Virus record (IMG/VR): IMGVR_UViG_3300048691_000224
Origin: a virus
Taxonomy: Duplodnaviria > Caudoviricetes
Reading direction: 5' to 3' (one strand)
DNA length: 64,000 bases
The notes beneath the pieces are model-generated. The model was not told the origin of the DNA. It worked only from the letters and a program-made list of their open reading frames with translations, and searched no databases. Both the position numbers and the translations under genes were made by a program. The first letter of the stretch is position 1; every line of letters begins with the position of its first letter. This document shows, piece after piece, positions 1 through 64,000 of the stretch.

Positions 1-73
1 GGACCCGCAGTAACCGTGCCCCAAGCTGGAATGACGTGAGAGAAAACGGCAATTGGACATTGGCATTTAGAGA

Positions 74-439
74 TTGGATAAAATCATGACTACTACTATT
101 GAACACGCTGAAATTCTTGAGCGCACAATCAAATATAAGTACAACGAAGCAGACGAATTTTGTACCCAATCGCTTCACATCAAACCGACTGAAATTCAAT
201 GCCGAGAAGCCGCCCAGCGCCTGAGAGAGCTCGAGAAGGATGCAGTGCGGTATCGGTGGCTTTGCGATAAAGGTCACAGCTATCACGGCGCTGTGGCAGG
301 CACCGGCTCAATGTCTATTTGCCGTGGGCCTTACATCCTGCTTGAGCTACCATCACATAACAAATTTAGCAACATGATTTTGACAAAGCAAGCCGCCGAT
401 GTGATTATCGACAAAGCTATATCAGAGGAAGCGCAGTGA
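74..439 (+). CDS. hypothetical phage protein
   Basis: 121-aa ORF with a DAVRYRWL motif typical of small phage early proteins; stop overlaps the next start (GTGA). Confidence 0.6.
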   Translation: MDKIMTTTIEHAEILERTIKYKYNEADEFCTQSLHIKPTEIQCREAAQRLRELEKDAVRYRWLCDKGHSYHGAVAGTGSMSICRGPYILLELPSHNKFSNMILTKQAADVIIDKAISEEAQ

Positions 440-648
440 GTATTGCAAAAATACTGCAAGGTATTGACCACGATGAAATAAGTCACACAGACGGCTGGTG
501 GGAAACTTCAGCGGGTACTGAATTTGGGCGAGTAAAGCTAATCGAGGCACTGGCGTACGAGGTTGGATTGCTTACACGAATTGCTGAACTAGAGACGCGT
601 CTAGTAGAAACAATCATCATTCAACATTTAGGTACCAACAAGATATAG
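436..648 (+). CDS. hypothetical protein
   Basis: 70-aa ORF translationally coupled to the upstream ORF. Confidence 0.55.
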   Translation: MSIAKILQGIDHDEISHTDGWWETSAGTEFGRVKLIEALAYEVGLLTRIAELETRLVETIIIQHLGTNKI

Positions 649-674
649 TTCCTAGCTGAAGTGCGTATTTGTTG

Positions 675-713
675 TTGTCTTTACTCAAATATAGGGTATA
701 ATTAACCCTAAGA
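675..713 (+). promoter_or_regulatory. sigma70-type early promoter with ACCCTAAGA downstream element
   Basis: TTGTCT-16-TATAAT (675-702), then ACCCTAAGA (705-713). Confidence 0.7.
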
Positions 714-742
714 ACAACTACACGCACGCGACAACAAGAAAC

Positions 743-922
743 ATGAAACTCAAAATAGTTCAACTCAGCGCAATTATACTCAGCACTATTGTCGTCATAT
801 CAGGATATACAAGTACAGTACAACGGCAGACCATCACCATCAGTGATTCAGTTGCAATTGCGCTGATTGGTGGACTACCTGCTGCATATGTTGTTGAGCA
901 GACAACCTGCCCCACCCAATAA
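743..922 (+). CDS. small exported/membrane protein (59 aa, not in ORF track)
   Basis: Translated by hand: MKLKIVQLSAIILSTIVVISG...TTCPTQ*; sits directly after the promoter. Confidence 0.55.
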   Translation: MKLKIVQLSAIILSTIVVISGYTSTVQRQTITISDSVAIALIGGLPAAYVVEQTTCPTQ

Positions 923-926
923 CTTT

Positions 927-1181
927 ATGGCATTTGGTTATACATCAAGTGATGCTGAATCAGAACACGCACTGATTGTTGCAGAAAATGCGCTACAGGC
1001 AGTACGCCTGGAGTTGTACAATCACCATACCCACGCAGTGAACTGTCGTGAGTGCGGTGAGGAAATCCCACCAGCACGCCGCAAAGCTGCTCCAGGGTGT
1101 TATCAGTGCGTATCTTGCCGCTCGCTGTTTGAATTATCGAAAACCCGTCACACAGTGAAAATGTTAGATCGAATTTTGTAA
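927..1181 (+). CDS. TraR/DksA-family C4 zinc-finger protein
   Basis: CRECGEEIPPARRKAAPGCYQCVSC motif with acidic N-terminal helix; start moved to ATG 927. Confidence 0.85.
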   Translation: MAFGYTSSDAESEHALIVAENALQAVRLELYNHHTHAVNCRECGEEIPPARRKAAPGCYQCVSCRSLFELSKTRHTVKMLDRIL

Positions 1182-1191
1182 CAACCAACCG

Positions 1192-1231
1192 TTGACTTTA
1201 TCGCAGAATTGCTTTATAATATACCCTAAGA
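1192..1231 (+). promoter_or_regulatory. sigma70 early promoter with ACCCTAAGA element
   Basis: TTGACT-17-TATAAT (1192-1220), then ACCCTAAGA (1223-1231). Confidence 0.85.
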
Positions 1232-1256
1232 GTAAAAATAACTAGGAAAGCTCAAG

Positions 1257-1733
1257 ATGATGAAAATTGTGAATATTATTGACGGTAACCCACAAATTGC
1301 GGAAGTGCCTGATGACTACATCCGTTGCTCCATTTCCGGTGAGTTCCGCCCCCGCAGTGAGTTTTGTGACGAGAATGGTGTCCAGACTCGCACTAACTGC
1401 ACCAGTACATACCTAGCAAAGCACGCAGATAATGTGGTTCTATCTGCACGCACTGCGGATATTATGCGTGAGATGCCGTTCAAATCATTGGCCAGCCAAT
1501 TGAGTCGAGCACGCTCGCTGGAAGCAATGTCTGTGCCTATTGCGGATATGATTGCTACCCTACTAGACCTACAATCAAAAAATCCAAATACGCGCCTAGT
1601 AATGACTCAGAATGGCTACTACGCTGATGGAGACTTGGCAGACATCTACACCGTTCCGGAATTGCTCGCCAAAGTGCCAGCTTGTGGTGAGGTAGATTAC
1701 TACTCACTAGGTAGCTCATCACAAAATTATTAA
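1257..1733 (+). CDS. hypothetical protein
   Basis: 158-aa ORF after a promoter, with AGGA RBS. Confidence 0.65.
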   Translation: MMKIVNIIDGNPQIAEVPDDYIRCSISGEFRPRSEFCDENGVQTRTNCTSTYLAKHADNVVLSARTADIMREMPFKSLASQLSRARSLEAMSVPIADMIATLLDLQSKNPNTRLVMTQNGYYADGDLADIYTVPELLAKVPACGEVDYYSLGSSSQNY

Positions 1734-1786
1734 TGAACAGGATTGTTTTGTGGTAAGAGTAGAACAACTTCACACAGGGTTTACAA

Positions 1787-2032
1787 ATGGTCGATTATCT
1801 ATATTTTTGGTTGATGAAATCAGCCGCTGAGTTTTTGATTGGTGTCGGCATCTTCACTCTGATCGTACTAGTATACCTACTGGCTCAAGTACCAACGTAT
1901 TTGAGCCAGCGACGATGTGCCCACAAAACTGTACATGAAGATATGAGTTGCAACGCATGGTGTAGATCGTGCGGTAAGAATTTAGGCTTCATCGGGACAT
2001 ACAGAGCAAAGCAGCATGCTGACAAAAAGTAA
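1787..2032 (+). CDS. hypothetical membrane protein with C-terminal Cys motif
   Basis: Hydrophobic N-terminus; C-x-H...WCRSCGK. Confidence 0.55.
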   Translation: MVDYLYFWLMKSAAEFLIGVGIFTLIVLVYLLAQVPTYLSQRRCAHKTVHEDMSCNAWCRSCGKNLGFIGTYRAKQHADKK

Positions 2033-2453
2033 ATTTCACCCAGACAGTACCGTACCCAAATCGGGGATATTTGTATTTGGATCGAATCTCTCTGGCGTCC
2101 ACGGCGCTGGTGCTGCAAAAGCCGCACACAAGTACTTTGGTGCGGAGTGGGGGAATCCTCACGGTAGGCAGGGGAATAGTTACGCTATTCCCACAAAAAA
2201 TGCATCTATTTCTGCAACACTTCCATTGCCTGCCATCAGAGATTTTGTTATCGAATTTGCGCAATACGCTCTTTCCCACCCTGAGCTGGAGTTCTTCATC
2301 ACACGAGTAGCCTGTGGCTTAGCTGGGTGTAAAGATTCCCAAATCGCCCCGATGTTTAGAGATGCTGGCTGTTGTGAGTTGCAGAATTGTAGCTTCCCGA
2401 GTCCCTGGCAGCAATACTTAGTTGATGATACTCAGTCTCCAATTACACTATGA
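2016..2453 (+). CDS. conserved phage protein (IFVFGSN / A1S_2505-like family)
   Basis: IFVFGSNLSGVHGAGAAKAA, SYAIPTK and FFITRVACGLAG motifs. Confidence 0.75.
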   Translation: MLTKSKFHPDSTVPKSGIFVFGSNLSGVHGAGAAKAAHKYFGAEWGNPHGRQGNSYAIPTKNASISATLPLPAIRDFVIEFAQYALSHPELEFFITRVACGLAGCKDSQIAPMFRDAGCCELQNCSFPSPWQQYLVDDTQSPITL

Positions 2454-2998
2454 CTATGCTAACCGAACTAACCCCCAACCACATCACTGCGCTATTACGT
2501 GCTCTCCCTCAGATCAATAAAATAATTTCTGAAATTGATGCTGATCTCCAATGGCGTGATGGTGTCAACCGAGGCAGAGAGATTATAGCTGGGCTAGCAA
2601 CTGCTACCAACCAAATTCACGTGAGTCCACCACCCGCAATTGGTGAAATGTGGCGAGGCGGCATTTACGCAGGTATTAGTGTTGGTACGAAAAATCAGCC
2701 AGATAGTCACATCGTCTTGTTGACCACCACACCAGAAGATAAACTCGATTAGCAGACTAGCGTCGATTGGGCAAAAAGCTTAGGCAACGGTGCGCACGTT
2801 CCTACCCTCAGCGAATCAGCCCTGCTACATGCTAATCTACCGAATGAATTTGATGTAGATAACTGGTATTGGACTAGCACAGTATGCGAAACCAAAGCAG
2901 CTTGGATCAAGTACTTTAACGAAGATAGTCACTGTTGCACTACCTGGAAGTCTGTAGATAATTTATGCCGGGCTGTCCGCAGGCATCCAGTCTACTAA
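2450..2998 (+). pseudogene. DUF1566/Lcl-like protein interrupted by an in-frame TAG
   Basis: After TAG 2750-2752 the same frame continues for 81 codons (QTSVDWAKSLG...PTLSE...WYWTST...RAVRRHPVY*), completing the domain begun at PAIGEMWRGGIYAG. Confidence 0.7.
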
Positions 2999-3029
2999 TA
3001 ACACGACACAATTAAATTTAGGAATAAAA

Positions 3030-3257
3030 ATGCGAACAATAGTAAAACTCATGCTGGTAATTAGTATTTTGGTCACAGTTGGGTGTAACCAAATAGTTAC
3101 TGCAAAATCTATCACCGAAGCGGAGCGCTTGTGTAAAGAGTTTGGTGGGGTATACTACATACTAACTGATCCAATGTCGACGACTCGCACCAAACAATTC
3201 CATCAAGTGACTTGTATCAACGATGATTACCAATTTACATTTTCAGTCCGCCGGTAA
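3030..3257 (+). CDS. small lipoprotein-like protein
   Basis: Hydrophobic leader ending LVTVGC; AGGA RBS. Confidence 0.6.
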   Translation: MRTIVKLMLVISILVTVGCNQIVTAKSITEAERLCKEFGGVYYILTDPMSTTRTKQFHQVTCINDDYQFTFSVRR

Positions 3258-3327
3258 TCAAACATGAAACACGATCTAGAATACATTGGACTTTCCGTTC
3301 TGTAAGCTAGAGGCTCTCAATCTAGGA

Positions 3328-3333
3328 TAAATA
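3328..3333 (+). promoter_or_regulatory. T4-like late promoter core TAAATA
   Basis: TAAATA 24 nt upstream of ORF 3358. Confidence 0.55.
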
Positions 3334-3357
3334 TACGTTAGTTTAACAAGATGGAAA

Positions 3358-4056
3358 ATGAAATTACGTTACGTAATGGAGATGGTGAAAGCTTCACCAA
3401 GCTACGAGCACCTAGGTATGTTCCTAGGCAAATTCGAAGACCAGTTGCGTAAGGGGACGGACCACGTAGGTGACATCGAAGGTGTCAAAATCTACAAGGG
3501 CCTAGACCAAGGGGATGTAAATTACATTGCGTCCCATGATGGTGTGACTGTACTTGGATTCTTTATTATTACTGGTAGAAATATATTGACTACTGTATAT
3601 GTCGTACCGGAAGCTCGCATGCAGAGTTTACTTGCGATGTTCATCATGTTCCTATTCAGGGCTGAACGGATGAGTGAAATACAGATTGGTGACGATCAAA
3701 GTTTTGCAATAATCTCAGCATTGCAGCGACTAGGAACTCGATTCGCGTGCACCTGGGTTGATAAGAACACTGGTGGGAGAGTACCTTACGACCCAAAAAC
3801 AGCAATTCAATTTTATGCTATTGACGGTAAATCATCAAAATGGACCCTTGTTCTTGCTGAGCACCCACTGAGTGAAGGCAGCAGCACATTAGTATCGAGG
3901 TATTGGCACCCTGGGCGGCTGGGCACTTGGTACCACTCGGAGTTAGCTGAGGGATTCAATGACCCTCTCGAATATCAAGGTCAAGTGCTGTTCGGGTATC
4001 AATTTTTCAATCCCAACCACGAAGAATTTACAAGACCACAACAATATATCCGTTGA
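3358..4056 (+). CDS. hypothetical late protein, possible internal head protein
   Basis: 232-aa ORF behind TAAATA; L-x-E motifs (PLSEG, ELAEG). Confidence 0.6.
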   Translation: MKLRYVMEMVKASPSYEHLGMFLGKFEDQLRKGTDHVGDIEGVKIYKGLDQGDVNYIASHDGVTVLGFFIITGRNILTTVYVVPEARMQSLLAMFIMFLFRAERMSEIQIGDDQSFAIISALQRLGTRFACTWVDKNTGGRVPYDPKTAIQFYAIDGKSSKWTLVLAEHPLSEGSSTLVSRYWHPGRLGTWYHSELAEGFNDPLEYQGQVLFGYQFFNPNHEEFTRPQQYIR

Positions 4057-4311
4057 CTTTAGGTTGAACTGGCATGGTTCTAACCAAGAGACAATCATAT
4101 GCTATTTTCACCATCACTGTCGATGGAACACCAATTTTCTTTTCCTGATGAGATCACCTATAAACCAATATGACAACATTCTATTATAACAAAACAGGTG
4201 GGTTGATTAGTATCACTTGGCCACGTGGTACAGTGAAAACATTCTCTCCCCCCTGTGTATCAAGATAATAATTTCATATCAACTATTACTCACTACGACT
4301 CACTACGCAAA

Positions 4312-5160
4312 ATGATTCACGATCTACAATACATTAAACTAATTGAAACCATCTTGAGAGATGGTGAAACAAAAACAGACCGTACAGGCACAGGTACCCG
4401 CTCGATTTTTGGCTATCAAATGGTGTTCGACCTACGAGAAGGATTCCCAATCTTGACAATCAAAGAGACTCGATACAAGACAGCGTTCTTAGAGATGCTC
4501 TGGTTCCTTTCTGGGAACCACAATATTTCGTGGCTTAATGAACGAGGATCTAAATTGTGGGATCCATGGGCGGGCCCAGATGGTTCCATTGTTGGATACG
4601 GACAGATGTGGAGAGAGTGGCCACAGTATTCGCTACACTCTATCCGCCCTGATGCTGCGGTATTTGAATCCTCAAGTGTAGTGGATCAGGTGCGGGTTGT
4701 GATTGATTCTATCAAAACAAACCCCGATTCACGCCGCCATATTGTAGAAGGTTGGGACCCATCTCGTTTGGGTGACTATTCACTGCCACCATGTCATAAA
4801 ATGCACCAGTTGTATTGCACCAACGATAATCAGTTGGACCTCCAGGTATACGTCAGATCAAATGATATTGGATTGGGTGCCCCATTCAACATCGCTCAAT
4901 ATGCACTATTGCTGAGCTTATACGCCCAGTGTACTGGTAGGACACCACGCAAGTTAATTTACACCATTGGTGATGCGCACATATACGAAAATCACATTCC
5001 TCAATTGAGTGCTTGGCTACAAACATATAAACCTGTAGAATGTACTCCACGTCTGGTTATTTCTAATCCTACTACTGATATCGATTCATTTCAAATGAGC
5101 GACTTCACGATTACTGGATACGAGTGTAACCCTTTCCTAAAACTTCCAATTGCGGTATAA
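4312..5160 (+). CDS. thyA: thymidylate synthase (ThyA type)
   Basis: DRTGTGT, LPPCH catalytic motif, RSNDIGLGAPFNIAQY, GDAHIYENH; ATG 4312 preferred to GTG 4255. Confidence 0.97.
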   Translation: MIHDLQYIKLIETILRDGETKTDRTGTGTRSIFGYQMVFDLREGFPILTIKETRYKTAFLEMLWFLSGNHNISWLNERGSKLWDPWAGPDGSIVGYGQMWREWPQYSLHSIRPDAAVFESSSVVDQVRVVIDSIKTNPDSRRHIVEGWDPSRLGDYSLPPCHKMHQLYCTNDNQLDLQVYVRSNDIGLGAPFNIAQYALLLSLYAQCTGRTPRKLIYTIGDAHIYENHIPQLSAWLQTYKPVECTPRLVISNPTTDIDSFQMSDFTITGYECNPFLKLPIAV

Positions 5161-5165
5161 CCCAT

Positions 5166-5288
5166 ATGAACTACATCAAAAAATTAGCTAACCAACTCTA
5201 CTTCTGGTACCAAACAGAACCGACAGCACCATCCACAATAGGCATGGTTGCCATGGTGATCGTGATGGCCGTATTAATCCTAGCTTAA
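5166..5288 (+). CDS. small membrane peptide (40 aa, not in ORF track)
   Basis: MNYIKKLANQLYFWYQTEPTAPSTIGMVAMVIVMAVLILA*; fills the gap between thyA and smpB exactly. Confidence 0.55.
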   Translation: MNYIKKLANQLYFWYQTEPTAPSTIGMVAMVIVMAVLILA

Positions 5289-5292
5289 AGAT

Positions 5293-5733
5293 ATGATAAA
5301 AGCGCCCCTTGATTGGAAGTATAGTGTAATTGAACGCCAACAGGTGGGTCTGGTGCTGACTGGTGAACAGGTTAAACAGTTTGCAGCGAACAAAGTGTCG
5401 ATAGTCGGCGCCCGAGTGGTATTTCAATCAAGTGGTTCAGGGGCGGTCACGGGGTTCTCATTCCATGGAGTGGAGACTCAAGAATCAATCAAGATCCTCG
5501 CCCACAAAAAACAACTTGTGTCGTGGCAATCGAAAGGCGTTAAAAACGGCATGACGTGGATGGTAGCGGAAGTTGAGCAAATCAACGGCAAATTCAAAGC
5601 AATCATCGCATTATGTAGGGGCAAAAAACTTCAAGATGTTCGTGCTGATAGTAAGGCCAAAACCGTCGATAAGATGATTGCCAACACTATGAAGACCAAA
5701 GTAAAATCACCAAGCTCTTACAGCACTAAATAG
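5293..5733 (+). CDS. smpB: divergent SsrA-binding protein (SmpB-like)
   Basis: Colinear with SmpB: KY...VGLVLTGEQVK (cf. EY...AGLALQGWEVK), KILAHKKQL (cf. KLLLNQREL), KAIIALCRGKKLQDVR (cf. KVKIGVAKGKKQHDKR). Confidence 0.85.
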   Translation: MIKAPLDWKYSVIERQQVGLVLTGEQVKQFAANKVSIVGARVVFQSSGSGAVTGFSFHGVETQESIKILAHKKQLVSWQSKGVKNGMTWMVAEVEQINGKFKAIIALCRGKKLQDVRADSKAKTVDKMIANTMKTKVKSPSSYSTK

Positions 5734-5760
5734 TGCTCTTCTAAGTTATTCCTATATAAA

Positions 5761-6414
5761 ATGTCCCACACAACTACTGGATTAGGTCCAGCAATCATCT
5801 ATGTCCACGGCGCTTTCGCCTCACGTCAGTCCATGCCGCTCAATTACTACAAAGTAAATTTGAAGCACTACGACGGGTTTGATTTCACCTACGATTGGAA
5901 CACACCAACTGATCAAGTTGGTGTCGCCCTGTCTGAATTTATCAACACGCAGATTCCTAACGCAGAGGTATTCATCATTGGACACTCTCTTGGTGGCAAT
6001 GTAGCACTACACTCTGCATTGCACATTGCACAACATGACATACGAAACAGTGCAGGGCATAGAAAAATTAAGCACATATTTACTGTCGGCAGTCCGCTAG
6101 GCGGAAGTAAAGCAGCACTGCTATTGAAGTATGGTTATAACGCCCCAGAGGTATTTTCTCACATCACACCCAACAATCCCAATATCACAGCCCTGCGGCG
6201 GTGGAGTGGGGTACCAGTGACAAGCTTTGTCACTACAAAAGGGGTCCATTCAAAATGGATGCAGCAGAATGATGGTGTAGTAACGGTAGCTTCTCAAAAA
6301 GCAGTTGGTTACCCAACCTATATTGAGGTTGATTGCGGCCACATGGAAGTGTTATTATCCGATGCTGTAGTGAATACCATATCATCAACAATCCAAGGCT
6401 ACAATGAAACTTGA
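5761..6414 (+). CDS. alpha/beta-hydrolase (lipase/esterase-like)
   Basis: VHGA oxyanion strand, GHSLGG nucleophile, NDGVV, GHMEVL. Confidence 0.85.
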   Translation: MSHTTTGLGPAIIYVHGAFASRQSMPLNYYKVNLKHYDGFDFTYDWNTPTDQVGVALSEFINTQIPNAEVFIIGHSLGGNVALHSALHIAQHDIRNSAGHRKIKHIFTVGSPLGGSKAALLLKYGYNAPEVFSHITPNNPNITALRRWSGVPVTSFVTTKGVHSKWMQQNDGVVTVASQKAVGYPTYIEVDCGHMEVLLSDAVVNTISSTIQGYNET

Positions 6415-7123
6415 TCCAAATTCAGTCGACTCGATCCGCACAATTGCTGGATTCACCAAAGTATTCGACATTGAAACACTATTACTGTCTACGGACCACA
6501 CGGTTGCTGTCGATGCGGCTCCTACGCTTGTGATATTCTTCGATCTCAAAACTACGTATACTGGCCCATCACTCGGCCTCGTTCGCTTGAAGGTGTTGGA
6601 ACAAAGGTTGTCCCAACCAGCATCATCAGTTGAGATCATTGAAAACTCTCAGGGTAAACCAACGTCCATCAAGTTGAAGAGCGGCCGCAGCGCCCTTGAT
6701 TTCAAGTTAGCTAATGAGAAGCTGACAACACGGCTGCCGAAAGCCTTTGCGGGCAAGTTTGCTCACACACTTGCTGTGAGTAATCATGACCTCGTTGAAC
6801 TAGTGAAGGGTGCACGGTTAATCGACTCGAAGGTAATGATGTTCAAAAGCACCGGTGGTGAGATTGAGGTATCTGGATCTAGCGAATCAGAATCATTTAC
6901 GATTACACTGGATCCGACCGTCACAAAACCATCTACAGACTTCGTGTATACATATTCAACTGCTCACTTAGCTGGGTTGTCAAAATTACAACAATCGCTA
7001 CCGGGATTTACTCTCACTGACGTGTTCATGGTACAGTTGACTGCTAATGGTCAGTTGGCAACAACAGTAAAAACAGATAACATAGCAGCGCAAATATTTT
7101 TAATGGATATAAAAAACAGATGA
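6404..7123 (+). CDS. putative DNA sliding clamp (T4 gp45-like)
   Basis: 239 aa; MKL-start and alternating strand/helix pattern like gp45; next to RNase H; clamp loaders present in the window. Confidence 0.6.
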   Translation: MKLDPNSVDSIRTIAGFTKVFDIETLLLSTDHTVAVDAAPTLVIFFDLKTTYTGPSLGLVRLKVLEQRLSQPASSVEIIENSQGKPTSIKLKSGRSALDFKLANEKLTTRLPKAFAGKFAHTLAVSNHDLVELVKGARLIDSKVMMFKSTGGEIEVSGSSESESFTITLDPTVTKPSTDFVYTYSTAHLAGLSKLQQSLPGFTLTDVFMVQLTANGQLATTVKTDNIAAQIFLMDIKNR

Positions 7124-7560
7124 TTTCAAGTATTACTAAATGGTTCGGAACTGCAAAAGTTGTCGAAATGCAAGGTGGGTTGTTGAAGAAGCAACAAGAG
7201 TTGCTATCTGCACAATCCATGGAGATTCATAATCTTAGAGCAGAATTTACCGCTTTGAAACACAGTGTGCCAGAGCTAATTTCTCTTAGCATTAGTGAAA
7301 CTAATGCTGTAGTCGAAACAGAGAAAGCCACCACTCGTGACAGTGCCAAGAATGGGTCAAAGCCTTGGGTGGAAATTATATCTGATGATTATGATACAGA
7401 GAAGGGGCTGGGGCTGCAGTTGGATTGGAACGATGCATTCGTCAAGGAACTGAGATCGAAGGGATTTTCAGGTGCTACTGATTATGCAATTGTGAATTCT
7501 TGGCTTGTGGCCCTCCACAAACAAATGGGAGAAGGCGCTAACGATGGTTCGGGTCTATGA
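7120..7560 (+). CDS. conserved myophage hypothetical protein
   Basis: PWVEII...LDWNDAFVKELRSKGF motif. Confidence 0.65.
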   Translation: MISSITKWFGTAKVVEMQGGLLKKQQELLSAQSMEIHNLRAEFTALKHSVPELISLSISETNAVVETEKATTRDSAKNGSKPWVEIISDDYDTEKGLGLQLDWNDAFVKELRSKGFSGATDYAIVNSWLVALHKQMGEGANDGSGL

Positions 7561-7979
7561 CTCAACCTACCACCGTGGTAGACGATGCTGACATTACCAC
7601 ACCCTTTCAGTACTTCTCTCGATATAGAACTCTCAGCGCCGAGGACCATCCTGCTTGGATGGTTGGGTTAAGGAGTGGCAATATTAATTCCATCCATGTT
7701 CACGCTCACAGTCAGAGTAGCGAAAACTCGGAACTGTATTTTCAAGTTGACTTAAATGGTGTTGATTACCCCGAGGCTCTTGAGTTGGATTCTGACCCAA
7801 TGTGTGCTCTAGGATATCTGTACATTCACTCCCCTTGGCAGCCCGTAATCGAAATGTTGACAATCGCAAATGCTCGTAACTTGAGTGAGCGAGCAACAAC
7901 TCAGATTGAGGGTCTAATAAATTATCTTCACGCCGTCGGTAAATTACACCCCAACTTCTATATTTTAAAACACACTTAA
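7557..7979 (+). CDS. hypothetical protein
   Basis: 140-aa ORF coupled by ATGA overlap. Confidence 0.6.
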   Translation: MTQPTTVVDDADITTPFQYFSRYRTLSAEDHPAWMVGLRSGNINSIHVHAHSQSSENSELYFQVDLNGVDYPEALELDSDPMCALGYLYIHSPWQPVIEMLTIANARNLSERATTQIEGLINYLHAVGKLHPNFYILKHT

Positions 7980-7983
7980 TACA

Positions 7984-9003
7984 ATGACACCCATCGAGCC
8001 TCAGGTTGATAATTTAATTTTTGATGTGTCAGGTATGATCTACCGGACATTCCATGCGTCTAAAAAAGCCCCAGTGTATCGCCGTAGAAACTTTCTCGAC
8101 GAAGGTACGCCCGAGCAAGATGTTGATGGTGGTATTGGAATTGCCATGCACGCCGCCCTTCAATCAATGAACAAATACACCAAACAGTTCAGGCCTCGAA
8201 GAGTGATTGCTTGTTTTGACCGACCGAACAACTGGCGCAAACTCTATATGAAGTCAAGTGCAGCAATATCGAAGTTACCATACAAGGGTCAACGCCGTCA
8301 GAATCAGACTCCAGCTCAAGCGAAAGAGTTTGCAGAGTTAATAGACCACATGGTTCAATTTGAGCAGATGTTGAGAGACGAAACGGGAATCATCACCCTA
8401 GCCGCCAACAAACTTGAAGCTGATGATTGTATTGCTGGCTTTGTACAGATGTTTCCAACTGAGCGCAACATCATTATGACCAACGACTCTGATATGACTC
8501 AACTTACCACAGAGTATACAACAGTGTGCAATTTCACATCAGGAAAACTTATTGAGTGTGAAGATCCGAACTATTTCCTGTTTGAGAAGGCCATGAGGGG
8601 CGATAAGTCCGACAATATCTTAAACATCTTACCTGGCATTCGCTCTACAAAGTTACAGAAAGCTTGGGAATCCCCATACGACATGGCTAATTTGATGAGT
8701 GAGGTAGTCGTGCACCTAGGTGGCCCTGCTACTTTATTGGACGATAACACTACTGACAGTTCCCCGACTACCGCACCTGTGCTCGTCGGCCAGTTGTTAG
8801 AAGAGAATATGCTGCTGATGGATCTGACAAAACAGCCAGAGGTAATTAAACAATTGATGGTTGATACGATTACTGCTGACCTTGCACGGACTAGAGCCTA
8901 TAATTTTTGGAAGATCTCAACATTCTGCACTAAGCACAAGTTAAATCGAATTGTAGAAGACCTCAAGAACTTCAGGCCACTATTTTCAGGAGGATACAAA
9001 TGA
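7984..9003 (+). CDS. rnh: 5'-3' exonuclease / T4-type RNase H (FEN family)
   Basis: IFDVSG, ACFD, PYKGQR, EADD, TNDSDMTQL, GDKSDNI. Confidence 0.92.
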   Translation: MTPIEPQVDNLIFDVSGMIYRTFHASKKAPVYRRRNFLDEGTPEQDVDGGIGIAMHAALQSMNKYTKQFRPRRVIACFDRPNNWRKLYMKSSAAISKLPYKGQRRQNQTPAQAKEFAELIDHMVQFEQMLRDETGIITLAANKLEADDCIAGFVQMFPTERNIIMTNDSDMTQLTTEYTTVCNFTSGKLIECEDPNYFLFEKAMRGDKSDNILNILPGIRSTKLQKAWESPYDMANLMSEVVVHLGGPATLLDDNTTDSSPTTAPVLVGQLLEENMLLMDLTKQPEVIKQLMVDTITADLARTRAYNFWKISTFCTKHKLNRIVEDLKNFRPLFSGGYK

Positions 9004-9251
9004 TCGATGCAAAAAAACTTCAAGTGCAACTAGATCTGTCGTGGGAAAGATGTCAGAAAGACGCAGCAAATCTAAACAATTTGTATGAACACATCGCGTT
9101 GCTGACAACTGCGCTAATGGATACAATACACGCTACCAATAGGAATGGCAGATCTTCTGTACAATTTGGTGGATCTGATAACATTTCGGCAGTCGGATCA
9201 CAACTCCCAGCGCACCAATTACCCCAAGCTCCAACAATTAAATCACTATGA
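9000..9251 (+). CDS. hypothetical protein
   Basis: 83-aa coupled ORF ending just before a terminator. Confidence 0.55.
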   Translation: MIDAKKLQVQLDLSWERCQKDAANLNNLYEHIALLTTALMDTIHATNRNGRSSVQFGGSDNISAVGSQLPAHQLPQAPTIKSL

Positions 9252-9257
9252 ACCAAG

Positions 9258-9284
9258 AAAAAAGGTCCCGGCGGGACCTTTTTT
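9258..9284. terminator. bidirectional intrinsic terminator
   Basis: AAAAAAGGTCCC-GGC-GGGACCTTTTTT between convergent genes. Confidence 0.85.
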
Positions 9285-9288
9285 CTCA

Positions 9289-11550
9289 TTAGGGAATAGC
9301 AAATGTTTTGACAAATACGTGAGTACCACAATCATATATTTTGTGGTATCCGTTATTGTGCATATTGACCGCCTCTGTGAGGTTGGGATCGAATACCGCC
9401 AGCATTTTCGATAACTTGTGTTTTTGGAACTGGGTGCGGTTAAATCGCTTTGTGTAATTCCCACCATCCCCTTTAGTGGATTTGACGTACTGATATGCTG
9501 GTTTGCTGGAGTGCAATAGTGTGAATCCGAGAGCGTTGTACAACCCTCCTGTCGAGTAACGTCTATCGGCATATGATATTATGCTGGTGGGCTTGTACTC
9601 GGTTGAGAAGTGTGATAGTAGTTTAGCTGCACCACCGACGATTTGTGTGTTGAGTTTTGTGCAAAATCTATACATTTCATACTCATAATTTTTGTTAAAC
9701 CTCGATTTGCCAAAAGTCATTACAGCCGTTAGTTTGTTGTCGTACATCAGTCCTAATCGGACAGAACTTGAATCAGCCCCTTGAATGTGGTTGGCAGCTA
9801 AAAATTGATTACACTCAGTGGCCGTTAGTTGCACAACCTGGCACTTACGAGCATATACCCTAACTTCGAATATTCCCAACTTAGCATTGATCACTGATTT
9901 AACAATATCTGATTTATTGTCCCATTCATCTTCAAACACGTGGAGTAGCTGGACCCCCGCTGCTTCACACGCTAGTGTCTTGTTTAGGTGATACCCAGCA
10001 TCAATTTTCGTGTAGTTGTGTACACTGTGCCAAAATAATCCATTGAACTCTATAGCTACTGATTTATCTGGGATAAACACGTCTAGCTCGCGAGGCGCTA
10101 TTATTTTTCTGGTATTTTCAACAAATTTAATATGATTTGACGCCAAGTGTTCTGTAATCTGCTTTTCCTTTCTGTTTCTACCTCCAAACAATGGATAACA
10201 TGTCAGACATCTTGGGGTACTACCATCCATCAACATCGATAAGAAACCAGTACTACAATCGACACACTTGTATGGCATCGGTTCTGTTCGGTGTGTATAA
10301 TCACCGACTTCATATTCGGGAGTTATTTGATTAGAAATGTTCTCCATCCGGTTCGGCCACCACCTATCGATCCTGGTCTTCTGGGCGCGCTCAGCGATCG
10401 CCGCAACCTTTTGGATTTCCCCAAAATTTGAAACTCCATATTTGTCTGCTAAAGTAGATTTAACTTTGGCTTGGATGATGGGGCTAGAACCAGCGCGCTC
10501 GCTACCATAATTTTCCAACATGTGAGCTCGAATGTTCTCGGATATAGTGGGATCGTGTAAAGGTGTGATCGCTCCATATCTAGCTAAACAGGTTTCATTT
10601 TTACGTTGCTTGACATCTGAATTTCTCGCAGAAGTAATATCTCCATACTTCTCCATGCACGTGGCCAATCTTTTTGCTTCCACCTCGGGGTGCCGACTTC
10701 GGCACGTGGGTGAGCACCAGGGTAAGAATGTTGCCTTATTGCTACTCCACAACACTTCTGTAGCATTACATACTCCACAACACTTCGCCGGCCCCGACGG
10801 CCGAATCCTAGCATCTCTTGCCAGCTCTCGACCAGTCTGTTTAACTAACTGAGCTAATCGCTTCTTCTCCACTTCGCGCTGCTTTCGTTCGTGGGTCTTT
10901 GCTAGTTTATCCTCTTTTGTCTTTTTGTGAGTATCGTGCTGATCAGCCATGTAATCTCGCCCAGTTCGAACCCAGTAAATTCGCTCTTTTAGCTGATAAG
11001 CTTCTGGAAGGTGCTTAGTCATATCTTTGATTTTGTTATACTCAGCTCGATACTTTGGTGCAAAAGTACGCATGTCAAACTTTGAATCCAATGAAGCAAG
11101 GACCAACCTAACTTGAGATTCGCTGCACACAACGTTTTGTCGTGTACTTGCCGCACACTCTACTGAGCACGTCGTTCGCCACCTACCACCCACTGATGTC
11201 CATATTACTGGTTTATCGCAAGATGGTACTGAGCACGTCGGCGGCTTCCCATGTAGTGGAGCCTTCTGAGCAGCGATCCAGCGGGCAGAGCAAGTCATCC
11301 CACAAAATTTCCTGTAGTTTTGTGTGACGATGTCCCATTTCACACTATTAGTGCAATTTGCACATTTTGGTATGGCAAAGCAACTATTCCAAAAATGCCA
11401 CAATCGTTGTGTGGAAGAAACTCCTGGAGGCAGAAATTCAGTAGTATCTACAATGTACTCATACGCTTCTGGGTATTTCTTGGGTAAATGCGTTGTTTTC
11501 GTTGTTTTATATTCTTCTAATATATTGGTAAAATTGGGGATGTGTGTCAT
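9289..11550 (-). mobile_element. free-standing Hef-like homing endonuclease gene (PD-(D/E)xK type)
   Basis: ELDVFIPDKSVAIEFNGLFWHS core; three Cys-rich repeats; four ...KYG/RYG repeats; C-terminal YADRRYS.G and IYDCG module; opposite strand to its neighbours. Confidence 0.85.
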
Positions 11551-11613
11551 ACTGTTGGCGACAAAGTTGTTTGAGTGTAAGATTACCGTCTGTTAATAAG
11601 AAAGGCAATCTAA

Positions 11614-12507
11614 ATGAGTAATGTTTTTGAAGTAAGCGAGGTATTTATGTCTCTCGAAGGTGAGTCTAAGTACACATTCCACCCGACGGTATACGCCAGA
11701 TTAGCAATCTGTAATTTCAAATGTCCAAAATTTAATAATCCTGATAACCAAGTTGCTGCCAATGGTTATGCGCCTTTGACGTTCAATCCAAGTGATTATA
11801 GTAACATCAAAGATATGCCATTCATTAGCGCAGGCTGTGATTCGCAGTATTCCGTCTCGCCGGAATTCCGTCATACATGGGCTAAGATGACCGGCTCTGA
11901 AATTGCTGCTGAGTTGGTCATTAAATTACCGCACCAAAGTTGGGTGCATCCGAAAACTAATCTGCCAGTTATTTTCAGCATTACGGGTGGTGAACCAACA
12001 ATGCAGTGGAAGTGGTTGCATGAAATTTTTCGTGACCCGGCTATGTCTGGTTGCCAGCACATCTTGCTGGAGACCAACTGCGCCGTCCCATTCAAAGAAT
12101 CATTCACTCAGCAAATTGACGAATGGTTGAGTGAGGATGACTCCCGCCGTTGGACGTGGAGCAATTCTCCAAAGTTATCAATCAGTGGTGAGAGTTGGAA
12201 TAAAGCAATCAAACCACAGATCGCAATGAATCAGTTGAATGTTCGTAACATCAGCCAGGTTGACCAATATTTCAAATTTGTGGTTACCAACAAACGAGAG
12301 TCATTTGATGAAGTGATGAGAGCCATGGGTGAATACTGGGCAGCAGGTATTCCACTAGATGCTCAGATCTGGGCAATGCCAATGGCGTGCACAGGTGAGC
12401 AACAAAATGAGGTCGCTCGAGAAGTCGCTGAATTGTGCTTGGAATACGGCTTTTTATATTCTCATCGAATTCAGAATGTATTGTGGGATAATATAGTTGG
12501 CACTTAA
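11614..12507 (+). CDS. queE: 7-carboxy-7-deazaguanine synthase (radical SAM)
   Basis: EVFMSLEGE, RLAICNFKC...GCDSQYS, ITGGEPTMQ, LETN, SPKLS, RIQNVLW. Confidence 0.9.
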   Translation: MSNVFEVSEVFMSLEGESKYTFHPTVYARLAICNFKCPKFNNPDNQVAANGYAPLTFNPSDYSNIKDMPFISAGCDSQYSVSPEFRHTWAKMTGSEIAAELVIKLPHQSWVHPKTNLPVIFSITGGEPTMQWKWLHEIFRDPAMSGCQHILLETNCAVPFKESFTQQIDEWLSEDDSRRWTWSNSPKLSISGESWNKAIKPQIAMNQLNVRNISQVDQYFKFVVTNKRESFDEVMRAMGEYWAAGIPLDAQIWAMPMACTGEQQNEVAREVAELCLEYGFLYSHRIQNVLWDNIVGT

Positions 12508-12540
12508 TATGCATTTTTCCCAATTTCCAGAACACTCTAT

Positions 12541-12546
12541 TAAATA
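12541..12546 (+). promoter_or_regulatory. late promoter core TAAATA
   Basis: TAAATA upstream of ORF 12587. Confidence 0.45.
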
Positions 12547-12586
12547 CCCCAGCCAGATTTACTCAACAACTACAGTCGCCTACAAA

Positions 12587-12952
12587 ATGTCAAATAAAGA
12601 TCAGATCGAATACGAAGTGCCAATTGAGGCGGAAGAACAAGCTCAGTTGGTTGAGTTGCGAACGCGCGAACAAGCCATCGCTCGCGTCAACGCAAAACTC
12701 ATCACATTAGAGGGAATCACGTGCCCTGAAGATATTACAGAAGATCAGGAGTGCCAGCAGTGCGGTGATGATATTCCGATGCAACGAGTGAAGGCGCTGA
12801 TGACCCAAATAGAGGTGGGTGATAAATTAGTGTGGAAAGCAAGCCCTAACGCAATAATCTGCGTAGCTTGTGCGTCTCTTAACGAGAAAAAAGGTAAGCA
12901 ATATTGGCATGGTGCTAAAGATGATTCCCCGGCAAGTTCTCAATTCTCCTAA
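12587..12952 (+). CDS. second DksA/TraR-like C4 zinc-finger protein
   Basis: CQQCGDDIPMQRVKAL...ICVACA; start moved to ATG 12587. Confidence 0.75.
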   Translation: MSNKDQIEYEVPIEAEEQAQLVELRTREQAIARVNAKLITLEGITCPEDITEDQECQQCGDDIPMQRVKALMTQIEVGDKLVWKASPNAIICVACASLNEKKGKQYWHGAKDDSPASSQFS

Positions 12953-13328
12953 AACCCCACCCCGCTTGCAGCAACTCCGCAAGCAACTAGATGCACCACC
13001 TAAGCCACAGACAGATCGACTGAAGAAGGTTCGTAAAAAATTAGTTAAAGATGCACCAAGTGTATCTAAAGCGAACTCTAATTCTAATGTCGCAAAATTT
13101 GTGGCTGAGATTGCACTTGGGTGGAAGGATAAATTAACATTCGGCAAATATTCTGGAAAGACTTTGAAGTTTATCTTCAATCAAGATCCAATGTATCTCG
13201 CATATATTCAGTCTGTCAATACGACTATCGTCTACAGCAATGATATCATGACGAAACTAGCGCCCTTTTTAGTCGAAGAAGATTTTGATGATATGGCAGA
13301 TTTTGATGTCCCTGATCCGAATGAATAG
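12921..13328 (+). CDS. hypothetical protein with FGKY motif (exonuclease X C-terminal-like)
   Basis: LTFGKYSGKTLKFIFNQDPMYLAYI; start uncertain (12870/12909/12921). Confidence 0.6.
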   Translation: MIPRQVLNSPKTPPRLQQLRKQLDAPPKPQTDRLKKVRKKLVKDAPSVSKANSNSNVAKFVAEIALGWKDKLTFGKYSGKTLKFIFNQDPMYLAYIQSVNTTIVYSNDIMTKLAPFLVEEDFDDMADFDVPDPNE

Positions 13329-13359
13329 TACCGCACAACTGACAAATCAGCCATAATAC

Positions 13360-13390
13360 AGATATCACCACTAATCGGTGATATCTTTTT
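13360..13390 (+). terminator. intrinsic terminator
   Basis: AGATATCACC-ACTAATC-GGTGATATCT followed by a T run. Confidence 0.75.
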
Positions 13391-13421
13391 ATTTCAAACC
13401 AACCAACACTCCCTCACTAAG

Positions 13422-13772
13422 ATGAACCATAAACTGGCAGCAGTACTTTTAGCAACACTCACAATAACGAGCTCACCAGCACGTGCTATTACCAGTGAAC
13501 GGTTCACCGAGCTCGCTCGCCGAGATCCGGATGGAGCACTGGTATATACCAGCGGGATTTTAGCAGGTCTCGCTGCAATCCAATCTGTATCAGCAGTCAA
13601 GGTGTTCTGCGCCCCGAGTGAATTTCATAGTAATTCATATGCAGCCACAGTAGTTGTGGAATTACAAAACAGAAAAAGCTCACCGATTCCTGATTCAATC
13701 AAGAATCTTGAGTTCTCAGACGTATTGCTGATGCGACTTAGAGCAACATATCCATGTGGAAAGAACATTTAA
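13422..13772 (+). CDS. exported Rap1a/Tai-like protein
   Basis: Signal peptide (ARA); Y..GI..G, FCAP, terminal LRATYPC pattern. Confidence 0.6.
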   Translation: MNHKLAAVLLATLTITSSPARAITSERFTELARRDPDGALVYTSGILAGLAAIQSVSAVKVFCAPSEFHSNSYAATVVVELQNRKSSPIPDSIKNLEFSDVLLMRLRATYPCGKNI

Positions 13773-13777
13773 AAACC

Positions 13778-14155
13778 ATGCAACAATATACACAAACAAC
13801 ATCTGAAGTATTCTGCTCACTGAGAGTGGATGGATTACACAATTGGCCAGAGTGCCCATTTGAGGAAGTCGACTTCCTCCGCCCGCTTCACCGACACATG
13901 TTCCACATCAAAGCGTACGTGCCTGTCACTCACAGTGATAGAGATGTAGAGTTCATCGTACTAAAGCATAAGATCACCCAATTTTTGAGAGATCAGTATT
14001 GGGATGAAGTTAAGCAGACTCACGTCTTTGGTAGAATGTCATGTGAGGCAATCGCTGAACAACTCCACATCGTATTTGGGCTATCTGCGTGCGAGGTATC
14101 GGAGGACGGTGAGAATGGTAGCTTCACTCGTTGGGCAACAGTATGGGCGCAGTAA
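13778..14155 (+). CDS. queD: QueD-like (6-pyruvoyl-tetrahydropterin synthase fold) protein
   Basis: GLHNW, LHRHMFH, DRDVEF, SCEAIAEQL, VSEDGENG. Confidence 0.8.
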   Translation: MQQYTQTTSEVFCSLRVDGLHNWPECPFEEVDFLRPLHRHMFHIKAYVPVTHSDRDVEFIVLKHKITQFLRDQYWDEVKQTHVFGRMSCEAIAEQLHIVFGLSACEVSEDGENGSFTRWATVWAQ

Positions 14156-14160
14156 ACTCC

Positions 14161-14628
14161 ATGACACAGAAAGAATTTGCAAATACAAGGCAACAACAAA
14201 CATGGAGAGCAGGTGGCATTCCATTTACAATATGCCCTGATACAGGGGAAGTGAGAATGTTGTTTATGGTTCCAGCTAACACCCACTACAATCAAGAGGT
14301 GCCTGAGCTCAAGATGCCTCAAATTGCCAAAGGTCGCATCGAACAATTTGAGTTGCCAGATACAGCTGCAATTCGAGAGTGTGCAGAAGAGCTGGGACTC
14401 GTTGCTGATAGTATCTTGTCAACAATCGACGGTGGAGTAGTACTCGGGCGCACCTACATATATGCGTTTGAAGTTGCGAGTACCGCTGCATTCACCCCAT
14501 TCAGCGCTGAGACAGAGTCAACTATTTGGTTAAATTATGATCAATTCATGGAAGTGGGGCGCGAGCTTCACAAACCAGTGGTCAATATGCTGTACGAAAA
14601 AATAATCGAAAAGGTGTTTTCTGCATGA
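14161..14628 (+). CDS. NUDIX hydrolase
   Basis: KGRIEQFELPDTAAIRECAEELGL Nudix box. Confidence 0.88.
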   Translation: MTQKEFANTRQQQTWRAGGIPFTICPDTGEVRMLFMVPANTHYNQEVPELKMPQIAKGRIEQFELPDTAAIRECAEELGLVADSILSTIDGGVVLGRTYIYAFEVASTAAFTPFSAETESTIWLNYDQFMEVGRELHKPVVNMLYEKIIEKVFSA

Positions 14629-14816
14629 GTTCAGAAGATTTGGTCTACCGCTTGCGCAAACGTGCTGAAATCCGGCGGCAAATTCCTAGCAGGAAAAGTG
14701 TTCAGGAAGGTCAACCAGATCGAATTGCCGACTTATTAGAGGAAGCTGCCCAGGAAATCACCGAATTGAGGGGGCGAGTCGATTTTGGCGATTTAGATGG
14801 TGACCTATTACCATAA
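14625..14816 (+). CDS. conserved small phage protein
   Basis: DLVYRLRKRAEIRRQI...DRIADLLEEAA. Confidence 0.7.
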   Translation: MSSEDLVYRLRKRAEIRRQIPSRKSVQEGQPDRIADLLEEAAQEITELRGRVDFGDLDGDLLP

Positions 14817-14828
14817 TTGGTGTATAAT
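14800..14828 (+). promoter_or_regulatory. sigma70-type promoter
   Basis: GTGACC-17-TATAAT (TG-extended), followed by TTACCC. Confidence 0.55.
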
Positions 14829-14834
14829 TTACCC

Positions 14835-15863
14835 ATGAATACACAAACCACACTATTTCGCACTGTTTACGGCTCCAAGCTATATGGCACTGCGACTCCT
14901 AGTTCTGATTCAGACTACAAGGAGATTGTGTTGCCTAGTATCCGTTCGCTGCTGTTAGGCCACAAATTGGTAAATGTTGTGAAACAAACTGCGCCTGGCC
15001 CGGGTGCGAATAGCGCCAGTGATGTCGATACTGAGTATATTCCAGTTCAAGTATTCGCGCGAGATTTTCTTGGTGGGCAGACTTACGCTATAGAATTAGC
15101 GTTTGCAGTAAATTCTAATCAATTTAGTCCCGAACAATCTGGAACCAGCCTATCAAATACTCGCTTGTTCAGTGCATTTGTCGATGAGCTAACAACTAAG
15201 TTCTTGACGAGCAACATGAAGGCGCTAGTAGGATACGCTCAAAACCAAATCTACCTATTGGGAAATAAAGGCACGCAGGTGACTGCGCTGACTGATCTAC
15301 AATCGCTCCTGCAAGCTACCCCCGATCTACGGTTGTGGTCAATTGCAGATCTGGTGAGTCGGCAGGATTATCAAGCACTTGCTGTTAAGTACCCTACACT
15401 TTATGGTAGTAGTTTGCTGCAGGCAGATCCCATCAATGGTGTAGTACAACAAAAGTTCTTGTCTGTATTTGGTAAATCTCTGGCAGAAAATATGAAGTTG
15501 AGTGAATTATTGCAATTGACACAAAACCGATTGTCAAAGTATGGGGCTCGGAGTCACACAGCGTCAGCTTCGGATAATGTTGATTGGAAAGGCGTTGCTC
15601 ACGGCGTGCGTATCGTCGACCAAGGACTGGAATTGTTGACTACAGGTAAATTATCATTTCCGGTATCGAATCAACAACGTGCACTACTTTTAGATATTCG
15701 TGCAGGTAAATTTCAAATCGATGGTGTTATGCGCACAATAGAGGATAAATTAAATCTTCTAACTGAACTCCAGAAGACGTCGACACTACCAGCTACAATA
15801 GACCTCACGACATTTGAGGATTGGTTATCTACTTGGGTAATGCGTTTTTATAAGATCCAATAA
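14835..15863 (+). CDS. Pol-beta-family nucleotidyltransferase (T4 NrdC.11 / RlaP-like)
   Basis: YGSKLYGTATPSSDSDYK, DWKGVAHGVR, LLDIRAGK. Confidence 0.8.
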   Translation: MNTQTTLFRTVYGSKLYGTATPSSDSDYKEIVLPSIRSLLLGHKLVNVVKQTAPGPGANSASDVDTEYIPVQVFARDFLGGQTYAIELAFAVNSNQFSPEQSGTSLSNTRLFSAFVDELTTKFLTSNMKALVGYAQNQIYLLGNKGTQVTALTDLQSLLQATPDLRLWSIADLVSRQDYQALAVKYPTLYGSSLLQADPINGVVQQKFLSVFGKSLAENMKLSELLQLTQNRLSKYGARSHTASASDNVDWKGVAHGVRIVDQGLELLTTGKLSFPVSNQQRALLLDIRAGKFQIDGVMRTIEDKLNLLTELQKTSTLPATIDLTTFEDWLSTWVMRFYKIQ

Positions 15864-15866
15864 ATA
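15861..15866 (+). promoter_or_regulatory. late promoter core TAAATA
   Basis: Overlaps the upstream stop codon; precedes ORF 15884. Confidence 0.55.
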
Positions 15867-15883
15867 ACCCCATCAACTCTCTC

Positions 15884-16492
15884 ATGCCACCGATGAAACT
15901 ACTCGCTAACATTCTTACACAAATGTCACTCGCTGAAGCTACTACTGCTTCAGCGATTTATGACGATCCTACAAAAATCGCCTCCCTGGCTGATTCAGCT
16001 GTCAAGCAACTTATCGCTACACACGGCAGTGATATAAAAAGCGCACGAATGGCAGTAATCGCTACTCAAGTTCGATCACACGTTGATGGTGTTCTACTTG
16101 ATGATAAGATTCGGTTAACCAAAGAGAATTTGAATAAAGTAGTTGATTGTGTTCTTAAACACATTCAGAAGAACGCCAAGGTATATAAATTGGTAGAACG
16201 CCAAGACCCAACTCTTGAGACTACTTTCAAGGAAGGTTGCTGGGCATATCCAAAGACAGAGACAGAACTACAAGCCCTCCGTGATCTAATTACTAGAACA
16301 CCCTCACTGACATGGCATCAGTTGTCTGTTGAAGTGTATCGCATATTTGGTTGTGACGAGTTATTTGATATGATCGCTGAAATTTCAGCTGATGTTGGGG
16401 AAGATTCAGTCATTGGGTACGACTTCCTTGGACAGTGGATCAACAATAACGCACAGTATCCTGATTTGTTTAAACAACTGTATCCAGCGTAA
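15884..16492 (+). CDS. late protein, paralog A (probable internal head protein)
   Basis: N-terminal ~100 aa homologous to ORF 16529; SLAEA and KLVE motifs. Confidence 0.65.
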   Translation: MPPMKLLANILTQMSLAEATTASAIYDDPTKIASLADSAVKQLIATHGSDIKSARMAVIATQVRSHVDGVLLDDKIRLTKENLNKVVDCVLKHIQKNAKVYKLVERQDPTLETTFKEGCWAYPKTETELQALRDLITRTPSLTWHQLSVEVYRIFGCDELFDMIAEISADVGEDSVIGYDFLGQWINNNAQYPDLFKQLYPA

Positions 16493-16495
16493 ATA
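16490..16495 (+). promoter_or_regulatory. late promoter core TAAATA
   Basis: Precedes ORF 16529. Confidence 0.55.
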
Positions 16496-16528
16496 GTACG
16501 CACATTACCACACTCACGAGACACTTTA

Positions 16529-17404
16529 ATGCAATTCCTCAATAAATTAATCCAACACGTAGCGCTCACAGAAGCAACCAGCGCAGACGCTCTTTGTTCT
16601 GACGCCGCGAAAATCTCTGCCCTTGCGCAGGCTGCCGCGAAATACCTCAAACGCGAGGGCGACAAAGATATTAGTAAAATGCCTATGGCACTCGTCGCAG
16701 GGCAAGTTCGCTCTTCTGTAGATGCCTCACTTCTGGTAGATAAAGTCAAGCTCGGTAAAGACGCACTCGACAAAGTTGTCACCTGTGTAATGAAAGACAT
16801 TCAACAAAACGCAAAATCCTATAAGTTGGTTGAAGCGGAACAAAAACCCCGCTACTACGTGACCCAAACAAAAGCAGATGGTTGGGTAGTTGTTAGCTTA
16901 GCCACTGATGAAATTGTTAAGTGGGCAGATTCGAGTGATCACGCCCACCAGCTGGAGGCAGAGTTGATGGCTGGTACAATTCAAGAATCAGCAAAGCCTG
17001 CAGATCAGGTGTTGATATCCGCAATTGGCCAGAAGGTATCAGAAGGTGCTAACCCACTAGAAGATCTGAAAGATGAACTCGAAGCCTTGAAAGCAGAATT
17101 GGCAGAAGAATCTGATGCCAAGAAACGCAATTTAATCCGTAATCAGATTGCTCAATTGCGAACAGATATTGCAAAAGGCAAGCGCAGTGTAGCAGAAGGA
17201 TACAATGCAGTACCTTTGGATACAATTCTGACTAAATTTGCAAAAGAATATGCAGCTTTCAAAGCAGGTGGGGATTTGGACCCAGGTTCTGATTTCTATG
17301 ATGCACTGTATGACTTCTATGATGACCAGATGCCATATGGTGTCCAAAAGGCGCGTGATGGCGATCCAGTAGAGTGGATCTCTGATAAACTCGCCGACGA
17401 ATGA
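16529..17404 (+). CDS. late protein, paralog B (probable internal head protein)
   Basis: Shared N-domain with ORF 15884; ALTEA, KLVEA, TIQES, KVSEG, ELAEE, SVAEG motifs. Confidence 0.65.
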   Translation: MQFLNKLIQHVALTEATSADALCSDAAKISALAQAAAKYLKREGDKDISKMPMALVAGQVRSSVDASLLVDKVKLGKDALDKVVTCVMKDIQQNAKSYKLVEAEQKPRYYVTQTKADGWVVVSLATDEIVKWADSSDHAHQLEAELMAGTIQESAKPADQVLISAIGQKVSEGANPLEDLKDELEALKAELAEESDAKKRNLIRNQIAQLRTDIAKGKRSVAEGYNAVPLDTILTKFAKEYAAFKAGGDLDPGSDFYDALYDFYDDQMPYGVQKARDGDPVEWISDKLADE

Positions 17405-17664
17405 TATTAGATATTATTGGGTGGCTTGGCAGTATCTGCTTCGCCATCTGCGCATTGCCACAGGCGTATAGTTCCTGGAAACATAAAAACTCTGACGGCA
17501 TAAGTTGGGGTTTTTTAATTTTGTGGCTCGTAGGTGAAGTATTAACACTGACCTACATATTACTGACAACAGCTCAACTACCGCTGATTGCAAATTACTG
17601 CTTAAATTTCGTGTTCTTAGTAGTAATCATCTGGTTTAAAGTATACCCACGACCTCTCAGATAA
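17401..17664 (+). CDS. PQ-loop / SemiSWEET-family small transporter
   Basis: 87 aa, three hydrophobic helices, ALPQ and DGIS motifs. Confidence 0.85.
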   Translation: MILDIIGWLGSICFAICALPQAYSSWKHKNSDGISWGFLILWLVGEVLTLTYILLTTAQLPLIANYCLNFVFLVVIIWFKVYPRPLR

Positions 17665-17667
17665 ATA
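17662..17667 (+). promoter_or_regulatory. late promoter core TAAATA
   Basis: Precedes the endolysin gene. Confidence 0.6.
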
Positions 17668-17690
17668 GTAGTCCAATATAGGACTAATTA

Positions 17691-18257
17691 ATGTTAACCC
17701 AATCAGATTTTTTAGATGATGCAGAACTTCTGCAGTGCCCTGTTGCTGCGATTCAAGCCGTAGCTTTCGTTGAAGCCGGCGGTAGTGGATTTTGCCCGGA
17801 TGGCTTTGTAAAAACTCTATTCGAGGGTCACTACTTCTCTAGATTAACCAAGGGGAAGTACAATAGTACCCACCCCACGATTAGTTATACCAAGTGGACA
17901 AAGCAATTCTACGGCAAGACATGGCAGCAAGAGCGCGCCCGACTTGATACCGCTCTGACACTTGACCGAGCTGCTGCTATTCGTAGTACTAGTTGGGGTA
18001 TGTTCCAGATTATGGGTGAACACTACAAGTTGTGTGGCTTTGACACCCCTCAAGATTTCCTAAACGAAATGATGCTCGGGGAAAACGCTCAGCTAGGTAT
18101 ATTCACAAAGTTTATATTAGGTAGCCCAAAGCTACTTCAAGCAATCCAAGATCAAGATTGGCAGACCTTTGCGCACTTTTACAACGGCGCCGGCTTTAGG
18201 GCTAATAGCTACGATACGAAGATGAAAGCAGCATACGAAAAGTATAGTGAAGCTTGA
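17691..18257 (+). CDS. endolysin, N-acetylmuramidase family (DUF3380)
   Basis: VEAGGSGF, TLFEGHYF, SWGMFQIMG, FAHFYNG, YDTKM. Confidence 0.92.
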   Translation: MLTQSDFLDDAELLQCPVAAIQAVAFVEAGGSGFCPDGFVKTLFEGHYFSRLTKGKYNSTHPTISYTKWTKQFYGKTWQQERARLDTALTLDRAAAIRSTSWGMFQIMGEHYKLCGFDTPQDFLNEMMLGENAQLGIFTKFILGSPKLLQAIQDQDWQTFAHFYNGAGFRANSYDTKMKAAYEKYSEA

Positions 18258-18285
18258 TTGACATCACACAAGCAGTGTAACCAAT

Positions 18286-18314
18286 AAAAAGAGTGTACCA
18301 GTTGCACTCTTTTT
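18286..18314. terminator. intrinsic terminator
   Basis: AAAAAGAGTG-TACCAGTTG-CACTCTTTTT. Confidence 0.75.
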
Positions 18315-18445
18315 CACTTCACGTGTGCACCAGTTAACACAATTGTGTTGACCACACCACGAAGAAGTGATCATAATCATAATACAGTCATCCATCACAG
18401 TTGACACACCTTAGATATTCAATGGCAGGTGTTGTCGAATGTTCA

Positions 18446-18451
18446 TAAATA
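18446..18451 (+). promoter_or_regulatory. late promoter core TAAATA
   Basis: Inside the track's GTG extension, which supports a start at ATG 18510. Confidence 0.55.
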
Positions 18452-18509
18452 TTACCAACCAGTTTCGGTGGAGTACCCGAAACTACATTTTATAAAGTCG
18501 CGAACTACT

Positions 18510-20060
18510 ATGCACACCGCTTTTCGTCAGGGTATTATCTTATCGCCCTATGATACCAATAAACACCCGACATTTCTTCGAGTAGTCAAAAATACCGCGT
18601 TTCCGGGTCGATACGACGTTGATTTGATCGGTGAATATTCACTACCTGTAATCACAACGCTTGCTTTTGGTCAGAGTGAGGTACTACTCAATGTAGACAC
18701 TGTACAGAAAAGTATTTGCTCCTTCGGAACACCGACTGCCCCAATTGGAGTGCGTTACTGGATATACCAACAATATGATATTGTAACAAAAACAATATCT
18801 TACTCATCTTCACAGTACGAGCCTGTATATGACGTCACCGCCCCGTCCGCATTGAGTGGTCAGCTGTGGTTTAATACATCAACCAACATCATGTATCGTT
18901 GGTCTGGAATTAGTTGGTCACCTATTGTTGCAGTTGTGTTGGGTTCTTTTGAACCGAATACTAGCGTGATTACCCAAGCATTTGGTAGTAGCGCTGGCTT
19001 GACTTACACCCACAATACTCTGAGTACTGTCAAATTATATCTTGACACAAACACACTCCGTGATGATTCAGTGTTGATGGACTCACTACAACACGAGTAC
19101 TATCCTATCGAGTCGCTGTATGTCGATCCAAACTTCAACCACAAACACAATATTCTGATATCAGGTACTGCGATAGTTGCGTGTAGTGCATTTACGTACG
19201 TTCGTGTTGACACAGATGGTAGAATGTCCCCAGCTAGCTATAGTGATATTGGTGCTTACCAAGTTGGTATCATTACCGAAGACGTAGCGATTAGTCAGAC
19301 AACAAATGTGATTATTTTCGGTCTGGTTAGCAATCCTAGTTGGAACTTCGCAGCCGCGGGTGCATCACTCTGGGTATCCTCAGCAGGTGCTATCACAACA
19401 AGTGACCCAGCTCAGCTCCCACTCAAAAACGCCATCGGCAAAACAGCAAGCCGTACTTCCATAGTACTTGGGAGCACAAGTGGTTCTGCAATTCAAGCAA
19501 CTAGTAGTGGAAGTAGTGGTGGAACAACACCATCCCCAGTAATTGCTGCGAATGTAACTTCGACTATCAATTTACCGATTGCAAATGGTGCAGATTCGAT
19601 TGCACTTGGAATCGGTGCTACAACCAACAGCCAAGGATCAATTGCTCAAGCTAGTGGTGTGTTCACAGGGATGGGTGATGCACAAGCTGTGAGTTATGTT
19701 GTACGGAATGTCACAACAAACGCCACTCCTCAAACACTTTATCTAGATGGGGTATCGGAAGCAATGTTAATTGCTGATGGTACCACTCTCGTATTCGAGG
19801 GCCTCGTCGTTGGAAGAAGCCAGACAAGTACTGATGCTGCAGGTTTCAGTATATCCGGATTGGTAACGAAACAATCTGGAGCAAATACACTCGAGTTTGT
19901 TGGAACGCCCAGCATTTCAGTAATCTCACGTAGTAATGCTGTATGGGATGTTTTGTTGAGTGTTAATACATTCTCTGGTGCCCTACAAATCAAAGCTAGA
20001 GGAGTATCAGGAGAGACTATCCACTGGGTAGCGAATGTTAAGACTGCAGAAGTCAAGTAA
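18510..20060 (+). CDS. virion tail/baseplate-fibre protein
   Basis: GQLWFNTSTN...W motif; Ser/Gly linker; C-terminal domain homologous to that of ORF 20116. Confidence 0.7.
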   Translation: MHTAFRQGIILSPYDTNKHPTFLRVVKNTAFPGRYDVDLIGEYSLPVITTLAFGQSEVLLNVDTVQKSICSFGTPTAPIGVRYWIYQQYDIVTKTISYSSSQYEPVYDVTAPSALSGQLWFNTSTNIMYRWSGISWSPIVAVVLGSFEPNTSVITQAFGSSAGLTYTHNTLSTVKLYLDTNTLRDDSVLMDSLQHEYYPIESLYVDPNFNHKHNILISGTAIVACSAFTYVRVDTDGRMSPASYSDIGAYQVGIITEDVAISQTTNVIIFGLVSNPSWNFAAAGASLWVSSAGAITTSDPAQLPLKNAIGKTASRTSIVLGSTSGSAIQATSSGSSGGTTPSPVIAANVTSTINLPIANGADSIALGIGATTNSQGSIAQASGVFTGMGDAQAVSYVVRNVTTNATPQTLYLDGVSEAMLIADGTTLVFEGLVVGRSQTSTDAAGFSISGLVTKQSGANTLEFVGTPSISVISRSNAVWDVLLSVNTFSGALQIKARGVSGETIHWVANVKTAEVK

Positions 20061-20067
20061 AGCGTGC

Positions 20068-20073
20068 TAAATA
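20068..20073 (+). promoter_or_regulatory. late promoter core TAAATA
   Basis: Precedes ORF 20116. Confidence 0.6.
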
Positions 20074-20115
20074 AACAGCATTTAATTTTTATCAACCCCA
20101 AAGAGAACCGCAATT

Positions 20116-22677
20116 ATGAATTTCGATTATGATTTAGAACAAATTACGCCCAAGAACACGGACAGCTTGCTAATTGCAGCAACTGGTGCCTTTGGCATAC
20201 CAGCAGGTACCACTGCTCAACGCCCTGTAGCTCCACCCGCTGGTTCTATTCGCTTCAATACGGATACCCAACTGTTTGAAGAGTTTGATACTGTTTGGCG
20301 CAATATAGGTACAGTAACATCTGTAGCTACAACTGCTCCTGTAGCAGGTTTGACCATCTCTGGTGGTACAATTACTGAAGCAGGCACATTGACTTTTGCA
20401 CTCGCTAATGACTTGGCTGCTGTTGAAGGTTTGGCTACTACAGGTCTTGCAGTACGCACAGATGCTGATACATGGGCAACACGCACCGTTACAGGAACAG
20501 CAGGTAATGTTACTATCACCAATGGTGATGGTATCGCTGGCAATCCCACAATTGACTTAGCTGCACTGGGTACACCTGTGACCGCTTCGATGGTCAAGGT
20601 TACTACTGATGCATACGGTCGCGTTACTGCAACAACTCCTGTAACACAAAGTGATATCTCGAGTTCACTCGGATTCACTCCTGTAAACATCGCAGGTGAT
20701 ACAATGACCGGACCATTGGTCTTGTCTGCAGATGCTGTGTCTGGACTCCAAGCCGCGACGCTACAACAAGTTCAAAGTTTGGTTAGTTCAGCTGTCAATA
20801 ACCGCGACGATAAACAATCAGTTCGTGTCGCATCATCGACCAACATCACACTGACTGCACCAGGTGCAACAATTGATGGTATTACAATGGCAACTGGCGA
20901 GCGCTTCTTGGCACTCGGACAAACCAACGGTGCACAGAATGGTATCTACGTATACAACGGTGCACTGACTGCTGCAACTCGTGCCTCAGACGCAGACACA
21001 TCAGCTGAAGTTACAGCTGGTTTGACAACATTCGTATCTGAAGGTACTTCTGCTGGTTCTAGCTACTCTATCATTGGTACAGATCCAATCGTCCTTGATA
21101 CTACATCACTGACGTTTGCTCAGACAGGATCATCTACTCCTTATACCGGTGCAAATGGCGTTTCTGTATCTGGTACAGTGATTGAGACAGAAGCATCTAG
21201 CTCACTTCGCTCGTTGCACACTCTTGCTACCAACGGCATGCTGGCGCAAACCGCCGCCGGTACTGTTGCAGCTCGCACAATCTCTGGTCCATCTTCAGGT
21301 GTGACAGTTGCAAATGGTGATGGTGTTGCTGGTAACCCTACAATTTCATTGGCCAATGACTTGGCTGCTGTTGAAGGTTTAACTACTACTGGTGTTGCTG
21401 TTCGTACTGGCGTCGATACGTGGACAACACGTACAACACAAGGCACTGCAAGTCAAGTTACTGTCGCAAATGGTGACGGCGTATCTGGCGATCCTACAAT
21501 TTCACTAGCAAGTGATGTTGTTTTACCTGGCACAATCGGTGTGACATTACCTTCAGGTACCAATGCACAAGAAACCGGTACGACAGATGGTCAAGTTCGT
21601 TACAACACAACAACAAACCGTGCGCGCATTCGCCAAGGTGGTGTGTGGGCAGATGTTGGTACAGGTGATGGTTCTGTAACTAGTGTTGCTGTTACTGGAT
21701 CTACTGGCTTGGATGTAACAGGCGGTCCAGTAACTTCTGCTGGAACATTTGGTCTGACTCTCGGTGCAGAACTGCAAGCACTCAGTGCACTCAGCGCAGA
21801 CGGTATTGTAGTTCGTAATGGTGCAGCATATGCATCTCGAGCACTCAACGCCGGAACAGGTATTTCGATTACCAACGCAAACGGCACAGGTGGTAACCCC
21901 GTAATTTCAAATACTGGTGTTACATCAGTCGCATTAGAGTTACCAACCATGTTCGTTGTGACAGGATCACCTGTGACAACAACTGGTACACTGACTGCTG
22001 AACTGAGCACTCAAGCCGCGGCTACGGTATTCGCTGGCCCCACATCAGGTGGATCAGCCACTCCAACATTCCGCGCCCTTGCAGTCGCTGATTTGCCGAT
22101 CGCATTGTACCGCGAGAATCCAAACGGTAGTGTTGTAACTCCAATTGCAACTGGTACCAACTCTTATGCACAAGGATCAGGATCCAAGGCTACTGGATTA
22201 AACACTGTCGCAACAGGCGCTGGAACAGATGCTCGTTTGCCTGGTGGTAATGTGTACGCAAACGGTGCCTTCACATCAGCTGGTGATGCACAGATTGGTC
22301 AGTATGTGATGCGCAATATCACAACCGACGACACGGCATCTGAGCTGTTCTTGGATGGAGTTGCCGCACAGTTTGTACTCCAAGACAATAGTGCCGTGAC
22401 ATTTGAGTTGACAATGACAGCCCTGCGCACTGATGCTTCAGGTGGTGCGGCTTCATACATGTTTGTTGGTGGCATCCGTAGAGATACAGGCGCAGCTTCA
22501 ACAACAATCACAGGATCTGTGTCCAAGGTGATTGTTGCTGAGACAAACGCACAGTGGGGATGTGACGTAGTTGCAGATACCACAACTGGTGCACTCAAAG
22601 TTGTGGTCACGGGCCAGGCCGCGAAGACTATTCGTTGGGTGGCGCGTCTGGATACTGTAGAAGTGCTTAAAGCTTAA
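20116..22677 (+). CDS. repetitive tail fibre protein
   Basis: Gly/Thr/Ala-rich; repeated TSVA..., LANDLAAVEGL.TTG.AVRT..DTW.TRT and NGDG..GNPTI units; exact 26-nt repeat at 20407-20432 and 21355-21380. Confidence 0.8.
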   Translation: MNFDYDLEQITPKNTDSLLIAATGAFGIPAGTTAQRPVAPPAGSIRFNTDTQLFEEFDTVWRNIGTVTSVATTAPVAGLTISGGTITEAGTLTFALANDLAAVEGLATTGLAVRTDADTWATRTVTGTAGNVTITNGDGIAGNPTIDLAALGTPVTASMVKVTTDAYGRVTATTPVTQSDISSSLGFTPVNIAGDTMTGPLVLSADAVSGLQAATLQQVQSLVSSAVNNRDDKQSVRVASSTNITLTAPGATIDGITMATGERFLALGQTNGAQNGIYVYNGALTAATRASDADTSAEVTAGLTTFVSEGTSAGSSYSIIGTDPIVLDTTSLTFAQTGSSTPYTGANGVSVSGTVIETEASSSLRSLHTLATNGMLAQTAAGTVAARTISGPSSGVTVANGDGVAGNPTISLANDLAAVEGLTTTGVAVRTGVDTWTTRTTQGTASQVTVANGDGVSGDPTISLASDVVLPGTIGVTLPSGTNAQETGTTDGQVRYNTTTNRARIRQGGVWADVGTGDGSVTSVAVTGSTGLDVTGGPVTSAGTFGLTLGAELQALSALSADGIVVRNGAAYASRALNAGTGISITNANGTGGNPVISNTGVTSVALELPTMFVVTGSPVTTTGTLTAELSTQAAATVFAGPTSGGSATPTFRALAVADLPIALYRENPNGSVVTPIATGTNSYAQGSGSKATGLNTVATGAGTDARLPGGNVYANGAFTSAGDAQIGQYVMRNITTDDTASELFLDGVAAQFVLQDNSAVTFELTMTALRTDASGGAASYMFVGGIRRDTGAASTTITGSVSKVIVAETNAQWGCDVVADTTTGALKVVVTGQAAKTIRWVARLDTVEVLKA

Positions 22678-22696
22678 TAGCTAGTATTCTGATGAG

Positions 22697-22725
22697 AAAA
22701 AAGGGTCCTACGAGGACCCTTTTTT
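22697..22725. terminator. intrinsic terminator
   Basis: AAAAAAGGGTCC-TACGA-GGACCCTTTTTT. Confidence 0.85.
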
Positions 22726-22751
22726 ATTGGGGAGTCGGGGGTGGCGCTGTG

Positions 22752-22759
22752 TATAAATA
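22752..22759 (+). promoter_or_regulatory. full T4 late promoter TATAAATA
   Basis: Exact T4 gp55 consensus upstream of ORF 22802. Confidence 0.7.
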
Positions 22760-22801
22760 CAATATTGATACCGCACAACAAGCCCGAGAGTACCCACAAC
22801 T

Positions 22802-25645
22802 ATGGATTTCGATCACAGTATAGATAAAATAAGCCCCAGCACGTCAGAGAATATTATTGAATTTGGTGGCGAAGGTATCATTTTGCCTGTTGGACCAGAT
22901 AGTGGGCGACCACCAAATTCTCCTGGCCTTATCCGATACAACACCACACGTGATGTATTAGAATTTAATAATGGTAGTGGGTGGAGTAGCTTTGGGCAGA
23001 CATATGACCAGCTCGTCACAGGATCTTCCGTATTAATTTCTAAATTCATCCCCGAAGGAATTTGGAACGCGATTGTCGCAGGAACCAACACCACACCAGT
23101 CGGTACCTATATCCAGGCAGCACTCACTTCATGTGCCATATCACATGCAACCCTGATTTTCTCACCATACACCTATCTTATTGAAATCGGGTTGGAGTAT
23201 GACTATGGTAGTCACTCAATTATTGGTAACGGGGCTAAACTAGATTTTTCAAATACCAATCCAGGAGTCACAATTGCATTCAGTATAGTAACGCCACACA
23301 ATTACTATCCTCTATGGGATTCTGCAATCCACAGCTTGCATGGCCTCAACATTAAAGGTTATAACTATGGGGCCGTCCGCCCCATTGGTCTCACTGGAGT
23401 ACAGTTTGGCGTCGGCCTTGCTGATACCGGAGCGCATGCTGCAATGCAAAACTGCTCAGTGTCGGGGTTCGATACTCTGATCAATTTCGGACACCACTCT
23501 TACGTACAAAAAATTGACTCATGTGCACTCCATAATGGAAACATTGCCGTGTTGTACAGTGGAATATCACTTGAAGATTCGGGTGAACGGATTGGCTTCA
23601 CAAACTGTGTTATATTCAATAGTAATACTCTCGTGAAGGCTATTTCGGGTAATATATCACTCAGCAATTGTTCATTCGATTATTTCACTGAAGAAGCTAT
23701 TGTTGCTGAGTATGGTGGGTCTGTGTACGTCACTGATTCGCACGTAGAAAGTATCAACAACCCTAACTTGAAGCCGTGGTTCGTCGCACAAGATTCGAAC
23801 TCCAGAATCTGTTTCAGTAACACAATTATTGTTGTGAATGAACCGGTAAGTGTATACATGGGAATTGCTGATGATTCTGTAAACGGATCAGACACAGGAT
23901 CGGCTGATGCTGGTATATTCTTAGTTAACACTCACATTTCATTCACACCAACTGGTGAGTATACACTACAAACCTTATTTAAAGGTGCTGTATACATATC
24001 TAACATGTCAACTTTTGACGGTGGACGATATTCTCCTTCTAACAAGCGTGTTCACGTCCATGTTGATAGGAATAACCTGCTCGCTAATGGATCATTTGAG
24101 AGTTCCATAGCTCTGGCTGAGTGGATATCAAGTACAGGATCCACGTATAATGCCCCCATTATATCAACAAACTTGCCTGCGACTGGTACCAAGTCACTGA
24201 GACTTCAAGCTTCAGATGGTGTATCAACAACATCTAGTAAGATTTACAAATCTTTCTTGGCATCTCCTGGTGCAAAACCTACAATTGGATTCAAGGCAAG
24301 AGGGTCCATTCCAGTTGGTAGTAATTTGGTAGTCACAGTAGGATATGCAACTGCTTCTGGATTTGATTCTTCTGTAGCATCACGTACGTTTGTCTATAAC
24401 TACACAGCCACGGAAGTATCATCGTCAAGTTGGAGTTTGGAGAGTATTCGCCCATATTCTCGTGCACCTATAGGAACATCTCGCGTATATGTATCTTTCG
24501 AAGCTACAGTAGAGGCTGATGTGTACATCGATGATGTTATATTCGAAGTATTAGACAATAGTCCGACTACGATGGATTTGTCAGACGTCTCTATAAACTC
24601 TCTGAAGGATGTTGATACAATTAGTGTACCACCGACTACAGGTCAGGCGTTGTTGTATAATTCTACATCAGGAATCTGGGCTCCAGGTACAGTATCAGGT
24701 GGGGGCGGTGGAGGTGGATTATCTGCATCTGCAGCGGAAGTTATTACAGGGCGCTGGGAATTTGTCAACGGTGGGCGATTAGCACGGTTTGACTTCTCTG
24801 GTGGTGATATCACCGACAAGGTACTTGCGGCTGATGGTGGCATAACATTCAACTACTCTTCTTCATATTCAGGTGTAGATCCATTTCCATACTACCGAGA
24901 TTTTACAGTTTTCAATGGTAAGGGTCTAGCAGCGATGAAGATCTTTGGTGCAACCCGAACTGCACTATTTTACTCTAAGATACAATTTGGAAATTTGACT
25001 GCGGGTGCAAATCAGATTGGATTTACTGGTGGTGAGGGCGATCCGGGTGACACCGCTGAGATTGCGATCAACTACAACTCAGGATATGACGCTACCACGA
25101 ACGTTTACGACTTCCCGTATTATAGATCGTTCCACATATTCGACGGCAAAGGTGGTAGCTTACTAAAATGCACAGGCCTTGGACGGAGAATTGACTTCAA
25201 TACTGACAATGTGTACTTGTCAGGGATACTGCACTTCAAGGGCTATCAAACATTCGATACTCAAATCTATTGCAACTCAACCGCGCAGCGTTACATCACA
25301 ATTCCTGACTCGTCTGGAACTCTTGCAACACAAGAATGGGTCACACCTCAACTCACTGCGATATCTAATTCAGTTAACACTGTTGCTGTAAGATACACTA
25401 CTGCAGATTACAGTGCACTAACAACTGATAATACACTACTCGTTGACGTAGCGATTGGGCAAACTATCACACTGCCTGCTGCTAATGCAAACACAGGAAA
25501 GTTGTATAGAATATCAAATGTTGGTGCTAATGCGGTAACACTGACTGCAACTCAGGGCTCTATCCAATGGGGAGCAAGTCAGTCTGTTGGACCTCAAGTA
25601 CAGAGAGTTGTGGTCAGTGACGGCAACAACTGGTTTTGGTGTTAA
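22802..25645 (+). CDS. tailspike / receptor-binding protein (beta-helix plus carbohydrate-binding-like domain)
   Basis: Shared N-terminal adaptor; pectin-lyase-like N.../D... ladders; NLLANGSFE...W CBM-like start; YTALTTDNTLLVD...ITLP terminal module. Confidence 0.75.
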   Translation: MDFDHSIDKISPSTSENIIEFGGEGIILPVGPDSGRPPNSPGLIRYNTTRDVLEFNNGSGWSSFGQTYDQLVTGSSVLISKFIPEGIWNAIVAGTNTTPVGTYIQAALTSCAISHATLIFSPYTYLIEIGLEYDYGSHSIIGNGAKLDFSNTNPGVTIAFSIVTPHNYYPLWDSAIHSLHGLNIKGYNYGAVRPIGLTGVQFGVGLADTGAHAAMQNCSVSGFDTLINFGHHSYVQKIDSCALHNGNIAVLYSGISLEDSGERIGFTNCVIFNSNTLVKAISGNISLSNCSFDYFTEEAIVAEYGGSVYVTDSHVESINNPNLKPWFVAQDSNSRICFSNTIIVVNEPVSVYMGIADDSVNGSDTGSADAGIFLVNTHISFTPTGEYTLQTLFKGAVYISNMSTFDGGRYSPSNKRVHVHVDRNNLLANGSFESSIALAEWISSTGSTYNAPIISTNLPATGTKSLRLQASDGVSTTSSKIYKSFLASPGAKPTIGFKARGSIPVGSNLVVTVGYATASGFDSSVASRTFVYNYTATEVSSSSWSLESIRPYSRAPIGTSRVYVSFEATVEADVYIDDVIFEVLDNSPTTMDLSDVSINSLKDVDTISVPPTTGQALLYNSTSGIWAPGTVSGGGGGGGLSASAAEVITGRWEFVNGGRLARFDFSGGDITDKVLAADGGITFNYSSSYSGVDPFPYYRDFTVFNGKGLAAMKIFGATRTALFYSKIQFGNLTAGANQIGFTGGEGDPGDTAEIAINYNSGYDATTNVYDFPYYRSFHIFDGKGGSLLKCTGLGRRIDFNTDNVYLSGILHFKGYQTFDTQIYCNSTAQRYITIPDSSGTLATQEWVTPQLTAISNSVNTVAVRYTTADYSALTTDNTLLVDVAIGQTITLPAANANTGKLYRISNVGANAVTLTATQGSIQWGASQSVGPQVQRVVVSDGNNWFWC

Positions 25646-25656
25646 TTCTATTACAA

Positions 25657-25662
25657 TAAATA
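25657..25662 (+). promoter_or_regulatory. late promoter core TAAATA
   Basis: Precedes ORF 25701. Confidence 0.55.
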
Positions 25663-25700
25663 TAACTCAAATTATGTATTTTGTTTAGGGAGAATAGAGA

Positions 25701-26114
25701 ATGGATATAGATCATAGCTTAGATACCATTGCACCAACAACGCCGAGTGGAGTAATAACAACAACTGGTGCTGCGGTGCGCTTGCCAGTTGGTACTACCG
25801 TACAGAGACCGGCAGCGCCTCTCAAAGGTGAGATTCGATACAACGATTCAATCGCCGCATTTGAAATATTTGATACTAAGTGGGAATCTGTTGCACGGCA
25901 ATCTGACGGACCACAGAAGAGTCCAGTGTTTAACTACAATCCTGACGGATCACTTGCGAGTATATTATACGCAAATGGTAGTACCAAGACGTTTGGTTAC
26001 AGTAGTGGTAACTTATCCCAATTAGTCCAGGTCGTCAATGGTAGTACCAAGACAAAGAACTTTAGCTATTCGGGTAACCAACGACTGCTGCAAATTGTGG
26101 AGACTGTTGTATGA
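25701..26114 (+). CDS. short tail-associated protein with shared adaptor and YD-like repeats
   Basis: N-terminus like ORFs 20116 and 22802; FNYNPDGSL...FGYSSGNL; exact 17-nt repeat at 25974-25990 and 26037-26053. Confidence 0.7.
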   Translation: MDIDHSLDTIAPTTPSGVITTTGAAVRLPVGTTVQRPAAPLKGEIRYNDSIAAFEIFDTKWESVARQSDGPQKSPVFNYNPDGSLASILYANGSTKTFGYSSGNLSQLVQVVNGSTKTKNFSYSGNQRLLQIVETVV

Positions 26115-26284
26115 ACTTAAATTTACAAAACCCAACAGAGCTTAATGAGGCTCTTTCTACGATATTCTCAAGTATGGGTGTACAAATTCGAGAAGCGATG
26201 CATGCACAAGTTCAAGTTGAAGTTAGTGCGGTATTGGAAAGATTAGCGACTCTCGAGGCCTTGCTTCGGCCACCAACCCAATAA
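26111..26284 (+). CDS. small helical protein (57 aa, not in ORF track)
   Basis: MNLNLQNPTELNEALSTIFSSMGVQIREAMHAQ...PPTQ*; ATGA overlap with the upstream stop. Confidence 0.55.
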   Translation: MNLNLQNPTELNEALSTIFSSMGVQIREAMHAQVQVEVSAVLERLATLEALLRPPTQ

Positions 26285-26287
26285 ATA
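26282..26287 (+). promoter_or_regulatory. late promoter core TAAATA
   Basis: Precedes ORF 26378. Confidence 0.55.
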
Positions 26288-26377
26288 GATTGGGGGACGG
26301 GAAAGACGTTCGATTAGGAGTTGGCGGGTGTAATAGGTATACTCGCTACATAGTTTTATTTTTAAAGGAAAACTCAC

Positions 26378-27205
26378 ATGAGTGATTTACAAACAATCTT
26401 AGAATGCGTAAGCACGCAATTTGGTATCGCAACTGGTAATGCTATCAAAGCAGAAATCAGCAATTTAGTTGGTATGCAAAATGTTGACTTGACAGCAATT
26501 AATGCTGCAATCACACAGATCAATGCTCTTTTGGATACTGATCCAGAAACAGCTGGCGTCCAGTTTAATGCTGCTTCGTTGATCGCACAGTTGACCGACT
26601 TGGGTTCACGTTTGACCACACTTGAGAATAGTGAAGTTGTTCAGAACTTGACAGTCATCATCAACCAAATCGATACTTCATTGACTGCTGAAGTTACCCG
26701 CGCTCAAGCTGCTGAAGCTGCATTGGGTGAACAAATCACCACCATCAACGGTACAATCGCCACATTGACTACTCAATTGGCTGCATTGGAAGCCTCTGGT
26801 GGTTCAGGTGGTTGTGATTGTGCACAGATCGCTAGCGATATCTCTGCTCTTCAAACAGCCGTAACAAATTTGCAAGCAACTGATGCAGGAACAGCTACTC
26901 AAGTAGCTGGGATCCAAGCTCAATTGGCAACTTTGGCATCTGATATCGCAACGGCTACAGCTGCCGCTGCTGCTGCTAGTGCTTCTGCTGCTGCTGCTCA
27001 AACAGCCGCCGCTGCAGCTTCCGCAGCTGTTGCCACATTGGCGACAGCCGTCGGTGAATTGGACACACGTGAAAACGAGCGTCACAATGGCCACGGTGGT
27101 AGACTGAATAGTATCGAAGGCAAAATGAATGCCATCGAAGCTATCGACTGTACAGCCTTGGCTGCTTTGTTCTCAGCAGGTATCACAAGCGGCTTGGCTG
27201 CTTAA
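26378..27205 (+). CDS. Ala-rich coiled-coil virion fibre protein
   Basis: Heptads (LTAEVTRAQAAEAAL), GGSGGCDC hinge, poly-Ala tract; strong RBS; own terminator. Confidence 0.7.
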   Translation: MSDLQTILECVSTQFGIATGNAIKAEISNLVGMQNVDLTAINAAITQINALLDTDPETAGVQFNAASLIAQLTDLGSRLTTLENSEVVQNLTVIINQIDTSLTAEVTRAQAAEAALGEQITTINGTIATLTTQLAALEASGGSGGCDCAQIASDISALQTAVTNLQATDAGTATQVAGIQAQLATLASDIATATAAAAAASASAAAAQTAAAAASAAVATLATAVGELDTRENERHNGHGGRLNSIEGKMNAIEAIDCTALAALFSAGITSGLAA

Positions 27206-27227
27206 TATCGACGAGATTGGTTAGTAT

Positions 27228-27254
27228 AAGAGGGGCCTTCAGGGGCCCCTTTTT
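27228..27254 (+). terminator. intrinsic terminator
   Basis: AGAGGGGCC-TTCAG-GGGCCCCT followed by a T run. Confidence 0.8.
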
Positions 27255-27298
27255 CACGTCTATTGTTGGTGTACATGATTAGAAATTAATACTCAACA

Positions 27299-27304
27299 TA
27301 AATA
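27299..27304 (+). promoter_or_regulatory. late promoter core TAAATA
   Basis: Precedes ORF 27333. Confidence 0.55.
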
Positions 27305-27332
27305 TCCCATCACCACTTACACACCCTCACCA

Positions 27333-27533
27333 ATGCAAAATTTCAATTTACCGGTGGTGTCTATCTTAGCTCGAGAAGATACCAAACAACTGCGGAAGAC
27401 TATATGTGAAGACTGCCCAAGTAAAATATCTAGGCTAAATATGGATGTATGTTCTGAGTGTGGGTGTGCTCTTCGTGCTAAACTTATCATAGCAAAATCA
27501 GCCTGTCCGCTCGGAAAGTGGGGTAAAGAATAA
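27333..27533 (+). CDS. small Cys-rich protein (DUF6171-like)
   Basis: R..IC..CP...CSECGC.L.AK....SACPLGKW. Confidence 0.7.
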   Translation: MQNFNLPVVSILAREDTKQLRKTICEDCPSKISRLNMDVCSECGCALRAKLIIAKSACPLGKWGKE

Positions 27534-30500
27534 TGACGACTTATACAATAACAACAACACAAAATATGACACAACTCGCTGGAAAAGTCGGTGGGGATGC
27601 GTACAACATAAATGGTGCAGAATTGATCATCAATACTGACACACGATATGGTCCAAATACATCACCAACTATTGGTCCAACTGGTAATATTACTGTATCA
27701 GCAACTCTTGGAGGTACACTGACGATCGAAGGTTTTAGCGTTCGTTTAATTCCGTATAATAACGGTACGGGTAATGTGCCACCGTCTGGTACTATTCTGA
27801 CACAAGGTGGTGTGACTTGTGAATTATTGTGTGTAATGTCACTACGCACCGGCGGAACTGTCACTGGCAGTGGAGCTACCCTACCGACCACTGGATGGTT
27901 AAAAGTACGTGGTGTGACTGGTGGTTTAGTTGTTGCTGGAGCTTTCACGGGTGGAATATCTGCTTCCGCAACAGCATCTGATGAAACTGGTTGGATATTA
28001 CTCGCAGGAGTACGAGATAGAGGGTTTTCTATTCCTCGTTTGGGCTACATGAATGTTGATGGACGGATGTTCTCTGTCGGTACGACAACAGGCGTACGGG
28101 GCCAAACGATTCAATTACCCCACTATACAGTCGACCAAGTTACAGCGTATCCTGGAGTTGAGATTGAGACTGCACCTGGATCGGGTGTGTACCAATTTTG
28201 GCCCAACGCCGCAAATAAATTTGCAAGTACTGATTCCTCAACCGACACGCGTAGTAGTTTCGTAGGTATCACAAATGATGGTGTTGTGACAATTGGTATG
28301 GGCCGCGATGCAGTAGCAGCGGGTGCTCTACCTGTAGCGGGATGTAATGTTCGTATCCCAAATATTATATTGCAGTCTACAGAAACAACTAACCTCAATG
28401 TATCCGTACAACCCTTTACGACAATGGGAACTCGATTTGACTCAACGTTCTCAGGTGCTGGCCGACTGAATCATTCATGTAGCACTGGCGCATGGTATTG
28501 GAATATTGTACAACCATACTCGATCTACATTCGCGATCTTCACACGTGTGATCAAATTGTGATCCAAGAGACGGCAACTTTAGCTGATATCGACCGCCTA
28601 CACGCCGGACTTTCTAATTACACCACACCTTATGCGTCAAATTCTATTGTATTTCAACAGTGTTATAATGGTGGAATTATTGGCGAGATTAGTGGCCTTC
28701 GAGCTGAAGCAACATCAACTAGCGGATACTGTATGTCTCTCACCAACTTGTATGGTGGATGGACATTCCGTAAAATTCGAGCAGGTCAAACCGGTATCGC
28801 AACTGCTGTGTCAGGCGCGATTATTTTCAACACCTGTGATGATACTACAGTCGATCTCATTGAGTCGTTTACTAAGCGGCTACTTGTCAGTGCGTGCAAT
28901 CGCTTGAGACTCAAGAGGCACATATACGCTGACAATTGCATTGGTACTACACAAACTACGGTTGGTACTCATGCTGTCGAGTGTATGTCTCAGTCGGCTG
29001 ATGTTGAAATTACAAACATTGAGAATTGGCCTGGTGTTGCGAATTGCCATCCTTACAATGGATTATTCTTCAGTAATACGACAAAGCGTGGCAGCCTGAG
29101 ATATTGCGGAACAGCTGTCGCTCCATACAATGGTGGATCAGCTAATTTAATGGGGTACATATATTCCGACGGTGGGAATAATGATGAGTGTAAGGTACAA
29201 AGAAACTGGACTACCGGTCTCCGACTTGGGGTGTCTAGTGGTACCAATACTACTAACCGGTTCCATGTCGAGAACAATTACATGACCGATGCATCCAAGA
29301 CCGTTGGCCCTCAACAGTCTAACTCATTCAGTCGAGGCAATCGTTGTAATGGTGGATCAGTTCCAACAAGCTACATCGCTGTATATGGTACTTGCATGTG
29401 GGATTCATTTACGGGCGACACCACAACAAGAGCTGCACTGGCGCTTGCTGAAAAGTCACTGTACTACCCCGACTTGTATCAAATTACTGCAGGTACACCT
29501 GTGTTCACCGCCCAAGGCGCTCTCGTCATGCGAACAATCGGCGATGCAGTGGTATGGACTTGGCCATGGAGGATTTTAGGTTGGAATGGCCTGACAACAA
29601 TGGCTTCTCAGGGTACTAATACCGCTAATCACCTATTTGAGTATGATCTTGATAAGGGAACAGGCTTTAGTGGTGCTTGGAAGGTCTTGAGTAATGCCAA
29701 CTTAGCAACTGAGACTGGAATCGATCCTGTAGTGGGGTTTATTCCTAAGCTACGAGTATCGTGTATTGCGGCTTCGAGCATTAACAGGCTAGATTCTCTG
29801 AGATTCGATGGTACTACAACACTGGCTCTCCAAAATGCAGCGCTGTACCCACTCGATTTAGCTACTCTTACTATGACAGGTATACAACCTGACAGTACAA
29901 TTGCGGTATTTGTGGGTGCTGCTGCAAGCATTCTGCCGGGGCAACTACCGGTCGCATCAACTTCTGGAACAGGAACATCCGTTGTACTAAACTATGTGTA
30001 CAATACTTCAATCCCTACATACACAGTGAGAATCCGTAAGGCTGGGTATGACTGCATTCAATTAGAGTATGCTAATGTATTGAATCCGACAATTCCAGTT
30101 GCTCAACAGCTGAATGCTGACGGATTTGGTGTGCAGGTATATTCTCGTGGTACAGGATCTACCTCAGCATTCGTAACAATTGACGCGAGTGCACTCAGGA
30201 TTGATATCGGCAACACTCGGACCGTTGCAGAAGATGTATATAATGCTGTTGCGCTCTGGCAGGCAACCCCAGGTGGGATTACCTACCCTGAAGCACTGAG
30301 ATTTGATGGAACAGATATGCTATTGCTAGGTAGTTGGAGATTTAGGCGAGCACTCGCTGCCTACACCGCTGCTGGAATTGATGCGGTGCCTGTCATCGAT
30401 GGCAATGTCACTGGCAGTCCTGATGATGAGACCAACGGGTCGGTTGACTTCAGAGCTCGCTCAGTACGCACATACCAATTTAATGCTGCACCTGCACTAA

Positions 30501-30619
30501 CAGCTGATGATGTTGCTGCAGCAGTATGGAATTTCGCCCACGGCAACGGAGCCACGGCAGAGGCAAACTTGCGAGGTGCTCGCGCCGCCGCAGAAAATGC
30601 TTTTGCTGTGAGTGCTTAG
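27533..30619 (+). CDS. large virion protein (1028 aa, probable beta-helix tail component)
   Basis: Thr/Gly/Asn-rich long ORF in the late block. Confidence 0.65.
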   Translation: MTTYTITTTQNMTQLAGKVGGDAYNINGAELIINTDTRYGPNTSPTIGPTGNITVSATLGGTLTIEGFSVRLIPYNNGTGNVPPSGTILTQGGVTCELLCVMSLRTGGTVTGSGATLPTTGWLKVRGVTGGLVVAGAFTGGISASATASDETGWILLAGVRDRGFSIPRLGYMNVDGRMFSVGTTTGVRGQTIQLPHYTVDQVTAYPGVEIETAPGSGVYQFWPNAANKFASTDSSTDTRSSFVGITNDGVVTIGMGRDAVAAGALPVAGCNVRIPNIILQSTETTNLNVSVQPFTTMGTRFDSTFSGAGRLNHSCSTGAWYWNIVQPYSIYIRDLHTCDQIVIQETATLADIDRLHAGLSNYTTPYASNSIVFQQCYNGGIIGEISGLRAEATSTSGYCMSLTNLYGGWTFRKIRAGQTGIATAVSGAIIFNTCDDTTVDLIESFTKRLLVSACNRLRLKRHIYADNCIGTTQTTVGTHAVECMSQSADVEITNIENWPGVANCHPYNGLFFSNTTKRGSLRYCGTAVAPYNGGSANLMGYIYSDGGNNDECKVQRNWTTGLRLGVSSGTNTTNRFHVENNYMTDASKTVGPQQSNSFSRGNRCNGGSVPTSYIAVYGTCMWDSFTGDTTTRAALALAEKSLYYPDLYQITAGTPVFTAQGALVMRTIGDAVVWTWPWRILGWNGLTTMASQGTNTANHLFEYDLDKGTGFSGAWKVLSNANLATETGIDPVVGFIPKLRVSCIAASSINRLDSLRFDGTTTLALQNAALYPLDLATLTMTGIQPDSTIAVFVGAAASILPGQLPVASTSGTGTSVVLNYVYNTSIPTYTVRIRKAGYDCIQLEYANVLNPTIPVAQQLNADGFGVQVYSRGTGSTSAFVTIDASALRIDIGNTRTVAEDVYNAVALWQATPGGITYPEALRFDGTDMLLLGSWRFRRALAAYTAAGIDAVPVIDGNVTGSPDDETNGSVDFRARSVRTYQFNAAPALTADDVAAAVWNFAHGNGATAEANLRGARAAAENAFAVSA

Positions 30620-30625
30620 TAAATA
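30620..30625 (+). promoter_or_regulatory. late promoter core TAAATA
   Basis: Precedes the holin-like gene. Confidence 0.55.
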
Positions 30626-30646
30626 TTAAAATACTAAGGATATTCC

Positions 30647-31063
30647 ATGGTGACTGTCAGTGAATGGTTGATGCAAAATCTCGATATGCCAGCAATGGTA
30701 TTATTGATGATATTCGTTCTTGGATTATATGTTCTTTTCCGAACACAGAAGTCCAATGCAACATTCGATTTTGCAGATATGTTGCGAGATGAACTGGGAA
30801 AACCATCAGCCTTCCGACTAGCAATATTTGTGTGCCTGGCAATTAGCTCTTGGGCAATCATGTATATGTTAGTCAAGGCTGGAGGTACGATTGATCCATG
30901 GATCTACGTAGCCTACATCACAGTGTGGTCTGGGGCGAAGGTAGCTGAAAAGGCGCTCGATGCATATAGTGGAAAACCTTCACAATATAAAGCTGCGAGT
31001 GAAGTGAATGAGGCTGATGGACCAATTGCGCCTCCACCAGTAGCTAAGAAGCGAGTGTCTTGA
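30647..31063 (+). CDS. putative holin
   Basis: 138 aa, three transmembrane segments, D.LGKPS.FR motif, basic C-terminal tail, late promoter. Confidence 0.6.
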   Translation: MVTVSEWLMQNLDMPAMVLLMIFVLGLYVLFRTQKSNATFDFADMLRDELGKPSAFRLAIFVCLAISSWAIMYMLVKAGGTIDPWIYVAYITVWSGAKVAEKALDAYSGKPSQYKAASEVNEADGPIAPPPVAKKRVS

Positions 31064-31619
31064 GTTGCATCACAATTACATACGCATATGCGATTGCATG
31101 ACCGCGCCTAAAAGATGACTTATCTTCGGTTTCTGATATTCTGTACAGTTGTTCTCGCACTGAAGCCGGCGATTTCATATAAGCCGAAAGCAACGACCTT
31201 TTACCAGGGCGAATCATTGCAACGACGTCAGCAAGTGTTTGGATATTAGTTGGTTTTACCACACTTATGATATCCCAACTATTGCGTAATTGAAATAATT
31301 GTTCAACAATTTCCCTGGTACCTAGTAGTGACCAATCAGGATCAGTCTTAATTGCTTCCATAATATCTGCACGCGACTTAAACTGATCCAATATTGATAG
31401 GTGAAGCAAATCGAATTTGGTGTACCCTAACTGATCAGCACGCTTGAAGGGGATTGCGGCAAGGCCTGTGATTCCATCTTTCGGTATAGTTTGAAAATAT
31501 ACTCCACACGGATGTTTAAGTAATTGATCTGAGTCCACCCGTGATGCTCTGGTGCAATACTCAGATCCAAATATTGCCACAGGGTCAATAAAACTTGGGA
31601 CGTCAATGTCGATATCCAT
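31044..31619 (-). CDS. DNA polymerase III alpha (DnaE)-like catalytic fragment
   Basis: DIDID, KHPCG and KFDLL motifs in only 191 aa. Confidence 0.82.
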   Translation of the reverse strand: MDIDIDVPSFIDPVAIFGSEYCTRASRVDSDQLLKHPCGVYFQTIPKDGITGLAAIPFKRADQLGYTKFDLLHLSILDQFKSRADIMEAIKTDPDWSLLGTREIVEQLFQLRNSWDIISVVKPTNIQTLADVVAMIRPGKRSLLSAYMKSPASVREQLYRISETEDKSSFRRGHAIAYAYVIVMQLKTLAS

Positions 31620-32321
31620 TTACAACCCCAACTCTGCCAATATGCCCTTCGTCTGTTTAACAACCTCAGGACTGTTGCGGATTTTCTGAGCCCAATTGTC
31701 AATATCAATGATTGCATTGATTGCATCTTGATCATCTTCATCTAAAGCCGCATACCACTGTTTAAACTTAGTACTAACCAATAATAACCAAGGAGTTACA
31801 TCATTGTCCCGAATCCATTGTACAAGCTGTGGACACGTTATAGATTGGAAGAACTCGGATATGCTATAACCTTCTTTGTCACAGAACTCCATGATGAAGA
31901 GTGTAGCCTCTTGCACTTGTTTGATAGGCGATTCGCGCTTGGTAGACTTAATGTACATCTTATACACATCGGGGTGCGCCCAAATCGCCGGCTGCATATT
32001 CAACTTGATCATCAGCCTGATATAGGAGTCCATGTCGATCGTAGGAATAGAGTGCATGAATGCAGCAAACTTTACGAGCGATTGATAGTATCTCGACTCT
32101 AGAAATGTTGTTTGAGGAGGCACCTTTCTTCCTTGGAATTTCATCCAAGTAGAATATGCGAGCCAAGCCGTCATTCCCTCTGTCGTCTTCATTTTCTGAG
32201 CTCGCTGCATTTGAGTACACACGTGTTCAAGAAAGATAGTCTCGTTTACATATGCTTTATCACAGTGAGTACAGACGTAGCTATACTTGGTTTTTTTAGA
32301 ATCAGTGTTATTTGTTGCCAT
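31620..32321 (-). CDS. conserved protein with N-terminal C2HC zinc finger
   Basis: CTHCDKAY...HVC; 233 aa. Confidence 0.65.
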   Translation of the reverse strand: MATNNTDSKKTKYSYVCTHCDKAYVNETIFLEHVCTQMQRAQKMKTTEGMTAWLAYSTWMKFQGRKVPPQTTFLESRYYQSLVKFAAFMHSIPTIDMDSYIRLMIKLNMQPAIWAHPDVYKMYIKSTKRESPIKQVQEATLFIMEFCDKEGYSISEFFQSITCPQLVQWIRDNDVTPWLLLVSTKFKQWYAALDEDDQDAINAIIDIDNWAQKIRNSPEVVKQTKGILAELGL

Positions 32322-32342
32322 AATACCTCAATGATACGCAAC

Positions 32343-32801
32343 TTATTGTTTGTTGAGCTCTACCAATTCACACAATTCCTCATCAGATAGAAGAGGAAGG
32401 ACACTCTGTGCGGTAGAGTGGGTGATGTTATAGTGAGCCATCACAGCCATCACAGCTGTTTCTTTTGCAACTGAACCTTTTTTTGTAGCCGCAGCTTTCC
32501 ACTTCCATCGAGGGGATTTTGCTCGTGACCCCCGTCCAGCACTAGCTAGTAATGACAACTGTTGCTCCGCAGGCGTGGTGAAAACATATCGATTCACATT
32601 CTGCAGGGCAATCGGGTCGGATGATCCACTATAGAACATCCACTTCATCAAAACTATTGGTACGAACTTTTTTTGTTCACTTGGAGTGAGTGCTCTGTGG
32701 ATATCGTAATTCTTCTGGTGGAGTTGGTCCAGAACTTGAAACAGTGTTATTTCATTCACTGACATGGAACTTGCTGTTGCAAAATTTGCAGCGAATAGCA
32801 A
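32343..32801 (-). CDS. clamp loader small subunit (T4 gp62-like)
   Basis: FVPIVLMKW, KWKWK, VMAHYNIT..A...L.LLS pattern; near the gp44-like gene. Confidence 0.6.
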   Translation of the reverse strand: MLFAANFATASSMSVNEITLFQVLDQLHQKNYDIHRALTPSEQKKFVPIVLMKWMFYSGSSDPIALQNVNRYVFTTPAEQQLSLLASAGRGSRAKSPRWKWKAAATKKGSVAKETAVMAVMAHYNITHSTAQSVLPLLSDEELCELVELNKQ

Positions 32802-33138
32802 ATGTTAGTTCAGAAGTGGGCTCTGCAGTATTCTTCAGTGTCTTGGATACTGATTTTGAAGCAGATGTAGTTGGTTTAGTATCTACACTCTGATCTTCAA
32901 GTACCAAAAACTCCACAGAGTGGATACAGTGTTCGACTGCATCAGCTTTGAGTGTTTCCATCCTATCATACAGTGGCAATAACTTGGCACGCAAATCTTG
33001 GATCTGAGTCTCGATAGGTGAAATAGTTGCTGTCACCCATTCTTCTAATGCGCCCGTTCGTCTAAGAAACGCAACCTTATCATTGGGGCTCACTTTGGTA
33101 ATTTTACTTGCGATATTTGGTGGAATTTGAGAAGTCAT
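32752..33138 (-). CDS. hypothetical protein (coiled coil plus Cys motif)
   Basis: HCIH...RCKFC. Confidence 0.6.
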   Translation of the reverse strand: MTSQIPPNIASKITKVSPNDKVAFLRRTGALEEWVTATISPIETQIQDLRAKLLPLYDRMETLKADAVEHCIHSVEFLVLEDQSVDTKPTTSASKSVSKTLKNTAEPTSELTFAIRCKFCNSKFHVSE

Positions 33139-33144
33139 AATATG

Positions 33145-34065
33145 TTAGTTGGTGTCGATAATTCTAAGTTGAGCAATCAGTGCTGCGAGACAAATAGTCA
33201 CGTCAGCTGAAAATGAGTGTTGGTACTGATACTGTGCAATAGCAATCACCGCATTATCAAACTTTACTGGTGTTGTGGAAAACGTCGGGTGTTCTAAGAG
33301 CGCATTAAAAATATCTGAGTAGCAGGTGACTACTTCGCTTGGAGTCATGTTAGTTGCGTGCGTCAACATATTTGAATATTGACTATCGAGAAAGCTGTGG
33401 ATCAAGTCACTTGTTTGATCACTCAATGGACCTGACAGCAACTTCCCCTTGACAGTTCGGTGCTGTAATGTGTTGATTACAGCTCTCATGTCTGGCATCT
33501 TGCTGGTTATAATCGCCTCAACATCACTCAAGTCAAATTCTACACCCTCAGATTCCAATATAAACAACACTCGCTTGAGTACCTGAGCATAAGGAAGTGT
33601 TGTAAAACTTATTGTTTCGCCACAACGAGACTTGAGAGCGGGAGTAATTTTATGACTGTTGTTTCCAGTGAGTATGAAACGAGCATCATTACTGTATCGA
33701 ACCATCACCTCTCTGAGTACGTCTTGGCTAGCTGTGCTCAGCCGATCGGCTTCTTCAATTAAAACAACCTTCATCTCACCAAAACCTGATGTGATGACAA
33801 AATTAATTACCCTGTCGCGCATTACGTCGACACTGTTATCCTTTGTTCCGTCAATAATTAGAACATCAGACGGTTCGATTCCACAGGCTTCTATTAATAG
33901 TTCAGCTAGTGTACTCTTGCCTGTACCTGGATCACCTGTTAGTAATAAGTGTGGGATTGATTTCTCTACCACAAACTCTCGCACCATCGATTTGAGGTGG
34001 GGAGATGTGAATGTGTATTCGTTGAGATTCTTCGGCGAATACTTGGATACCCATAATTCTTTCAT
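33145..34065 (-). CDS. clamp loader large subunit (T4 gp44 / RFC-like AAA+)
   Basis: LWVSKYSP, GDPGTGKS, IEEADRL, ALKSRC, PDMRAVIN. Confidence 0.93.
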   Translation of the reverse strand: MKELWVSKYSPKNLNEYTFTSPHLKSMVREFVVEKSIPHLLLTGDPGTGKSTLAELLIEACGIEPSDVLIIDGTKDNSVDVMRDRVINFVITSGFGEMKVVLIEEADRLSTASQDVLREVMVRYSNDARFILTGNNSHKITPALKSRCGETISFTTLPYAQVLKRVLFILESEGVEFDLSDVEAIITSKMPDMRAVINTLQHRTVKGKLLSGPLSDQTSDLIHSFLDSQYSNMLTHATNMTPSEVVTCYSDIFNALLEHPTFSTTPVKFDNAVIAIAQYQYQHSFSADVTICLAALIAQLRIIDTN

Positions 34066-35204
34066 TATTTTTTAGTCTCTTGTTGCTTACGGTGAATGAA
34101 AGCTATTATACGCTCTTTCAGAATTTGTTCGTCAGCTGTTAATGTGTCTACCCTCGAATCAAGATCATCTACATACCGTTTTAGTTGGTCTATCTTTTCA
34201 GCCAAATCCCCATCAGATTTAATTTTATTACTAAAGTGTGTCCAGTCGGATTGCATCAAAGTAACGTTAAGTGGTTCTAGTCGCGAATGAGAGTTATCAG
34301 TAAATGTGTAACTAGGTAGTACTAAAGGCTGCTCATCTACTTCCGGTACTTCACTTTTGGGTTCAACCGCCGGTTGATTCTCGAACTTTGGCAGTGTGTA
34401 TTTGATACTAAGTGGTTTAAATGTTTGCTTAGGAAGAGGAGTCTCGACTAGGCGAGCCGTAGGTTGGCTTGTTGGTTCTGCCAGGATTTGTACAACGGGT
34501 TGGTTGTGATCTCGGGTGTTCTCACTAACCCGGCGGGCTATGGCGATATTGGCACAAATAGTCAATATCACGGCTAATGGATCAAATACCAATACCAGCA
34601 GTATCGTAAACCACGTGACTGCTACATCCACATCGTACCCGAGGGTTTTTGCAAGGTACACCATTGGGCCAACATCTGCTTGTTGTTCAATTTGAACGCT
34701 GGCAAGCTTTTGTTTCTCTACAGTAAGGACAGGTAACCTCTTGTTGATAGCAGTAATTTCAGTATTGAACTGCTTACCCAATCGCACTCGTCCAGCAACG
34801 TCTGTATCTTTAAGCTGCGCAATTTGTTGATCGATCTGCAGCTTGCGGTTGTTCAGTTGCTTCTCTTCTGCCTCGAGTAGTGCTAATGTGCTACTCGATT
34901 GTTTGAGTACCACCATGTCCATTTGATTTGCTTTGGTTAGGAAACCAAACACACCAAAACTCGTCACAAACATAACAAGAACTACCATCACTGATAGCAG
35001 TAACTTCATCACCCAACTTACATTGCCCCAAAATCTATACAGAAAGCTAACTGCAACCAGCTTCCCGAATTCAATTGTACTACCTAGAGCAACCACCGCC
35101 CAAAATGATCCAGCAAATGTAGTGGCTAAGCCGACAACACTAAAAAAACCTGCCGCAGTTGCGAGAGAGAAAGCAGCAAGGGATAATAAAATAATGAGTG
35201 GCAT
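34065..35204 (-). CDS. membrane protein with coiled coil (DUF4407-like)
   Basis: Three N-terminal TM segments, EFGKLV, GP..YLA, VFDPLAV. Confidence 0.7.
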   Translation of the reverse strand: MPLIILLSLAAFSLATAAGFFSVVGLATTFAGSFWAVVALGSTIEFGKLVAVSFLYRFWGNVSWVMKLLLSVMVVLVMFVTSFGVFGFLTKANQMDMVVLKQSSSTLALLEAEEKQLNNRKLQIDQQIAQLKDTDVAGRVRLGKQFNTEITAINKRLPVLTVEKQKLASVQIEQQADVGPMVYLAKTLGYDVDVAVTWFTILLVLVFDPLAVILTICANIAIARRVSENTRDHNQPVVQILAEPTSQPTARLVETPLPKQTFKPLSIKYTLPKFENQPAVEPKSEVPEVDEQPLVLPSYTFTDNSHSRLEPLNVTLMQSDWTHFSNKIKSDGDLAEKIDQLKRYVDDLDSRVDTLTADEQILKERIIAFIHRKQQETKK

Positions 35205-35213
35205 ATTGAGTAG

Positions 35214-35438
35214 TTATTTTAAGCGGAGATTTGTGACTCGTGGAATATTTGAGCCAGGAAGTTCTTCTATCGAATCCCACACATACAGACCAATATCTGT
35301 AGAGTAGATCCGCAGCACCTCAGGTACTGCATCTGTAGTGTTAAAGGGCGGTTGGTTTAACACATATACAGGAAAGGGTTCGCCAGTAGACGATCCCTTG
35401 TCAAGTTGATTCCCAAGCGCTTCACGTAGTGTAACCAT
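35214..35438 (-). CDS. hypothetical protein
   Basis: 74-aa ORF in operon. Confidence 0.55.
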   Translation of the reverse strand: MVTLREALGNQLDKGSSTGEPFPVYVLNQPPFNTTDAVPEVLRIYSTDIGLYVWDSIEELPGSNIPRVTNLRLK

Positions 35439-35444
35439 TAAGAA

Positions 35445-35741
35445 TCAGTCTTCGACGGCTAATACTTTAGCTTCATCCGTTCGCCAAACTCTGACGCCAT
35501 CTGACGTTACAGCTGCTGTCCATCCCATAGGCTCAATCAAGATGTGTGCACCAACGGTGATTCCAGTTGAAACATCTACCTCAGGTCCAACTGCAACGAC
35601 AGTCCCCCATCTAGTAGCTTTCACTTGCCCATCTGTAGATGCACCTAATATAATGCCTGAGGCCGCGTAGTCGTAAAATCGACCATCACGAACTTCATCA
35701 TCAAATTGGAATAAAATACTATCCTTGATTGGTGTAATCAT
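35445..35741 (-). CDS. groES: co-chaperonin GroES
   Basis: ITPIKDSIL, SGIILG mobile loop, GTVVAVGP, DEAKVLAV. Confidence 0.88.
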   Translation of the reverse strand: MITPIKDSILFQFDDEVRDGRFYDYAASGIILGASTDGQVKATRWGTVVAVGPEVDVSTGITVGAHILIEPMGWTAAVTSDGVRVWRTDEAKVLAVED

Positions 35742-36070
35742 TTTGATTTTTTGCCAGTTGTTTGATTTGTTGGTTGTTCAGTAACTGATATGGATTCATC
35801 AATATTGACTGATAGTGACTGCAGTAATTCACCCGCCACACGAGCTTTCTCTTCTGCTTCTTTTTGTTCAGCCATCTTAGCATCTTGCTGTTTGGCTGCA
35901 ACCAATTTTTTCGCAGCCTCCATGTTGGCTCTCATTCTCTTTCGAGCGGCTTGTTCAACTGGATTGACGAGCGCGACAGGCGGTGCGACATTATTCGCTA
36001 CAGATGCCTGTACATTGAGAAGGTCCCAATCAATTAACTGCCCGCGTGCGCTTTTTATCATTTTAGTCAT
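35738..36070 (-). CDS. hypothetical protein
   Basis: KSARGQLIDWDLL; 110 aa. Confidence 0.6.
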   Translation of the reverse strand: MTKMIKSARGQLIDWDLLNVQASVANNVAPPVALVNPVEQAARKRMRANMEAAKKLVAAKQQDAKMAEQKEAEEKARVAGELLQSLSVNIDESISVTEQPTNQTTGKKSK

Positions 36071-36088
36071 AATACTCTTCCTTTAAAT

Positions 36089-36652
36089 TTAAACTCGTAA
36101 AAATTCTCTATAATCCAACTCGTGTACGATCGGATCAATTGCATGTAGCTCCAATAAAAATAGTAGGTAACAGTATACCGAGCTACCTCTACCAACACCC
36201 CAGGGAACACTAGCCATCTTTAGTCTGTCGACAATAAATTTGACAGTCTTCAGGATATCAAATTTATCCTTTGTTTGGAACCAACTCATCTCAGCAGCAA
36301 AGCGTACATCATATAAGTCACTTTCCTGAAGCGGCAGCGTATGTTGAAAGTGCAACTCTTTCATGTGCTCTACTATGTTCAAGTTACTATATGCAGCTGG
36401 TAGTGTACTAGATACATCCAGAGAGGCAGTAAGGTCAGATTCTGAGAATTCTGTAACCGGTGTTGATGTATATTTATTAAACTCTCGCAGCTCGTCATTC
36501 ATTTTGAACACACGAACATTGTCACCAGGTACCTTCCGAAACGCCTTGTTCTTTGTAAAATTCTCTACAGACGTAACAGATACTCCCGTTTCGAGTAGAA
36601 ATCTACCATCTAATTTAGTATACCCAACATCAAACGAACGATGGGAACTCAA
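36089..36652 (-). CDS. DnaE-like N-terminal fragment (GRGS motif)
   Basis: VPWGVGRGSSVYCYLLFLLELHAIDPIVHELDYREFL. Confidence 0.82.
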   Translation of the reverse strand: MSSHRSFDVGYTKLDGRFLLETGVSVTSVENFTKNKAFRKVPGDNVRVFKMNDELREFNKYTSTPVTEFSESDLTASLDVSSTLPAAYSNLNIVEHMKELHFQHTLPLQESDLYDVRFAAEMSWFQTKDKFDILKTVKFIVDRLKMASVPWGVGRGSSVYCYLLFLLELHAIDPIVHELDYREFLRV

Positions 36653-36968
36653 CTGCCTGATCTCCGGTTGGTTGATCTAAACGTGATGTAGATTTTGAGA
36701 TAGATTCGTACTGCTGAACAGGTGCAGGGAGCCAAGTTGGCTGTGTTACACCAGGATATGTTGTTGGTTGACGAGGTGCCGCAACCTTTGGTGATGTATC
36801 CAACTGATCAATAATTTGAACAATATCAGCCCATTGTTGAGCTGTCGGTACCCAATTTTTGCCTCCTACGAACATAATTCCTTTTAGGTAGGAACGAAAT
36901 TCTTCAAGGGTCATTACTCCTGGAGTAATTTTAGTGATTTTGGTTGATTTTGGTTTAGGTGATGTCAT
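36630..36968 (-). CDS. hypothetical protein
   Basis: W.PT..QW..I motif; 112 aa. Confidence 0.6.
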   Translation of the reverse strand: MTSPKPKSTKITKITPGVMTLEEFRSYLKGIMFVGGKNWVPTAQQWADIVQIIDQLDTSPKVAAPRQPTTYPGVTQPTWLPAPVQQYESISKSTSRLDQPTGDQAVEFPSFV

Positions 36969-36984
36969 TGAAGTATCCTAGTAG

Positions 36985-37476
36985 TTACATAATCAAGTCA
37001 GCTGGGCACATATTCTTCAAGAATTTTTGCCAAAAGTCGATGGGTGAAATCAATATCCATTTAGTTGGAGAGATTGCAATGCACATAACCTGATGTTTAG
37101 TTAGCGATGGATAGAAGAATGTGCGAGCTTGATCAAAATTAACGATGCGGTACCCACTATCCATTACAGTGTGATGTGTCGGGCCAACAACAAATAACTT
37201 AAAATTGCTATTGGTCAACTCATGTACCTTGATTACATCCATAGTACAAGTCGCCTTGTCACATACAATGACGTGCCAATCTACAGGCAGGTGAATCATG
37301 TTACCACCGATCTCTAAAGTAATAGAGGATGATTGCATTTCTACCCCGACGGTAATTGGTGAACAGAAATAGTCAAGGTGTTTAAGGTTATAATTCCAAA
37401 AACCATCAGACACAGCTTTCAAGTCACTAAGTGTGGAAATTGGTCGAGGAGTATCAAGTTTATCTAGTAGAATCAT
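36985..37476 (-). CDS. conserved beta-rich hypothetical protein
   Basis: Directly downstream of uvsW; start moved to ATG 37476. Confidence 0.6.
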   Translation of the reverse strand: MILLDKLDTPRPISTLSDLKAVSDGFWNYNLKHLDYFCSPITVGVEMQSSSITLEIGGNMIHLPVDWHVIVCDKATCTMDVIKVHELTNSNFKLFVVGPTHHTVMDSGYRIVNFDQARTFFYPSLTKHQVMCIAISPTKWILISPIDFWQKFLKNMCPADLIM

Positions 37477-37531
37477 GTGTGCTTTAGTTTGAATCGTAAA
37501 TGTTAGTATACATCGGTGTAGTATTAGGTCA

Positions 37532-38965
37532 CTACTCGCCAGCATACCTTACTTTTTTCACAGTGCACGGGTAGCGTGCATCTGTGTAATATTTTTGCCT
37601 TTGCCGCCCATGAGAAGCGCCAAATGAGTAATTGGTACCGATGTCATACAAGTTCACGTGCGTTTTGTCATGGGCCATTCTCAACCCACGCCCAATTGCC
37701 TGCACCACTCGTGTAAACGACTTGCCAATATCAATCAACCCCAAATTAAATACACGATCGATACTCAATCCTGTACCAGCAATTTGAACATTGGCGATAA
37801 CAATAATGTTATCCTGAGTCTCAAACAAATCATAGGCAACTCGGCGGTCCTTTTCTTTGTCTTGGCCGTATAAGAATGTACAGCGATCTCTACCGATAAT
37901 ATCAGCAATTAACTTACCTTGTTTGACAGATGATACCAGGATTAGTGTATTACCACTTTCGCTGGTATTAACTATGAACTCTGATATGTAATCATTTCTG
38001 TCACTATCGAGAATCAGTGCTTTTTTCTCAAAATCATATTCTGAGAAAACATTTGCCTTTGGATCGTGGGTGTCTTGCAACACCATCTGAGTAATCTGAA
38101 TGGTGGCGAGTAGTCCTTGATCCATGAGGGTAGAGGCTTCAATTGTATAAACAACATCTGATCCCATGCCTGCAATCACTGTGCGCTTATCAGACTCATC
38201 TTTGGGTAGTGTTCCTGTACATCCAATCCTCACTGGAATGTTCGCGCCGTGCTTAATCAACAATTTTTGAAGTACTTCACCCTTCGCGCCATGAACCTCA
38301 TCACATATGATGGCCTGAAATCCTCCACCAGATATAATTTCTGGGTGATTCTTCAGCGCTTGCCAGGTGGAGATCACGTGATCGTGTTCCAGATCCTTTG
38401 TCTTACCTGAGTACGAACCAACATCAAGTCCTACGGCGGCGTAAGATTTGACCGTCTGATTGATCAGTGTGACACTCGGAACAATTACTATAGATCGAAA
38501 CCCAACATCCTGGTAGACTTTGCTTAGTGCTGCACAGATATACGTCTTACCAGCACCAGTGCTTGCTAAGATAATACCCTTGTGGTGATTATCAATAATA
38601 GCATTCACTGCCTCTACCTGGTGCTTCCTCAATGTTATACCATATTGTGAGAATATAGATTCATTGATTTGAGCAATGTCCAGGTCAAGTGTACCACGTT
38701 GATCGTTGAGTTTGAGTTTGTACCCGAATCGTTGGATCGCTACTATGACTGTGGGTAGAAATGCTTGGTACGTTCTACCAGCTGTGGTAAAGAATGCTAC
38801 CTTGCCGTCCCACCGCCCAAGCTTAAACAGTGGCATGTACTTGTAACCAGGAACATAGAAGCTATTATTTTTAACCAACACATCAGTGTGCTCTGGAGTA
38901 AGACCACTCAGAGTGCAAGTCACTTCATCTTTAATGGTTACAGTACAGATTCGTTGGTTTTCCAT
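37532..38965 (-). CDS. uvsW: UvsW-like SF2 DNA helicase
   Basis: WDGK, LRKHQ, STGAGKT, DEVH, GCTGT, QAIGRGLR. Confidence 0.92.
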   Translation of the reverse strand: MENQRICTVTIKDEVTCTLSGLTPEHTDVLVKNNSFYVPGYKYMPLFKLGRWDGKVAFFTTAGRTYQAFLPTVIVAIQRFGYKLKLNDQRGTLDLDIAQINESIFSQYGITLRKHQVEAVNAIIDNHHKGIILASTGAGKTYICAALSKVYQDVGFRSIVIVPSVTLINQTVKSYAAVGLDVGSYSGKTKDLEHDHVISTWQALKNHPEIISGGGFQAIICDEVHGAKGEVLQKLLIKHGANIPVRIGCTGTLPKDESDKRTVIAGMGSDVVYTIEASTLMDQGLLATIQITQMVLQDTHDPKANVFSEYDFEKKALILDSDRNDYISEFIVNTSESGNTLILVSSVKQGKLIADIIGRDRCTFLYGQDKEKDRRVAYDLFETQDNIIVIANVQIAGTGLSIDRVFNLGLIDIGKSFTRVVQAIGRGLRMAHDKTHVNLYDIGTNYSFGASHGRQRQKYYTDARYPCTVKKVRYAGE

Positions 38966-38992
38966 TGGAGTAAAATTATTCTATTGTGGGGT

Positions 38993-39196
38993 TTACGGCT
39001 CATACATCGTCAGTATAATGTCCGAAATTGCTTGAATTGCTGCTGCCTTAATCTCAGTCGTCAGGCTACTATCACTATCGATTGCAATCACGAGCATTGC
39101 TCCGTAAAGATCAACTGGCGTAGCTGACGGTAGCATCTGTCGATGCATATTAGTAATTGCTGCAATGCATGTCTCTAAGTGAGAATTTGTTTCCAT
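38993..39196 (-). CDS. hypothetical protein
   Basis: 67-aa ORF. Confidence 0.5.
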   Translation of the reverse strand: METNSHLETCIAAITNMHRQMLPSATPVDLYGAMLVIAIDSDSSLTTEIKAAAIQAISDIILTMYEP

Positions 39197-39245
39197 TGAT
39201 TATCCCATTCACACAAGTTGGTGGATTCGATTTTATACGTGGCAA

Positions 39246-39692
39246 TTAACAGAATTTTTCCAGAGCTGGTTCAAAATAATCAGGACCTTTTCCAATTTTT
39301 CCCTGATCGTTGAAAATCGGCATTCCATCGACGAATTTAGAATTATTGGACGCTGACACCTCAGCTAGGGATTCAATCATGTCATACCCAAACATCCAAC
39401 CAACACCATTCGCGGTAACTTGCTGATCGCACAGAGAGTCCAATAGTTCTACGGGGTCAACTGCAAAAATGTTCACTCGATGATTTGATTTCAGATAGTT
39501 TGAAGCGTTTTCCGCTACTACCTTTAGTTCCTCTAGCAGTTTGATTGCATCTTTATCATCAGCGGCAATTCCTCTGAACATCTCAGCAAATTCTTCAATG
39601 TGTACAGCAATCTGCACACGTTTGTTTGCTTGTGTAGGGTTGGGAACAGCCTTGCTAAACCATTCGATAATTTCTTGTTGTGTATTTTTCAT
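39246..39692 (-). CDS. MazG-like / PRA-PH-family nucleotide pyrophosphohydrolase
   Basis: IEEFAEM, ELLDSLCD, EV..SN.SK, GKI.KGP.YF.P.L. Confidence 0.82.
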   Translation of the reverse strand: MKNTQQEIIEWFSKAVPNPTQANKRVQIAVHIEEFAEMFRGIAADDKDAIKLLEELKVVAENASNYLKSNHRVNIFAVDPVELLDSLCDQQVTANGVGWMFGYDMIESLAEVSASNNSKFVDGMPIFNDQGKIGKGPDYFEPALEKFC

Positions 39693-39976
39693 TGTGTGCT
39701 AATTGCTTCGTAAGTTTTGTGAAAGATTTCCGGTTTGCAGGCATAGAATTCACCCTCTACACCCTTGATGACATAATCACCCTCTGTAGCAATGTGGATT
39801 ACTTTAAGTTCCGAACCATCTTCGAGGGTACCAATCTCCATCTCACCCTTTGCACTCGGATGCCGAGCTTTTGATAGTTTACCCATACTAGATCCTAGAA
39901 ATTTTTTAAATTCAGGTGTAGGAGGGTACGTGAATAGCAGTGCGTCAATCACTACGGGTTTTTTGCGGTATTGCAT
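39689..39976 (-). CDS. conserved phage protein (KKPV / GDYVIKG family)
   Basis: YRKKPVVIDA, GDYVIKGVEGEFYACKPEIF. Confidence 0.75.
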   Translation of the reverse strand: MQYRKKPVVIDALLFTYPPTPEFKKFLGSSMGKLSKARHPSAKGEMEIGTLEDGSELKVIHIATEGDYVIKGVEGEFYACKPEIFHKTYEAISTQ

Positions 39977-39978
39977 AA

Positions 39979-41097
39979 TCAGACAAATCCAAATGGTTTT
40001 TTAGTACTATCTACTGTACGATTCCGAGCTTGCAAATTATACAACTCTGCTAAGGTGTAATCTTTGTTGCTTAATTGTTTAACATCATAAGTCGGGTCAT
40101 ACTCAGACATAAATGTACGGGCTTGCTCTCGTTCGAGAGCCTTGAAGTTGACTACAGAGAAGCACCGACCTGGTCGAAGCAGCGCTGGGTCGATTTTATC
40201 GTGCGATTCTAAGTTGGTTGTGAATATAATCTTCTTGCTAGCGCTTGATACCAATCCATCACCAACATTCAAGAACTTGTGCATCAACGTGTTGCCAGCA
40301 CTACGAGCTTCCAAGAATGTGTCAGCATCTTCCATGATTAGTGATCCGTGCTGCCCTTCCATGAACTCACCGAAGAAGTAATCCTTCTCTAGAATTCCTG
40401 TATCGTATGTGACCATTGCGTCTTTTTTCATACGCTGCAATAGGAATTTCAAGAATGTTGATTTGCCAGTCCCTGGTGTACCCAACAACACCAACACATT
40501 TTCACTTGATGCAATAAAATCATCCACAAACTTTTCTACACCGCCCTCAATGTATGGATATGCAGCATCAGTGACGGCGTGCTTTGGTGGCGTCAGAGGA
40601 ATATCAAACTGCCCACCATCATTGGAGTATACCCACGAGATCATCACATCGACTGGTGCGAAGTTCTCAAGTAACACACCCATAACTCCACTGACGAGCG
40701 TTTCATCACCTGCGATCTCGAGGTTACACAGATTGGCAGATCGAAATCGAACCTGAATCAACAATTCTTTATCTGGACACTGGAGCCACATCTGAGTTTC
40801 TGAAAACGCAAATACTAGGAAATTCGGGTATAGATCTCGGAGCAGTGCAAAGACGACCTTACCAGCAGCCTGGGTCTGGAATTGTTGTGTGCTTGTATTC
40901 TTTTTGGCATCATAACGAGCCTTGAGGAATGTAGACTCAGCGAGGTTTTTGAATGTAGATTCGACTAGCGATATTGGGTTTGTTGTTGGCATAGGTGGGT
41001 ATGTTTGTATTGAATAACGAGAGGATAGGGATGAACGAGCTAGATGAGCAAGCTCTCTAGGAAGGAACTGTTTGGCAGCGTGGAAACTGTGGGACAT
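39979..41097 (-). CDS. AAA+ ATPase
   Basis: GTPGTGKS, IMEDAD, FTTN, IDPALLRPGRC. Confidence 0.88.
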   Translation of the reverse strand: MSHSFHAAKQFLPRELAHLARSSLSSRYSIQTYPPMPTTNPISLVESTFKNLAESTFLKARYDAKKNTSTQQFQTQAAGKVVFALLRDLYPNFLVFAFSETQMWLQCPDKELLIQVRFRSANLCNLEIAGDETLVSGVMGVLLENFAPVDVMISWVYSNDGGQFDIPLTPPKHAVTDAAYPYIEGGVEKFVDDFIASSENVLVLLGTPGTGKSTFLKFLLQRMKKDAMVTYDTGILEKDYFFGEFMEGQHGSLIMEDADTFLEARSAGNTLMHKFLNVGDGLVSSASKKIIFTTNLESHDKIDPALLRPGRCFSVVNFKALEREQARTFMSEYDPTYDVKQLSNKDYTLAELYNLQARNRTVDSTKKPFGFV

Positions 41098-41108
41098 GAG
41101 TTTAAGTA

Positions 41109-41567
41109 TTACAAAAATAAATTATCGAGACTTGCTACACGTGCTTTGACCAGTGCGTTCAACATGAAGCCCTTTTGTTTCAGTGCTTCGCACGCGGCGC
41201 GGTACTTTTCTTCTAATTCAGACACTTCTAGGAATAGTTCTTTCAATTCCACTAGAGATTCTTCGTTGTTTACGTAGTTTTCTTTATCGCGGTAATTTAA
41301 CTCACGGGGGTGGTGCTCTGTGAAGTGTTTCCATAAGCGACCACGCACCTTCTCAACTCGGGTCTCAATTACCTTGCGCAGAGCTTTTAATTCTACTGCC
41401 CTCAGTTCGTAATACCCGACTAAGCTTGCTTGCTCGATCAGTAATTGATCCAGCGCCTTACCCTTCATCTTGAGATCGATAGTGACGTTTTTAAACTCAC
41501 TCTCAAACTTGTCCAAGATTTCGGATAGATTTTCGAAATTATTTCCGAGTGAATTGATTATACTCAT
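41109..41567 (-). CDS. uvsY: UvsY-like recombination mediator
   Basis: Helical 152 aa, ENYVNNEE..., near uvsX. Confidence 0.7.
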   Translation of the reverse strand: MSIINSLGNNFENLSEILDKFESEFKNVTIDLKMKGKALDQLLIEQASLVGYYELRAVELKALRKVIETRVEKVRGRLWKHFTEHHPRELNYRDKENYVNNEESLVELKELFLEVSELEEKYRAACEALKQKGFMLNALVKARVASLDNLFL

Positions 41568-42092
41568 TTATTGTAATTGGTCGCTAGGTGGGGATAAAAA
41601 TACACTACCTTCTGCCAGTCTATTGTTCAAATCAAGAATCGTTGCTTTATCTGCAACCATGTCGGGGAATTGGTTCAGTGCTTCATCTACAGCTCTGCTG
41701 AATAGCTCAAGTGGAGTATCATCAGCAAACAATTTGTCCACTACATTAGGAGTTGTTTCAAGATAGTCTAATAACGGCAGGTACGCATCATCGTCTCCAG
41801 CTTCGGCCGCAAGGCGCAGTGGAATATCAAGAGTGAAGAATGATCGTGTCCCACCACCCGGCGTCTCTGCAGATACAGAATAGTTCAACACTCCACTGTA
41901 ACCATCATACGCAAGATCAATCAACCGCACCTCTGTTAGGTTATACCGTGCATCTATGTGGGTCTCTATACAACCCCAGGTACCAGGTAGATAATTGGCA
42001 ATCGCCACACACATTTCAATCCAAACATTTGCTCTGTCTACAAACAAAGATGTTATGTGGTCCGTAAGTTGATTTTGATCTTGTGTACTCAT
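41568..42092 (-). CDS. hypothetical acidic protein
   Basis: 174-aa ORF between uvsX and uvsY. Confidence 0.6.
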   Translation of the reverse strand: MSTQDQNQLTDHITSLFVDRANVWIEMCVAIANYLPGTWGCIETHIDARYNLTEVRLIDLAYDGYSGVLNYSVSAETPGGGTRSFFTLDIPLRLAAEAGDDDAYLPLLDYLETTPNVVDKLFADDTPLELFSRAVDEALNQFPDMVADKATILDLNNRLAEGSVFLSPPSDQLQ

Positions 42093-42102
42093 AGTTGAAC
42101 CA

Positions 42103-43212
42103 TTATTCCTCTAGTTCATTCAACATTGCTGTTGCATTCATTACTTTCTGCGCACGCTTAGATGTCGTCGCAGAGGGAACATCATCATCTTCGGTAGGCT
42201 CTGTCAGAGTAATTGCTCTGTCACTAATCGCAGCACACCGGATAAGAACTTCATCTTGATACTCTGCAAAATCTGCAGCACGCCATTTAGTAGTACTATC
42301 AGCTAAACTGTACCACGCACCGTGTTTCTTGATGACTCCAAGCGAAATCGCCGCCTCAAACATACCATCGTGCTCTTCGATGCCGATTCCCCATTTGACG
42401 TGCATTGTACACTCTTGGAACGGAAGCGCGAAACGAGTCTTAAACCCTGAACACTTCATGCGTACACCAACGACATCTTTGGTTTGATCATCTTTTAACT
42501 TCAGACGAGTCACCAAGATAATTTGAGATAGAGCGTATCGAATTGCATCATTCACAACCCACTTACCTTCACCTTCCAACAACTGGTCAGCCTTGGCTCT
42601 GTACACCTGGCTAGTCACAGTCATCGTGACATTGAGTTGTTCGATCATATGCACGAACTTTTTCAACATCTTCTTCTGCATTTTACGTTGCAGACCCTGA
42701 TCAGCTGAACTCGTGCCTTTTTTGAAGTGCTCATACTCTGAATCTGTCATGAGCATGTCCAGCGAATCAATTGCAATGTGTACCTTTGGCGCATTGTCCA
42801 AATCAGCAGCATACTCTTCTTTGTACCCCTTCAAGAAGTTGTATACTAGAGACTCCACATTCTCAATTGTGATCACTTTCTTGTAGATGTAATTGTTCGA
42901 TGTGTCGATTCCAGCGCCGGTCATGAAGTTATCATCCAATGCATTCTCCGAATCGAGTACGAGCAAGAATGCACCATCACGTTGAGCTGCACGCGCAATA
43001 TTTGCGGTGATAAACGACTTTCCGGAGCTTGACGGTCCAACCAGGCCTAAAATACGACCTTGAGGTGCACAGTCGCTGAAGTTGCCTGACATAATTTTAT
43101 TAAGCGTGAAGTTTCCACTGCCTACCCAATAGCGTGGCTCAGCTGAACGGTCCGATACGCCTTCAATCTTACTTGCTTCCTTGTGAAAGGTTTCCAGGAA
43201 TTTAAATGCCAT
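42103..43212 (-). CDS. uvsX: UvsX/RecA-like recombinase
   Basis: GPSSSGKS, LDSENALD, IDSLDML, TSQVY, KTRF. Confidence 0.93.
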   Translation of the reverse strand: MAFKFLETFHKEASKIEGVSDRSAEPRYWVGSGNFTLNKIMSGNFSDCAPQGRILGLVGPSSSGKSFITANIARAAQRDGAFLLVLDSENALDDNFMTGAGIDTSNNYIYKKVITIENVESLVYNFLKGYKEEYAADLDNAPKVHIAIDSLDMLMTDSEYEHFKKGTSSADQGLQRKMQKKMLKKFVHMIEQLNVTMTVTSQVYRAKADQLLEGEGKWVVNDAIRYALSQIILVTRLKLKDDQTKDVVGVRMKCSGFKTRFALPFQECTMHVKWGIGIEEHDGMFEAAISLGVIKKHGAWYSLADSTTKWRAADFAEYQDEVLIRCAAISDRAITLTEPTEDDDVPSATTSKRAQKVMNATAMLNELEE

Positions 43213-43348
43213 GTGATGTGTCCTTGTTTGTTAATAAGTGTGTGGTTATATGTCCACTGGATACTCTGAGTATGAAATAATTATAAGTTGAATAATGCTC
43301 TGGTTGCAATATTCATACTTCAGATGTATTTGATTCATAGATGGAACT

Positions 43349-43379
43349 AAAATAGGGAGCACACTGGCCCCCTATTTTT
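43349..43379 (-). terminator. intrinsic terminator after the SSB gene
   Basis: AATAGGGGGCC...GCTCCCTATTTT on the - strand. Confidence 0.7.
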
Positions 43380-43402
43380 CAAACTATGTCATTGTACGAT
43401 GA

Positions 43403-44389
43403 TCAATATGGAATGTCATCATCCATATCATCGAATGTAGTCGCAGGCTTTGCTTTTGCAGCGCGTGATGCGCGAACTTGAGCCAAGAATGCTTCTGCTT
43501 CGTCAGCTTCATCTTCTGCCGCCGGCGCCGCCGCTGGTTTACGAGGAGCTGCAGCGCGTGGAGGAGCTTCATCCTCATCTTCCGCTGGGGCAGCACGGCG
43601 TGCAGGTGCAGCCTTTTTAGGTGCTGGCGCATCCATTCCTGATTCAGCCAATACTTCTTCAATCAAACCCTCGAGATATTCCACCGTTGGTTTCTTCCCC
43701 AACAGGACTTGGAGGTCAACGAAGTTAGGTGTTCCACCAGTTTCGTCTGTAAATTCAACGACAGCCAATTCATCATCTGTGAGTGCACGATTTGAACGAG
43801 CGAATTTAGAAAGTGAGTAATCAGACCACGACTCACCATTTGGACCTTTTTTCTCAGAACGGTTGATAATGAAATCAACACCATTTTCTGTGTGACAAGG
43901 CAAATCATCACCAAGCTCACCTGAAGAGATTCCGTGGCTGATGATATCATACAAGGTTTTACCAAGTGCTAGGGTAACAACCTTGCCTGTATACGTCTCG
44001 CCTGTTTCAGGATCTGGTGGTAGACCATCTTTAACAACAATAGCGCGTGCCATATAGTCAGTCTTTGGCCAGAATTTCTTTCCCATTACCTTGTCATTTG
44101 CTTTGTAGAATTGACGGCTCAGAGCCAAGATTGGACACGCTTCACCAAATGACTCCAGTGAGGTTGCACGAACCTTTTCACCATCAATTGTAGTCTCCCA
44201 CAATTTTCGTTCTTTGAGAAAACCTAGATCATTATCCTGGTTAGCATCTGGGAGGAATCGCAATGTTGCGCTCTTACCGATAGCCATCTTGTAGAATGGG
44301 TAGTACTGTGGTCGGTCTGATTTTGGGCCACTGGATTTAGAAAATGCTGCACGAGCTTTTTCAATGTTGAAGTTTTTGTTGTTAATCAT
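43403..44389 (-). CDS. single-stranded DNA-binding protein (T4 gp32-like)
   Basis: LRFLPD, CPI, YMARAIVVKD, YSLSKF; acidic C-terminal tail DDMDDDIPY. Confidence 0.88.
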   Translation of the reverse strand: MINNKNFNIEKARAAFSKSSGPKSDRPQYYPFYKMAIGKSATLRFLPDANQDNDLGFLKERKLWETTIDGEKVRATSLESFGEACPILALSRQFYKANDKVMGKKFWPKTDYMARAIVVKDGLPPDPETGETYTGKVVTLALGKTLYDIISHGISSGELGDDLPCHTENGVDFIINRSEKKGPNGESWSDYSLSKFARSNRALTDDELAVVEFTDETGGTPNFVDLQVLLGKKPTVEYLEGLIEEVLAESGMDAPAPKKAAPARRAAPAEDEDEAPPRAAAPRKPAAAPAAEDEADEAEAFLAQVRASRAAKAKPATTFDDMDDDIPY

Positions 44390-44695
44390 AATTTATAAGT
44401 CCTTGATATTAAAGTAAAATCTGGTTTATTCGGTCCCAGTAAACGATCTGATGACTGTTCTATATTAGCTGAATACTAATATGTGCTCAATCAAATTCTT
44501 GAATTAGTAATTTATGGTACCACCCAATGTGTAATGTCCCAATCGGGTGGGTTGTGAGTGATTTGGTGGGTAGATGAACGTTGAGTCTGCTACTGTAACA
44601 GGATTAAGTTTTTCTAAAAATAATTTGTGTTGTGTATGTTTCAAAATTTAGTGAGGGTTAAACGGTCCCTCTAACGTATCAATAGTGCAATGATC

Positions 44696-44701
44696 TATTT
44701 A
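44696..44701 (-). promoter_or_regulatory. late promoter core TAAATA upstream of the SSB leader
   Basis: TATTTA on +, about 300 nt upstream of the SSB start. Confidence 0.45.
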
Positions 44702-44863
44702 TGCGTCGATTGAATGAAGTATCCATTTTCTACCAAAGAAAATACACAAATCGAACTGTGAGTTGATCAACAGTTTCACAAGAGCTGCTTGATAATCCCA
44801 AGGTAGATTACTATGATAGTCACAAATACACCAAAGGCGGTTCCAGCGAAGAATGTGATCATA

Positions 44864-45994
44864 TTAGTACTCCGTGGGTTCGGCGAGAGATCGCAACACA
44901 TCATTATATTCACTTGCGACAAGAGATATATTGTGGAAGTTAGGAGTCCCACTAGCCATAACGAGGCTACTAAAGTGGTTGATTGATGATGGTAAGCACT
45001 TACCCCCATATCCATACCCTGTGTGACCAGGTACACTCCAGTGAGTCGTCCCAAGTCTTGGATCATTTGTAGTCAATACTGAGATAAACTTATCCCAGTC
45101 AGCAAGGGCTACCATTGGGGAACCGTGTGGGCGTACGTAATCCAGATATACATCAAACATTTGATTTGCAAGCGCAACTTTAACAGCAAGTGCAGTATTT
45201 GTAATAATCTTCGCAAATGCAGCTTCTGTTGGAGTGAGTCGCAGAATTGTCACCAAGTGATCAAAAGATCCGTGCTCGTTATATAGTGTTTTGACTACCT
45301 CCGCTAAATCATCGTCAGTGGTCCCAACAATGTGTCGAGATCTTGCTAGAAAGTCGTTGGTGGCATTACGTTCTGTCAGAAATTCTGGACAATACACCAC
45401 TGGCATATTGAACTCGATTCGTTCATCCCACCAATCAATTGGAGTGGTGGATTTGATAATTACTATCCCACCATATTTAAGCTTATCCAATTGCTGGAGA
45501 ATACCATCTAGTGTGGAGGTATCGTATACAGCAACACCCACGCCGGCGGTGGTATTGGTTGGGACACAGATAAAAATTACCGAACAGTCTTTCAAGTCTT
45601 CTAACTTGGTGTTTGAAAATTTAGTGTCGTAGATTGACACGCGACACTTTGGGTTAAATGCTGCCGCTACTGCTTGGCCAACAAACCCATATCCAACAAT
45701 ACCAATATGTAGCATCTTCTCAGAAGTATTCAGGGTAACAATTGGTTGGTCGTTGGGTAACACAGCCTCCGCTAGTGTGTATGCTACCCGATCTACTGGC
45801 ACCCACCAAACTGATGGGGTAGCATCTCGTCTACGGAGGCACATTTCAGAAGTTCTGTCGTAAGGAGAGAAATTAATTGACAGCACTTCACACTCAAACG
45901 GAAAGGTCCTCCATATTGGTGGAAGCACACATTCTGAGTGTTCGGCTGTAATAGTAATTACAGCTCCAGCTTCAGGGTATGGATGGTTTTGCAT
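44864..45994 (-). CDS. UDP-glucose/GDP-mannose dehydrogenase-family protein
   Basis: GIVGYGFVG, IFICVPT, KST, YCPEFLTE, GYGYGGKCLP; extra ~90-aa N-terminus; no C-terminal domain. Confidence 0.85.
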   Translation of the reverse strand: MQNHPYPEAGAVITITAEHSECVLPPIWRTFPFECEVLSINFSPYDRTSEMCLRRRDATPSVWWVPVDRVAYTLAEAVLPNDQPIVTLNTSEKMLHIGIVGYGFVGQAVAAAFNPKCRVSIYDTKFSNTKLEDLKDCSVIFICVPTNTTAGVGVAVYDTSTLDGILQQLDKLKYGGIVIIKSTTPIDWWDERIEFNMPVVYCPEFLTERNATNDFLARSRHIVGTTDDDLAEVVKTLYNEHGSFDHLVTILRLTPTEAAFAKIITNTALAVKVALANQMFDVYLDYVRPHGSPMVALADWDKFISVLTTNDPRLGTTHWSVPGHTGYGYGGKCLPSSINHFSSLVMASGTPNFHNISLVASEYNDVLRSLAEPTEY

Positions 45995-46070
45995 ACTATA
46001 TTATTCGATAAAAATAATGATTGTTAGACCAACAATTAACGCAGCGAAAAATATTGTCATGGTGTAGATT

Positions 46071-46619
46071 CTAAATGGTTAGTTGGGATTTAACGAGAGT
46101 TACGTGATCAGATGTCAAGAATCTCAATCCAGGATTGACGTGGTTCACAAGTAAGGTTCGGCTATCAAGTTCACCTGCTGCTGTGGGGTTTCTGTGGTCA
46201 ATCAAACCAGTCCCTGAGTTAGTGTCATCAAGCACAAAGTACGATTGTGGGGTAGCAAGCTGATCAGAGTACTCCAAGAGCCACGTATTGATTCGATCAC
46301 GGCGGGTCGGTACTACAGGCTTACACGAAAATGTCAGTTCGGGGTAGATTACCGTCTGGGGAAAGTGTCGACTCAAAACTTCATTGAGTACTTTCCGAGT
46401 AGCATACTTGATCCAGCTCGTACTGAGTACAATGACTGGTGCCAGATCAGCGTCACGCAAGTGATAGATCAGTTCGTATACAGCATTGACGGATGTAGAA
46501 TTGAATACAAAGTTTTCGCGCAACCAGTATGTAGACTTGAGCTGCACCGGTCGATTTTGATTCGCTGGTTCGATAAGCACATCATCGAAGTCTAAAAATA
46601 TTGCAAATTTATCAACCAT
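46071..46619 (-). CDS. HAD-superfamily phosphatase (Swiss-army-knife RNA repair HAD type)
   Basis: IFLDFDDVL, VLSTSW, R..RI..WL, YFVLDD. Confidence 0.75.
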   Translation of the reverse strand: MVDKFAIFLDFDDVLIEPANQNRPVQLKSTYWLRENFVFNSTSVNAVYELIYHLRDADLAPVIVLSTSWIKYATRKVLNEVLSRHFPQTVIYPELTFSCKPVVPTRRDRINTWLLEYSDQLATPQSYFVLDDTNSGTGLIDHRNPTAAGELDSRTLLVNHVNPGLRFLTSDHVTLVKSQLTI

Positions 46620-46631
46620 GTGTATACAGCA

Positions 46632-46838
46632 TCACTTGTTTTTGTTGAACAGATTGGCGAAAATGATAATTGTTGATAAGAACATGATTACCTTTCCTAC
46701 CCCTTTGAGAAACTTGGCGGAAGGCTTTTCAGAGTTATCCTCTACCCAATCCGCGAGGTAAATCATACTAATGATAAAAGCAAGCACGCAAAAGATAAAA
46801 AAGCCAACTTGCAGCATGGCGAGTGTAAATTCTAACAT
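46632..46838 (-). CDS. small membrane protein
   Basis: Two hydrophobic segments. Confidence 0.55.
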   Translation of the reverse strand: MLEFTLAMLQVGFFIFCVLAFIISMIYLADWVEDNSEKPSAKFLKGVGKVIMFLSTIIIFANLFNKNK

Positions 46839-46847
46839 AGCAAATCT

Positions 46848-47111
46848 CTATAAAATCTGATATAATTCAGAAAATTTTAACCACTTTCGAGGGGTGATGT
46901 CGGGAGTTCCCGAATTATCTAAAAATTGAACCTCCACCAATCCTGTTAATAGAGTTGGATTACTACCACGGCCAGCAAAGCGCCCTGTCAATCCAACTAC
47001 ATTACCTTCGTATATGAACTGACTAGCCATGTACGCTGTTAGCAGTTTGTTTATAGCATCAGGCACTGTACTACTATCCTTGTTTGTTGAGCATATTAAA
47101 TACACCCACAC
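46848..47111 (-). CDS. hypothetical protein
   Basis: ORF in operon; start uncertain. Confidence 0.45.
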   Translation of the reverse strand: MWVYLICSTNKDSSTVPDAINKLLTAYMASQFIYEGNVVGLTGRFAGRGSNPTLLTGLVEVQFLDNSGTPDITPRKWLKFSELYQIL

Positions 47112-56272: not shown

Positions 56273-56638
56273 TTATTTTGAGATTTGACCATATACCAAA
56301 TTCTTAACATACTTCACGGTGTTTGGGTTTAGGTCAACATATAGTATATCAATTATACCCTCTTCGGTCATTGCACAAACTGTTTGAGTTATATCGATGA
56401 TATCTAAAGGGACTAGCTCTTCGCCCTGTTCGTACACTAGACGCAATGCTTGATGAACTCGTGATAAATTTTCTGATATTACCAAGTGGTTCTGGTACGA
56501 TTTATCTAGGGTTCTAACATGGTCCAGATATTTTGCAAAACATAAATTTGCGGAATCAAACGTGGAATATTTGTTCAAGATATTGTCTGATTGATTATGA
56601 TTCACCACCAATTTGTAGAGCGTAGTTTGCTCGGTCAT
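56273..56638 (-). CDS. hypothetical protein
   Basis: 121-aa ORF. Confidence 0.55.
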   Translation of the reverse strand: MTEQTTLYKLVVNHNQSDNILNKYSTFDSANLCFAKYLDHVRTLDKSYQNHLVISENLSRVHQALRLVYEQGEELVPLDIIDITQTVCAMTEEGIIDILYVDLNPNTVKYVKNLVYGQISK

Positions 56639-56871
56639 TCGGAAATTCCATTCAGTTCAAGAATTACTCGGCCAGCAAATTTTGGGCTTGTTCGACGATC
56701 CTTCGCTGATGTGAAATCATAGACCACGATTCCTTCAAGGTCAACTGGGACAAACTCAACATGAGATGAATAGTGCTCCTCATATAGCCCGGCTACCTCA
56801 ACTTCAGCTGTCTGAGGGTATGTCAACAATTTTTCAATCAATTGTGCTACAGTAGTCATTTCTGAATCCAT
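56635..56871 (-). CDS. hypothetical protein
   Basis: TVAQLIEKL..YP motif common in small phage proteins. Confidence 0.6.
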   Translation of the reverse strand: MDSEMTTVAQLIEKLLTYPQTAEVEVAGLYEEHYSSHVEFVPVDLEGIVVYDFTSAKDRRTSPKFAGRVILELNGISE

Positions 56872-56887
56872 TCGTTGCTTAACTTAC

Positions 56888-56927
56888 TCTTAGGGTCTAT
56901 TATAACCCCAAACTAGAATAGAGTCAA
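56888..56927 (-). promoter_or_regulatory. sigma70 early promoter with ACCCTAAGA element
   Basis: TTGACT-17-TATAAT-AG-ACCCTAAGAG. Confidence 0.85.
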
Positions 56928-56940
56928 CAGTTGCATGAAA

Positions 56941-57714
56941 TTAATCGATGTACCCAGCGGATTCAGTTATCATTCCTGGGTTTGCTGCAACACAAAGCAA
57001 AAATTGGATTGCTCCTCCAGTGCAGAGGTCGTAGTCCTGTTTTGAGTATTTGACAATTCGCTTCAGTGTTGCTACTGGGTGGTGAATATTATTAATTACT
57101 AATTTTTTGGAGCTAATATCGTGCAGTGCAAGAGGGGTTGTTACTAGGGTAACCTTTGTTCCATCTATTTTAGTGATGGCGACTTGTGAAATCGTCAAGT
57201 CGAAGAAATTAAATACTGAGGCGATATCAGTGAAGTACTCTAGTGTAACTAGGTTCACCTCGGTTGTGCCCCTTGTCAACATCAGACTATTGGGTTGGGT
57301 TTTTGTGACAGCAAATCCATTTGTGATTAATAGCCCCAATACCGTAGTAAATTGCTGCTCTGATTTAAAAAATATATCAAAATCAGACTTAGACGTGTCT
57401 CTACCATCTAGTAGTCGAGTGCAAAATCCTCCAGCCAGCCACGGGCCTGCAGTGTGATCCAAATTGATATCAGGCAATTTTCCTAAATTTGTGAGATACC
57501 TTTGATAAAATGTTGTATCAGCCTGGTCGCCCTTATTGTGGAGGCGTTCGATGTAGTGCTGAGGATCAAAATGAATCAGATCAGACATCGCCAACACAGG
57601 TGTATCAACCGGGGCCGCAGGAGTAGGAGAAGCAGTAGAGGACATTGAGTCTGCTGAGCTCAATAATGCTAGAAAGTCAGATGACGGTAATACGACGTTG
57701 TGATTAAATGACAT
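56941..57714 (-). CDS. nucleotidyltransferase of the CCA-adding / poly(A) polymerase head-domain type
   Basis: WLAGG, DFDIFF, FDLTISQ, RIVKY. Confidence 0.75.
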   Translation of the reverse strand: MSFNHNVVLPSSDFLALLSSADSMSSTASPTPAAPVDTPVLAMSDLIHFDPQHYIERLHNKGDQADTTFYQRYLTNLGKLPDINLDHTAGPWLAGGFCTRLLDGRDTSKSDFDIFFKSEQQFTTVLGLLITNGFAVTKTQPNSLMLTRGTTEVNLVTLEYFTDIASVFNFFDLTISQVAITKIDGTKVTLVTTPLALHDISSKKLVINNIHHPVATLKRIVKYSKQDYDLCTGGAIQFLLCVAANPGMITESAGYID

Positions 57715-57732
57715 GTCAATGTGTATGTGGGT

Positions 57733-58041
57733 TTATGATTCATCTGCGAGGGCGGTCAAAATTGCACCCCACCATCGGCCGTGTTCTGCCAGTTCTGCAT
57801 CTGGATAGTTGTGGCACTGAGTACCTTGAAGGAGTTCGACGATTGGACAGTATTGTTTGTCGTACTTCCCCGTATCAGGAGTATAGTACTCCCTCTCCAA
57901 CAAACCGATTGTACTCCAGGCTACCGCATCTGGGTGCCAGGCATCGACAGGCTTGTTGGTAGAGTCGACAGCGTTGTACTCAGATACGTAATCTCTACAG
58001 ACATCCGAGTATAACCGCTTGAGGGTATTTGAATATTTCAC
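57733..58041 (-). CDS. hypothetical protein (DUF6197-like)
   Basis: HPDAVAWS.IG.L motif. Confidence 0.55.
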   Translation of the reverse strand: MKYSNTLKRLYSDVCRDYVSEYNAVDSTNKPVDAWHPDAVAWSTIGLLEREYYTPDTGKYDKQYCPIVELLQGTQCHNYPDAELAEHGRWWGAILTALADES

Positions 58042-58061
58042 TATTCAATTACTTGGGTAAA

Positions 58062-58412
58062 TTATCGGCGAGGGATGCCGTACTTGACCATGGCAGCGTG
58101 CACCATTGTGTGTGGCAAGCACAACTCAGCACCAATTTCACGCAAGCTCTTTCCTTGTGCCCAATATGCGGTCACGAGTTTAGAAGGGGTGAGGGCTGTC
58201 GGTTGACGGCCTACTGTGTTTACTGCATTGCCAGTTCGAGCCAACAGTGCAGTGACAGAAGAACCATCAACACCCAACAACTCACTGGTCTTGCGGCGGG
58301 AACCAGTAAGTGAGTACACTGCTTTGATGGCATTTAGTGTAACATCACGATTACCAAGAATAGACGAGCGCTGGATTGCTGAAGTGATTGCTGTTGATTT
58401 AGATTTTGTCAT
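58062..58412 (-). CDS. helix-turn-helix DNA-binding protein
   Basis: Two HTH-like segments: SRRKTSELLGVDGSSV and SLREIGAEL. Confidence 0.65.
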   Translation of the reverse strand: MTKSKSTAITSAIQRSSILGNRDVTLNAIKAVYSLTGSRRKTSELLGVDGSSVTALLARTGNAVNTVGRQPTALTPSKLVTAYWAQGKSLREIGAELCLPHTMVHAAMVKYGIPRR

Positions 58413-58484
58413 TAGTGTGGTATCCTTATAGATAGTGAGTTTAGTGAAAAAGTAATCTCTGAACTTTCAGAGACTTCGTCTATA

Positions 58485-59084
58485 TTACCGTTGTTCTGAG
58501 TTGTGCTCAACCAACGATCTAATATATGTAGTTACCGTGGACTTCTTTACCCCGGCTTGCAAGGCTTGTTCATATATCCATCGAGTGTCGTACCCTTCGC
58601 AGATGCAGATTGTGTATAGTTGTTGGATGAGTTGTCGACGAGTCTTAAATGTAAATTCCTGCAGTGTTATATCGTGGGTCCAAGTGATTTCAGTCACATC
58701 GCGCTGTCGTTTAACAGAGTCTGTATTCATTATGTGGCAGACTGTTGGTTCTACGCCGAATTTGCGCATGATCGCCTTCCAGATTCTATCGTGCCCTCTA
58801 CTACCTAGACCATCAGCGATTAAATGAGCAACTTCATGGGGGACGATTTGATTGAGGAACGTGTCTAGATTTTCTGCCGCAAGTTGAATATTAAAATTCA
58901 GTGTATTGGTGGTGTGGCAAGCAGTACCTGCCACCGTGCCCTTTAGTGTAAATTCTATAGTGGGGATTGCTCGATTGAACCGACGTGGGTATAGCGTACG
59001 GCCGAATAAAACCCACTTGATCACGCACTGCGTTAGTTGAGTTTTAGTTGAGTTATAATCATACGCTAGTGATTCTACCTTCAT
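58485..59084 (-). CDS. SprT-like zinc metalloprotease
   Basis: GTVAG, IVPHEVAHL, HDRIWKAIM, CH. Confidence 0.88.
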   Translation of the reverse strand: MKVESLAYDYNSTKTQLTQCVIKWVLFGRTLYPRRFNRAIPTIEFTLKGTVAGTACHTTNTLNFNIQLAAENLDTFLNQIVPHEVAHLIADGLGSRGHDRIWKAIMRKFGVEPTVCHIMNTDSVKRQRDVTEITWTHDITLQEFTFKTRRQLIQQLYTICICEGYDTRWIYEQALQAGVKKSTVTTYIRSLVEHNSEQR

Positions 59085-59504
59085 CTATTCATCTAATTTT
59101 CGACATGCGTGAGAGGTGAGTTCACTCAACACTAATAAATTGGGTAACCTGAACGCAAGTGTATCCCTAAAACCCATTCTGACACCTGACTCGACGACAG
59201 CACCTGAGCGGCTGATTCCAGCAGTGCACTGAACAACGAGATTGGTATCAGTATTCAGAGCACTAATTAAAATGTCGACGAGTGCTTCTGCTTGATCGCT
59301 CGAAATCCTACTAGGTTCGGTACTCCCATCAACATCAGCGAATATAACTTCATGTACTTCGTTAAAGTGTTCCAATAGGGCTGGGTATGTTCGTAAGTCT
59401 TCTTCTCTATCTACTATCCGAATGAGTGTAGTCTTACCAGGAACCAAGAAATGAAATCCATCACGCACAGCTGTATGGGAAATGTTGACTATCCACGGTT
59501 TCAT
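59085..59504 (-). CDS. tyrosine/dual-specificity phosphatase-like protein
   Basis: F.DVD, VQCTAGISRS (CX5R), PN. Confidence 0.82.
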   Translation of the reverse strand: MKPWIVNISHTAVRDGFHFLVPGKTTLIRIVDREEDLRTYPALLEHFNEVHEVIFADVDGSTEPSRISSDQAEALVDILISALNTDTNLVVQCTAGISRSGAVVESGVRMGFRDTLAFRLPNLLVLSELTSHACRKLDE

Positions 59505-59505
59505 A

Positions 59506-59889
59506 TTATATCCAAAGAGTTAAACAAAAGCCGGTGGCGAGTGCAACAATCGGTAGACCGAAGTAAATCAGTGCTGTATCACGCACGGTACGTATCGGGC
59601 GATAGTGATCACGAAATGTCAGTAATTGAATCAACAACATTATTCCACAAGCGTGTATTAGTGGGACAGTCGGAAGGGGTGTGAAAACTGGAATCACGAA
59701 CCACTCCCACAACTGCACAGCCACGGCAGCCCACACAAGTAGGCGACCTGTTTCACATACTACAAAAACAGCAAGCTTATCGCTACCTCGAGCCGTCATC
59801 TCGCGTATCCAGCTAAATCGCCAGGCACGCGTGATGCGGCTAACAATCGTTTCATGTCGATTGTGCGATTTGATGTACACCAAACGCAA
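59506..59889 (-). CDS. membrane protein
   Basis: LWEWFVIP.F..LP motif, three TM segments. Confidence 0.6.
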   Translation of the reverse strand: MRLVYIKSHNRHETIVSRITRAWRFSWIREMTARGSDKLAVFVVCETGRLLVWAAVAVQLWEWFVIPVFTPLPTVPLIHACGIMLLIQLLTFRDHYRPIRTVRDTALIYFGLPIVALATGFCLTLWI

Positions 59890-60011
59890 GAGTTATTGTG
59901 TTCACAACTCGATGCTTTGATGTGCGATTGGTTCTGCCCGTCGCGCAACTTTTGTCCAGTACTTTTGTCGCGTCGAATTGTATTACTCATTTGAGTTTGC
60001 CCTCTGTTCAT
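59796..60011 (-). CDS. small basic hypothetical protein
   Basis: SCEHNNSC.WC..NR motif; overlaps the downstream gene. Confidence 0.45.
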   Translation of the reverse strand: MNRGQTQMSNTIRRDKSTGQKLRDGQNQSHIKASSCEHNNSCVWCTSNRTIDMKRLLAASRVPGDLAGYAR

Positions 60012-60037
60012 TGTTGTCGTCGATTAAGATTGGTATT

Positions 60038-60235
60038 CTAGTCAGCCCCAAACGCCGAATCTTCTGCGGCCTTGAGCCTCAAAAATTCAGCATATCCAGG
60101 GGAAGACTTAGCCTTCAAGTGAGACTTAATCTCATTGGCGGTGGTGGGATCACTACCCTTATTCAAAATCGCTGAAATCACTTCTTCTACAGTGTATTTC
60201 GGTTGTTTGACCGGCAATGTTAGTTCATTTTTCAT
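60038..60235 (-). CDS. hypothetical protein
   Basis: 65-aa ORF. Confidence 0.5.
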   Translation of the reverse strand: MKNELTLPVKQPKYTVEEVISAILNKGSDPTTANEIKSHLKAKSSPGYAEFLRLKAAEDSAFGAD

Positions 60236-60356
60236 ATTGTTGTACGTGGTGCGATAGTTACAATTATACTAGAGACAATAGTTGTTGTCTTATGTGCGTG
60301 TGTTATCTTTGGACTACTAATCATATACCAAAGCTGTCCATGAGATCAACAGGCAA

Positions 60357-60540
60357 TTAAGTTGATTTGATGGTCTTGAGGACGGTCGGCGGTGCAATGT
60401 TCATACAGCCACCGTTAATAGCAATACCACCTTGCTTTCTACACTTTGATTCAAACTGATAAGCAGTGATCGCACTCCATACCAAACCAATCAATGTACC
60501 AATCAGGGTAGAAATTGCAATTTTTAGAAATTAGATTCAT
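60357..60540 (-). pseudogene. frameshifted small membrane-protein gene
   Basis: ATG AAT CTA ATT TCT AAAAA TTG; one fewer A gives MNLISKIAISTLIGTLIGLVWSAITAYQFESKC...GGC...KST*. Confidence 0.5.
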
Positions 60541-60621
60541 CACGGCGGCACCTTGGCAATTTTGGAAATCAAAATATAGGCGTGGTGAGATCGCACACCA
60601 ATGGTCTGTGTAAGTTATTCA

Positions 60622-60879
60622 TTAGTTAATTCCGATTTTGGAATTGGAAGTAGGTAGGTTTTTGGGTTTAATTTGTAGTTCTTTGTGTTTACCCTCATCC
60701 GCAAATTCAAATGAGCACATTACTGAGAGAATCCAAACAAGAGCTTGAGTTATACCCTGTAGTTCGCTATTGGGTCGAATTAGTGTTAATCCCGTCAACC
60801 CAAACAACACCCAGTTGAATGAAATGAAACTGGCCAACCCAACGGAAATCAACCACCAAAGTTTATATTTTTTCAGCAT
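60622..60879 (-). CDS. small membrane protein
   Basis: Two TM segments. Confidence 0.55.
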   Translation of the reverse strand: MLKKYKLWWLISVGLASFISFNWVLFGLTGLTLIRPNSELQGITQALVWILSVMCSFEFADEGKHKELQIKPKNLPTSNSKIGIN

Positions 60880-60880
60880 A

Positions 60881-61078
60881 TCACTCCTCTAATCCAAAAT
60901 GTTTGATAATCCGTTGCTTATCTAAATGGTCAGTCATTTGTGAGAGACACTCTTGAATAATAACTCTAGCGTATTCTCTTTCCCATTTCCATGCTGCATT
61001 AGAACCTTGTTCAATACAAATATCTGTTGCTCGGTAATTCAAGCTTTTGTATAAATCGTTCATTTTCACACCCACCAT
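60881..61078 (-). CDS. hypothetical protein
   Basis: A..II.EC...I..HFG motif. Confidence 0.55.
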   Translation of the reverse strand: MVGVKMNDLYKSLNYRATDICIEQGSNAAWKWEREYARVIIQECLSQMTDHLDKQRIIKHFGLEE

Positions 61079-61314
61079 TTAATAGTTTTTATTGTATTTT
61101 CGAGTTTGTGTTTGAGTCTTGCGGCTCTGTACTCAGCAAGCCTATCTAACGCATATTCCTTGGCCGGCGCTTCTGCATAGCGGCGGTGCGTTGTTGGCCA
61201 CCAATAACAGTCATTGCGACTATGACAATACCAATCATCTGTCATATCCATATACTCTTTAAAGAATATGCCACGTACAATCGCGAATTTATCACCAATT
61301 TGAACTAATCTCAT
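61066..61314 (-). CDS. hypothetical protein
   Basis: 82-aa ORF with GGAG RBS. Confidence 0.55.
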   Translation of the reverse strand: MRLVQIGDKFAIVRGIFFKEYMDMTDDWYCHSRNDCYWWPTTHRRYAEAPAKEYALDRLAEYRAARLKHKLENTIKTIKWWV

Positions 61315-61525
61315 GTGTATTCTCCTTAAATTGACTCTTTGTAGAAATAATATCTAGACATATATGAATTATAGTCTAGTTTGTATGGTAGAACAATGTT
61401 ACCAAAATCATCTTGGAATTGTTCCAATGTAATTGAGCTTGGAGTCATCATTTACCACCAAATTCTTTAGTCTTGAGTTCTGCTAGACGTTTTAACATTT
61501 TGAATTTCCTGTAGTTTACACTTGC

Positions 61526-61564
61526 TCTTAGGGTCTATTATACCCCAAATCGGAGTAAGGTCAA
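61526..61564 (-). promoter_or_regulatory. sigma70 early promoter with ACCCTAAGA element
   Basis: TTGACC-16-TATAAT-AG-ACCCTAAGAG. Confidence 0.8.
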
Positions 61565-62023
61565 CAAGTTAACATCGATTTCGAATTTTTTATGGTGATC
61601 GTCAACGTATGTGTTGTTGCCCCACTGGGTGAATGTCACATCACATTCATCGGGGCGAGAGACTGACCGGAATAAATTTGTGTATAACTGTTTAAATTGC
61701 GCGCCTGCGTTGAATCTAGGATCACTTCTGAGTGAGTAAGTGATGTCGTATCGAGTTTTGAAGAATAATCGATTGGCTAGTGTGGCTTCATGTGGACATA
61801 GTACATGTAAGTCACCATCATAACTATATCCGTCTTCATATCCCCGATTACTCTGCCACTTTTGAGGAATAATTAAATCCATCTCTGCAATTTTGTGAGA
61901 CTTACCGCAAATGCACTTGATGGTTTGGTTGCCCCGCAGCGCATTTAACTCGCGATTGATTTGTTCAAGCTCGGCTGTGACGGCTCTCAGGCGAGCTTTT
62001 TGTGCTGCAATTTTACTTGGCAT
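61538..62023 (-). CDS. hypothetical protein with Cys motifs
   Basis: CICGK...CPH. Confidence 0.6.
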   Translation of the reverse strand: MPSKIAAQKARLRAVTAELEQINRELNALRGNQTIKCICGKSHKIAEMDLIIPQKWQSNRGYEDGYSYDGDLHVLCPHEATLANRLFFKTRYDITYSLRSDPRFNAGAQFKQLYTNLFRSVSRPDECDVTFTQWGNNTYVDDHHKKFEIDVNLLTLLRFGV

Positions 62024-62063
62024 AATTATTCTTTACATTTAGGTACGTGATTTTAACAATGTT

Positions 62064-62276
62064 CTAGCAACGAACACAACGGGCATCTATTTTCCGGAGG
62101 TGTGATTTTTGCTCAAGAGTTACCCATGGCGCACCGCCGCGGAGGGACATCCGGTCAACATAGCAAAGTTGAGAGTCGACATCTCTCACAACTGTTGCTG
62201 TACCCATTGCCCTATACTCTCCACATACGTACACACCAATGCGGACCAAATCACCGAATCCAATTTCATCGCTCAT
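62064..62276 (-). CDS. hypothetical protein
   Basis: 70-aa ORF. Confidence 0.5.
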   Translation of the reverse strand: MSDEIGFGDLVRIGVYVCGEYRAMGTATVVRDVDSQLCYVDRMSLRGGAPWVTLEQKSHLRKIDARCVRC

Positions 62277-62278
62277 AA

Positions 62279-62710
62279 TTATTCTTTGCCTTCAGCCAGT
62301 ACAAACTCTTGACAGAGTTGCACATAGTCTTCCATTTTATTTGCAACTGCATCATATCCAGCAGAATGAGCGTCTTCATATGCTTTATTGTAACATACCT
62401 TATATTGTGCGGGAGATAGTTCAGAGAAATAATCTACGAGCTTAGTTTCAAAGTGATCATTCGCTGCAGCCTCAAGTTCAACAAGACGTGTCCGATAACT
62501 ATCACGAGCAAGTTTTGATTCTGGAGTCACAATTTTCTCTCTGAGTTTGAACTTGTTCCAAGTTTTCTCATCCTCACACTCGATGACATTACCTTCAAGA
62601 TAAGCAACTAGCTTATACTCAAGGTTTGGTGTGTCAGCCAAGTTGAGTGTTTTATTGTACCCGACCGCTTCACAAACAGCCGCACAAGATTCTTTGTATG
62701 TAAAATGCAT
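62279..62710 (-). CDS. hypothetical protein
   Basis: KAYEDAHSAG motif; follows a promoter. Confidence 0.6.
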   Translation of the reverse strand: MHFTYKESCAAVCEAVGYNKTLNLADTPNLEYKLVAYLEGNVIECEDEKTWNKFKLREKIVTPESKLARDSYRTRLVELEAAANDHFETKLVDYFSELSPAQYKVCYNKAYEDAHSAGYDAVANKMEDYVQLCQEFVLAEGKE

Positions 62711-62741
62711 TTTGAATTTCCTAAACAGTGGCGATAAGGTA

Positions 62742-62769
62742 ATTATACCCCAAATCTGATCAAGGTCAA
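62742..62769 (-). promoter_or_regulatory. sigma70 early promoter
   Basis: TTGACC-16-TATAAT with GGGG before the -10. Confidence 0.75.
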
Positions 62770-62772
62770 CAG

Positions 62773-63048
62773 CTATTTTGCAAGTTTAACATGAGTGCAG
62801 AACCCTTTGCCGTAAGATTTACGGTTATTGCGTTTGGTCTGTGTTGTGTGAAGCAGCAGCTGCTTCACACAACACTGTGTTGTGTGAAGCAGCAACCAAC
62901 TCTTAGAAAATTTGTAATTTTCTCTATACTCGAATGACATACCTGGTTTGTGTGAAATCCATTGACCATTCACGGAGCGGTTCATATGCCGTTTGAGGTG
63001 ATTTGCTTGAATTAGTTTAATTCTGGTGCTGGTCATTTTAAATTTCAT
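62773..63048 (-). CDS. basic hypothetical protein carrying an internal triplication
   Basis: LLLHTTQ occurs twice because of the DNA repeat. Confidence 0.5.
   Translation of the reverse strand: MKFKMTSTRIKLIQANHLKRHMNRSVNGQWISHKPGMSFEYRENYKFSKSWLLLHTTQCCVKQLLLHTTQTKRNNRKSYGKGFCTHVKLAK
62839..62894. repeat. direct-inverted-direct triplication
   Basis: CTGTGTTGTGTGAAGCAGCA at 62839-62858 and 62875-62894, flanking the inverted copy GCTGCTTCACACAACAC (62859-62875). Confidence 0.9.
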
Positions 63049-63101
63049 TTAAAAGTTTTGATAGAGTAATTATACTACAAAATCAAGCAAATTTTACATT
63101 G

Positions 63102-63443
63102 TTACACACATTCGGTATATGTTCGTAAAATATATTCTCTCGCCATACGATATGAACCGCCATGATAATCGCGAAGATCCACAACATCTATACCCAAATA
63201 TTGCACATAATATTCTAGCGTAGCAATATCAATCTTTATACCCTTCTTTGCCTGCTCGGGTGATTGCGCCCAAACATATTGGTAAGTTCCAGAATATTTT
63301 AACCCAAATAAACGAGATATAAATTTGGATTCATATTCCAGTTTATCTTTGCGTTCAGCCTCAGCTTCATCGATCATCCGCTTTTCATATTGTTTTGCGC
63401 GAAAACGAAGCCAAGGTAAAATGTGTTCGATTTTTACTTTCAT
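63102..63443 (-). CDS. hypothetical protein
   Basis: 113-aa ORF. Confidence 0.55.
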   Translation of the reverse strand: MKVKIEHILPWLRFRAKQYEKRMIDEAEAERKDKLEYESKFISRLFGLKYSGTYQYVWAQSPEQAKKGIKIDIATLEYYVQYLGIDVVDLRDYHGGSYRMAREYILRTYTECV

Positions 63444-64000
63444 AATGTTACCGGTATATCTCCATAAATTAGTACATGTTCTGGATTTACTAATGTCACC
63501 AAAATCGGTAGATCTAGTTCAACAACTTTTGATCTAAAAACTGGGCTAGATGGTCGCTTGTCTGCTGGAATTTTACTCAGAGTAACTTCATCTAGTTCAA
63601 CTTCAAAAACTTTGCGTTGAACATATGTACCTCGCTTAAAGAAAATTGGGTAATCAGCCCATTGGATGCTCTTGCTCTCCAGCATTTCGAGTTTCTCAGA
63701 AGAATTCTTCTTATGTAGCTCTGCTTGTGAAAAGTATTCATGCGCTGCCATTGAGATTGAATTTTTTGTGGCGTCTTGTTCACGCCACAAAAAATTCAGA
63801 TATACATTCCGCAGTGTTGGCACTTGCCACATTCGGCAGTCGAATGTAGGCAGTAAATTAGATTTCTCAGGAATATATGTATTCAATGAATGATTGAAAT
63901 ATGCAGTCGCCATTGCAGCTAGTGTTGATACCAGCTTCTGATACTTGCCATCAAACATATACTCCGAAGAAGATTCATAATCGTGATACCAACACAGTGT
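63440..64000 (-). CDS. tRNA(His) guanylyltransferase Thg1-like 3'-5' polymerase (5'-truncated by the window edge)
   Basis: Frame open to base 64000 (TLCWYHDYESSSEYMFDGKYQKL); PTFDCR, WREQDATKNSISMAA, FKRG. Confidence 0.88.
   Translation of the reverse strand, partial: TLCWYHDYESSSEYMFDGKYQKLVSTLAAMATAYFNHSLNTYIPEKSNLLPTFDCRMWQVPTLRNVYLNFLWREQDATKNSISMAAHEYFSQAELHKKNSSEKLEMLESKSIQWADYPIFFKRGTYVQRKVFEVELDEVTLSKIPADKRPSSPVFRSKVVELDLPILVTLVNPEHVLIYGDIPVTL

Follow-up and report, generated by a model that had tools for sequence, protein, structure and literature searches.

A strongly divergent SmpB homologue in a large-genome phage and its possible role in phage-supplied trans-translation

Genes for tmRNA are common in phages, and genes for SmpB are rare. 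On tmRNA's tRNA-like domain, SmpB occupies the position that the D and anticodon stems would fill (PMC3968760). In the E. coli protein, residues G132, K133, D137, R139, K143 and K156 contact 16S rRNA or form the hinge, and the L90-L92 patch stacks on tmRNA G19 (PMC8363625). H136 (Y126 in T. thermophilus) stacks on G530 and activates EF-Tu, and in an H136A mutant EF-Tu GTP hydrolysis is drastically slower (PMC4151336). The same mutation leaves peptidyl transfer possible, and single changes in the DKR motif that follows H136 have marginal effects (PMC8363625, PMC4151336). On the phage side, two-piece (circularly permuted) tmRNA genes have been described in aquatic phages such as Melnitz (PMC9004378), and SmpB in huge phages is listed in one sentence of Al-Shayeb et al., 2020 (PMC7162821). 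Our literature search returned no paper that brings together SmpB, tmRNA and jumbo phage, and none beyond PMC7162821 for megaphage. Among 50,697 phage records, the SmpB matches in complete, very large phage genomes belonged to the Lak phages and two huge-phage assemblies; the other matches that we inspected were host genes at prophage ends, as in E. coli phage 500465-1, or lay on short unannotated fecal contigs.

Here, we describe an smpB-like gene of an uncultured freshwater jumbo phage, taken from a 64,000-nt stretch of DNA (hereafter the window), which amounts to only about a fifth of a genome of roughly 300 kb. The window is phage DNA, encoding a head-decoration/structural protein, a DNA helicase, a UvsX-like recombinase and a nucleotidyltransferase. 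The best matches of its RecA/UvsX protein, at 37-43% identity, are to the jumbo phages Xoo-sp13, XacN1, CM1/RAS14 and RsoM2USA, whose genomes measure 309-385 kb. Three IMG/VR fragments that carry relatives of the smpB product are 54-110 kb long and rated 20-32% complete, and their genomes would therefore be ~270-350 kb. On a matching contig that extends past the window, gene calls within 10 kb of the window end include an IS605 OrfB/TnpB-like (Cas12f-like) protein of 408 aa, a dCMP deaminase and an HD_4 alarmone-hydrolase-like protein. Within the window itself, about 90 nt at 26942-27039 match unrelated hairpin families below the Rfam threshold on each strand (isrG at 30.3 bits, E 3e-4, and two miRNA precursors), which suggests a long hairpin inside or beside the ORF at 26378-27205.

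The smpB-like gene lies on the plus strand at 5293-5733, stop codon included, and encodes a protein of 146 aa (P0001). It is housed in a tight co-directional gene row (4255-9003), in which it is preceded by thymidylate synthase (4255-5160; Pfam, 295.7 bits) and a 40-codon ORF (5166-5288) and followed by a lipase-3/alpha-beta hydrolase (5761-6414), three ORFs without a family and a 5'-3' exonuclease (7984-9003). A scan for promoters and terminators around smpB gave no signal above shuffled expectation.

A first-pass annotation made from the letters of this DNA had called the product a phage-encoded, divergent SmpB that matches its bacterial counterparts end to end, and each part of that description is borne out. 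Residues 8-134 align with positions 9-142 of the 143 positions of the Pfam SmpB profile PF01668 (E 3.3e-14, 53.4 bits; gathering cut-off 27 bits), and the protein also matches PHROG 6791, a family without assigned function. In a sequence search of solved structures, all matches at E < 0.01 were SmpB chains. The annotation had allowed for the SmpB fold being missing; the AlphaFold2 model, built on 138 homologues, is instead confident (mean pLDDT 91) and has the expected strands, two body helices and a C-terminal helix at residues 113-138, and when it was compared with the PDB by Foldseek, ranks 1-21 were all SmpB (E 5.8e-8 to 2e-3, TM up to 0.86), the best match outside SmpB having E 0.13. The OB-like closed beta-barrel with flanking helices is present in the model, and with a pI of 10.08 and a net charge of +14 (+7 in the body, +7 in the tail) the protein equals E. 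coli SmpB in basic charge. Its divergence is evident from the NCBIfam equivalog models, as it scores under half of either cut-off (TIGR00086, 53.7 vs 119.1; NF003843, 51.1 vs 130). The product of 5293-5733 is a genuine SmpB homologue by Pfam and by fold, though no NCBIfam equivalog.

Scores of other SmpBs give the scale of this divergence. Against TIGR00086, E. coli SmpB (reference sequence from the host gene contained in a prophage record) scores 182 bits, the SmpB of a 735-kb phage 181.4 and that of Lak-A1 182.5, and across TIGR00086 and NF003843 together these three range from 178 to 222; three other metagenomic SmpBs with a short loop score 105-132 and three relatives of the window protein (P0003, P0004 and P0005) 52-65. 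When 1.84 billion cluster representatives were searched exhaustively with HMMER, only 157 proteins were retrieved at E <= 1e-3 and only five at E <= 1e-10. A maximum-likelihood tree built from 144 sequences groups the window protein with seven relatives (two IMG/VR loci, one JGI locus and P0002-P0005) in a single clade (SH-aLRT 97) whose stem measures 0.45 substitutions per site. The mean distance to E. coli SmpB is 3.09 for the clade and 1.92 +/- 0.35 for the other tree sequences, all of which had been chosen as best matches of the query (the nearest 138 representatives, no taxon labels). The clade is a separate, long-branched and well-supported lineage, carried on jumbo-phage fragments. No match was returned by megablast of 4 kb against the phage collection or by a single-protein scan of IMG/VR with the window SmpB, and a scan of genome contigs found no relative; an exact 46-mer from the gene does not occur in IMG/VR. 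A tblastn search of phage records with the window protein gave six weak matches; comparable matches obtained with another SmpB (P0008) include host smpB genes within prophage records. One further candidate phage SmpB (P0012) was left uncounted, its contig encoding EF-G, Cpn10 and tRNAs and possibly belonging to a bacterium with a small genome. On a JGI contig with a clade member at 35% identity (L009), 17 tRNA genes occupy the 8 kb upstream of smpB (positions 85-7822).

The low family scores, together with the loss of several conserved motifs described below, could be taken to mean that a host smpB was once captured and that what is left of it is decaying and without function. We find this scarcely credible. 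Against its counterpart on an ENA contig (L051), a variant with 97% identity, the window gene has 20 synonymous and 5 non-synonymous differences, giving a dN/dS of 0.06, and the gene is thus under strong purifying selection. The frame is intact, several independent contigs carry members of the clade, with identities as low as 36%, and the confident structural model likewise speaks against decay. An identical protein is encoded by 17 contigs, among them contigs from four JGI samples with the same neighbours. The sequence is also found in RNA libraries: freshwater metatranscriptome contigs from three studies span most of smpB at 90-99% identity, covering 5170-5501 and 5542-6023 in one case (X2) and 5391-5901 in another (X3), where gaps in the cover are uninformative. 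Since DNA carry-over is possible in such libraries, this is weak evidence of transcription; the RNA runs that hold the sequence are labelled freshwater metagenome.

At ~25% identity to E. coli SmpB, the window protein is conserved unevenly along its length. Its body (residues 1-109; 5293-5619, plus strand) comprises the beta-barrel and the two helices of the AlphaFold2 model, as supported by alignment to E. coli SmpB, and its C-terminal tail (residues 110-146; 5620-5730, plus strand) is 37 residues long and contains the predicted C-terminal helix. The annotation had noted that the GKK-x-x-D-x-R motif of the tail is retained, and indeed R109-G-K-K-L-Q-D-V-R117 aligns with K131-G-K-K-Q-H-D-K-R139 of E. 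coli, so that a basic tail with a D-x-R motif follows the glycine hinge. With the E. coli equivalents in brackets, the residues kept in the hinge and tail are G110 (G132), K111/K112 (K133/K134), D115 (D137), R117 (R139), K121 (K143), K123 (R145), M133 (M155) and K134 (K156), and those kept in the body are Y10 (Y24), G19 (G33), K28 (K42) and K102 (K124); the hydrophobic L90-L91-L92 patch is kept as I68-L69-A70. Six of these (G110, K111, D115, R117, K121 and K134) do not vary among clade members, even at 36% identity. Because the hinge, the tail contacts and the patch are kept, we take the tail directed at the ribosomal channel and the main patch for tmRNA to be under constraint.

Several other conserved SmpB contacts have been abandoned. 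At the N-terminus, the N-[KR]-[KR]-A motif, whose Asn is conserved in at least 90% of the 138 homologues, is absent (N17-K18-R19 is replaced by K3-A4-P5). The central loop is shortened, as the annotation had also seen: a gap of nine columns relative to E. coli follows H58, and the loop counts 26 residues, against 33-34 in 71 of the 138 aligned homologues, which makes it ~8-9 residues shorter. The affected segment (residues 58-66, H-G-V-E-T-Q-E-S-I; 5464-5490, plus strand) takes with it D83-P-x-R86-x-R88, in whose place stand E-T-Q-E-S-I and then K. Among the single altered residues, a class that the annotation had likewise mentioned, E31 has become Q17, K138 V116 and W147 V125; H22 is W8, so that an aromatic is retained. 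The aromatic before DKR is missing, E. coli H136 being Q114 here and V, A or F in relatives from the clade, and the middle Lys of DKR, V116 in the window protein, is Lys in P0003-P0005.

These losses bear on one use that the annotation had proposed for the protein, namely that of a dominant-negative. Such a decoy would bind host tmRNA or the ribosomal A site, leave rescue incomplete and so shut down trans-translation in the host. The replacement of the H136 aromatic, K138 and W147 could be expected of a protein of this kind, given the effect of H136A on EF-Tu GTP hydrolysis (PMC4151336), as could the loss of the N-terminal motif and the DPxRxR segment and the long branch of the clade. However, H136A allows peptidyl transfer and single DKR changes are marginal in effect, and the residue at position 136 varies in the clade (Q, V, A, F), so its loss is not one fixed inactivating change. 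The hinge Gly and the Lys/Arg contacts to rRNA along the whole tail are clade-invariant. On account of this conservation, we disfavour the dominant-negative and regard it as quite improbable.

If the protein is instead a working SmpB, it would need an RNA partner. The annotation had recognised no tmRNA in the window, and our searches agree: none was found by ARAGORN, with introns allowed and at default stringency, or with Rfam release 15, which covers the permuted tmRNA families RF01850 and RF04321, at gathering score and at E <= 5. At relaxed threshold, ARAGORN returned 12 'tmRNAs' in the window without a recognisable tag and 17 'intron tRNAs', all of which we judged spurious. The three IMG/VR fragments with clade members also show no tmRNA, an absence that says little because they are only 20-32% complete. 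In two of the sequences searched (G002 and G003), the matches to RF00023 and RF01850 were tRNA-sized pieces of 17-110 nt, far below cut-off.

Among the cultured relatives, XacN1 (AP018399.1) has a beta-type two-piece tmRNA in two copies, at 37177-37596 and 355972-356391, which match RF01850 with identical scores (107.8 bits each; cut-off 84) and are present twice probably because they lie within long terminal repeats. RsoM2USA has one beta-type two-piece tmRNA (RF01850, 92 bits). No match to PF01668 was found in the four complete genomes of XacN1, Xoo-sp13, RsoM2USA and RAS14. From this we conclude that the lineage carries the RNA and that the window's subgroup adds the protein, and also that a phage can keep its tmRNA without an SmpB gene of its own, which counts against the phage-supplied pair proposed below. 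Both components are present in Lak-A1, which has SmpB and a one-piece tmRNA (54 bits).

Furthermore, smpB and a permuted tmRNA occur side by side in other phages. On three contigs of uncultured origin and phage-like gene content (L053, L054 and L055), two of which also carry tRNA arrays, a permuted tmRNA lies 0-550 nt downstream of a short-loop smpB. On L053, smpB is at 3952-4380 and the tmRNA at 4932-5333 (RF04321, 97.6 bits, and ARAGORN, tag ANDELYGEVLLAA); on L054, they are at 10001-10435 and 10828-11076 (RF04321, 52.1 bits); and on L055, at 2374-2826 and 2809-3224, where the permuted tmRNA was called by ARAGORN only and has no Rfam match at gathering score. The L055 tmRNA encodes a 30-residue tag. 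On L053, a gene for a DSP-type phosphatase lies between smpB and tmRNA and overlaps the tmRNA call. The recurrence of an smpB-then-permuted-tmRNA layout suggests a mobile two-gene module. These contigs resemble the window phage in their phage-type contexts and in the shortened central loop of SmpB (27 residues in L053, about 27 in L054 and 32 in L055; usually 33-34). They differ in that their SmpBs score 122-132 bits, passing or nearly passing the equivalog cut-off, and keep H or F before DKR where the window protein has Q114; moreover, their smpB adjoins a tmRNA, whereas the window smpB has none beside it and its product is much more derived.

It could be argued from the same arrangement, a window smpB without a neighbouring tmRNA, that the phage protein serves host tmRNA only, raising or replacing the host's supply of SmpB during infection. 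Such a supply could matter, as SmpB acts in a complex with tmRNA and regulates how RNase R degrades this RNA (PMC3968760), and the conserved tail and hinge would suit it. However, the divergence of the protein exceeds what plain supply would need (53.7 bits against TIGR00086, where the megaphage and E. coli proteins reach 181-182), the related phages XacN1 and RsoM2USA carry a tmRNA of their own, and smpB is physically linked to permuted tmRNA in other phages. We therefore hold host tmRNA as the sole client to be distinctly unlikely.

Another RNA to be considered lies within the window. The annotation had drawn attention to an odd tRNA at 54590 and to its lack of G3-U70, and both observations stand: with introns allowed (-i), ARAGORN calls a tRNA-Ser(CGA) on the minus strand, c[54590,54691], with a 25-nt insert after position 39, and the pair at positions 3 and 70 is U3-A70. 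Default ARAGORN and the Rfam tRNA model both miss this RNA. Its acceptor stem is 7 bp long and contains a single A-C mismatch; a D stem, a 5-bp anticodon stem and a good T arm are present, CCA is encoded, the short variable region is of class I, and the folding energy is ordinary (z -1.1). The annotation had floated a link between this RNA and SmpB, and one may extend the idea by supposing that the SmpB fold has been re-used for another tRNA-like RNA of the phage, such as 54590-54691, in a role apart from tmRNA. The divergence is indeed strongest on the RNA-facing parts of the body (the N-terminal motif, the loop and E31Q), and the genome is rich in tRNA-like RNAs. Yet conservation in the protein is highest in the ribosome-directed tail, and the 54590 RNA brings D and anticodon stems of its own, exactly where SmpB would sit (PMC3968760). 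Nothing ties smpB to this RNA, which is 49 kb away and on the opposite strand. Re-use of the fold in this manner is, in our opinion, very unlikely, and the link to the 54590 tRNA finds no support.

Based on these observations, we propose that the window gene encodes a functional, if strongly derived, SmpB, the protein half of a trans-translation pair supplied by the phage, a reading that we think somewhat probable. In our model, the body of the protein would bind the elbow of tmRNA's tRNA-like domain, replacing the D and anticodon stems. Its basic C-terminal tail would then sample the vacant mRNA channel of a ribosome that has stalled, allowing the nascent chain to pass to tmRNA, and, hinging at G110, would follow the tmRNA through the ribosome. 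The likeliest RNA partner would be the phage's own two-piece (circularly permuted) tmRNA, presumably encoded elsewhere in the roughly 300-kb genome; we name it as the likeliest client because of the tmRNA evidence from XacN1 and RsoM2USA, L053-L055 and Lak-A1. Host tmRNA may be a second client. The annotation had listed among its options a phage RNA encoded elsewhere as partner, and, in the light of the XacN1 and RsoM2USA tmRNAs and the smpB-tmRNA neighbours on L053-L055, this option seems the best supported. The phage would thus bring both halves of the trans-translation core, and ribosomes could be recycled after cleavage of mRNAs by the phage's nucleases or the host's anti-phage RNases.

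A role in freeing ribosomes would fit the RNA-repair-type genes that are found nearby on the minus strand, which encode a HAD_SAK_2 domain protein (46071-46619), an RNA ligase with a PHA02142 OB domain (51244-52326), a DSP/Tc-R-P phosphatase (59085-59504) and Thg1 (63440-64000, running off the window end). A comparable set on L053 consists of PTH2, YqeY, HD_4 and a phosphatase. What speaks against the pair, judged from the protein sequence, is the failure to reach the equivalog cut-offs and the loss of the H136-type aromatic, K138, W147, the N-terminal motif and DPxRxR. The partnership might also be private, in which case a stripped-down SmpB (short loop, no N-terminal motif, no H136-type aromatic) would have co-evolved with the phage's two-piece tmRNA as an orthogonal pair insulated from host SmpB and host tmRNA. 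Such a pair would work on host ribosomes, would route rescue to a tag of the phage's choosing and would continue to do so when host components are depleted or attacked. We regard this stricter arrangement as unlikely.

The clade also provides a natural test of how much SmpB can lose with its tail contacts still under selection; the parts lost are the flexible central loop, the motif at the N-terminus and the aromatic that stacks on G530. If the protein does work with a phage two-piece tmRNA, a phage can carry a complete ribosome-rescue core, and its compact SmpB/tmRNA pair would be useful for asking which contacts are essential.

In comparison with known systems, the window protein most likely represents a rare SmpB variant and not a new system. 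Like bacterial SmpB (PF01668, TIGR00086; PDB 7AC7/6Q97 from E. coli and 1WJX/4V8Q from T. thermophilus), it has the SmpB fold and a similar length and basic charge, but it lacks the full-length loop, N-K/R-K/R-A, DPxRxR and H136 of the bacterial protein. It shares with the SmpBs of huge phages and megaphages (LR756501 of the 735-kb phage, LR756502 and the Prevotella Lak phages) a very large phage genome with many translation genes. In contrast to the window protein, these megaphage SmpBs are near-canonical, scoring 181-182 bits against TIGR00086 and having a full-length loop, NKKA and Y-DKR. Finally, XacN1 and RsoM2USA have the RNA half of the same pathway (RF01850) without an SmpB gene, and it is the protein half that the window's phage adds.
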